NCBI RefSeq assembly: GCF_963921235.1
Contig: NC_086097.1
Coordinates: forward strand, 146,818,001-146,882,000
Direction of reading: 5' to 3'
DNA length: 64,000 nt
Source: Mobula hypostoma
Taxonomy: Eukaryota
Of this stretch, positions 1 to 64,000 are shown piece after piece. The notes under the pieces are model-generated. The model did no database searches, was not told the DNA's origin, and saw only the letters and a list, made by a program, of their open reading frames with translations. Within the stretch, counting starts at the first letter, position 1, and every line of letters starts with the position of its first letter. A program made the position numbers and the translations under genes.

Positions 1-1170
1 CATATTCAAAACTCTTTTTCTGTAGTTCTGCTGCACCCTTTGCTGTAGTCTCTCATGATATTGCAATGGTCAATGCCTGTTCTAAGGTTAGGTCACTTTC
101 TGATAGTAGCCTCTTTTAAGTGCTTTGACTATGCCTGGCACTTACAAACCTGTCACTTAATGCATCGGAAAGTCCATCTCTAAAGTCACAGTACTGGGAA
201 AGCTTGCATAGTTCTGCAACGTATTCAGCCATGCTTTCATCCTTTGACTGGTTCCTTTTGGAAATCTAAATCTCTCAGCTATTACCAGTGGTTTAGGGCT
301 CCAAAGATTTTGTAAAATTATAACAATTTCATCAAAAGTCTTGCTTTCTGACTTTTCAGGAGTTACTAATTTGCATAAAAGCCTATATGTTTTAGCACCC
401 ATTAAGCTAAGAAGCGTGGATACTTTCTTTTCCTCATCCACGTCATTCATGTTATGGTACAGTTCAACCCTCTTGAAATATGATTCCCCGTCCTCATTTT
501 TTTTTGTGCCATACTCTGCTGGAGCCTCGGCAACCACTTTTTCAAGTGGTTGTCTTGGAGGAAAGATTCTGTGAGTGGTCCCCCACGTCCTTCTCACAGC
601 GCAGTTTTTTTTTTAACGAGGCTGAGTTGCGAGCTTGACACTCAACCCGGCATGGATGGAAATCGTGTCTGGGGGCGGCCTGACTGGGTTCGAACTCAGG
701 AACCTTCGCTCTGGAGTCCGGCGCTGATGTCACTGCACCATCATTAGCTCTATCAAGTTCATCAACTTCCCCAATTAAGGCCATTGTCACGTTTGCTAGT
801 TGTGCATCTCTCACAGTGTACTGTGCACTGTTACTCACAAATGCATTTGTTAATGTCCATGACGGCCTTCTCCATACTGGTGAACTCTTCCTTTTCACTG
901 TCTTTGTTAACTGTCAGTTCCATTGCTGATATTCGCTGACTTTCAGGTTCATAGTTGTCACCAATTCATTGTGTTTGTACAACTACATATCAATTAAAAT
1001 GAAAGCAGGCACAAAGGAGATGGCCTTAACTGGTGTATCCTTATTGCAGTGAGAGAATGAGAGCAATGTGCATGCGTGGACAGCAGATCAGTACGCATAG
1101 GTAAGTTATCTGTCCATATGTAGCGCTAAGGGGAGTCATTGCTCTGAAAGAAATAGATCCATATATTACA
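1..1170 (-). mobile_element. Gypsy-type LTR retrotransposon remnant (putative 5' LTR ~970-1170, PBS, gag N-terminus)
   Basis: Minus-strand MALIGEVDELDRAN...ESYFKRVELY...KVSTLLSLMGAKTYRLL...PKPLVIAERFRF is a gag-like N-terminus. TGGTGAC PBS-like sequence near 957-963 follows a TG...CA bounded segment. Confidence 0.75.
499..740 (-). mobile_element. tRNA-derived SINE inserted in gag
   Basis: A box TGGTGCAGTGA, B box GAGTTCGAACCC, A-tail. TCATT is duplicated at 494-498 and 741-745, and gag resumes across the insertion. Confidence 0.8.
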
Positions 1171-1915
1171 ACTATTATTATTGCTATTATTATTATCTTC
1201 ACCAAAAGTACCAAGTGGATAATATACAGTACCTCAGTCTCATCTTACCAACCTTTACATAAGACACAGAACAGTTTAGCATATTACAGACACTTCAGTT
1301 GTGCAGATATTGTAACTCACTCCAAAATCAATCTAACCCTCCCCCACTAATTTTTGATATATTAGCGAAGAGTCCCTTAAATGTCCTGGACATATCTGCC
1401 TCAACCACTACCCCTGCAGTATGTTCTATGTCCCACTCTATGAGTAAAATTCTTACCTCTGGCATCCTCCCTGTATGTTGAATGTGAGTTGGAAGGAAAC
1501 ATGCAGATGGTAATATTTCCAGATATTGTTGCTCTTTTCTTTTTTGGCAGAGGTGGGAGGGTTGGGAGATATTGCTGACAAAACCTAATTTTAGGGCAGT
1601 ACATAATTTCAATGACTTCTTTATTTTATTTAAGTCCCATTGCAATAAAGGCTAACGTATCACTTTTGTCCTCTAATTTCTTACCATACTTGTATGCTAA
1701 GTTTCCACTTCATAACTAAACTAAATATCCTGAAAGTGCAATAATTTTCTTGCAGCAGTTGGGGAAGGAAATAAATATTTTCTTGTAATGTAAAAAGGTG
1801 ATGATTTATTTGAAGATTGAAAACTGATTTAAACAGCATTGGTGAAGAGAGAAAAAATTAATCTTTTGCATTAACACTTGACTTCTGTTGCTTAACCTAC
1901 TAAATATTAAGTTCA

Positions 1916-3830
1916 TCGTTCAGAATTCAAAGTCAATGTATTGTCACATACCACATACAACCCTGAGATTCAGTTTCATGTGGGCATACACAGTAAATCA
2001 AAGAAACACAATAGAATCAATAAAAGACCACATCTAACAGGATGAACAACCAATCAATGTGCCAAAGACAGCAAATTAGCAAACACAAAAGAGCAAAATA
2101 AATAAATAAATAAATCAGCTCTAATTATGGAGAATATGAGGTGAAGACTTCTTGAAAGTGAGTCCATTGATTGTGGGAGCTGTTCAGTGTTGGGGTGAGT
2201 GAAGTTATCCCCTCTGGTTCAAGTGTCTGATGGTTGAATGGTAGTAACTATTCCTGAAACCGGTGCTGTGGGCCCTGAGGTTCCTCTACCTTCTTCCTGT
2301 TGACAGCAGTGAACTGAGAGTATGGTCTAGGTTGTGGGGATCCTTGATAATTGTTGCTGCTTTCCTTAACAAATATTATAGATGTGCTCACTGGTGGGGA
2401 TATTTTTTTGCCGATGATGGACTGGGATGTATCCACTTTTTTTTTGTAGAATTTTCTGTTCAAGGACATTGTTGTTTCCATATCAGGCTGTGATGCAACC
2501 AGCCAATATACTCTCCATGACACACCTATAGAGATTTGTCAAAGTTTTAGATGTCATGCCGAATCTTCACAAAATTCTAAGAAAGTGGTTTTGAGGGGAT
2601 GATAATGTTGAATGCCGAGCTGTAGTCGATAAAGAGGTGCGTGCATGATATATGCACCTTTGCTGTTCAGATGTTCCAGGGCTGAGTGAAGAGTCGGTGA
2701 TATGGCATCTGCTTCCAAGTGGCTTCTCCGGCCGGAGTTGACTCGAACTCTCAAAACACCTCATCACAAGGGAGGTAAGTGCGACTAGACAATAGTCATC
2801 GAGGCAGGTTACCATGTTCTTCTTAAGCACGGGTATAATTGAAGACTGCTTGAAGCAGGTGGATGCCTTAGACTACTGATGCGAGAGGTAAAAATAGCAG
2901 TGAATACTCCAGCCAGCTGATTAGCACGGTTCTTAGTACTTTCCCTGGTACCCCATCTGGGCCAGATGTTATCTGTCAGTTCACGCTCCTGAAGAATGCT
3001 CTCACGTTGGCCTCAGAGAATGAAATCATGGTGTCATCAGGACCTGGGGAGTTTGTGAACTTTCTTCCATATTTTGACAGTCAAAGAGAGCAGAGAAGAT
3101 ATTCAGCTCATCAGGGAGTGAAGCCTTGTTTTCACTTATGTTACTTGATTTCACTTTGCAAGAAGTGAGAGCATTCAAGCCATGCTACAGCTGCCAAGCA
3201 TCCTTCAGTAATCCATGTTTGGTCTGGAATTGCCACTTCACTCGATATGTCTCTCTGGAGATTGTAACTGGACCTCTTGTATCTTACTTGGTCACCAGAC
3301 CTATATGCCACTGATCTGGCCCTCAGCTGATTGTGGATCTCATGGTTCATCCAGGACTTCCGTTTGGGGCAGACTCTGGATGATTTTGTGGGGACCCACT
3401 CATCTACAGCTGTTTTTATAAAGACTGATAACTGTGGTGTATTCATTCAGGTCCTCTGATGTGTCCTTGAACACAGCCTAGTCCACCAACTCAAAGCCCT
3501 CCTGTAGCTACTCCTCTGCCTCCTGTGACCATCTTTTTGTTGTTCTTATCTCTGGAGCCTTGCTCTTTACTCTCTGCCTGTATGCAGGGAGGAGAAGAAC
3601 AGCCAAGTGATCAGATTTCCCGAAGTGTTGTCTGGCATGGAATGGTAGGCATTCCTTATGGTGGTATAGCATTGTCGAGTATGTTGGGATATGCTGTTGA
3701 TAACTGAGCAGCGATTTCTTCGAACAAGCATGACTGAAGTCCCCGACTATGATTTAAAATGCATCAGGGTGGGTTGTTTCTTGTTTGGTGATGGCAGCAT
3801 TCAATATGTCAAGTGTCTGAAAAACACTGG
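1916..3830 (-). mobile_element. Rex1/Babar LINE, decayed
   Basis: Minus ORF fragments KKNMVTCLDDYCLVALTSLVMRCFE and FIKTAVDEWVPTK, plus a Rex1-type 3' UTR. Confidence 0.85.
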
Positions 3831-3879
3831 TCCTGTTTTATTATCACCACCGTAATTTCAAATTCCCAGCATCCACAAA

Positions 3880-6130
3880 AATATGCTACACCACCATCAA
3901 GAATGCCTACCATGCGATTCCACACTCTCACTTCGGGAAGTCTGATCACCTGGCTGTACTTCCACTCCCTGAGTAGAGGCGGAGACTGAAGACTTTAGTA
4001 CCAGTAGTGAGGACCAAGGAGGTATTGTCAAGGGAAGCACAGGAACGCCTACAGGACTGCTTTGAATCAGTGGACTGGACTGTATTCAGGGATTCATCTT
4101 CGAACCCGGATGAGTATGTTGCAGTTGTTACCTACTTCATTAAAACCTGTGTGGATGAGTGTGTGCCTACAAAGACTTACTGTACATTCCCAAACCAAAA
4201 GCCATGGATTAACCAGAAGGTACGTCATCTGCTGAAGGCTAGATCTGTGGCATTCAAGTCTGGCGACCCAGGTCTGTACCAGAAAACCAAGTATGATTTG
4301 CGGAGGGCTACATCAAGGGCGAAGAGTCAATTTCGAATGAGGTGACATCAGATGCACGGCAACTCTGGTGGGGTTTGCGAGACATTACTTCCTACAAAGT
4401 GAAACCCAATAACATGAATGGCAGCGATGCTTCACTACCAGATGAACTCAATGGCTTCTATGCCTGCTTTGAAAGGGAGAACACAACTAGAGGTGTGAAG
4501 ATCCCTGCTTCACCTGATGATCCTGTGATCTCTGTCTCAGAGGCCGATGTAAGGGTGCCTCTAAAGACAGTGAACCCTCGCAAGGCGGAAGGTCCTGATG
4601 GTAAGGCTCTGAAAACCTGTGTCAACCAATTAGCGGGAGTATTCAAAGACATTTTCAACCTCTCACTGCTATGGGCGGAAGTTCCCACTTGCTTCAAAAA
4701 GGCAACAGTTATACCAGTGGCTAAGAAGAATAACGTGGGCTGCCTTAATGACTATCACCTGGTAGCACTCACCTGGACAGTGATGAAATGCTTTGAGAGG
4801 TTGGCCATGACTAGACTGAACTCCTGCCTCAGCAAGGACCTGGACCATTGCAATTTGCCTATTGCCACAATAGGTCAATGGCAGACACAATCTCAATGGC
4901 TCCCCACACGGCTTTAGACCACTTGGACAACACAAACACCTATGTCAGGATGCTGTTCATCGACTATAGCTCAGCATTTAATACCATTATTCCCACATTC
5001 CTGATTGAGAAGTTGCAGAACCTGGGCCTCTGTACCTCCCTCTGCAATTGGATCCTTGACTTCCTAAACGGAAGACCACAATCTGTGCAGATCCTTCTCG
5101 CTGACAATCAACACCGGCGCACCTGAGGGGTGTGTGCTTAGCCCACTGCTCTACTCTCTATATACACATGACTGTGTGGCTAGGCATAGATCAAATACCA
5201 TCTATAAATTTGCTGACGATACAACCATTGTTGGTAGAATCTCAGGTGGTGATGAGAGGGTGTACAGGAGTGGGATATATCAACTAGTGGAGTGGTGCCA
5301 CAGCAACAACAGGGTACTCAATGTCAGTAAGATGAAAGAGCTGATTGTGGACTTCTGGAAGGATAAGATGGAGGAACACATACCAATCCTCATAGAGGGA
5401 TCAGAAGTGGAGAGAGTGAGCAGTTTCAAGTTCCTGGGTATCAAGGTCTCTGAGGATCTAACATGGTCCCAACATATCAATGTAGTTATTAAGAAGGAAA
5501 GACAGTGGCTAAACTTTATTAGGAGTTTGAAGAGATTTGGCATGTCAACAAATATACTCAAAAACCTCTATAGATGTACCGTGGAGAGCAGTCTGACAGG
5601 CTGCATCACTGTCTGGTATGGAGGGGTTACTACACAGGACCAAAAGAAGCTGCAGAGGGTTGTAAATCTAGTCGGCTTCATCTTGGGTACTAGCCCACAA
5701 AGTACCCAGGACATCTTCAGGGAGCAGTGTCTCAGAAAGGCATCGTCCATTATTAAGGACCTTCAGCACCCAGGGCATGCCCTTTTCTCACTGTTACCAT
5801 CAACTAGGAGGTACAGAAGCCAGAAGGCACACACTCAGCGATTCAGGAACAGCTTCTTCCCCTCTGCCATCCGACTCCTGAATGGACATTGAACCCACGG
5901 ACACTACCTCACTTTTTTTAAATATACAGTATTTCTGCTTTTTAGCACGTTTTCAAAAAATCTATTCAATGTATGTATACTGTAATTGATTGATTGATTT
6001 ATTATTATTTATTTTTTTCTCTCTTCTAGATTATGTATTGCATTGAACTGCTGCTGCTAAGTAAACAAATTTCACGTCACATGCCAGTGATAATAAACCT
6101 GATTCTGATTCTGATTCTTCTGATTCTGAT
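3880..6130 (+). mobile_element. Rex1/Babar LINE, 5'-truncated, frameshifted RT
   Basis: ORFs 4007-5892 ([38 protein letters not shown]) and a (GATTCT)n tail at ~6100-6130. Confidence 0.93.
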
Positions 6131-6499
6131 GTTTGTTTTCCAGTCACTCAGCTTTCAAATAATATTCTGATTTGATATTTATCCTGCCAAAGTAGGATTA
6201 CAAGTAGCTGTGTCTCAAACAGTGGTCCTCTTTAACAATGCAAAAACTTGTCAATAAACCATTTATCCCTAAGTTCAAACTTCTATCCATTTGCCAATCT
6301 TTAATATATATCAAGTTAGCACCTTTAATCTCATATTTATCAAATTACTTTTTGTGCGGCGTATTATGAAAATTATTATATCCGGTGCACCTCATTTGAA
6401 ATATGACCTTTTTCCTTTATGTAGCCTATTAGATACACTTCATGAAAATGCTAGCAGATTTTTCAAACACGTTATCCTTTTACAACTTTCTCTTGTCAC

Positions 6500-8030
6500 T
6501 GCTGTATAATGACTTTTCACGCTGTAACCATGAGCCCAGTAGAACAGTCTGGCAAATCCCCTCCCACTGATGTCAATGGTAGTGCAAATGGTAGCGATAT
6601 GGACAATAATAGCCAGAGTATGGAAGGGGTTGGAAGGGACAGAGTGCAAGGCACAGAAGCAGATAGAATCAAAGGAGGGAATAAAGGTAAAAGTAAAAAT
6701 TAAAACGTATCTGAATACACAACACATTCATAACCAAGATGAATTAAAGGCACAAATAAAGATAGATTTGTATGATTTGATGATCTTTTTAAAGGTTATC
6801 TTGAGTAATCAAGGCTGGAACAGAATATCATGGGGTATTTGACATTTTAGAAGAATGTTATATTGTGAAAGAAAGTGAAACATTTGATTAGTAAGGGTAT
6901 GGTTACAGCAATGGTGGAAATGATTTTGGCTCTAACGATCAAGAAATTGAGTCTATTTAGTTGAAAGTAGAAAAGAGCAAGGGAAAAAAATCATGATTGG
7001 GTGTATCATATAGACGAGCTAACAATAATGAGTGATTGCATCTGAGGTAATTTGATAACCATGGTGACTAACATTCACATACATTGAACTAATCATTTTG
7101 GCAGAGGTACTCCAGTGGGTAAGTTTATGGAAAGCATTCAAGGCTGCTGACAGCGTATGATGAGTGAACTCCTAGAAAAGTGTCCTCTGAGAAAGAATGG
7201 CAGAACTTCATGCTCACTTTGAGAGGACCAAACTTGGGCTGAAAACTGAGGTCAAAGACATAGATATAAAGTAAGAATTGGCTAAAGTGAACTGGTAAAC
7301 ATAACGAATATTATCAGCGCGTAAAGAAATACTTTACAATTATCAAAAAAACATGCTATTATGGAAAAGAAAATGAGTTCTACAGGGCAAATGGAAAATT
7401 GGTAACAAAACAGGATCTCGTGTGCAAAAATAAGCGATAACAACAGGTGATCACCTGTATTGAGGGCACATAAAATTGACATTTCAGGATGATGAAGATA
7501 CTATTGTGGTTGATGAGATCTCCAAGATTAATTAGACTAGTAGTCTGATAGTCTATGTAACTGATTGAATGATTAACTGTGTGCACAATGTAAGAATATA
7601 TATGTAAATTTGTATATGTAAATAACTGATGACTTCTATGTTTGCTTTCCTTTTAAAAAGGAAGCATATGGTACATAATATATCTAGAACTGAGTTAACC
7701 ATGTGGTATGTCTTTGATGTACTGTCATATTCACCGCTACTGTCAGTTAAAGGATTTACTGCCCTCCATAAAGGATGGTCTCTTGATACATCTTTCTCAA
7801 TCATTTTCCTCTGTAAACAGCTGCAATAAAGAGCCTAGAGATGCTGAATAATTTAATCTATTTAGAGTTGTTATAAAAAGACTTCAGGGGAATCAAAACT
7901 TATGTGATCAGGCAGGAGAGCACAATAGACAACAATGATTAAATCAGCTACAGTTTTATTGAGCGGTGGAGCAAGGTCAAGGTGTTGTACGTCCGACTGC
8001 TGCTTCCATCTCTTATATTCTTACATCTTA
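6500..8030 (+). mobile_element. Old, highly decayed CR1 fragments
   Basis: Endonuclease-like remnants (KIKTYLNTQHIHNQDEL) and a CR1-like 3' end near 7830-8030. Confidence 0.55.
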
Positions 8031-10499
8031 TGACACAAATAAACATGCTGAGACACCTGAGCAGGCAGTTAAGTATTAATTATACTAGTAGTGGAAGAGA
8101 GTGTTATATGGGCCAGAGTGTGGAGAGTTGCCAGTACAAGTGAAGAAACAGTAAACTGGTGAAGAATTTAAGGCAATGCTCTGCTCCTTTGCCACTTTTA
8201 CTAGAATGAGGCTCTTATTTCCAGATTTTAAAAAGATGTTCAAGTTCTTAAACTGCCCTCATGTGAAGAATTTGCCATTTCAGGATTACAGTTCAGAAAC
8301 ATAACAAATATGATCTAGATGGCACAGGTCGTTTCATATAAGAATTCTCAAAGTACATTATGACTTTGCTGTATAGCAAGGTAATGAGAAATTCACTATC
8401 ACTGATGATTGTTATGATGTGAAATTGCCCTACCAGAAACAGGGGTGAGGGCAGAACTTTTATTTGCATGTTAAGGAGAAACTGATAGATATTTGAAAAA
8501 GGGAAATGGAAAACACTGTAAGAGAAATGTACTGAGCCAAATGTTGTCTGTTCTTGCTGTAAAGTTACATATCCTTTGACTAAAGGGTAAGATTTTACTA
8601 GACTGGAACTGATTGTTGACTGTGGTGTAGTATCTATTATTAAGGAGAAGGTGCTCTGGGTAGCTGAAAGGTCTGAATGCTGGTAGTCACCTGGATCAGA
8701 TCAACTATACCACAGAGCTAGTTGAAGAGATTGTGGAGGCATTAGTAGTGATTTTTCAAAAATCACTACATTTAACCAATCTCCTTCAGAAGATAATTGG
8801 CAGGACAGCCTTTTTTAAACTATGCTCCTAAGCTGTGGAAATCAATACTTAAAATTAAAATGGATGCAGACTCAATTGATACTTTTCAACACCAGCTCAA
8901 AACCTATTTACTTAATCTTGCTTTTAATTAACGTCTTTTATTTTCATGTTTATAATTTTATTCCATTTTAAAGCACATTGAACTACATTATCTCCATTAA
9001 AAGTGCTCTATAAATAAAGTTGTTATTTTTATTATTGTATTTTTATTTTTTTCTGAGCTCAAGCTGGTAAAACCTGAGGTCTGGACATAGCCAAGCAGAT
9101 GCACTTCTCAATTGCTAGGAACCTTCGGACTATTCTAGTGATGTTTAGTACTGTGGCATAATCAAAGATCCCACCCACCCTGGAAGTTCTCTCTTCTCCT
9201 TTCATTGGATAGAAGATTGAATAGAAATGCAGTTATGACCTCTAGAAAGCTATCTGATGAGTGAAGTAGAAGTTCCAGACTAGACTTGAGTTAACAAGGG
9301 ATGCTTGCCAGCTTTGGCAGAGTTTGCATGCCATAACCTCCCACAAAGCTAAATCATATGACATAGGGGACAGCAGAGCTTCGCTTCCAGATGAGCTCAA
9401 TGCCTTCTATGTTCACTTTGACCACTAGAACAGGGAGGAACCATCGTGCACCCCCATGTCTCCCAATGATCCTTTGGTATCTGAAGATGACGTTCAGGCT
9501 GCCTTCAAGAGAGGAATCCAAGGAAATCATTTGGTCTGAATGGAGTACCTGGCTTAGTTCTGAAGACCTGTGCTGATCGACTGGCTGGTGAATTCATGGA
9601 TATCTTCAAGTTCTTGTTCTAGCAGTGCATGGTACCCACCTGAATCAAGCAAGCTTCAATCATATCAGTGCCCAAGAAGAGCATGGTAATCTATCTCAGT
9701 GACTATTGCCCAGTGGCACTTACATCCACAGTGATGAAGTGTTTTGAGAGGCTGGTATTGAAGCATATCAGCTCCTGTCTGAGTGGCTCCAAATCACCTA
9801 TTGAAGTAACAGGTCTACAGCAGATGCCATCTCATAGGCTCATCACACAATCCTGCAACATCTGGACAGCAAGGATGCATGCATCAGGATGCCCTTTATC
9901 AATTACAGCTCAGCATTTAATACCATCATCCTCTCAAAACTAATCAGTAAATTCCAAGTCCTGGGCCTCAGTACCTCTCTCGTGCAATTGGATCCTGGAT
10001 TTCCTCACTTGTAGATCCCAGTCAGTTAGATCAGTAAAAACATCTCCTCCGCAATCTCCATCAGCAAAAGAACACTACAGCTCTACTCGCTTTACACCTG
10101 TGACCGTGGGGCTAAGTACAGCTCCAGCACCATATACAAGTTTGCTGATGATACCACTGTTGTGGGTCATATCAAAGGTGATGATGAATCAGAATAAAGG
10201 AGGGAGAATAAAATTTTGGCTGGGTGGTGTTATAACAACAACCTCTCATTTAATGTCAATAAGACCAAGGAACTGATTGTCAACTTCAGGAGAGGGAAAC
10301 CAGAAGTCCATGAGCCAGTAATCATCAGAGGATCAGAGGTGAAGAGGATCACAGTAACTTTAAATTTCTGGTTGTCACTATCTCAGAGGACCTGTCCTGG
10401 ACCCATCATATAAATATAATTGCAAGGAAAGAAAACAGCACCTTTACTTCTTTAGGAGTCTGTGGTGATTCGGTATGTCATCGAAAACCTTGACAAACT

Positions 10500-11094
10500 C
10501 ATCTCGTTGTATATTGCAATTGTTACATTAATGGCTAGAAGATCCATTTTGCTGAATTGGAAAGAGATTAATCCTCCCACCACATTTCATTGGTTCTCTC
10601 AAACTATGTTGTGTTTAAATTTAGAAAAAATCGGAAGTGTCATTTATGATCCTTCTATTAAATTTGAAAAGTCTTGGAGGCCATTTATTCAATACTTCCA
10701 TATGATGTAATTTGACCTTTTCCAAACATGTTCTATTACTTCTAAATATATGGAGAGAGGAGTGGAGTTAATGACTCTAATGGTCTTATTTGACGTAATA
10801 CAACAGCCCATGTCTTTTTCTTTTCTTTAGTTTAGTTGATTAGTATTGTTAGAATAGTTTTCTTTTTGGGGCATTTTGTTTTTTTTTCCTTTTCTTTTTT
10901 CATGCTACTTCTGCATTTTTTTTCTTATATTATATTCGTATTCTGTAAGATCTTGGGAGGTTTAATATCCATGTGTTAACTGAGTTTGTATTTATATATG
11001 CTAATTATTAACAATGTAATCCCAATAGCTTTGTATTAATACTACATTATGTTTAACATTTTGATATTAATAAAAAGCTTGGAAAAGAAAGAAA
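10500..11094 (+). mobile_element. L1-clade LINE 3' fragment
   Basis: ORF2 C-terminus ARRSILLNWKEINPPT...LEKI...WRPFIQYF, T-rich 3' UTR, AATAAA and A-rich tail. 17-bp TSD with one mismatch, gaaaaccttg(a/g)caaact, at 10483-10499 and 11095-11111. Confidence 0.85.
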
Positions 11095-11409
11095 GAAAAC
11101 CTTGGCAAACTTCTATAGATGTGTGGTGGAAAGTGTGCTGACTGGCTGCATTATGGCCTGGTATGGGAACACCAATGCCTTTCATCTGAAAGTCCTACAA
11201 AAGTTTATAGATTTGGCCCAGTACATCATGGGTAAAACCCTGCCAACCATTGAACACATCTACATGAAATGTTGCTGTACAAAAGCTGCATTCATCGCCA
11301 AAGGTCCTCACCGCCCACGCCATGCTCCTTTCTCGCTGCTGCCACCAGGTAGAAGGTATAAGTGCCTGAGGACTCACACCATCAGATTCAAGAAAGTACC
11401 TACACCTCC

Positions 11410-13470
11410 GTGAGTGTGAGGAGAGCCAGCCTTGGATAAATAAGGAAATAAAAGATAGTATCAAATTAAAAGCTCGTGTACAAAGTCGCAAAGGGTAGTG
11501 GGGGACTGGAGGATTGGGAAAACTTTAGAAAGCAATAGAGAACAACTAAACCTAAAAGGGAAGATAGAGTATGAAAGTAAATCAGCACAAAATATAAAAA
11601 CAGATAGCAAAAGTTTTTTATAAATATATAAAGCGGAAGAGGGTGGCTAATGTCAACGTAGGTCCCTTGGAAGACGAGAAATGGTAATTGATATTGGGTG
11701 ATAAGGAAATGGCTGAGGCATTGAACGACTATTTTGTGTCGGTCTTCACGGTGGAGAACACGTCTAATATACCAAAGAAGGATGTTATAGACAAAATGGG
11801 AGGTGAGGACCTCGAAAAAATCACTGTCACTAATGAGATAGTGATGAGAAAACTAGAAGGCCTGAAGGTAGATAAGTCCCCTGGTCCTGATGGGATGCAT
11901 CCCAGGGTGTTGAAGGAATTGGCAGAGGTTATAGTAGACGCGCTGGTAATCATTTATCAAAACTCTCTAGTCTTTGGGCAGGTCCCAGCCGATTGGAAGA
12001 TAGCAAATGTCATGCCACTTTTTAAAAAAGGATGTAGGCAAAAGATGGACAACTATAGGCCAGTTAGCTTAACATCTGTAGTCGGGAAAATGGATGAAGC
12101 TGTCATTAAGGAAGAAATAGCGAAACATTTAGAAAAGAGTGGTTCCATTAGACAGACACAGCATGGATTCAGAAAGGGCAGGTCCTGTTTGACAAACTTA
12201 CTGGAGTACTTTGAGGACATAATGAGTGCAGTGGATAGAGGGCAGCAGGTGGATGTCGTATACTTGGATTTCCAGAAGGCATTCGATAAGGTGCCACACA
12301 AGAGACTTATATATAAGATACAGATGCATGGAGTCAGAGGAAGTTTATTGGCATGGATAGTGGATTGGTTAACCAATAGAAGGCAGAGAGTTGGTATAAA
12401 TGGGTGTTTCTCCGACTGGCAGTCAGTGGTGAGTGGGGTGCCACAGGGGTCAGTCCTGGGCCCACAGATGTTTACCATTTACATTGATGATTTGGAAGAG
12501 GGGACTGAGTATAACGTAGCAAAATTTGGCTGATGACACTAAACTGAGTGGAAAAGCAAATTGTACAGAGGATGTGGAGAATCTGCAGAGGGATATAGAT
12601 AGGTTAAGTGAGTGGGCCAAAGTCTGGCAGATGGAATACAATGTTGGTAAATGCGAGATCATCCACTTTGGAAGGAATAATAGAAGAGCTGATTATTATT
12701 TAAATAGTGAAAGACTGCAGCATGCTGATGTGAAGAGGGACTTAGGAGTGCTTGTTCATGAATCGCAAGAAGTTGGCTTGCAGGTACAACAGGTTATTAA
12801 GAAGGCAAACAAAATGTTGGTCTTCATTACTAGAGGGATTGAATTCAAGAGCAGGGAAGTCATGCTGCGACTATACAGGGTACTGGTGAGGCTGCACCTG
12901 GAGTACTGTGTGCAGTTCTGGTCTCCATACTTGAGGAAGGATATACTGGCTTTGGAGGCAGTACAGAGGAGGTTCACCAGGTTGATTCCAGAGATGAAGG
13001 GGTTAACCTATGAGGATAGATTGAGTCACCTGGGACTGTACTCTCTGGAATTCAGAAGAATGAGAGGGGATCTTATAGAAACATACAAAATTTTGAAAGG
13101 GATAGATAAGATAGAAGTAGGAAAGTTGTTTCCATTGGTAGGTGAGACTAGAACTAGGGGACATTGCCTCAAGATTCAGGGGAGAAGATTTAGGACAGAG
13201 ACGAAGAGAAACTGTTTTTCCCAGAGAGTGGTGAATCTGTGGAATTCTCTGCCCAGGGAAGCATCTACCTGCCTTTTCCCCATAACCCTTAAATATATTT
13301 AAGAAACATTTAGATGGGTTTTTGCATAGTAAGAGAATTAAGGGTTATGGGGAAAAGGCAGGTAGATGGAGCTGAGTTTATGGACAGATCAGCCATGATC
13401 TTATTGAATGGCGGGGCAGGCTCGATGGGCTGGATGGCCTACTCTGGCTCCTATTTCTTATGTTCTTCTG
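11410..13470 (+). mobile_element. CR1 LINE, 5'-truncated (RT)
   Basis: ORFs 11688-12533 and 12526-13302 contain [22 protein letters not shown] and ADDTKL; CR1 3' end present. Confidence 0.95.
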
Positions 13471-14637
13471 TACCCTCAACTATTAGGCTCTTGGACAAAA
13501 GCAGATAACTACACTGATTCTACTTCTGGTGTTCGCGCAACCAACGGTCTCACTTTAAGGACTCTATCTTGTTATTTCATGCTTGTTATTTATTGCTATT
13601 TATTTGTATTTGCATTTGCACTGTTTGATGTCCATTGATACTGTTTATAGTTACTGTTCTATGGATTTCCTAAGTATGCCCGCAGAAGGAGAATCTCGGA
13701 GTTGTATGTGGTGACATGTATGTACTCTGATAATAAATTTTACTTTGAACTTTGAACATTGAACTTATGAAGTTACAAAAGCCTGGAAGCATGTACTACC
13801 AATCACAGTGAAAGTTCAACCCTGCTGTGAAAGACTATTGAACGTTTCCCTAGTACCTTGTTATGATCTCACACCTTATTGTTTACCCTCACTGCACTTT
13901 CTCTGTAGGACCGTAGCTGTTTCATTTTATTCTAAATTGTTCTTGTTTTCCATTGTGCTACCTCATGTACTGTATGAGTAGTATTCAAGACAAACTTTTC
14001 ACTGTATCTTGGTACATGTGACAATCATAAATCAATTCCAATTCCCAATAATTGTAATTACAATTATTAGGTGATATCTTTTATAATGTTCTGTTAGTTT
14101 TTGTTTTGTGAACAATTTGTTTTATACATTGTATTACCATGAAGATGATGGTTAAGAATATGTTATATATTCACAGTTACAAAAAGATTATAATTGCAAA
14201 GCAAGATGTGGGACTAGATATATTTAAGGCCTGCATGGTGAAGTGAATCACTGGAATTAATGGTGTTGGAATGGATATTTCAGAGTTGTCAAGTGCAGTT
14301 TGTAGTGATGAGTTCAGTGAAAGAAAAGCCTGAGTGATTGACTGAATTTCAAATTGGGTTTCTTTTTTTAAAAGGGAAGCAATGTAGTGCATATAATTTT
14401 AAATGCACTGTTAAGAACCAGTGAATCAAACTTTGATATTCTACCAGATGCTGTCATTTAATTCAGAATTATTGCCTTCATTAAAAGCTGGTCTGTTTTG
14501 TTTTGCATTAGCAATCTGGAACATCAAGGAACTTGTAGACATCATCGGTCTCTGATCCTGGACTGGCATTAGCTTCAGAATTCATTTTAAGTGGCGAGGG
14601 TTTTCATTTGGTTTTATCATCTGGTGGTTGTTGTGCA

Positions 14638-14820
14638 TTTTCACGCCTTGTAGCGCATCGGGTGGCAACCTTGCCATTTGCTTAGCATTTGTCTGCTTTT
14701 TACGAGGCCGAGTTGCTACCTCGGCACTCAAGGCAATACAGATGGAAAGCGTGCAAGGATTCGAACCCGGGACCACTCGCCTCGAAGTCCAGTGGGGATG
14801 CCACTACACCATCGGCTGGC
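14638..14820 (-). mobile_element. tRNA-derived SINE
   Basis: A box TGGTGTAGTGG, B box GGTTCGAATCC. Core gcaactcggcctcgtaaaaa is shared with the SINE at 499-740. Confidence 0.8.
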
Positions 14821-17689
14821 TATTTGGTGTGGTGTTGTATGGGAGAACATCATAGTCAATTTTCACTTAACAAATTCACGATAGCACATCTCAACAAGTG
14901 CTCATGTCCAAAATGATGAATGATATATTTCCATGTGACTAAAAGCAGACATTTGAAGCCAGAGCTTGTTTGTCGCTCAGCTCACTTGCTGTCTTGTACA
15001 ATGTTTTCCAACACTCAGACAATCTACAGATTGAATCTGTCACTTATCATATCCTCAAGTACGAGAGGTAGATTGCAGGAAAACAGCTGCGCTGATGCTC
15101 TGAAATAAGCAAAGGTGGAGTCACGCTGGAAAATAAATTATTTTATCAGCTGGAAGGACTTTGTCAAAGAGGCATGGAATCACTGCCGCTGAGCGGGCAG
15201 TGGAGTGAGAGGGCTTAGGTGGTAACGGGACGAGGCGAGGTAGGTTAATTGCAGAAAGGAAATAGTATGTGTGCTCAGTGTCAGATGTGGGAAGTCCTGG
15301 AGTCTCCCAGCCTCCCGGATGGCCATATCTGCACCTGGTGTGTCGAGCTGCAGCTCCTAAGGGACCGCGTTAGGGAACTGGAGTTGCAGCTCGATGATCT
15401 CCGTCTGGTCAGGGAGAGCGAGGAGGTGATAGAAAGGAGTTATAGGCAAGTGGTCACACCGGGGCCACAGGAGACAGACAAGTGGGTCACAGTCAGGAGG
15501 GGGAAGGGGAAGAGTCAGGTACTAGAGAGTACCCCTGTGGCTGTACCCCTTGGCAATAAGTACTCCTGTTTGAGTACTGTTAGGAGGGGACAGCCTACCT
15601 GGGGGAAGCAACAGTAGCCGTGCCTCTGGCACAGAGTCTGGCCCTGTGGCTCAGAAGGGTAAGGAAAGGAAGAGGAAGACAGTAGTGATAGGTGACTCTA
15701 TAGTTAGGGGGGTCAGAGAGGCGATTCTATGCACGCAGGAAAGAAACTCGGATGGTCGTTGCCTCCTAGGTGCCAGGGTCCAGGATGTTTCAGATCACGT
15801 CCACGATATCCTGCAGTGGGAGGGAAAACAGCCAGAGGTCGTGGTAAATATTGGTACCAATGACACAGGTAGGAAAAGGGAAGAGGTCCTGAAAAAAGAC
15901 TACAGGGAGTTAGGAAGGAAGTTGAGAAGCAGGACCGCAAAGGTAGTAATCTCGGGATTACTGCCTGTGTCACGCGACAGTGAGAATAGGAATAGAATGA
16001 GGTGGAGGATAGATGCGTGTCTGAGGGATTGGAGCAGGGGGCAGGGATTCATATTTCTGGATCATTGGGACCTCTTTTGGGGCAGGTGTGACCTGTACAA
16101 AAAGGATGCGTTGCACTTGAATCCCAGGGGAACCAATATCCTGGCGGGGAGGTTTGCTAAGGCCACTGGGGAGAGTTTAAACTAGGATTGCTGGCGGGCG
16201 GGGTGGGAACCAAACTGAAGAGATTGGGGAAGAGGCGGCTAGCTCACAAACAGAGAAAGCTTGGAGACAGTGCGAGAGGGAGGATAGACAGGTGATAGAG
16301 AAGGGATGCGCTCAGACCGAAGGTTTGAGATGTGTCTATTTTAATGCAAGGAGTATTGTGAACAAAGTGGATGAGCTTAGAGCGTGGCTCAGTACTTGGT
16401 GCTATGATGTGGTGGCCATTACAGAGACTTGGATGGCTCAGGGGCAGGAATGGTTACTTCAAGTGCTGAGTTTCAGATGTTTCAGAAAGGACAGGGAGGG
16501 AGGCAAAAGAGGTGTAGGCAGGGCACTGTAAATCAGAAATGGTTTCACGGCTGCAGAAAAGGTGGATGCCATGGAGGGATTGTCTACGGAGTCTCTGTGG
16601 GTGGCAGTTAGGAACAGGAAGAGGTCAATAGCTCTACTGGGTGTTTTTTATAGGTCGCCCAATAGTAACAGGGATATCGAGGAGCAGATAGGGAAACAGA
16701 TCCTGGAAAGGTATAATAATAACAGAGTTGTCGTGGTGGGAGATTTTAATTTCCCAGATATCTATTGGCATCTCCCTAGAACAAGCGGTTTAGATGGGGT
16801 GGAGTTTGTTAGGTGTGTTCAGGAAGGTTCCTTGACACAACATGTAGATAAGCCTACAAGAGGAGAGACTGTACTTGATTTGGTATTCAGAAATGAAGCT
16901 GGTCAGGTGTCAGATCTCTCAGTGGAAGAGCATTTTGGAGATAGTGATCATAATTCTATCTCCTTTACAATAACATTGGAGAGAGATAGGAACAGACAAG
17001 TTAGAAAAGCATTTAATTGGAGTAATGGGAATTATGAGGCTATCAGGCAGGAAATTGGAAGCTTAAATTGGGAATGGGTCTTCTCAGGGAAAGGTACGGA
17101 AGAAATGTGGCAAATGTTCAGGGGAGATTTGTGTGGAATTCTGCATAGGTACGTTCCAATGAGACAAAGAAATTATGGTAGGGTACAGGAACCGTGATGT
17201 ACAAAGGCTGTAGTAAATCTAGTCAAGAAGAAAAGAAAAGCTTACAAAAGGTTCAGAGAGATAGGTAATGTTAGGATCTAGAATATTATAAGGCTAACAG
17301 GAAGGAGCTTAAGAAGGAAATTAGGAGAGCCAGAAGGGGCTATGAGAAGGCCTTGGTGGGCCGGATTAAGGAAAACCCCAATGCAAGAAGAGCAAGAGGA
17401 TAAGACGTGAAAGAATAGGACCTATCAAGTGTGACAGTGGGAAAGTGTGTATGGAACTGGAGGAAATAGCAGAGGTTCTTAATGAATACTTTACTTCAGT
17501 ATTCACTATGGAAAAGGCTCTTGGTGATTGTAGTGATGACTTGCAGCCGACCGAAAAGCTTGAGCATGTAGATATTAAGAAAGAGGATGTGCTGGAGCTT
17601 TTGGAAAGCATCAAGTTGGATAAGTCGCCGGGACTGGATGAGATGTACTCCAGACTTCCGTGGGAGGTGAGGGAGGATTTTGCTGAGCC

Positions 17690-19138
17690 ACCCTCACAAC
17701 ACACTGGAAGAACTCAGCAGGTCGGGCAGGATCCGTGGAAAAGATCGGTCAACGTTTCGGGCCCTAACCCTTCGTCAGGACTGTAGAGGGAAGGGGCAGA
17801 GGCCATGTAAAGAAGGTGGGGGGAGAGTGGGAAGGAGAAGGCTGGTAGGTTCCAGGTGAAAAACCAGTAAGGGGAAAGATACAGGGGTGGGGGAGGGGAA
17901 GCAGGGAGGTGATAGGCAGGAAAGGTGAAGAAAGAATAGGGGAAAACACAATGAGTAGTAGAAGGAGGCGGAACCATGAGGGAGGTGATATGCAGGTAGG
18001 GGACGGAGCAGAGTGATATAGGGATAGAGGAAGGGAGGGGGAGGGAATTATTGGAAGTTGGAGAAATCTATGTTCATACCAAGGGGCTGGAGACTACCTA
18101 GATGGTATATGAGGTGTTGCTCCTCCAACGTGAGTTTAGCCCCATCACGGCAGTAGAGGAGGTCATGTATGGACATATCTGAATGGGAGTGGGAAGCAGA
18201 GTTGAAGTGGGTGGCTACTGGGAGATCCTGTCTGTTTTGGCGGACGGAGCGGAGGTGCTCGACGAAGTGGTCCCCCAATCTGTGTCGGGTTTCACCAATG
18301 TAGAGGAGGCCGCACCAGGAGCACCGGATGCAATAGATGACCCCAACAGACTCACAAGTGAAGTGTTGCCTCACTTGGAAGGACTGTTTGGGGCCCTGAA
18401 TGGGGGCAAGAGAGGAGGTGTAGGGACAGGTGTAACACTTGCGCTTACAAGGATAAGTGCCAGGTGGGCGATCCATGGGGAGGGACGTGTGGACCAGGGA
18501 GTCACGGAGGGACCGATTCCTGCGGAAAGCGGAGAGAGATGGAGAGGGAAAGATGTGCTTAGTGGTGGGGTCTTGTTGAAGGTGGCGGAAGTTGCCCACT
18601 CCCATTCAGATATGTCCATGCATGGCCTCCTCTACTGCCATGATGAGGCTAAACTCAGGTTCGAGGAGCAACACCTCATATACCGTCTAGATAGTCTCCA
18701 GCCCCTTGATATGAACATAGAATTCTCCAACTTCCGGTAATTTCCTCCCCCTCCCTTCCCCTATCCCTATGTCACTCTGCTCCCTCCCCTACCTGCCTAT
18801 CAGCTCCCTCATGGTTCCGCCTCCTTCTACTACCCATTGTGTTTTCTCCTATTCTTTCTTCACCTTTCCTGCCTATCACCTCCCTGCTTCCCCTCCCCCA
18901 CCCCTTCATCTTTCCCCTTACTGGTTTTTCACCTGGAACCTACCAGCCTTCTCCTTCCCACCCTCCCCTTACCTTTTTATAGGGCCTCTGCCCCTTCCCT
19001 CTACAGTCCTGACGAAGGGTTCCGGCCCGAAACGTTGACCGATCTTTTCCACAGATGCTGCCTGACCTACTGAGTTCCTCCAGCGTGTTGTGAGTGATGC
19101 TTTGACCCCAGCATCTGCAGATTATTTTGTGTTTAAGA
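17690..19138. mobile_element. Penelope-like element with inverted (foldback) structure
   Basis: Minus-strand GIY-YIG ORF 18048-18605 (VIYCIRC...LYIGET...RLGDHFVEH) plus pseudo-LTR, mirrored by a plus copy from ~18595. ttgctgagcc is duplicated at 17680-17689 and 19139-19148. Confidence 0.92.
19006..19039 (+). ncRNA. Minimal type I hammerhead ribozyme in Penelope pseudo-LTR (mirror copy on minus strand at ~17748-17781)
   Basis: gtc CTGACGA a ggg ttccgg ccc GAAA cgtt gac: intact core, stem II, palindromic stem III, stem I gtc/gac. Confidence 0.7.
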
Positions 19139-21413
19139 TTGCTGAGCCTCTGGTAATGATCTTTGCATCATCAATGAGGATGGGAGAGGTTCCGGAGGAT
19201 TGGAGGATTGTGGATGTTGTTCCCTTATTCAAGAAAGGGAGTAGAGATAGCCCAGGAAATTATAGATCAGTGAGTCTTACTTCAGTGGTTGGTAAGTTGA
19301 TGGAGAAGATCTTGAGAGGTTAGGATTTATGAACATTTAGAAAGGTATAATATGATTAGGAATAGTCAACATGACTTTGTCAAGGGCAGGTCGTGCCTTA
19401 CGAGCCTGGGTGAATTTTTTGAGGATGTGACTAAGCACATTGATGAAGGAAGAGCAGTAGATGTAGTGTATATGGATTTCAGCAAGGCATTTGATAAGTT
19501 ACCCCATGCAAGGCTTATTGAGAAAGTAAGGAGACATGGGATCCAAGGGGACATTGCTTTTTGAATCTAGAACTGGCTTGCCCACAGAAGGCAAAGAGTG
19601 GTTGTAGATGGGTCATATTCTGCATGGAGGTTGGTCACCAGTAGAGTGCCCGAGGGACCCTTACTCTTCGTGATTTTTATAAATGACCTGGATGAGGAAG
19701 TTGAGGGATGGGTTAGTAAGTTTGCTGATGACACAAATGTTGGGGGTGTTGTGGATAGTGTGGAGGGCTGTCAGAGGTTACAATGGGACATTGATAGGAT
19801 GTAAAACTGGACTGAGAAGTGGCAGATAGAGTTCAACCCAGACAAGTGTGAAGTGGTTCATTTTGGTAGGTCAAATATGATGGCAGAATATAGTATTAAT
19901 GATAAGACTCTTGGCAGTGTGGAGGATCAGAGGGATCTTGGAGTCTGAGTCAATAGGACACTCAAAGCAGCTGCGCAGGTTGACTGTGTGGTTAAGAAGG
20001 CATACGGTGTATTGGCCTTCATCAATCGTGGAATTGAATTTAGTAGCCGAGTGGTAATGTTGTAGCTATATAGGATCCTGTTCAGACCCCACTTGGAGTA
20101 CTATGCTCAGTTCTTGTTGCCTCACTACAAGAAGGATGTGGAAACCACAAAAAGGGCGCAGAGGAGATTAACAAGACGTTGCCTGGATTGGGGAGCATGC
20201 CATATGAAAGCAGGTTTAGTGAACTCGGCCTTTTCTCCTTGGAAAAAAGGTGACCTGACAGAGCTGTATAAGATGATGAGAGGCATTGATTGTGTGGATA
20301 GACAGAGGGCTTTTCCCAGGGCTGAAATGGCTGCCACAAGAGGGCACAGGTTTAAAGTGCTTGGGAGTAGGGTCAGAGGAGATGTCAGGGGTAATTTTTT
20401 TACGCAGAGAGTGGTAAGTGCGTGGAATGGGCTGCCAGCAATGGTAGTGGAGGTGGATACAATAGGGTCTTTTAGGAGACTTTTAGATAAGTACATGGAG
20501 CTTAGACAAATATGGGGGAAGTCTAGTAATTTCTAAGGTAGGGACATGTTCGTCACAACGTTGTGAGCCGAAGGGCCTGGATTGTGCTGTAGGTTTTCTA
20601 TGCTTTTCTGTGTTCTTTTTTTTGGAACAAGCCCTTTGGCCCACCTTGTCCATGCCAGCCTTTTTGTCCATTTACACTCATCCCATTTCTCTGCATTTCG
20701 ACTATATTCTTCTAGGCCTTGTCTAATTAAAATCTCTCTAAACAAGCCTAAAATATAACAATGATATTTGATTCTACCAACAGTGAGTTACAGATATGAG
20801 GCATTCTCTTTGTAAGCAAAACGTAATGCTCAGATGACTTTTAAAATTCTTCCTTTCACCTTAAACCAATAATCCGACCACCAGAATGGTAGGAATGGAG
20901 CAGCAGGGAACTTGGAAAGGTGGGAGAGTGCAGTGAAGTGGAAGGTCTCCTGGTTCAACAGCTGGCAGGCAGAATCCCAGCACATTAAATTCATGATCCT
21001 AGTACAGTGCACCTTTTTTTCCTTGGGGCAAAATTGAGGCACCATGGTATCCTCTCTGCCCTGGCAGATGCACATCGTCAGCAGCAGCCAACAGGCCTCA
21101 GGAGAAGGCCGCTACCATTGGCACCAAAGCCAGATGATGAAGGCAATGGCAGAAAGAATCTTCTTGGCCATTAACAACAGTAAGCACCTCTGTCAACCCA
21201 GAAAGCCAGTAGTCTTTGTCAAAGCTGGAGACTAATCACAGCCTGAGCCCAGCTCACCAGCAGGCTTGCTTGCCATGGTGTCTGATTGGCAACTGAAAAT
21301 AGATCTTAGCAAGCAATTAAAGTTCTCTGGCTTCATTACTGAGGACTAACATGGTCCTTCTTTCAGAAATCTTGAAGCAAGTGGTCATGGTAGAACCGAC
21401 AGTTCCTTAGGAA

Positions 21414-22365
21414 AAACTCTCCGTAACTTCCGCCACCTCCAACGGGATCCCACCACTAAGCACATCTTTCCCTCCCCCCCCCGCATTCCGCAGGGATCGC
21501 TCCCTACACAACTCCCTTGTCCATTCGTCCCGCCCATCCCTCCCCACTGATCTCCCTCCTGGCACTTATCCGTGTAAGCGGAACAAGTGCTACACATGCC
21601 CTTACACTTCCTCCCTTACCACCATTCAGGGCCCCAAACAGTCCTTCCAGGTGAGGCATCACTTCACCTGTGAGTCGACTGGGGTGATATACTGCGTCCG
21701 GTGCTCCCGATGTGGCCTTTTATATATTGGTGAGACCCGACGCAGACTGGGAGACCGCTTTGCTGAACATCTACGCTCTGTCCGCCAGAGAAAGCAGGAT
21801 CTCCCAGTGGCCACACATTTTAATTCCACATCCCATTCCCATTCTGACATGTCTGTCCACGGCCTCCTCTACTGTGGAGATGAAGCCACACTCAGGTTGG
21901 AGGAACAACACCTTATATTCCGTCTGGGTAGCCTCCAACCTGATGGCATGAACATCGACTTCTCTAACTTCCGCTAAGGCCCCACCTCCCCCTCGTACCC
22001 CATCTGTTACTCATTTTTATGCACACATTCTTTCTCTCACTCTCCTTTTTCTCCCTCTGTCCCTCTGAATATACCTCTTGCCCATCCTCTGGGTCACCCC
22101 CCCCCTTGTCTTTCTTCCCGGACCTCCTGTCCCATGATCCTCTCGTATCCCCTTTTGCCTATCACCTGTCCAGCTCTTGGCTCTATCCCTCCCCCTCCTG
22201 TCTTCTCCTATCATTTTGGATCTCCCCCTCCCCCTCCAACTTTCAAATCCCTTACTCACTCTTCCTTCAGTTAGTCCTGACGAAGGGTCTCGGCCTGAAA
22301 CGTCGACTGCACCTCTTCCTATAGATGCTGCTTGGCCTGCTGCGTTCACCAGCAACTTTGATGTA
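21414..22365 (+). mobile_element. Penelope-like element, 5'-truncated (GIY-YIG plus pseudo-LTR)
   Basis: ORF 21651-21977 VIYCVRC...YIGETRRRLGDRFAEH. 13-bp TSD agttccttaggaa at 21401-21413 and 22366-22378. Confidence 0.93.
22273..22308 (+). ncRNA. Minimal type I hammerhead ribozyme
   Basis: agtc CTGACGA agg gtctcgg cct GAAA cgtc gact, with a GUC cleavage triplet and stem I agtc/gact. Confidence 0.75.
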
Positions 22366-24850
22366 AGTTCCTTAGGAAGACTGGATTGAGGAGGCATTTG
22401 AGCACAAGAAAGCCAAATAGCAGGAGCAGTACCAGAGACGAGGGTGGAGGACGAGATGCAAGCCTTGAAGGAGGTGTCTGGAGGTTTTGCTGGTTGCTTG
22501 CTATGTAGAACCTACTTTCTCCTTGGCATTACAGGGGCTGCAAAGAAAAGAGCCTTCAGGACCATCACAGAGGTTGCTGAGGGGGTCTTCTAATGGCTAT
22601 GAATCAAGAGATGTGACCCATGGACCAGTGCTGCTGGGACCCAAGCTGGGGCCCGATCAGCCCTGGCTGAGTCGCCTGGGCGAGTGTATCTGATGTTGAA
22701 AGACCCGAAACACCCAATGACCCCAGGTTACCTCACTGATGATGTGTCCCAGTGCATCCGAGGATGCATCTCAGCATCAAACCATTTCAATAATATAGCT
22801 GTCATCTATTTCATCATGTTTAAAATGCCCCACCACCATGGGAAAAAGATTTTGACTAACTACCATTTCTATACCCCTTATAATGTAATCTTATATACTC
22901 ATGTTATGTCACTCCTCAACCTCCTTCAGTCCAGGGGGAAAGAACTCAGCTTAAATAATCTCTGTCCATGCTTAATTCTCCACATTCTTGAGAGCTAGTC
23001 AAAGTATTTCACACACAATAATTCCTAAGGAGGAGCAGTACTTGCTTCTTACATATGCAGCTACCATCTTCACAGAGCAAGATTCTGAAAATTCACAACA
23101 AAATAAATGACTGCTATTTTATTTAAGTGATATGGCGGTTGTTGTCAGATCTGGGCCTGGACGAAAGGAGCAAAAAACAAGCAGCTCATAGGATGGGGGA
23201 AGAGGCAGAACAAGTGTCTTGTTGGATTTGGAGTAGGTGAGAGGAGGGAAGCTGGAAGCCAGGAGCAGATGGGCAGTAATTTGGCCACCACTGCCGGCCC
23301 ACCAACTGCAGAGTGTCGTGGTTAAGGGCGAAACACTCTGTGGAGGTTGGGAACCACCAGATGACATCTGCTCCTGGCTGAAGGCTACGGTTACCTTATA
23401 AGGTAACTGGAGAATGCACCCTAACAGGTGGATGTAACAAGTGTAAGAAGAGTATTAGCCAGGATACTGGAAGATTTTCTCTTCTTCCTCAGTTTAGATC
23501 CGTAATGTCAACATAAACTGAGGGCATTGGCTTGATCCAGTAAATGCATTTGACTGCCTTAGCCATTTAGAAAGCTATGGAAATTTACTCTTGTGGACAT
23601 ATAGAGACTTTCTGAACATCTCTCAGCAGTTTCTCTAAGACAAAACATCTGTGGAAATGGCTGTGAATATCAGATGTTGCAGCACTTGTTTCTCTGAACT
23701 ATGGAAAAGATTGAAGAGAAAAACCACCCAGCTTTCATTTGCCAGCAAAATAGTATGAGACAACTTTTCTAAATTGAAAGGAGGAGACTAACCATGAGAA
23801 AGATCAGAAGAATACCACATCGGATGGAAACAGAGCATTATTCCCTCAGTCCTCCAAAGCAGAAGTATTTGGGTAAACTACAATTTCAAGGGACTCTGAG
23901 AATACAGTGCTGCTTTGGTGCTTCTAATTTCAATGTTAATGTTTCTTTTTCTCTCTTCATTGGAACTCACAGACTTCCAAACAAGCAGCAGGTAGTGTGT
24001 GAAGGAGATTAAATCCATCATCAGGTTTCTGAATGGACAATGAACCCATGTACACTACATCACTTTGTTTCTTATTTTGCTCTTTTTGCACTACTTATTT
24101 AATTTATTTTTATATGTATTTAATGTATTTTAAAAATTATTATTATGTATTGCAAAGTTGTGCGGCCACAAGACAACAAATTTCATATCATATGCCAATG
24201 ATACTAAACTTGATTCTATTTCTGATTCTAAGTTGTGTGACACAGAATTCAACAAAGGGCAGAATGTGAGTCAATGGTGAGTTAAATAGTAAATGGGACA
24301 ATGGACGACTCGGACACGATATTTTCTTGAGTTCATATGGACTAAAATAGGTCTTTCTAGTGTTATATGTTCTATTATCTCAGCGTTGATTTCACTTCAT
24401 TGTTGTATTTTTTTTCTTGATTTACACTGACAAAATTATTTAATAGTCACTTAGCTCATTCTCCAGCAAATTAGGCAATGTGGTGCTGTAACTGGAACAT
24501 AATTGGTTTGCCATGCTTACTGGAATCTATATCCAAATTTATTCCTGTAGTATGCAAAATCACGTACACACACATTTTTGTTGTAATTAATCTTGAAATA
24601 CAACAAAATATTGGCATGAACTTTCAAATAGTGGCAATACAATAAATGAATGGGAAGGCATTCTCAACATAAAATTGAACTCTGAAACATTTGTCAAAAA
24701 TGACAAGGATCTGAAACATGAATACTTGTGTAGTTATTGGAATTGAAAGAAATCCAGACATAATTGGTATATAAGTAAGAAAAGTTGCCATCTGTTAAAG
24801 AAATATTTTTCAAAATTTCTCTTTCACTGCTGAAGGCTTTAGGTTGTTAG

Positions 24851-27800
24851 GTGAGAGGGACCAATGTTAGTACCAATGACACAGATAGGACAAAGGAGGA
24901 GGTCCTGAAGAGAGATTTCCAGGAGTTAGGAAGGAAGCTGAGAAGCAGGACCTCCAGGGTAGTAATCTCGGGATTGCTACCTGTGCCGCGAGCTAGCGAG
25001 GGCAAGAGTAGTCGGATCAGGCAGATGAATGCCTGGCTGAGAGACTGGTGTAGGGGGCAGGGCTTCAGATTCTTGGATAATTGGGATCTCTTCTGGGGAA
25101 AGTATGACCTGTTCAAAAAGGACAGGTTACACCTGAACCCGAAGGGGACCAATATCCTGGCGGGAAAGTTTAATAGAGCTGTTAGGGAGGGTTTAAACTA
25201 ATTTGGCAGGGGGATGGGAACCGGAATGATAGAGCGGAGGAAGAGGAAAACAGAAATAAATCTAAGATAGTGAGCAGTAAAGATGTCAGGAAAGACAGGC
25301 AGGTGATGGGGCAAATGTGTAGCCATTGGGATGAGTTGCAGTGCAATAAAGTTGCAGTGAAATCAAAGCAAAAAGTATCAAATACTGGTCTTAAGGTGTT
25401 GTACTTAAATGCACGCAGCATAAGGAATAAGGTGGATGATCTTGTTGTACAGCTACAGATTGGCAGGTATGATATTGTGGCCATCACTGAGACCTGGCTA
25501 AAGGATGCATGTCTCTGGGAGCTGAACGTCCAAGGATACACGGTGTATCGGAAGGATAGGAAGGTAGGCAGAGGGGGAGGCGTGGCTTTATTGGTAAGAA
25601 ATGATATTAAATCATTAGAAAGAGGTGATATAGGATCGGAAGGTGCAGAATCTTTATGGGTTGAGCTAAGGAATAGCAGGGGTAAAAGGACCCTGATGGC
25701 AGTTATTTATAGGCCTCCAAACAGCTGCAGGGATGTGGACTACAAATTACAACAGGAAATAGAAAAGGCTTGTCAGAAGGGCAGTGTTATGATAATTGTG
25801 GGGGATTTTAACATGCGAGTGGATTGGGAAAATCAGGTCGGCACTGGATCTCAAGAGAGAGAATTTGTAGAATGTCTGCGAGATGGCTTTTTAGAACAGC
25901 TTGTTGTTGTGCCCACTAGGGGATCGGCTGTACTGGATTGGGTATTGTGTAATGAACCAGAGGTGATTAGAGAGATTGAGGTGAAGGAACCCTTCGGAGG
26001 CAGTGATCATAACATGATTGAGTTCACTGTGAAATTAGAAAAAGAGAAGCCGAAATCTGATGTGTCGGTGTTTCAGTGGAGTAAAGGAAATTACAGTGGC
26101 ATGAGAGAGGAACTGGCCAAAGTTGACTGGAAAGAGACACTGGCGGGAAAGACGGCAGAGCAGCAGTGGCTGGAGTTTATGCGAGAAATGAGGAATGTGC
26201 AAGACAGGTATATTCCAAAAAAGAAGAAATTTTCGAGTGGAAGAAGGATGCAACCGTGGTTGACAAGAGAAGTCAAAGCCAAAGTTAAAGCAAAGGAGAG
26301 GGCATACAAGGAAGCAATAATTAGTGGGAAGACAGGGGATTGGGAAGTTTTTAAAACCTTACAAAAGGAAACCAAGAAGGTCATTAAGAGAGAAAAGATT
26401 AACTATGAAAGGAAACTAGCAAGTAATATCAAAGAGGATACTAAAAGCTTTTTCAAGTATATAAAGAGTAAAAGACAGGTGAGAGTAGATATAGGACCGA
26501 TAGAAAATGATACTGGAGAAATTGTAATGGGAAATGAGGAGATGGCAGAGGAACTGAACAAGTATTTTGCATCAGTCTTCACTGAGGAAGACAGCAGGAT
26601 ACCGGACACTCAAGGGTGGCAGTCACAATTACGACAGAGAAAGTACTCAGGAAGCTGAATAGGCTAAAGGTCAATAAATGTCCTGGACCAGATGGAATGC
26701 ACCCTCGTGTTCTGAAGGAAGTAGCTGTGGAGATTGCGGAGGCATTAGCAATGATCTTTCAAAAGTCGATAGATTCTGGCATGGTTCCGGAAGACTGGAA
26801 GATTGCAAATGTCACTCCGCTATTTAGGAAGGGGACAAGGAAGCAAAAAGGAAATTATAGACCTGTTAGCTTGACGTCGGTGGTTGGGAAGTTGTTGGAG
26901 TCGATTGTCAAGGATGAGGTTACAGAGTACCTGGAGGCATATGACAAGATAGACAGAACTCAGCATGGATTCCTTAAAGGAAAATCCTGCCTGACAAACC
27001 TATTACAATTTTTTGAGGAAATTACCAGTAGGCTAGACAAGGGAGATGCAGTGGATGTTGTATATTTGGATTTTCAGAAGGCCTTTGACAAGGTGCCACA
27101 CATGAGGCTACTTAACAAGATAAGAGCCCATGGAATTACAGGAAAGTTACATACGTGGATAGAGCGTTGGCTGATTGGCAGGAAACAGAGAGTGGGAATA
27201 AAGGGATCCTATTCTGGTTGGCTGCCGGTTACCAGTGGTGTTCCACAGGGATCAGTGTTGGGACCGCTTCTTTTTACATTGTACATCAACGATTTGGATT
27301 ATGGAATAGATGGCTTTGTGGCTAAGTTTGCTGACGATACGAACATAGGTGGAGGGGCCGGTAGTGCTGAGGGAACGGAGAGTCTGCAGAGAGACTTGGA
27401 TAGATTGGAAGAATGGGCAGAGAAGTGGCAAATAAAGTAGAATGTTGGAAAGTGTATGGTTATGCACTTTGGCAGAAAAAATAAACAGGCAGACTATTAT
27501 TTAAATGGAGAAAGAATTCAAAGTTCTGAGATGCAACGGGACTTGGGAGTCCTCGTACAGGATTCCCTTAAAGTTAACTTCCAGGTTGCGTCAGTAGTGA
27601 AGAAGGCGAATGCAATGTTGGCATTCATTTCTAGAGGAATAGAGTATAGGAGCAGGGATGTGATGTTGAGGCTCTATAAGGCGCTGGTGAGACTTCACTT
27701 GGAGTACTGTGGGCAGTTTTGGTCTCCTTATTTAAGAAAGGATGTGCTGACGTTGGAGACTGACGTTGGAGAGGATACAGAGAAGATTCACTAGAATGAT

Positions 27801-28280
27801 TCCGGGAATGAGAGGGTTAACATATGAGGAACGTTTGTCCGCTCTTGGACTGTATTCCTTGGAGTTTAGAAGAATGAGGGGAGACCTCATAGAAACATTT
27901 CGAATGTTAAAAGGCATGGAGAGAGTGCATGTGGCAAAGTTGTTTCCCATGATGGGGGAGTCTAGTACGAGAGGGCATGACTTCAGGATTGAAGGGCGCC
28001 CTTTCAGAACAGAAATGCGAAGAAATTTTTTTAGTCAGAGGGTGATGAATCTATGGAATTTGTCGCCATGGGCAGCAGTGGAGGCCAAGTCATTGGGTGT
28101 ATTTAAGTCAGAGATTGATAGGTATCTGAGTAGCCAGGGCATCAAAGGTTATGGTGAGAAGGCGGGGCAGTGGGACTAAATAGGATAAAATGGATCAGCT
28201 CATGATAAAATGGCGGAGCAGACTCGATGGGCCGAATGGCCTACTTCTGCTCCTTTGTCTTATGGTCTTATGGTCTTATG
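24851..28280 (+). mobile_element. Relatively young CR1 (ORF1 3' part plus most of ORF2)
   Basis: 462-aa endonuclease ORF, 274-aa RT ORF, few disablements, (tcttatgg)n tail. Confidence 0.96.
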
Positions 28281-28538
28281 GACCTGAAACCACAGGGAGA
28301 TCATGGGCAATTCATTCAAACTGCATTCCCCATCACCGTACCTTGGCAAGGCCAGGTATGTTGTTCGTGGGTCATGATATGAGAAGAGAGATTGAGGATG
28401 GCAAGAGCGAACAGAAGCAAGTCCAGTCAGAAATTTGATTGAGACTCTTAATCAGCAGGGAACACCAGAAAAGAAAGAGTGACAAAAGAAGTTCTGTGCC
28501 CCATTGCCAAGTATTTGGACAATATTTCCTTTCTGACG

Positions 28539-28584
28539 CAAACACGAGAAAATCTGCAGATGCTGGAAATCCAAGCAACACATA
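28539..28584 (-). mobile_element. Ultra-truncated Penelope pseudo-LTR end
   Basis: caaacacgagaaaatctgcagatgctgg matches the Penelope end at ~19108-19135. 8-bp TSD ttctgacg at 28531-28538 and 28585-28592. Confidence 0.65.
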
Positions 28585-30679
28585 TTCTGACGTGTTCCAC
28601 TTCGGTGGTAAGAAGCAACATCCAAAGTCATGTGTATGAGAATTTTAACCTTGATCAGCTACTGCCTGCCAAATATTTGCAATTTTACTTTAATCCCAGT
28701 GCTGCTATTTTGGAGCTTTGTGGCCCAGCTATTACTTCCACTTGGTACTGTGCAGCTGAGTATGCTTTCAGTAGCACAATGGACTACCCTTCAGTGATAT
28801 TTTATTGGAATTGGTTTGGAATGGAACTGATTTATTATTGTTGTGTATACTAAGAAACAATGAAAACTTTTCTTTGTAGGCCTTCCAGGCAGATCATGCC
28901 AAGCATCCAGTAAGTACACAGAGGTTTCAAAAAGTACACAAAATGCAAAGTATAGTACTGTGGCTATAGAGAGAGAATGCAGTGCAGGTAAACAGAGATA
29001 AAGATATTTTAAGTGATTATCCATTGCTTACAGGTTAATGAATGCTTAGTTTGTTTTGATTTCTAGCATTCTTCAGGGAACAGTGTTGAAGGACATTGCA
29101 TTGAATTTAATGGTTCTACACAGATCAGTTGTTCCAAGTTATATAAGTACAGAATCTTTTGGGGAAAAATATGGCTGAGAGAATGAGCAGAGGTTGTACA
29201 GCCAAGGACAAGCACTGGGAAGAGGTTGTACTGGGTATTATGCCTCCTGCCCACCCTATGCTTAAAGAGAAATTCTGGTCTCTGAACCTCAGTGAAAAAT
29301 ATTGTGTAGTGACATTTCTATCAGAAAGTTCTTACTGAAATCTGCCGCATGGTTTAGTCAGAACTACAAGCTCAAAAACAAAGCATCTGCTCTTTACAAG
29401 TGGTTGCCAAGGTCCGAATGTCATGAAGATTTTAGGTACTTCGGACCATCTAGTACAGATGTGGATTGGAGGCTCATAGAAACAGTTCCTCTGGCCCATC
29501 ATATCCATGCCAACCATCAAGCCCTGTCTCTACTAGTCCCATTTATCAGAATTTGGGCAGTAGCCTACTGTGACTTAGTGATTCAAGAGCTCATTCTCTT
29601 CCTTCTTAAATGCTCTCAGTGTATCTTCTTCCACCATCTTCTCAGTGTGGGGGAGGTGGGGCCTCTGAAAGAAGAAAGTTCTCCCTCAGATCTCTCCAAA
29701 ATCACTTACTCCTTGACAAACCAGTGACCTTTGGTTACAGGGACCTCTGCTATGGGGATAAGTTTCTTACTATATTCCTTGTCTATGGCTCGGATCATTT
29801 TTATACCTCCATCAGGTTACCCCCTCAGCCTCTTCTGCTCCAAGGAAGACAACTCCAGCCTATCTGGTCTCTCCTTAAAACTGAAGCATTCCATCCCAGG
29901 CAATATCTTGGTGACTCCTTTGCATCCTTTCTGGTTCCGAGAAGTGCGGTGAACAGAAAGTCACACAACATTTCAGCTGTGGCAAAAAAATGTTTAGTAC
30001 AGTTGTACCAAGATCTTCATGCATTCTGTGCTCCAACGAAGACAAATATCCCCTATGCCTTTTTCATCACCCCATTTACCTGTGCTGCCATCTTCTTCAA
30101 AGATACACCAAGCTCCTTTTGTTCCTAATATTCATTTGGATTCTACCTACTATTGCTGTGTAGTCAATGGCAGCCTAAGTATCCATGATCTCCCTATGGT
30201 TTTAGTTGGATAACTTAAGAATAATTTCATCTTAATAGGCTTATTTTCCAGGTACCTTATTCACTATAAATGATTGAACTCATTCTTCCATGACATTTAC
30301 AAACTGCTTTGATATAACACTGAATGATCTCAAAAAGGACTTTCATTTCCTTTCCTTTATTAAAAATATCTAAAATGTTGTCAATCCATACTTATTGCTA
30401 TTAATGCAATAATCTGTGAAATGTGAATGCCACTTGCAAAGCTGACATTTGTTTCACATTCCCGTGTTGTACTGGAAAAGTGCTGATGGAGCTGCTTCTG
30501 AAGCAAATGAATGGTTCACTACATCTCTTCAGAGAGAATTTGAGAATTAATCACAATGCTGTGGACTGGAGTCGCATGTAGGCAGACCAACTAGTACCTC
30601 CTTCGTTAATATGTAACCCCATCTTTCTGCTCCAAGATGCAACTACTCATGCTTATTAGGATTAAGTTCTATCTGCCAT

Positions 30680-33600
30680 CAATAGACAATAGACAATAGG
30701 TGCAGGAGTAGGCCATTCAGCCCTTTAAGCCAGCATCGCCGTTCACTGTGATCATGGCTGATCATCCACAATCAGTACCCCGTTCCTGACTTCTCCCCAT
30801 ACCCTTTGGCTCCGCTATCTTTAAGAGCTCTATCCAACTCTTTCTTGAAAGCATCCAGAGAATTGGCCTCCACTGCCTTCTGAGGCAGAGCATTCCACAG
30901 ATCCACAACCCTCTGTGTGAAAAAGTTTTTCCTCAACTCCATTCTAAATGGCCTACCCCTTATTCTTAGACTGTGGCCTCTGGTTCTGGACTCCCCCAAC
31001 ATCGGGAACATGTTTCCTGCCTCTAGCGTGTCTAATCCCTTAATAATCTTATATGTTTCAATCAGATCCCCTCTCATCCTTCTAAATTCCAGTGTATACA
31101 AGCTCAGTCGCTCTAACCTTTCAACATATCACAGTCCCGCCATCCCGGGAATTAACCTCGTGAACCTATGCTGTACTTCCTCAATAGCAAGAACATCCTT
31201 CCTCAAATTTGGAGACCAAAACTACACACAATACGCCAGGTGTGGTCTCACCAGGGCTCTATACAACTGCAGAAGGACGTCTTTGCTCCTAAACTCAGCT
31301 CCCCTTGTTATGAAGGCCAACTCACGATTAGCTTTCTTCACTGCCTGCTGTACCTGCATGCTTACTTTCAGTACTGATGAACAAGGACATTTAGGTCTCG
31401 TTGTACTTCCCCTTTTCCTAACTTGACACCATTCAGATAGTAATCTGCCTTCCTGTTCTTGCCACCAAAGTTGATAACCTCACATTTATTCACATTAAAC
31501 TGCATCTGCCCGCCCAACCTGTCCAAATCACCCTGCATTCTCATAACATCCTCCTCACATTTTACACTGCCACCCAGCTTTGTGTCATCTGCAAATTTGC
31601 TAATGTTACTTTTAATCCCTTCATCTAACTCATTAATGTATATTGTGAATAGCTGCGGTACCCCACTAGTCACTGCCTGCCATTCTGAAAGGGACCCATT
31701 AATCCCTACTCTTTGTTTTCTGTCTGCCAACCAATTTTCTATCCATGTCAGTACCCTACCCCCAATACCATGTGCTCTGATTTTGCCCACTAATCTCCTA
31801 TGTGGAACCTTATCAAAGGCTTTCTGAATGTCTAGGTACACTACATCTACTGGCTCTCCCTTGTCCATTTTCATAGTTACATCCTCAAAAAATTCCAGAA
31901 GATTAGTTAAGCATGATTTCCCCTTTGTAAATCCATGCTGAAGCGGACCGATCCTTTTACTGTTATCCAAATATGCTGCCATTTTATCTTTTATAATTGA
32001 CTCCAGCATCTTCCTGATGTCAGGCTAACTGGTCTATAATTCTCTGCTTTCTCTCTCCCTCCTTTCTTAAAAAGTGGGATGACACTAGCTACCCTCCAAT
32101 CCACAGGAACTGATCCTGAATCTATAGAACATAGGAAAATGATTACCAATGCAACCATGGGGATGGTGCTGGAGGATTGGCATATTGCTCATGTTTTTCC
32201 CTTGTTTAAAAAGGCTTCTAAGAGAAAACCTAGCAATTATCGGCCCGTGAGTTTGACGTCAGTGGCAGGTAAATTGATGGAAAATATTCTTAGAGATGGT
32301 ATATATAATTATCTGGATAGACCAGGTCTGATTAGGAACAGTCAACATGGATTTGTGCGTGGAAGGTCATGTTTGACAAATCTTATTGAATTTTTTGAAG
32401 AGGTTACTAGGAAAGTTGATGAGGGTAAAGCATTGGATGTTGTCTATATGGACTTCAGTAAGGCCTTTGACAAGGTCCCACACGGAAGGTTGGATAGGAA
32501 GGTTCAATCGTTAGGTATTAATATTGAAGTAGTAAAATGGATTCAGCAGTGGCTGGATGGGAGACGCCAGAGAGTGATGGTGGATAACTGTTTGTCAGAT
32601 TGGAGGCCGGTGATTAGTGGTGTGCCTCAGGGATCTGTACTGGTCCAATGTTATTTGTCATATACATTAATGACCTGGATGATGGGGTGGTAAATTGGAT
32701 GAGTAAGCATGCCTATGATAATAAGATAGGTGAAGTTGTGGATAATGAAGTAGGTTTTCAAAGCTTGCAGGGAGATTTAGGCCAGTTAGAAGAGTGGGCT
32801 GAAAGATGGCAGATGGAGTTTAATGCTGAAAAATGTGAGGTGCTATATTTTGGTAGGACTAATCAAAATAGGACATACATGGTAAATGGTAGGGCATTGA
32901 AGAATGCAGTAGAACAGAGGGATCTGGGAATAATGGTGCATAGTTCCCTGAAGGTGGAATCTCATGTGGATAGGGTGGTGAAGAAAGCTTTTAGTATGCT
33001 GGCCTTTATAAATCAGAGCATTGAGTATAGGAGTTGGGATGTAATGTTGAAATTGTACAAGGCATTGGTGAGGCCAAATTTGGAGTATTGTGTACAGTTT
33101 AGGTCACCAAATTATAGGAAAGATGTCAACCAAATAGAGAGAGTACAGAGGAGATTTACTAGAATGTTATCTGGGTTTCATCACCTAAGTTACGAGAAAG
33201 GTTGAACAAGTTGGGTCTTTAATCTTTGGAACGTAGAAGGTTGAGAGGGGACTTGATAGAGGTATTTAAAATTATGAGAGGGATAGATAGAGTTGACGTG
33301 GGTAGGTTTTTTCCATTGAGAGTGGGGGAGATTCAAACAAGAGGACATGAGTTGAGAGTCAAAAGGCAAAAGTTTAGGGGTAACATGAGGGGGAACTTCT
33401 TTACTCAAGAGTGGTAGCTGTGTGGAACGAGCTTCCAGCAGAAGTGGTTGAGGCAGGTTCGATGTTGTAATTTAAAGTTAAATTGGACAGCTATATGGAC
33501 AGGAAAGGAATGGGGGGTTATGGGCTGAGTGCAGGTCAGTGGGACTAGGTGAGAGTAAGAGTTCAGCATGGACTAAAAGGGTCAAGATGGCCTGTTTCCA

Positions 33601-34890
33601 TGCTGTTATTGTTATATGGTTATATCGTTATGATTTCTAGAGCCACCTCCTTAAGTACCCTGGGATGCAGACTATCAGGCCCTACGGATTTATCAGCCTT
33701 CAGTCCCATCAGTCTACCCAACACCATTTTCTGCCAAATGTGAATTTCCTTCAGTTCCTCCGTTACCCTAGGTCCTCTGGCCAGTATTACATCTGGGGGA
33801 TTGTTTGTGTTTTCCCTAGTGAAGACAGATCCAAAGTACCTGTTCAACTCATCTGCCATTTCCTTGTTCTCCATAATAATTTCACCCGTTTCTGTCTTCA
33901 AGGGCCCAACTTTGGTCTTAACTAATTTTTTCCTCGTCACATACCTAAAGAAGCTTTTACTATCCTCCTTTATATTCTTGGCTAGCTTACCTTCATACCT
34001 TATCTTTTCTCCCCGTATTGCCTTTTTAGTTATCTTCTGTTGCTCTTTAAGAGTTTCCCAATCCTCTGTCTTCCCGCTCATCTTTGCTATGTTATACTTC
34101 TTCTCTTTTATTTTTATACTGTCCTTGACTTCCATTGTCAGCTACGGTCGCCCCTTACCCCCCTTAGAATCTTTCTTCCTCTTAAACTGAACTGATCCTG
34201 TATCTTCTGTATTATTCCCAGAAATACCTGCCATTGTTGTTCCACTGTCATCCCTGCTAGGGTATCTTTCCATTCAACTTTGGCCAGCTCCTCCCTCATG
34301 GCTCCATAGCCCCCTTTGTTCAACTGTAATACTGACACTTCCGATTTTCCCTTCTCCCTCTCAAATTGTAGATTAAAACTTTTCATATCATGGTCACTAC
34401 CTCCTAATGGCTCCTTTACCTCGAGTTCCCTTATCAAATCCGGTTCACTACACAACACTAAATCCAGAATTGCCTTCTCCCTGATAGGCTCTAGTAAAAG
34501 CTGCTCTAAGAATCCATCTCAGAGGCACTCCACAAACTCCCTTTCTTGAGGTCCAGTACCAACCTGATTTTCCCAGTCTACCTGCATGTTGAAATCCCCC
34601 ATAACGACCGTAACATTAACTTTGTGACATGCCAATTTTAACTCTTGATTCAACTTGCACCCTATTTCCAGGCTACTGTTTGGGGGCCTGTAGATAACTC
34701 CCGTTAGAGTCTTTTTGCCCTTACAATTTCTCAGTTCTATCCATACTGACTCTACATCTCCTGATTCTGGGTCACCCCTCGCGAGGGACTGAATTTCATT
34801 CCTCACCAACAGAGCCACCCTACCCCTTCTGCCCAACTGTCTGACCTTTCGATAGGACATATACCCTTGCATCTTCATTTCCCATAACCT
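30680..34890 (-). mobile_element. CR1 LINE interrupted by an oppositely oriented CR1
   Basis: Minus-strand endonuclease and RT ORFs at 30772-32009 and 33620-34896. Confidence 0.92.
32153..33625 (+). mobile_element. CR1 LINE RT fragment nested in CR1
   Basis: Plus ORFs 32079-33417 with RT motifs and a 3' tail; the host minus CR1 resumes at ~33630. Confidence 0.92.
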
Positions 34891-35069
34891 TGCCAAATTT
34901 ACACGTTGAGTAGTGTTTTTCTGTAGACTAGGACTACCCTTGGATAAGGGAGGTCAGCAGCACCCTCTTTGTAAAGAAAGAAAGATGATTATGTTTGATT
35001 CTTTCCTGCCAGGTAAGGAGTGCAGGCTTCTGCGTGGTGTAGAGTATCATTGAGTGTGCTCTCAGAATA

Positions 35070-38035
35070 GGTTCAACACAGAAACAAGCCCTTCAGCCCA
35101 ACCAATCATTCAATCCAACCAAATTGTCTAACTAAGCTTGTCCCATTTGCATGCATTTGGCCCAGGACGCCCTAAACCTTTCCTATCCATCGTACCTTCC
35201 ATATGCCTGCTAAATGTCATAATTATACCTTTATCCGTCATTTCCATTGGTAGCTTGTTCCATAAGTTCACTGACCTCTGTATGAAAAAGTTGCCCAACA
35301 GGTCCCTTTTCCTGTTTCATTATAAGCTAGTGCTTTGTGGTTTTGGACAACCTACACTGGGAAAAAAAAGACTTTAGTTATTCGTCTTATCAATGTCCCT
35401 TATCATTTTATACCTTCTATACCACCCTGTCCACCTGTGTCCCACTTTTAAGGAACGGTATATCAACACCCTTTGTTTCTCTGTTCTACAATATTCCCCT
35501 AGGCCCAACCATTTACTGTGTAATAGTCTATGAGCCAGTCGGGTTGTTCGGTACCGTCTGAGGGGAATAATGCTCATAGTGATTTTTGGCAAGTTATACA
35601 ACTCTAGGGTTAGAAAATATGTGATAGCATTGCACCAGTGGTAGCTTAATGTGTGCTATCATGCATTTTATAACACTACCCTAAAATAAGCATTTCTGAA
35701 AAGTGGCCAATGTAAAGTGCAACATATATATTAAACCTAGTGGTATTTTGTCATCTGTGATCCCTCAGCATTGAAATTTGTCAAAATGATAGCTGAGTTC
35801 AAGCATTTTTCATCAAATGTTGTTATAAAATTCTACATTGAAAACTGCGTTCACCAGCATTTTTTGTGTGTGTTACATTGAAAACTATGTCATTGGTGGC
35901 ACTCATGGTACGGTGCCCAATTTCAGTAGAGTGAATCATTTCATCTTTAGAAAAAATATTTGTCTGTTGTTTATTTTAGAAAAGTCAATAAAAACCCTAG
36001 GACACATATAATCACATGGATTTGTGGAGAATTTATTTAGGAATTCAAATAAGTAATCATGTTTTGTATATATTCCATATTAACATCAGTACAGCAGAAA
36101 ATATTATCCCCCCCAGAAGGTAAGAAACCTCATTTGGAGAGATTTCTGGAGTTTTATCAATGTCATATTTTCCATATTGTTGTATCAAATCAAAGCAATC
36201 TTAAGGTTTTGTCATAGCATATAGAATTACAGTACAATAATTCAAATGTGGGGTTCCACATGGCCATAACCTAGGCCCCATTTGGTTGTAAAATGAATAT
36301 ATTTAATCAAAGACTGCTTTCCATACTTTGTATTCCATACTTTCATAACCTATTAATAATCATAATAACTTTCCAAGTCTTCTATGTCTTCCACATCTTC
36401 ATCTGAACTTTCCATACTCTCTGAGGTGGATGCCTGGTTCTCAGTCTGCCAGTCTACACATGTCAGTACACCTGAGGCCATTTGCAACACACATACATCT
36501 TGGGAGTGAACATTATTTTGAACAGTTACAGGCCAGTAGATCCAGGATGGCATCAGGTGCTGGCTGGCCTTCCATCCAGTGCACCACCAACTGTTCAGCT
36601 TCCTCTTCTCTCTCCATCTTCCATCCTCTGCCAACAGGGCTTGGCACTTGTGCGTCCTTCTCCAAACATCTTCTCCATATACCAGCCTCGTAGTTGGCTC
36701 GCTGTGCATGTTTTGTTAAGCAGTCCTTGCATGGTGGGAGTTGATGACTTTCGATTTCACCGTTTTTTGGCACAGAAAAGATGATACCTGAGTTCATTGA
36801 CTTTGGTGGTCGATGCTTTTTGGGGCATACAAGAGACATGTAAGTGCCTCCAGTTTGTCCATTAGTTCTGGGGAGAGGTCCCATTCCTGACCCAACTCTA
36901 AGAATGTGTCCTGAGTTTCCCCGTTGCTGGTCAGAAGTTTTAGGGCACTTGTCTTCCCTTTGCCTGAAAAAGCACTTACAGTGTCACATCCTGTATATGT
37001 GTGCAACCCAATGAGAGCCCTACAAACCTCTATGCCAACAGTGGCAGCAACCTTCCTGGTGTCTACACGCCTTGTACGGGTTCTAGTGCCACACTTCTGG
37101 AACAATGGGACCTCAATCTTGTCACAAAATGCTAAAGACATGATAAAGACATTTGTGTCTTCTGAGCAGATCACTACAGATTGGTATCCTTCTCTTGTTG
37201 AAACTGAAGAGCTGACACCTCCTCACTGTCTTGAGATGTGATTCTGTAACATTTGTCATTCACAGTTGCTTACAGAATCCTCTCCTGTAGCTTTGCTCTG
37301 TACTCCGCCTTCCTCCATTCATGGACTATGAAGCTAATGAGACTATTTTTGTTACTGACTTTGGTCAGGAAGCTCCTCCACTGCCTCACATCTGTGTGCC
37401 TGTGATACCTTGTAACTCATGACCAGTCTCTTCACCCCGTAGAGATCTTTCACTCCTCTTGATAGAGCTCTACACAGAAAGCTACCACCGTTGCAATGCT
37501 ATCACATATTTTCTAGCACTAGGGGTGTATACCTTGCCAAAAATCACTATAAGAATTATACCCCCCAGGTGGTACTGGTGGCCCACATATGGGGTCCTGG
37601 CTCACAGATGATAAGTCCTGCCTGGTTTTTCATAGCAAAATAAAACACCTCAGATTTATCTAAATTAAATTCCAACTGTCATTCTTTGGTCCACTGGTTT
37701 AGTTGATCTAGATCAACCTAAGATAACCTTCTTCACCATCCACTATACCATCAATCATAGTATAATCTACAAGGTATTAATTATGCCACCTATATTCTCT
37801 CTTTCTTTTTAAATCTTTTTATTGCCACCTATATTCTCATCCAGATCATTCATATGAACAACAATGGACCCAGTACTGATCTCTGTGACACACCACTGAC
37901 CGCATTTTTCCGATATGAAAAACAATCCTGCACCACAAACCTCTGTCTTCTGCCATCAAACTATGTTTGTATCCAATTGGCTAGCTCCCCCAAGATCCCA
38001 TGTCAGGTGGTCTAGCTTCCTGGACTAGCCTAATA
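35070..38035 (-). mobile_element. Old CR1 3' half split by the Academ element
   Basis: CR1 sequence ...ccatttactgtg[TAA]gtcctgcc... is contiguous once 35524-37614 is removed. Confidence 0.75.
35524..37611 (-). mobile_element. Academ-type DNA transposon, internally deleted
   Basis: ~120-bp imperfect TIRs beginning TAGTCTATGAGCCAG; TAA TSD at 35521-35523 and 37612-37614. Transposase remnants SEDTNV, LHTYTGCDTVSAF, LPP...HAQRANY...W...GW (XPG-like) and a C-terminal Cys cluster with acidic tail. Confidence 0.82.
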
Positions 38036-38654
38036 TGCAGGAGTTAGTATCAGTAATATTGACCATGAAGCTACTGTACCATTATAAAAACCCAAATGGC
38101 ATTAGTTCCCTTTATGGAAGAAAATTAGCACACATACTGGGTACAGCCTGTATACAGTTTGAGACCACAACAATGAGGTTGATGCAAAACTCTCTTGGGA
38201 AATTAAAGGCTAGCAATAAGTCCTGGTCTTGCTGGAAACACAAATAGCCTGTAAATTAAAGAAAATAACACTTTGTGAATCTCACAGAGATTTCATATAT
38301 CCTAACTGCCCAGGTGGTGAGAAACACAGACCCTTGTGTATCATCACTAGTCACCAGCAGCCAACCAGTACGACTCAACATACAGATGAATGGCTATAAA
38401 ACTGGAACCAGTCATAATGCTTTCATATGGTATCAACTCTCTGTACCTTCTGTATTTCACCATCAAAACTAAAGTCTGTTCCATGTTCTTTGACATACCA
38501 TGCAACACTGCTGCAAGGTTTGCCAATGGTCCAGGGACCAGTAGCCACCTTCCACAGGCAAACATATCATACCCTTTGTTTTTAGCTTCTGCTTTTTCCT
38601 TTAGTGCCACCTGTCATGTCTGCTTGTCCCTCATAAATAATTCCTCATCACTTA

Positions 38655-39520
38655 CACTATAAGACCATAAGATATAGGAGCAGAATTAGGCCATTTGGCC
38701 CATCGAGTCTGCAAACCAACTAATGCTCTATCCATGCTAGTGGCTTACCTATGATACCATGGGCTTTTAATTTGTTATACCATGGGCTTTTAATTTGTTA
38801 AGCAGCCATGTTTATCACCTTGACAAAGGCCTGAAAATCCAAGTATACAACATCCATTGATTTTCCTTTTTCTATCCTGCTTGTTATTTCTTCAAAGAAT
38901 TCTAACAGATTTGCTGGGAATGAGTTCCCATTAAGGGAACCATGCTGACTTCAGCCTATTTTATCATGTGCCTCCAAGTACCCTGAAACTACATCCTTAA
39001 CAGTCAACTCCAACATCTTCCCAACCATTGAGGTCAGACTAAATAGCCTATAACTTCCTTTCTTCTGTCTCTCTCCCTTCTTGAAGAGTGGAGTCACATT
39101 TGCAATTCTCCAGTCCTCTGAATCCATTGGTTTTTGAAAGATCATTACTAATACCTCCACGATCTCTTCAGTTACCTCTTTCAGAACCCTGAGGTGCAGA
39201 CCATTTAGTTCAGGTGATGTATCTACCTTCAGATGTTTCAATTTCCTAAGCACCTTCTCCCTAGTAATGGCAACTTCACTCTCTTCAGTCCCCGACGCTC
39301 TCGAACTTCCAGCATACTGCTGGTGTCTTTGACAGTGAAGACTAATGCAAAATACTTATTCAGTTCTTTGTCCCCTGTTACTTCTGCAGCATGATTTTCC
39401 AGCTGTCCAATATCTACTCTTGCCTCTCTTTTACAATTTCTTTATCTGAAGAAACTTTTGGTATCCTCTTTAATACTATTAACTAGCTTACCTTCATATT
39501 CCATGTTTCCCTTCTTTACC
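38655..39520 (-). mobile_element. CR1 fragment with internal deletion
   Basis: ORF 38951-39253 (EDWRIANVTPLFKKG) and a CR1 tail at ~38660. Confidence 0.88.
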
Positions 39521-40899
39521 TCTAGCTTTCACTTTTAAACTAACCTCTAAATTATGCACAATGTCAACATCTGAGTTGGTGACTACAAGAGATGGTGCTT
39601 CTTTATCTTCACCCTTCTTGTTCTTCCACAATAGTATGGCCAGGCTATAATTTTGGGGTATTTAAATGAAGAAAAATCTAAGGATATGATTATATGGAGG
39701 GGAGAGAGGTGTCTGCTTATACTAGCCATAGTTTCTAAACCTAGATAGGAGTGGGAAAACTATGAGTGGGATAGGAGTGGGAAAACTTGTTACTGGCCAC
39801 TCACCCCCAATGCCTGGTTCAATGAAAGTGAACACTCCTTCCTGATAAAGGACATGCTGATGCAACTGTCTCTCTTGATCAGTCAAAGTCTTCTGCATTC
39901 TTGGTTACCCCTTCCTTCAAGAATGGGGGGCTTTAGTGTTAGGCTGCAATGGACTTGTGTGATGTGGCTTTTGTATTTGAAAAAATGTACAAACTATGAG
40001 GTGTGAGATTATAATAAGTCTGTCAACGTATGTCATAGCAGTTAGATGTTAGGTAAGAATCTCACACAATTTCCTTGTGGGAGGAGTTTTCAAGAGTTTC
40101 CTGCCCTTAAAAGAAAATTGAATAAGTATCTTTCTCTCTATCTCCTGAATCAGGTAGTCAAGTGTAGCACTGGAAGACTCCAGAGCATGCATACACTGTG
40201 CTGTGACTTTCATGACCACCCCTCAGAATGATGACAGCTATTACAAAGAAGACACTTACAATATTCAGCACACTGCAGAACAGCTGCACAGAGAAAAGAA
40301 ATGCTTTCTCTCTCTACAGGAGCTGATTGACCTCAAGTGCATTTCTAGTAATTTCTGTTTTATTTTTATTTTTCAGCATCTATAGCACTTTATATTCAGC
40401 ATTAAAACACATGTCTACACTGGAGGCATAGGCCACAGTGCATTCCTTTAAACATAATCTGGATTTAAGTAGCTTGAACAGCTACATGACAAATAGCAGG
40501 GATAGTTCCTACACCATGTAAAAATATCAAGGGAATGGAGCTGGGATTTGGTGTGTTGTCTGCATTGGAAGCAAAGGGCTAAGGTTAATCATGCAGGGTA
40601 TTGCATGCATCTATTTTTGATGACTGTGCCATTTAACCTACTGATGTAATATTGATGCCTAAATGAAATAATCCCTATTGAGAATTGACTAATTGATGAC
40701 TACTCTGGGCTAAACTATCTTATATTCTGGTTGATTCAAGTGCAGTAAAATAGAGCAAATTGGCAAAAAGAAACACTGGATTTTTTTAGGAAAGAAAAGA
40801 GATGATCAAACTGTGTTTAAAGCCTAATATAAAACATTAATTCATTGGATGAAATTTCCTTTCTGGTCAATTACAAATTCATAAGTATAATTTAAACAT

Positions 40900-41028
40900 C
40901 TCCTGATGAAGGACCCCGGCACGAAACATTGATGATTTATGCATCTCCATAGATGCTGCCTGACCTACTGAGTTCCTCCAGCATTTTGTCTATGTGTCTC
41001 TGGAACTGCATCTGCAGCTTCTCTTATG
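40900..41028 (+). mobile_element. Solo Penelope pseudo-LTR starting at a degenerate hammerhead
   Basis: cctgatgaagg...cgaaacattga...gatgctgcctgacctactgagttcctccagca. 9-bp TSD tttaaacat at 40891-40899 and 41029-41037. Confidence 0.8.
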
Positions 41029-42679
41029 TTTAAACATTTCCACATCTGTTTGGCAGAAAAATTTCAACTCCTTCATTTGATTTTTCAAATATTTTATAAT
41101 TTTATATGATTTACAGTACATAGAAATTTCGCACATATATTATCACCAAAAATATACATCTTTTTCATAAGATTTCCCATCTTCTTTCTTCCCCAATCTT
41201 ATACAGTATAATTAAGGTAAAATCATAATTACATGACAAATAGTTTGTACAAATCATATCTCTTAGAAACACAACTGCACTGAGTAACTTGACTTTATCA
41301 ACATAGGACCACATTTAAAATAAGCAAAGTTCAAAGAAACTTTGAATCCATGGAACTGCTTTCTCTCTTATGTCTTAACTTTTCTTGAAGTAGGATCAAA
41401 ATTCCATGTTCCTGTGTAAATGGGTTTCTAGCAAAGAAGGAACAGGAGATGGTGAGACATTCCAAGGAAATCTCTGGCTTCTTTTTCAGAAAGTATCAGC
41501 TTTTCTCAATGAGACTCACAGTCAGAAACATTTGAGGTTGTGTCATTAACTCCTTTCAAAGGAAGATGGATAAGCATTTGTTAAGGAATGTAACTGGAGG
41601 TGCTCTGGATAGGTACAGATGGCATTGATGAAATGCTCTGTGAGACACAATGAGCATTGTGTTACTTGGCCAGGACAAAAATGCAACATATGTGATTTGC
41701 ATGAAGAAGATTTGAGAGGCAGATTAGGGTAGTGGGATGGGAGAGCTAGAAGTGAACATTGTGAAATTGCTTTTGGTTTTCTTCACTGATAAGGAATTAA
41801 TACATAAATTGATTCAGAAGGTTAACTTACTGAGGTATGATCCCTAAAACATTAATTCCGTGTGGCTGAATGAAGACACTGATCAGAGGTACAAACAACC
41901 TTGATCCACCCGATAACCTAGTTAGTGACAATATAGAAATATTTCGGAGCATATACTGTACCTCTGTGCTTTTATAATTTGATATTAGGGAATTAAACTA
42001 TTTTCTACTTAATGGATGATCAATCATTCACTCTCTGGTCAGATATACCATGGACATATGGAATAAAATGGTGGCCCAGAAATTTGGCTCTATTTTCAAT
42101 GCAATGTGTTTAAAAGTCACGTATTTTGACAGTGAAATGTGAATGGTTGTATTGTGTCACACTGTGAATTTGCTTGTGCATTCCAGGCCACAAATTACCT
42201 TGTGGGTCTGACACTATCTCTATCAGTTACACACAGGGTGACATCAGGTTATTTTGAGGTGTATATGCCATTGAAATGAAGTTTTCAGACTGGTTGGAGA
42301 AAACCTCTTAGAGCAAGCAGGTCCAATCTGGAGAAGACCTCTTAGAGTAGGGTCCAAGCCCAGTGCTGAGAACCCATCAACAGTGAGTTCCTGTGGTTGA
42401 ACATTGAACATCGAACATCTAATCTGCTCCCCTCACCCCAACCCAACTTTGCCTTGCCTCCCTATCAGCACCATGAACCCCCAAACACCCCATCAAAAAT
42501 TCTAAATCACCCAGCTCTACTTACACGATCCCTGCATTGCTCCTAGCTCTCATTCTCCATGCATTTTATATCAGTTCTCAGGTACAGTATGTCCTTATCT
42601 TCTTATAACCCAATCCCCCTGAAGGGCCTCTTTTTAAGATCTCCCTCAGGTCTGGACTACAACCCACGCTAAGTCACTG

Positions 42680-42850
42680 AAAACCAAACATTGACAGATG
42701 CAGGACATTCTGGAATTATTCGGCAAGTCTAGCAGCATCTATGGAAATGGAAAAGACGAAGAATCCTGACCTGAAATATTAACTGTGTTTCTCTTTTCAG
42801 AGATTCTGCCTGACCTGCTGAGTTTTTCCAGCACTGTTTTATCTCACATC
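42680..42850. mobile_element. Decayed foldback Penelope pseudo-LTR pair
   Basis: ctggaattattcggcaagtctagcagcatct is roughly the reverse complement of agattctgcctgacctgctgagtttttccag. Confidence 0.6.
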
Positions 42851-44554
42851 TTGGTTTTGGTCTCTGAATCAACATTTTTGTTTGTTGTTTGTGCACCATA
42901 TAATTACCCTTCAGTGTGTGCTTAAAGAGGTTAATGAATTTCTAGGCCAATGTTCTTAACTTGCTCTGAAAGGAAGCTACATTTCAAAGAAGCAAGAACA
43001 GCTAAATTCAGATAAATTTATCCTTAGGCAGGAGGAACAGGCTAAGTGGATGTGATTACAAAACTTGAAATCCTGTGAGAGTTAAGAGAAAGGTTGTTCT
43101 GATCTCAGCTCAGCCAGGAATCAGCAAGATAGCACTTGCATTTTTCAAAGTCACACTTTGGTGCTTAAATTAGCTTCAAGAAGAATTGCTGATTGCCATG
43201 TGGATTACTCGATTTGTAAAGCGTGGATGCAATGGTGCATATTATTCCCTAAGATGCTGTGATCCCGCTACACTCTGTCATAAACTTAGAAACGTACATG
43301 AAAATATAAATGTAAGAAACTGCTGCCTAAATATCATAGCATGTTTGGTATAAATGTTCTTAACATTGTGTTTAACAAGCTATTTTTAACATTGCTCAAC
43401 TGTATGGGATTTAATTCATTAAAGGAGCATGACACTAAACCTCAAATGTAAAACAAACCCTCTATCACAGTCACCTTGTTTGGGGAATGGCTGTACAGTC
43501 AGTAGCCTTTATAACGAGGTGACCTTGTATCTAGTTAGTTGCCAAAAATAGGTATCCTCGCTGATGTGGTTGTTCTACGCTGCTGGTAATCAAGGTCTGA
43601 CCACTCTGGCTAGGTCTCAACACCAAGTACATAGTCACTGGATTGGCTCCACATAGTAAACTATTTCAGCTTTAGTGTTAAATAAAGGGCTGCAGTTAGG
43701 TTTTCCAAGAGCCCGTGTCTCTGAACAGAAGAAAATATTAATTCAACAACTAATATTACCGCAAGGTGGTTACTTGAATATTTACCAGCCATGGGCTAAT
43801 TCATTTATCAAAATAATAGTAATGAAATAGCATAGAAACAGTCTTCTTTCAGTAAAATTTTTTGAGCAAGATGTTGCTGCTCACAGTATTCATGTACAGT
43901 ATTGTGGGCTTCCTCAGGTTCATGGAAACGAATCACTCCTCCATTTTCAGCTTCTTCTCTTCCTTAACACAACTTCATTGATGACTGTGGATACCATACC
44001 ATCTCATTTGACAGATTTGATGTCTTTTTTTTTCCACTTGGCGTGCACTGTCCAGCAGACAGCATTGCATGGGCTTTGGAAAACAGTCATTCTTTCAGTG
44101 TTTTTTGTTCAATGGATTAATAAAGTTTGGCATTTTTCTTGAAGATTTACTCCGTTTCCTCCTTACACTATGGATTCACAGTTGGCCATTCAAGGTGATG
44201 TTTCAGTGGGGAACCAGATTTCAGCATGTGGGATCAGTGATGCAAGATAAAACCTGGTAGAATAAAACTTTGGACTGGACGTCATTCTTAGCCTGAGATT
44301 GTGACAAACTCTGTTAGAGCCGGACCATGGAATACACTAAGTGGGCAGCGCTATTAATACTGCCTCAGTCATTGTCCTGGGCCACTCTCACTTCCCAGCT
44401 TCGAATACTGGCGGCGAGATATGGATCGTTAGCTTCTCTTATTCACCAGCACATGTTTTAAATGTGTACAACAATCCACAAACAAACAAATCACTTCAGA
44501 GTTGAAGATAAATGATGAAAAATTCACAAAGAAGACTTCTCAGTATTTGTAGAT

Positions 44555-44692
44555 TCAAACACCTGTTTGTTTTATGCTCTGAAAGCTGATTCTTGTAGGT
44601 GACGTTGGTATAGACATAGCCCGTGCAACTCGTACTCTTAGCGTGTGATTGTCCTGCCATCGATGCCACCTCTTTCTAGCAGCCGTGCGCAC
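44555..44692 (-). CDS. CRHR2: CRH receptor terminal coding exon (helix 8, C-tail, stop)
   Basis: ctttgctttcag|GTG...GTT TGA = [45 protein letters not shown]. In phase with the 42-nt exon and matches the CRHR tail RKRWHRWQD...[15 protein letters not shown]. Confidence 0.95.
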
Positions 44693-45644
44693 CTGAAAGC
44701 AAAGAGACAGTTCCATTTCCATGATAGAATATTCAGAAGATATTTTAGTTCCTTAAGCAGTTACTAGGCTCTTAAGAGAATGGTAATATTTTATAGCATT
44801 AAACAATTTGGGTTTGGAGATCACTGCATATTATATAAAGTCTTCCTGATGATCAATCTAGCGAAGTATTGTAGCGGAAAACGTATGTTATAATATTTAT
44901 CCTTTGAATTTTATTCTCTTCTCACTTGCAAGGTTTTTTATACAAATAATTCTGTTTTAACATATCCTCCTTCATGCATGATGATTGAGAAAGTCTGTGA
45001 ACTTCACCACCGTAATTAGAAAGTCTGTTAACTTCACCACTGTAATTAGAAAAAGAAATTCATTCCTTCTTACGAACAGCCTTCAGTCGATTGAGGAAAG
45101 GGGTATTTTCAGAAGAAGAGCATGAATTAGGCCCAAAACTCACATCAGTGACCCTTTGCCTCTCATCTGCTTCTGACAATGAACTACTGATGTTGACTTC
45201 TCAAAGGACTGGGAATCTACCATCAACTATGTCTGTAATGTTTGCCAAATTCACTGGAAGAACAGGTGGGCCAATGTCAGTGTTGTTTCCCAGACTAACA
45301 GCATTCCCAGCATTGAGCTCTCAGTTACACGCAGTTGGCTCTGTCGGGTAAGTCTAACGCAAGACTTCTGGAACAGACACTCTCTCCTGAGCTCTGTCAG
45401 AGGAAAAAATTAGCAAGTAGATAGAGGGAAAGGTCAAGGGTGTGCTCAAAACCTCCTTGACCTAAGAGAGGAGCTGAAGCTGGGTTGCCAACAGCATTTA
45501 AGAAGCATTCAGATTGCTTAGGCACAGAAACCTATGGACCAAGTACAAGGAGAAACACTGAATGGCGGTTGTAAACAAGTTGAGCTAAATGGGCTGTTTA
45601 TATTCTGTATGGTTCTATGACTCTACATTATAACACAGAGATAA

Positions 45645-46805
45645 ACACAGTCTGAGCTTAATTCACTTGAGGTATTACTGAATATTTCGACCAGTTCCAT
45701 TTCTAATTCATACAAACTCTGACTGCATTGATTAAAGGACTGATTTCAGTTTCATAACAGCTCTTCCACCATAAGGATTTGTTTCTTCTGCAAGACTACA
45801 ACCATTTGATTTATTTAGTAGCTTTGACATTCACAGAGATGAGGACGAATACCTTTAGCTGGAGGGTGGTGAATCTGTGGAATTCATTGTTACAGATGGC
45901 TGTGGAAGCCAAGTCATTGGGTGTATTCATGTTGGAGGTTGATAGGCTCTTGATAGTCAAGGTGTGAAAGGTCATGAAGAGAATTCAGGAGAATGGTGTT
46001 GAGAGTGAGATGGATCAGGCATGATCAAATGGCAGATCAGATAGGATGGGCTGAATGATAGGTTCTTGATTAGTCAGGGGGTCATAGGGTATGGGAAGAA
46101 GGCAGAATGGGATTGAGAAGATTAATAAATCAGACATGATGGAATGGCGGAGCAGGCTTGATGGACCAAATGACTCTATTCTGCTTCCATGTCTAATTGT
46201 CCTGTGGCCATGGGAATTACTGGCCCAAAGTGGCAAAGGAGGATGCAGAGTGTTACTGAGAATCTTGGAGTCCATGAATCAGAAGCATATAGGAGCCTGC
46301 ACAAATGGCAAAACAGGTGGTCCGCCTCATAATGAGCCACTTCATCCCCATGGGTGAAAGAGTCATCAAAGCCAACTGGCAAAGGCCAAATCGGCACACA
46401 TTGATGAGAATGCTGCTGTTCCAGATTGGAATGCTGGATAATTCAGAATCATGGTGGGCCTAATATCAGTCGGACCAGGAATGCACATAAAATTAATTGT
46501 CAAAGCCAATAACTTCCCCTTCAAACCTCATTTTCTCTCTATTTTCCTCTATCTCTGAAAATCTAACAGGTAACCTTTCTGATAAAGCATCTGTGAAATG
46601 CTTTGAGGAACATTGGGAATGTTAAAGCTGGTACATAATTCAAATGGTTGTAGTCTTGCCAAAAGAAGCAAATCCTCATGGTGAAAGAGTTATTATGAAA
46701 CTGAAATCAGTCCTTTAATCAATGCAGTCAGAGCTAGTATGAATTAGAAATGGAAATGGTGGAAATTTTCAGTAATAGCTCATGTGAATCAAGCGTGGAC
46801 TGTGT
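45645..46805. repeat. Inverted repeat, ~190-bp arms (45645-45832 and 46617-46805)
   Basis: Arms are reverse complements with a perfect 41-bp core (45717-45757 vs 46693-46733); the spacer contains CR1 3' fragments. Confidence 0.9.
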
Positions 46806-48334
46806 AATTTCATTTCTAGTAAACAAAGACCCATGCATACATCAGTGGTAGTGAAGCATATAATTTCAATATTGTGCCAGCCTGCACAGGCATTGATACC
46901 ACTGCTAAATCTGTGGGACCATTTATTGCCACAGAAAGACATCCAAAACAGATATGAGGAAATGTATGATTTAGGTAAAGGGCCAACTGCCCAGTCATGG
47001 ATTCCATCCAGAAATGAGTGGAGACTCAACAGGGAAAGCCTGCACCTTCTTCTTGAGGGCTTTTCAGCAGCTCTCACTGAATTGTGAGTTCATTATTTAC
47101 TTAAAAAATGTACTCTGGACCAGAAGAGCAGCAGGGATGTGCAGTAAGAACAAAGCTTGTTTTTCAGTGGTGTAAAGCAGTTATAGTCTGTTAATGACCT
47201 TTATACTCATTATTATATCCAGTAGCAAATAGACCAAAAATATATTACATTTCCCATTGGAAACACTGATACCAAGCTGACAACTCATCAATAACTGCAT
47301 ACATAATATCCCTCTAAGCAGTAAGAAGCTCCATATAGATCAGCATATTCTGTAGAAAGCATCGGTGCAGAACACTGACTAATGTGAAATATTGGCTTTG
47401 AATCAAGGTGCAGAAAAAAAGTGTATCCTAAACAATCACAGATGTATTAGAGGTCATTCCTCATTCTTTTGAATTTCAATGAATACAGACTCAGATCCAT
47501 CAGAAGCTCTTCATATGACAAGCCATTCAATCCTGGAATCATTTTCATAAAGCACCTTTGAACTCTCTCCAATTTCAGCACATCCTTTCTGAGATAAAGG
47601 GCCCAAACCTCCTCACAATACTCCAAGTGAGGCCTCACCAGTGCTTTATAAAGTCTCAACATTACATTACATCCTTGCTTTTATATTCTAGTCCTCTTGA
47701 AATGAATGCTAACATTGCATTTGCCTTCCTCACCACAGAATCAACCTGCAAGTTAACCTTTAGGGAATCCTACACAAGGACTCCCAAACCCAAATGTATT
47801 TTCTTTCTTTTTAGTAAATGGTCAGCCCCTTCATTTCTTCCACCAAAGTGTGTGACCATACACTTCCCAACATTATATTCCATCTGCTATTTCTTTGCCC
47901 ATTCACCTAGTTTGTCTGTCCTTCTGTAGCCTCTCGACTTCTTCAGAACTACCTGCCCCTACACCTATCTTCATATCGTCTGCAAACTTCTCAACAGAAC
48001 TACTATCCAACTCATTGACATATAACGTAAGAAGAATCGGTCCCAACACAGACCAACACTTGTCCTTCAGAAAAGGCCCCTTAATTCCCATTCATTGCCT
48101 CCTGCCAATCAGCCACTGCTTTATCTATGCTAAGATCTTTCCAGTAATACCAGGGCTCATAGCTTGTTAAGCAGCTTTATGTGTGGCATCGTGTCAAAGG
48201 CCGACTGAAAATCCAATTACACAACAACTGATTCTCCTTTGTCTATCCAGCTTGTTATTTCTTCAAAGAATTCCAACAGAGTTGTCAGGCAAGATTTTCC
48301 TTTGAGGAAACCATGCTGTCTATGGCTTTCATTT

Positions 48335-48601
48335 AATTAATGGTAATTGCTTCTTCGCTTTACGCCATTTTGGCACGAAAGGTTTCGTAGGAACACTCTA
48401 CCTTAGCGGGGGAAATACAGGACAAGGGCGGTCCCATATGGGACAAACCAATTTAGCCCAATATATGGGATGTTCCGGCAAATACGGGACAGTTGGCAAC
48501 CCTATGTTCAAGTTCAACAGTGCATGACAGGGAATGAGGAAAGGTGCAGCAGACTCATATCGTTTCCCCCGGGCCCAGCAGCACATGCTTTGTGGCCCGG
48601 T
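48335..48601 (-). repeat. Inverted, TIR-less partial copy of the composite hAT element
   Basis: Reverse complement of ~49358-49624, about 95% identical by eye. Confidence 0.9.
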
Positions 48602-49324
48602 TGCAGTTCCTCCAAGTACCCTGAGACCTCATCCTTAATAATTGACTCCACCATCTTCCCAACCACTGAAGTCAGACTAACTGGCCTATAGTTTCCTTTC
48701 TTCTGCCTCTTTCCCTTCTTGAAGAGTGGAGCAACATTTTGCAATTTTCCAGCCTTCCAGAACTATTCCAGAATATAGTGATTCTTGAAAGATCATCACT
48801 AATGCCTCCACAATCTCTTCAGCCACCTCTTTCAGAACTCTGGGTGTAAACCATCTTGTCCAGGTGGTTTATCTACCTTCAGACCTTTCAGTTTCCCAGA
48901 CCTTCTATCTAGTTATGATAACTTTGCACACTTCATACCCCTTGATACCTGGAACTTCCACCATACAGCTAATGTCTTCCACAGTGATGCAAAATACTTA
49001 TTCAGTTCATCTGCTATTTTGTTGTCCCCCATTACTGCTTCTCCAGCATCATTTCCAGCAGTCTGATATCCTCTCTCACCTCTCTTTAACACTTTGAGTC
49101 TCAGAAGAAACTTTTGGTATTCTCTTTAATATTATTGGCTAGCTTACTTTAGTATCCCATCTTTATCTTCTTAATGACTTTTTTAGTTGCCTTCTGTTGG
49201 TTTTTAAAAGCTTCCCAATCCTCTAACCCCACTAATTTTTGCACTATTATATGCCCTCTCTTTGGCTTTTATGTTGGCTTTGACTTCTCTTGTTAGCCAC
49301 GGTTGTGTCAAGTGTCTTTTAGAC

Positions 49325-50120
49325 CAGCGGTCCCCAATCACCGGGCCGCGGACCGGTACCGGGCCGCAAAGCATGTGCTGCTGGGTCACGAGGAAATGAT
49401 ATGAGTCAGCTGCACCTTTCCTCATTCCCTGTCATGCCCTGTTGAACTTGAACATAGGGTTGCCAACTGTCCCGTATTTGCCGGAACATCCCATATATTG
49501 GGCTAAATTGGTTTGTCCCATATGGGACCGCCCTTGTCCTGTATTTCCCCTGCTAAGGTAGAGCATTCCTATGAAACCTTTCGTGCCGAAATGGCGTAAA
49601 GCGAAGAAGCAATTACCATTAATTTATATGGGAAAAATTTTTGAGCGTTCCCAGACCCAAAAAATAACCTACCATAACACACAAAAATAACAGATAAAAC
49701 CTAAAATAATACTAACATATAATAAAAGCAGGAATGATATGACAAATACACAGTCTATATAAAGCAGAAATAATATATGTATAGTCGGGAAGATTAAGCC
49801 AAAATCGATTTGTGGAAAAAATCGGCATGTACGCACATGCGTACATCACGCATGCGCACACAGGTGCCCGCGCAAGGCTTCATGGTCATAGTAGTCTTTC
49901 CTGGGGTAAACACAAGTGTCCCGGGACTTGACTGCTACTTCTATCCCTTATTTGGGAGTGAGAAAGTTGGCATCACTAACTGTAAAAGACATGTTGAGAT
50001 GAGTTTAACCCTACTTGAACACCATCCTCCCCACCCCCTCCCCACCCCCGGTCGGCCGGTCAGCAAGAATATTGTCAATATTAAACCGGTTCACGGTGCA
50101 AAAAAGGTTGGGGACCCCTG
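49325..50120. mobile_element. Non-autonomous hAT (Charlie/Buster-like) element
   Basis: TIRs CAGCGGTCCCCAA / TTGGGGACCCCTG; perfect 8-bp TSD ttttagac at 49317-49324 and 50121-50128. Confidence 0.92.
49455..50013. mobile_element. Second hAT-type MITE nested in the first
   Basis: Ends TAGGGTT...AACCCTA; perfect 8-bp TSD cttgaaca at 49447-49454 and 50014-50021. Confidence 0.78.
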
Positions 50121-51656
50121 TTTTAGACTACTTCTCCCTCTTTGGGATGAATGTATCCTGTGCCTTCCAAATTGCTTCCAGAATTTCCAGCCATTGCTGC
50201 TCTGCCTTCCTCCCTGCCAGTGTTCTTTTCCAAGCAATTCTGGCCAACTCCTCTCTCATGAATGTGTAATTCCCTTTACTCCACTGTAATACTGAAACAT
50301 CTGACTTTAGTCTCTCCTTCTCAAATTTCAGGGTGAATTAAATATCATGATCACTTCCCCTCAGGGTTCTTTTACCTTAAGCTCTCTAATCAATCCCGTT
50401 TCATTACATAAGACCCAATCCAGAATAGCTGATCCTCTAGTGGGCTCAACCACGAGCTGCTCTAAAAAGCCATCTCTTAGGCACTCTATAAGTTCCTACT
50501 CCTGTAATCCAGCACCAATCTAATTTTCCAAATCTACCTGCATATTGAAGTCCCCCATGACTATTGTAACATTGCCCTTTTGGCATGCATTTTCTATCTC
50601 TTATTGTAATTTGTAGGCCACATCCTTACTACTGCTTGGGGGTCTGCATACAACTCCCATCAGGGTCTTTTTACCCTTGCAGTTCCTTAGCTCTATCCAC
50701 AATGATTCAACACCTTCTGACCCTACGTCATCTCTTTCAATTGATATGATTTCATTTTTTACCAACAGATCCATGCCACCCCCTCTGCCTTTCTGCCTAT
50801 CCTTTTGACACAATGTATATCCTTGGACATTAAGCTCACAACTATAAACTTTTAACCATGATTCAGTGATATCTACAGCATCATACCTGCTAATTTGCAA
50901 CTATGCTTCAAGTTCATTTATTTTATTCCGTATACCAAGCATCATTCAGATACAATACCTTCAGTCCTGTCTTCACCCTTTTAGATTTTATTGCAACTCG
51001 TACTGTTGACTGTAATTTTTCCCTATCAACAGCCTCTCCTGACTACACATTGCCTCTGTAAACCAGCTACTTCATCTTCAACACTATTATCCGCCTTTTC
51101 TATGATACTTCTTGTATTGAAATATAGGCAGCTCAGGACATTAGTGGCACCATGCTCAGCCTTTTTATTTCTAACTTTGTCTGAGGTCTTACCAACATCT
51201 GCCTCCACCAACTCTCCACTAACTGTTCTGGCAATCTGATTCCCAGCCCCCTGCACCTCCAGTTTAAACCCCACTGTGCAGCATTTAACAAACCTTCCAG
51301 TTAGGATATTAGTCTCCCTCCAGTTCAGGTGCAAATCATTCCTTCTCTACAAGTTCCGCCTTCCCTCAAAGAGAGCCCAATGATCCAGAAAGCTTATGCC
51401 CTCCCTCCTACACCTACTCCTTATCCACGTATTAAACTGTATAATCTTCCTATCTATCCTCACTGACACGTGGCATGGGTAGCAATCCTGAGATCAAAAC
51501 CTTGGGTGTAACTGCCTCTCTATAAGTCCTATCTATCATCCCTTCAGCCTCCTGAATGATCCAGAGTTCATCCTGTTACAGCTCCAACTCCTTAATGTGG
51601 TTTGTTAGAAGTGCAGCTGGATGTACTTCGCACAGTTGTAGATGTTAAGGACACTG

Positions 51657-51780
51657 GAGGTTTCCCTGCCTTCCCACATCCCACAAGAGGTTTCCCTGCC
51701 TTCCCACATCCCACAAGAGGTTTCCCTGCCTTCCCACATCCCACAAGAGGTTTCCCTGCCTTCCCACATCCCACAAGAGG
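51657..51780. repeat. Perfect 30-bp tandem repeat x4 in CR1 ORF1
   Basis: (gaggtttccctgccttcccacatcccacaa)4; minus strand encodes (SCGMWEGRET)n. Confidence 0.97.
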
Positions 51781-51999
51781 AACATTTCACTATCCTGCCT
51801 GGCATCTCTATGTCTTAACTGAGCAGTTATAAAGAAGAGAAGGAAAACAAAATGAGCTTTTCTTCTCTTTTCTTCACTTTGCTGAAGCCTCAAAAGCGCT
51901 AAAGCCTTAAGATCACCACTCTTAATATGTCCACTCCAATGATGGCAACTGTGCTTGCCCTGGCTTCCTTCAATTTGCTCTTACTAATCAATCCCAAAC

Positions 52000-52328
52000 A
52001 CGAATTGGTCATGGATCAAAGTTCTATTAGGAAGCTGAGACCTGCTCCTGCCTTTTAGCTTTGGGCAGTGGACCTGATTGAAGACCCCTCCTCTCCAAAC
52101 TTCTGATATTCAGATTGGCCATTGGTCAAAGTTCTGTTACACTGCTGCGACCTGCTACTGCTTTTTATCCTCGGGCAGTGGATCTAATCAAAGACCCTCC
52201 TCTCCAAACTTCTGATGTCCAGATTGACTATTGGTCAAAGCTCTATAATGCTGCAATAACCCTCTCCTGCCTTTTATCTTTGGGTGGTGGACCTGATTGA
52301 AGACCCCTGCTGTCCAAACTTTCGATCA
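52000..52328 (-). repeat. Three diverged ~110-bp tandem monomers at the CR1 5' end
   Basis: Repeated ggtcaaag...cctgc...tttta...gtggacctgattgaagaccc...ccaaactt units. Confidence 0.85.
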
Positions 52329-53169
52329 ATTTTCATGAAGTCATGGATGAAGCCAAGGGTATCTTTACAAACTGTCTTATCATTCTTCGCTTCTGACTTT
52401 CAAAAATGTGTGTGCAAATAATCTTAGGTTTCTCAGTGCAAGTGTGCCCCTGGATTTCTCCATGCAAACAGTCTTTTTGCATTATTGTGTTTATTTAGTA
52501 TTGCCAGATACTTCGGATAAAAATGTATCACTTGACAAACCTTGGCATTAAATTTTAACAGCCAAGTACAGCCTGTCAGCAGATTGTCTGTAATCCACTT
52601 AGCATGCATCACTTTTCCTGCCATATTAATTGGGTATGCAAATAATAATAATAAAAGAAATGTTGCTGCATGTACTGATACAAAACTTGCTAAGTTGGTC
52701 AGCTGGTGTGGGTTGAATGCAAACTCTCAAACCATAAATTTTTACAATCTGGCAGCACTTAGTTAAATTGCATAGATAGAGTAAATTGTCCAAATCTTTT
52801 TCCATTGATAGGGGTATCAAAAATAAAAGGGCACAGGTATACAGTGAGAGAAAGGAAACCTAAAGGAGGCTGAGGATGAGATTATTTTTACAGACGATAG
52901 TTGCTATATTGAACTCACTGCCAGTGGAGATGGTGGAATTAGATACAATTACTATAGTTAAGAGGCAATTAGACAGACTTGTAAATGGCCAAGGAACATA
53001 AAAATACATTATTCATGTGAGTAACTGAGATCCGCATTCCACTTAAGTTTTGCCTGAAGTTTGGCATAAACATGAAGGGTTGAAGAGCTCCATTTACAGT
53101 GTGTACTGTACTGCTCTGATTCCACACAGTATGTCAATTATTCTCCAATACATGTACAGAGAGAGAATA

Positions 53170-56100
53170 CATGTAAATAGAGAGACCTCAAGAGAGAGAA
53201 TTTGTAGAATGTCCAAGGGATGGCTTTTTAGATCAGATTGTTGAACCCACTAGGGGATCGACTGTGTTGGATTGGGTGCAGGAAGGACAGCAGAGCAGCA
53301 ATGGGTGGAGTTTCTGCAAAAAATGAGGGAAGTACAAGACAGATGTACTCCAAATAAGAAGAAATTTTTGAATGGAAGAAAGACACTACTGTGGCTGACA
53401 GAGCCAAAGTAAAAGCAGAAGAGAGGGCATACAACGAAGCCAAAGCCAGTGGGAAGATAAAGGATTGGGAAGCTTTTAAAAACTTGCAGAAGGAAACTAA
53501 AAGGTCATTAGGAAGGAGAAGATGAATTATGAAAGGAAGCTGGCGACTGATATCAAAGAAGATACTAAAAGATTTTTTTTAAGCATATAAAGGGTAAAAG
53601 AGAGCTGAGGGTAGATATAGGACCAATAGAAAATGACACTAGAGATATTGAATGAGAGACGCAGAGATGGCAGAGGAACTGATTGCATATTTTGCATCAG
53701 TCTTAACAGTGAAAGACATCTGCAGTATACTGGACACTCAAGAGTGTCAGAGTTTTGCATCAGTCTTCACTGAGGAAGACATCAGCAGTATACTGGACAC
53801 TCGAGGGTGGCAGGGAAGAGAAGTGTGTGCAGTCACAATTATGACAGAGAAAGTACTCAGGAAGCTGAGTAGTCTAAAGGTAGATAAATGTCCTGGACCA
53901 GATGGAATGCACCCTCGTGTTCTGAAGGAAGTAGCTGTGGAGATTGCGGAGGCATTAGCGATGATCTTTCAAAAGTCGATAGATTCTGGCATGGTTCCGG
54001 AAGACTGGAAGATTGCAAATGTCACTCCGCTATTTAAGAAGGGAGCAAGGAAGCAAAAAGGAAATTATAGACCTGTTAGCTTGACATCGGTGGTTGGGAA
54101 GTTGTTGGAGTCGATTGTCAAGGATGAGGTTACAGAGTACCTGGAGGCATATGACAAGATAGGCAGAACTCAGCATGGATTCCTTAAAAGAAAATCCTGC
54201 CTGACAAACCTATTACAATTTTTTTGAGGAAATTACCAGCAGGCTAGACAAGGGAGATGCAGTGGATGTTGTATATTTGGATTTTCAGAAGGCCTTTGAC
54301 AAGGTGCCACACATGAGGCTACTTAACAAGATAAGAGCCCATGGAATTACGGGAAAGTTATATACGTGAATAGAGCGTTGGCTGATTGGCAGGAAACAGA
54401 GAGTGGGAATAAAGGGATCCTATTCTGGTTGGCTTTTGGTTACCAGTGGTGTTCCACAGGGGTCCGTGTTGTGGCCGTTTCTTTTTACATTGTACATCAA
54501 CGATTTGGATTATGGAATAGATGGCTTTGTGGCTAAGTTTGCTGATGATACAAAGATAGGTGGAGGGGCTGGTAGTGCTGAGGAAACAGTCTGCAGAGAG
54601 ACTTGGATAGATTGGAAGAATGGGCAAAGAAGTGGCAAATGAAATACAATGCTGGAAAGTGTATGGTTATGCACTTTGGCAGAAGAAATAAACAGGCAGA
54701 CTATTACTTAAATGGGGAAAGAATTCAAGGTTCTGAGATGCAACGGGACTTGGGAGTCCTTGTACAAGATACCCTTAAGGTTAACCTCCAGGTTGAGTCC
54801 GTAGTGAAGAAGGAATGTTGGCATTCATTTCTAGAGGAATAGAGTATAGGAGCAGGGATGTGATGTTGAGGCTCTATAAGGTGCTGGTGAGACCTCATTT
54901 GGAGTACTGTGGGCAGTTTTGGTCTCCTTATTTAAGAAAGGATTTGCTGACGTTGGAGAGGGTACAGAGAAGATTCACTAGAATGATTCCGGGAATGAGA
55001 GGGTTAACATATGAGGAACGTTTGTCCGCTCTTGGACTCTATTCCTTGGAGTTTAGAAGAATGAGGGGAGACCTCATAGAAACATTTCGAATGTTGAAAG
55101 GCATGGACAAAGTGGATGTGGCAAAGTTGTTTCCCATGATGGGGGAGTCTAGTACGAGAGGGCATGACTTAAGGATTGAAGGGCGCCTATTCAAAACAGA
55201 AATGTGAAGAAATTTGTTTTAGTCAGAGGGTGGTGAATCTATGGAATTTGTTGCCAATGGCAGCAGTGGAGGCCAAGTCATTGGGTGTATTTAAGGCAGA
55301 GATTGATAGGTATCTGAGTAGCCAGGGCATCAAAGGTTATGGTGAGAAGGCGGGGGAGTGGGACTAAATGGGAGAATGGATCAGCACATGATAAAATGGC
55401 GGAGCAGACTCAATGGGCTGAATGGCCAACTTCTGCTCCTTTGTCTTATGGGAAGTGAAGTTTGTGCAGTGAAAATTATGACTGAGAAGGTGCTTAGGAA
55501 GTTTAATAGTCTGAGGGTGGATAAATCTCCTGGACCTGATGGAATGCACCCTCGGTTTCTGAAGGAAGTAACTGGAGAGATTGCGGAGGCATTAACAATG
55601 ATTGTTCAAGAATTGATAGATTCTGGCATTGTACCAGATGACTGGAAAATTGAAAATGTTACTCTGCTATTTAAGAAGGGTGGGAGGCAGCAGAAAGGAA
55701 ACTATAGACCTGTTAGCCTGACATTAGTGGTTGGAAAGTGTTGGAATCAATAGTTAGGGATGAGATTATAGAGTACCTGGAGGCACATTTCAAGATAGGC
55801 TAAAGCCAGCATGGTTTCCTGAAAGGAAAATCCTGCCTGACTACCTACTGCAATTTTTTGAGGAAGTTACAAGTGGGGCAGACAAAGGAGATGCAGTAGA
55901 TATGGTGTACTTGGATTTTCAGAAGGCCTTTGACAAGGTGCTGCACATGAGGCTGTTTAGCAAGATGAGAGCGCATAGAATTACGGGGGAGTTACTAGCA
56001 TGGGCAGAGCATTGGCTGGTTGGCAGGAAACAGACAGTGGGAATAAAGTGATCCTATTTTGGCTGGCTGCTGGTTACCGGTGGAGTTCCACAGGGGTCAG

Positions 56101-57083
56101 CGTTGGGACCCGCTGCTTTTTACGATGTATGTCAATGATTTGGACAATGGGATTAATGAATATGTGGCTAAATTTGCTGATGATATAAATATAGGTGGAG
56201 GAGTGGATATTTTTGAGGAAACAGAGAGCCTGCAGAGAGACTTAGATAGTTTAGGGGAATGGGCAAAGAAGTGGCAAATGAAATACGATGTTGGAAAGTG
56301 TATGGTCATGCACTTTGGTGGAAGAAATAAACGGTAGATTATTATTTAGATGGAGAGAGAATTCAAAATGCAGAGATGCAAAGGGACTCAGGAGTCCTTG
56401 TGCAGAATACCCTAAAGGTTGAGTCGGTGGTGAAGAAGGTGAATGCAATGTTGGCACTCATTTCTTGAGGTATAGAATATAGGAGCGGGAATGTCATGCT
56501 GAGGCTTTATAAGGCACTTGTGAGACCACACTTGAAGTATTCTGTGTAGTTTCGGGCTCCTTAATTTAGAAAGGATATACTGACATTGGAAAGGATTCAG
56601 AGAAGATTCATGAGAATGATTCCAGGAATGAAAGGGTTTCCATATGAGGAACGTCTGGCAGCTCTTGGGCTGTATTCCCTGGATTTCAGGAGAATGAGGG
56701 GGGATCTTATAGAAACATTCTGAATGTTAAAAGGCCTGAATGTATTAGATATGGCATAGTTATTTCCGATAGTAGGGGAGTCTAGGACAAGAGGGCATGA
56801 CTTCAGGATTGAAGGACGTCCATTTAGAACAAAGATGCGGAGAAATTACTTTAGTCAGAGGGTGGTAAATCTGGAATTTGTTGACACAAGTGGCTGTGGA
56901 TACCAAGTCATTGCGTGTATTTAAGGCAGAGATAGACAGGCTCTTGATTAGCCACGGCATGGGAAGTGGGGAACGGCAGCGGAGTGGGGATGACTGGATG
57001 AAGTGGATCAGCCCATGATTGAATGGCAGAGCAGACTCGATGGGCTGAATGGCCTACTTCTGCTCCCATATCTTATGGTCTTA
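53170..57083 (+). mobile_element. CR1 (older host copy 53170-53750 and 55451-57083)
   Basis: Host sequence gagtgtcag|ggaagtgaag is continuous once 53753-55450 is removed; RT motifs and 3' tail present. Confidence 0.9.
53753..55450 (+). mobile_element. Younger CR1 nested in CR1, same subfamily as 24851-28280
   Basis: Long stretches are near-identical to 26565-28265. Confidence 0.9.
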
Positions 57084-58864
57084 AATATTTTTAAACAGTT
57101 TCTATTTGCTTTCTTATCTTGCATGACACTGAACTAGAAGCTCTGATTTTAAAGTAATATGACCAAAGTAAGTGGTATAGCTTCAGGTCACATTCAGTTT
57201 TACACACTGCCAAGTATTACAGTCTGTTGAAGCAAATGGAGCTGAAATTTGGAGTGTTATTAAAAGGCATGCAACATGATAGTGGATGGGTCAGGTTAGG
57301 ATCATGATTTCTGAAAATTAGTGGGCAGTTTAAAGTTTTGTATCTGTTTAGGACTTACAATTACTTGAAGCAAAATTCCGTTAATCAAGCATATTTGGGA
57401 CTTTGGTGGTGCTGGGCAAGGAAATTTTTTGGACTATAGGATATTACTTTAATTATACTTCAATACTTTTAATTTCCCTTTTTAAAAGATGTTACACAAT
57501 AGCATTTCAATGAAGTGTTTCAAGGGATGTGGAAAACAGATTAAGCAAAATTTCAAGGAGCATGGCCAATGGAACCAGGTGAGCTGAAAGGGAGTGAAAG
57601 AACTGGGCTCTGACAAGTTGATGGAAGAGCTGGAAGTGAGGCACAGCGAGTGGTTGTGAAGCACTGGAATCCAAACCCTAGCCAGCGGAAGTGAGTGGAG
57701 GAACCTGGACCATGGTGAGTGGATGGGAAATAGAACCCACTGAATAGGAAGGTTCTGTATAAATGGAGACCTACAGGTTAAAACTACAAACTTCAGTTCG
57801 TGAGTCAGATATGTATCAGTGGGATTGCCAAATCACTGGATATGTGGATTATCTGAGTTTTACTTATATATGAACAGAAATGCTCGTGGACTCATTGTCA
57901 GTTGATGCAGCTTCCACAATAGCAAATTAAGCTACAAAGATTAGTTCTGCCATTATATTTTGATCGCCTTTTATGAGTGTTCAGTAATATGATTTGTGAA
58001 ATTACAGTAAATGTCACATATAATTGTTTTTACCCTTTATGCAATTAGAGATTTTATCCACTCACTGAGAGATCATTTAGGTCTATGAAACCTGTAATAT
58101 AACTGCCTATATAATAATGCACGACATAACAGCAGGAGCACACTCATCTCTGCATCTGACAGTTAGTTCCTTTGAAGTCACGGAACTGAATTGCAGTGGC
58201 AGGATGCAAAGTGCCTGAGGGCCTATCTAGTATATTTAATGTTAGTGGCCAAGGATGAATTTCTTTTCATTTTATGTCATCATTTTTCTAATTGTACTTA
58301 CAATGACATACAATATTTTTTTCTCTATTTAGGAACTGAGAATCATGATTTTTTATTAAGCATTTTTATTTTTTAATTTTTATTAAGTATTATGAGAACT
58401 ATGTATTTAACCTCCTGGAAATGCAAGTACACTTTCCCACATGCTTGTCTCTTCTCAGCATATTGAATCTTGCTCACACGAATCTTACTTTTACTAGCAT
58501 CTTCTCAATATAAATTCTTGCTATCTCTTAGTCTTCCATTTTCTACCAGAGTTTTTAAAATCATATTCCAATAACTGACTGCAACCAGCTTCTTCTCACA
58601 AGAATCATCATCATTTCATTATGTTTCATAATCATTGTTCCATTAATGCAAATTAAAGTTTGAGGTACTATGAACAGAAAGGCATGGGGTGGGTTGGTGC
58701 TCAGTGCTTCTTTGCTCTTTCATTGTAGGTCTTTTCTTTATTCTTTATAACTTCCCAGTTTGGTTTCTAATGACTAGAAAGAATAAAAATGTGACGCTAC
58801 TTTAAAATTATTTGTACCCATCACTCGATTCAAATTGTTTTTGAAGAGAGTAGATTCAGCTTAC

Positions 58865-58906
58865 CTCCCCATTCAGGAAACAGTAAAACACCGACACAAA
58901 GAAACC
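58865..58906 (-). CDS. CRHR2: CRH receptor 42-nt TM7 exon
   Basis: ttttacag|GGTTTCTTTGTGTCGGTGTTTTACTGTTTCCTGAATGGGGAG|gtaag = GFFVSVFYCFLNGE, the class B GPCR TM7 signature. NGE is CRHR2-type (CRHR1 has NSE). Confidence 0.95.
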
Positions 58907-59084
58907 CTGTAAAACACAAGGGTGTTAAATTGAGTTCTGAAGCACGTTTTGATAGTCACTGTTAGCTAAGCATCTAACTTGCACATGCTTAAGAAAAAGA
59001 TCCAGTTTGGATCATAAATTAAGGTGGCAAATTGCTTTGAGGCTCAGGTTATGAGTTGTCAGACAATCTTACCGGATTACCCAC

Positions 59085-59220
59085 CTGAAAGGACTGCAGA
59101 AATGAATTGAAGTAGAGGAAAGCAAAATGTGAGATGCCATCTTTGCTTGGATTGATGAAGAACAATATGTAGGTGATGCCAAGAAGGGGTAGCAGAACTA
59201 AAATTGCCTTCACTGCCTTC
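59085..59220 (-). CDS. CRHR2: CRH receptor exon (ICL3 end, TM6, ECL3, TM7 start)
   Basis: 136-nt exon, ctgcag|G...TTTCAG|gtgggt. Translates (R)[45 protein letters not shown], matching CRH receptor [17 protein letters not shown]...[16 protein letters not shown] is CRHR2-type (CRHR1 has ESFQ). Confidence 0.93.
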
Positions 59221-60454
59221 CTGCAGGACAGATGATGAAAGGAAAGAGAACCAGTTTTGTTAGTAAAATTACAGGTGGAAATTATTAACCATCATGAAAC
59301 ATTTCCGTACAAGCTTTAGTTTGAACCAAACGAGGATGCACAAGACTCTTATTTATACTCTCTTGCTGCTGCAGTTCAGGTGTAAATGGCTCCTGTACCA
59401 CACGCTCTGATTAAGGCAAGACAACAGATCCAAGCTCTCTGATTCTGTCTGCAGAAGAGAAGCAGCAGATTTTTCAGGGCAATTTTGGCACTTACCCACA
59501 AGACTGCTGACATACCCCCTCTAAAGATGAGCAATTTCATGCTTTCTACCCAGAATCAGTGACTTTGGTGATTGAGTTAGACTGAGCCTGTTGAATGCGA
59601 TAGATCATATCAGACCCCTCTGCAGCATTAAGATGCATGCAATGGCGTCCCAGTACTGACTTCTCTTGCTAGACCATCCTTCAAAAGAAATTAAACCTTC
59701 TATCTTGGTGGAACAATTGTCATTTGACAGTAATAAGAAAAGTAACACAAGTGTCCAAAGTTCGCAAAGAGATGCAGATTAAATAGTCTCCATTCTAATT
59801 GCAATAATATCTGACATTAATATTTGAATAGGCAAAATATTTGTACAATCACTTTTTGATCCATCGTTGCTTCCAGCCTTTTGTTTTTCTAATTGCTTAT
59901 GCATCACAGTGCATTGTACTGCAACCCCTCCTCACTCACTATTCCACATATCATGGTGGTGACATAGGACTCCTGTAGAACAATGTGGCAAATTGTATGG
60001 GTTAGGTAGGAATGGTCACATACACTACTACACTACAGGACATCTTATTCTATATTTTTCCTCATCTCCATAGCAACCGTTTATGCAGTTGGTTGATGAC
60101 TGCTCGATGGATGAGTCTCACAACCTACCCTGCATAGAGCCTGACAAAGATGCATAATCATGCTACTTCCATGCAGCAGCAGTCGGGATCTGCATTTTTG
60201 TGGACCTGCCATCTTTTAAAGCTGTAGGACCATTGAGGTGTGAATTCAATAGTCCTAAACAAATTTTGCAATTTTTAAAGCGCTCCAATCTGGCAAGTAT
60301 ATTAAGTGTACCTAATTGAATAGGATTCATTTCAATTTTCAGGCAATCATTTCAAAACAGTGGCAACAGGAAAATAACGTGAAACACTTGTTCTTTCCTC
60401 CTTTGTTTTTCTGGGAATACATTGCATTCAGCCTGCCAATGTTCATTTGTTATA

Positions 60455-60797
60455 TGCCGTGTCATATGACGTAGCCATGACCATGATTGATCTTCGCAAA
60501 TTTTTCTACAAAAGTGGCTTGCCATTGCCTTCTTCTAGGCAGTGTCTCTACAAGACAGATGGCCTCAGCTATTATCAACACTCTTCAGAGATTGTCTGCC
60601 TGGTGTCAGTGGTGGCATAACCAGGACTTGTGATCTGCATCAGCTGCTCTGACAGCCACCAGCTCCCATGGCTTCTCGTGGCTGTAATTGGGGGTCTAAG
60701 TAGGTGACCTTGTCCAAGGGTGACCTGTAGTTTAGTGAAAGGAAGGAATGCCTAACACCTCCTTTGGTGGGGACGTTATCTCCTTCCTGCCACCCAT
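60455..60797 (-). mobile_element. SINE-like repeat with RTE-type 3' tail
   Basis: Minus strand gaaggcaatggcaagccactt resembles the RTE/BovB-associated ggcaatggcaaaccac tail motif. Confidence 0.55.
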
Positions 60798-60819
60798 CCA
60801 GCCAATGTATATATTTTTA

Positions 60820-61560
60820 AAATGCTAACACCTTTAATATTTCCATTTTCATTATATTTATCTCCTCTAATATCTCACTCAGTTTTTCTTAATTCCACTG
60901 CTTGCATCATCCCCCTCCTTAGTAACAATGAATATTTATTAATGTACCTACGTCTTCTTCCTCCACACAATAAAACCCTAATAGAGCTCTGGTCTTTCCT
61001 TGCCACTTATGTAAGCACAAAACATCTTTCAGTTTGCTGTAATATCATTTACCAATTTTTATACCATCCCTTTGCTTCCCTAATTTCCTTTATAATTCCA
61101 CCTCTGCATTTTCTGTAATTTTCTATCACTTTCCGCAGTATTGAGCTCCCTGTACGTCATTAATTTGCCCTTTTTACCTTTTATCAAGGGACTTCAGATT
61201 TGAGAGTTCCACGTTTTTCTTAGTGCGGCCATATTTAAAACACTTCATTATCTCCTCCTCGAATATCTCTCCCACTCTTCTGATGCTAATTTATTGTCAA
61301 GTGGCCACTTCAGTTCCACTTTTGCCAAATCACATCTCAGCTCATCAAAATTGGCCTCTTTCCAATTGGCATCTTCAGATCTTTGTCTTTATTTTTGTTC
61401 ATTTCAACAGCAATACTGTACCTCATCTAAATTATGCTCATTTCCAGCAAAATGTTCTCCAGTTTATATCCTGTCAAGTTTACTTTGCTAAAACTTCCAC
61501 AAAATTGTCCTCTCTCTTGTTGAACATGTAAGATACTTGGTTAAAACAATATGTTTCTTG
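60820..61560 (-). mobile_element. Very old CR1-like ORF2 remnant
   Basis: Minus strand resembles the CR1 endonuclease-RT linker; heavily decayed. Confidence 0.45.
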
Positions 61561-64000
61561 TAGGTATCTGAAAAATATCCACTGCTTATCCTTTCCATAA
61601 TGATTCAATGCCAGGTAACATCAGTGCAGTTGAATTCTCTCAGGTACTGCAGCAGAGCATTGGGTTATACTTTGTGAATGTCATACAGTAGCACCTGAAC
61701 CCATAACATTTTAACTTTGGGTATAAGTGTTACCATTATAGAATCTTTCACAGTACATTACATTGGTGAAAAAAAGTTAACTGGATTAAGCCCATGATGG
61801 ATGAGTCACGATTTGGAAGACATTTGAAAGAGACGATAGAGGTAGCACAATCACATGATTTCTGATAGAACATTGAGCTGAAACCCAAACTGTGGCCCAT
61901 GAAAGAAGATATAAAAACAGAAAACTTCAGAAACACTCTACAAATATCTAAGTAACTAACTTGGTTTCTCTTTTCAAATATGCTGCCTGGCCTGTTCAGT
62001 GTTTCTTGTATTATATGTTTTAATTTCAGGTTTTCAGCATCTACTGTTTATTTGGGGAATGAATAGAAACTTACATTCAGGCAGCAGAGTTTGAGAAGGT
62101 ATCTTATGTAAAGCAGAAAGAAAAATCAATGTTCAAAGTAACTTCATTATCAAAGTACATATATGTCACCATATACAACTCTGAGATTCATTTTCCTCTG
62201 GGCGTACTCAGTATAACCAAGAAATATAATAGAATCAATGAAAGACTGCACCCAGCAGGAAGGACAAGCAACTAATGATTAACTAATTGTCAACAGGTTT
62301 GAAAATATGTACAATGATCTTGAGGTTGATTATGAGCCAGGAGAGACTCAGTGTGACAGACAGTACTGTTCTGACTGAAGGGTGAAAGAGAAAATTCAGA
62401 ATTTTTGAATTCCAGAAATCAATTCCTGGTGCACTTAAAGACTGCATATTTTTTTCTGCTAAAAGAGAGAGAGATGCAAGCAATTCTCCAAATGAAAGTC
62501 TGAATGACTGAGGAGACTTTGGGGATAAAGTCTGGGGGATATTGCATGATGTGCATCTCATGATCAGCAGATTTAATCTAACTAGGCTACTACGGATACC
62601 TTTAGAAAGCGTTCTCACAATATCAGCTTCAATATAAAGCCCATCCCTTGCTGCCCCATTGCAAAGTGGGGCTTAAAGAAACAATAATGCCATATGGAAA
62701 TCAGCCACTGGCTGTCTGCCTTCTCCAGTGAGGAGTTAGGTTATGAAAAATCAAACAGAAGTGCAGATGGGAATTAAAAAAAAAGAGAAAAGAGAATCAG
62801 GATTAAGATTTCAGGTCCAATATATGTTCTTAGTTGTGTTGGCACAGTTTATTGCAATACCATTCTAAATATGGCTCCATGTAATAAGGTTATGACTCCC
62901 ATGTTATTTTTTACTGGGAATCATGACTATTATAGTGTATCTCAATGCAAAACCGGGCGTTCTGCAGATCAAAGCAGATCTGTTTTTTTTTCTCTCCTGA
63001 TGAAGTAAATAGTCCAAACTTGCTCTTTTCAAATGGTTATCCATTCATTTTGAAACACTTTAGGCATTTCCCTACAGCACCATGCCAAGGCAGGGAATCA
63101 CATTCCGTCTGTGAAACATGGCCAGAATGAACTTGCAGTTTCTCTACATCCACATATGGGTAGTACATTGGTGTGACAGGAGAACTGTAAGGGCAGTTGA
63201 GGTTATGTTTTAATGGGCATGTGAGAGAAAAGATTACAGCGGAATAAGTAGAGGAATGAGAATGACAAGAATGCTCTAAGGACCTGTGTAGACTTGATGG
63301 AACAAATAACAACTTTCAATGGAAAGTGCTGGCTGAAAATTTGATTTTGATCTCCTATCTCAGTGACTAGAGAATCACAGGGGAAGGATTACTAAATATG
63401 TCACCAAGACAGTTCAAGTCCACCTTGTTATCTCTTTTGAAAAAAAATTACATGGGTGTTAGGAGAAACTATTAAACTTAGTTTGCATAGAAAATAAAAA
63501 ATATGAAAAGTAAGCTCATTTTAAATAAAATTAATTGTGTGCTATTTGAATGTTAAATGGATTGGCAATACTTGAGGAGCTCAAAGGTAGAAAGTATATC
63601 TTTTTCAGTTCAAATCACTCCCCTAAACCATTTAATGTCCGTGTAATGATAGAGAGAGATCGCAATATCCAATTTGTAAGTTTTCACAAAAGTTAAAAAT
63701 TTCATCACCTAATTCTAAACAGTGACATTTAAATTATGAATGTCACTCAGCTTTTGACTTTGCTCAGTCAGTTGCAGACCAGCATGTGTTAAATCTGACA
63801 CTATTAAACTCATGAATATTTTTCATTAAAGTTAATCTGCTGAGTACTGAATATGAATTGCAGTTCTGACATTACGTGCATGTTTTCTATAAACTGAAGA
63901 TGTAAGTGTCTCATACCCATCACAACTAAAAAAGGAGGTCAAAGTCAGGTCAATGTATGCATACGATGTTCCAAAGAAAGGAATGGTTCGAAATCCCCAA

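Follow-up and report, generated by a model that had tools for sequence, protein, structure and literature searches.

Position 6.42b in class B receptors

In G protein-coupled receptors belonging to class B, the Thr at position 6.42b bonds E3.50 through water as well as Y7.57 (PMC10166269; similar statements in PMC10861504 and PMC7431577), and in the reviews PMC10166269 and PMC10861504 it is counted among the residues of the HETx polar network, in agreement with the role which the original prediction had given to it. Exchange of this residue in PTH1R results in high basal cAMP in case of T410P (PMC10166269), and T410R is described as a milder activator (PMC12167993). According to a statement of the former review, HETx mutations activate GCGR, VPAC1R, and CRF1R, too (PMC10166269). 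In GLP-1R, T353A is given with a 22-fold decrease in potency and an expression of 30% (PMC5050443), and T316 of CRF1R lines the pocket of the antagonist CP-376395 (PMC10886364).

No assay of a Thr-to-Ile exchange at 6.42b was found in the literature search. HETx mutants of CRF1R were reportedly subjected to a primary test by Yin et al. 2017 (JBC), and in a PTH1R scan of 1997 most substitutions of residue 410 are said to have activated the human receptor with little effect in rat. PTH1R T410P and T410R support the earlier suggestion of raised basal cAMP in the ray receptor, and GLP-1R T353A and the reported dependence of the PTH1R effect on the species background count against it.

The receptor described here shares with PTH1R T410P and T410R, which are known from Jansen metaphyseal chondrodysplasia, and with the HETx mutants of GCGR, VPAC1R, and CRF1R the affected position or network and likewise the loss of the Thr hydroxyl. 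Pro or Arg was introduced there by disease or in the laboratory, whereas the ray receptor carries a conservative Ile which is fixed in a whole superorder.

CRHR2 of Mobula hypostoma and the distribution of Ile316

The DNA stretch of 64,000 nt that was analysed (the window) contains, on its minus strand, the 3' end of the gene for a class B receptor, CRHR2 (Table 1). The nine 5' coding blocks are situated outside the window, up to approximately 189 kb upstream on contig C1 of the genome assembly (G000). After extension by 200 kb upstream, the RefSeq protein P0122, which bears the name M. hypostoma CRHR2, could be matched to 12 exon blocks. These are identical to the protein except for splice-flank overhangs and are open in frame throughout.

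Table 1. Features of the CRHR2 gene in the window (window coordinates)
Feature	Position	Strand	Remark
Ile316 codon ATT, position 6.42b	59202..59204	-	Thr in almost every other CRH receptor
Coding exon TM6-ECL3-TM7, 136 nt	59085..59220	-	AG/GT flanks
Intron, GT..AG, 178 nt	58907..59084	-	skipped in contigs of X15, X16, X17, X18, X19
Exon, 42 nt, GFFVSVFYCFLNGE	58865..58906	-	intact; Y363 (7.57b, x of HETx)
Last coding exon: helix 8, C-tail, TGA stop	44555..44692	-	

The isoform P0125 contains a hormone-receptor ectodomain (PF02793, E 6e-19) and a 7tm_2 domain (PF00002, E 1e-70), which identifies it as a class B1 (secretin-like) receptor. Among solved structures its best match is CRF2R (E 2e-195), followed by CRF1R (1.6e-190), and in a maximum likelihood tree of 34 rows it is located inside the CRHR2 clade (98/94). 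The gene is a CRHR2 orthologue, and a third CRHR paralogue is ruled out by this position in the tree. With the CRHR2 (CRF2R) of other vertebrates the ray receptor has in common both domains, the structure match, and the clade, but it differs by the Ile at 6.42b, by 11 further batoid-wide changes, and apparently by the lack of a CRHR1 partner in the genome. The first coding exon exists in two alternative forms, of the P0125 and the P0122 type, at approximately 147036000 and 147071000 of C1 (L017, L020). This arrangement resembles the alpha/beta isoform layout of mammalian CRHR2.

On the minus strand, the codon in question is contained in AAG GCA GTG AAG GCA ATT TTA, in which ATT is one base away from ACT. 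The translation of the exon aligns without gaps to human CRF1R and CRF2R, and codon, exon, and alignment agree with the predicted Ile in place of Thr in TM6. In P0125 this Ile is residue 316 and is situated five residues before P321, which matches the assumed position 6.42b as well as the CRF1R numbering in PMC10886364 (Thr316 at 6.42b, Leu319 at 6.45b, and Gly324 at 6.50b). The remaining HETx residues H156 (2.50b), E209 (3.50b), and the aromatic Y363 (7.57b) are kept with no deviation in any batoid, so that it is T6.42b by which the ray receptor departs from the canonical HETx lock. The same exon is altered in ECL3 as well (N/D333, S335, and K336).

That ATT might be an assembly or sequencing error, a private allele or part of a decaying pseudogene is a thought raised by the single base which separates it from ACT and by nothing more. 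Contigs of X15 and X16 (organism A; samples S9 and S10, both distinct from S1, the possible source sample) cover 59084-59222 with 0 differing letters and skip the 178-nt intron, the contig of X10 (organism D) spans the Ile codon and differs only at 59166, the same residue is present in seven other species, and the frame is open over the 12 blocks. Due to the identity of X15 and X16, the other species and the open frame, we regard such an explanation as hardly credible, and the codon holds where the original prediction had allowed for ACT in other sequence data. Spliced contigs were also obtained for X17, X18, and X19, but since their one or two differences inside the exon are unplaced, they do not fix the codon. 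In total, the intron is skipped in contigs of 5 of the 8 runs compared, with X1 and X5 giving 0 contigs, possibly as an effect of filtering. Because the intron is skipped, our guess is that X15 to X19 are derived from RNA.

Ile316 was observed in CRHR2 of all eight batoid species compared, namely M. hypostoma, M. birostris, Hypanus, Hemitrygon, Pristis, Narcine, Leucoraja, and Rhinoraja, which cover all four batoid orders (the taxonomy was looked up for four species). Among 168 near-full-length CRH receptor sequences from outside the batoids, 167 have a residue in this column, and these are Thr in 165 cases, Ile in one (the CRHR1-like protein P0006 of the lungfish Protopterus annectens), and Ala in one (CRHR2 P0229 of a jerboa, a single UniRef prediction); the rows are cluster representatives and isoforms and thus not independent species, and neither fragments nor additional isoforms of batoids were included. 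The sole full-length shark CRHR2, that of Mustelus, carries Thr, and no chimaera CRHR2 was present among the sequences compared. The comparison of TM6 across chondrichthyans that had been proposed therefore separates eight batoids with Ile from one shark with Thr. Three further class B exons of G000 likewise have Thr at the equivalent site (KAVRAT or KVVRAT).

In the maximum likelihood tree, the eight batoid CRHR2 form one clade (100/100), which is sister to Mustelus CRHR2 (100/97). Since this clade is uniformly Ile and its sister carries Thr, the exchange likely dates to the batoid stem, with one full-length shark CRHR2 compared. Judged from these sequences, the change is batoid-wide, fixed and not due to chance. 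P0006, a single database prediction, falls in the CRHR1 clade, so that the lungfish and the batoids share Ile at 6.42b on different paralogues and the lungfish Ile arose independently. P0006 has further off-consensus residues in columns 129, 262, and 343, where most or all batoids deviate as well.

Out of 262 conserved columns, all eight batoids are off consensus in 12 (Ile316 included) and at least one batoid in 37. The other batoid-wide changes at conserved columns include C129S, A134V, L226M, Y272V/I, and E336K. In the surroundings of 6.42b (N283-I290, L319, L320, and the other HETx residues), no batoid change was found that obviously replaces the lost bond. The branch length from the shark split to the tips is approximately 0.3 for batoid CRHR2 and 0.13 for Mustelus.

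The receptor was already annotated as CRHR2, and the substitution and its context appear to be new within the literature searched. No prior report of Ile316 or of a loss of CRHR1 in batoids was found in this search, outside of which most comparative-endocrinology and subscription journals lie.

CRHR1 and the CRF-family genes of the genome

CRHR1 counts as the stress-axis receptor of vertebrates, and in vertebrates other than rays and skates the pituitary stress axis is driven by it. Genome-wide searches of G000 with CRHR1 of whale shark, horn shark (a 125-residue stretch), and chimaera found no CRHR1. These queries gave 14, 24, and 24 matches, of which all with 51-78% identity are located within the CRHR2 locus, and the remainder (22-48% identity) can for the most part be assigned to other class B genes; class B receptors far more distant than CRHR1 were thus recovered by the same searches. 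The TM6-ECL3-TM7 exon as query gave a single match in G000.

Human CRHR1 is located upstream of MAPT. It is found with MAPT and KANSL1 at 17q21.31 (PMC4815063). On contig C91 of G000, a MAPT-like tau-family gene (10.87 Mb, plus strand) adjoins a KANSL1-like PEHE gene (10.93 Mb, minus strand). A shark-CRHR1 profile, which in a control recovers 11 exons of CRHR2, found no CRHR1 remnant within 400 kb of N-free sequence upstream of the MAPT-like gene (C91:10470001-10870000) and nothing in the 200 kb upstream of an integrin-beta gene (6.56 Mb). The only class B gene in the 400 kb is PTH-receptor-like by its translated exons (C91:10.56-10.59 Mb) and is presumably PTH3R, which has been placed on the human-17 paralogon (PMC3483286). 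An aquaporin-like exon was noticed near 10.50 Mb of the same interval (L073-L092, L053-L072).

A candidate for a diverged CRHR1 at C91:8.38-8.40 Mb was rejected, for the match of its TM3 exon to VIP1R (E 5.5e-16) is much stronger than that to CRF1R (6e-8). The MAPT-bearing chromosome accordingly carries a VIP-receptor-like class B gene at G000:C91:8379927-8398267 (L135-L137). In mammals, the MAPT chromosome is not known to carry a VIP receptor.

In the protein collection, 21 batoid CRHR2 proteins are present, and no batoid CRHR1 was found among the best 120 of 385 matches to a shark CRHR1 query. The 15 of 26 members listed for the shark CRHR1 cluster are sharks and a chimaera, with no batoid among them. 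For this one assembly of 200 contigs, with the expected location taken from human gene order, these searches indicate that probably no CRH receptor other than CRHR2 is left in the genome.

On the side of the ligands, five CRF-family matches were obtained in G000, comprising one UCN2/3-type gene, two LTF-type peptides, and one tandem pair. The two LTF-type peptides are presumably CRH2-like and UCN1-like. The UCN2/UCN3-type gene (L048, G000:C66:58639609-58639722) is the only one of its type among the five, and a second may be lost or missed. A gene encoding a CRH-binding protein is present as well.

The tandem pair consists of duplicate CRH1 genes (L051 and L050, G000:C1:217053692-217088724; 217.05 and 217.09 Mb) with 65% identical precursors. 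It follows a MuRF-type (TRIM55-type) exon at a distance of approximately 27 kb, and trim55 is reported to flank crh1 (PMC9353778). Both peptides are strongly diverged and read SLDVPLH and SLNVPLH compared to S-L-D-L-T-F-H in CRH, i.e., they carry V10-P11 with VPL replacing LTF. An origin as UCN2 copies is disfavoured, as the best solved-structure match of both is CRH, one of them bears the NCBI name 'corticoliberin', and their pro-regions are CRH-like: taken alone these match P0308, which holds a canonical CRH peptide, with E 1e-18 and 8e-14, and do not match L048 or L049. In a precursor tree, which was drawn with midpoint rooting and gave long-branch warnings, the VPL peptides are placed outside the CRH1 set (99/100).

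V10-P11 is common to both ray CRH1 peptides and the CRF2R-selective urocortins 2 and 3 with their L-D-V-P motif. Unlike urocortin 2/3, the ray peptides have a CRH1-like pro-region, position and best matches, and H13, R/K35, and D39 instead of G/N13, A35, and A39. Determinants of CRF2R selectivity are given as Pro11, Ala35, and Ala39 (PMC10886364), and due to the retained R/K35 and D39 the ray CRH1 peptides possess just one of the three. The VPL motif was also found in two precursors among 17 representative matches, P0306 (80% identical) and P0307 (50%), and is thus not confined to one genus. Skate crh1 genes are listed in PMC9353778, the text supplements of which give loci without the VPL motif.

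Possible effects of Ile316 on CRHR2 signalling

At 6.42b, Ile would keep the beta-branched shape of Thr and lose the hydroxyl that bonds E3.50b (via water) and Y7.57b, and due to this loss TM6 would swing out more easily. The expected result would be a lower activation threshold or a modest agonist-free Gs/cAMP output, short of a fully active receptor. The TM2-3-6-7 lock is thus likely weaker in ray CRHR2, and a lower threshold or raised basal cAMP has in our estimate a little less than an even chance. Our main reading is that the fixed, batoid-wide exchange likely loosens the inactive-state lock of an intact CRHR2, which is in all probability the one CRH receptor remaining in this genome, and on this reading we arrive at a nearly balanced judgement.

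Two other readings accept Ile316 as real. It may be nearly neutral, with Ile packing like Thr or being buffered by other batoid changes such that signalling is unchanged, and this would be in line with the many deviating columns (of the 262, 12 differ in all eight batoids and 37 in one or more), the longer batoid branch (approximately 0.3 compared to 0.13 in Mustelus), the Ile of the lungfish CRHR1-like protein and the Ala of the jerboa prediction, and the toleration of the change in all four batoid orders. On the other hand, Thr in 165 of the 167 other rows and in three further class B exons of the genome argues for a column that is normally under strong constraint, and Ile itself is invariant in the eight batoids; we hold near-neutrality to be unlikely, though worth serious consideration. 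Since 11 other conserved columns are changed in all batoids as well, Ile316 may have been carried along in a receptor that evolves faster, or its effect may be buffered, e.g., by L226M.

Alternatively, it may not be basal activity that Ile316 alters but the potency of agonists, the coupling bias or the surface expression, with a decrease being possible. Such an effect is suggested by GLP-1R T353A with its 22-fold loss of potency and its expression of 30% (PMC5050443), by the contribution of T316 to the CP-376395 pocket of CRF1R (PMC10886364), and by the fact that several of the accompanying batoid changes face the ligand (K262, Y272, and E336). Against it stand the two known PTH1R substitutions, both of which activate (PMC10166269, PMC12167993), and the review statement that disruption of HETx activates CRF1R, the nearest tested relative (PMC10166269). 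We consider this effect improbable, though a serious rival.

In our main reading, the exchange would belong to a re-tuning of CRH signalling in the batoid stem, in the course of which CRHR1 was lost and CRHR2 took over. CRH1 would have drifted or been selected towards the CRHR2-preferring Pro11 motif, with the loss of CRHR1 freeing CRH1 to fit CRHR2 and placing new demands on CRHR2. In its strongest form, namely that rays and skates lost CRHR1, that all of their CRH signalling passes through one CRHR2 with a gain-of-function break in HETx, and that CRH1 convergently acquired the Pro11 of urocortin 2/3, this scenario appears doubtful to us. Three changes on one branch do not demonstrate causation or the order of events.

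If it is true, a living clade without CRHR1 would show that CRHR2 is able to take over, and the division of labour between CRHR1 and CRHR2 would become testable on natural sequences. A substitution which is fixed in all four batoid orders and recurs in lungfish, at a site that causes disease in PTH1R, provides a natural experiment on the basal activity of class B receptors. Mammalian CRH and CRF1R-selective drugs may misreport the stress physiology of rays.

In the first 14 kb of the window, only repeats were observed. At 119-913 of the minus strand, broken gag-like frames with the look of an LTR retrotransposon by eye were observed, of which 160-612 is without a Pfam match, and LINE-type reverse-transcriptase fragments make up much of what remains of the window.
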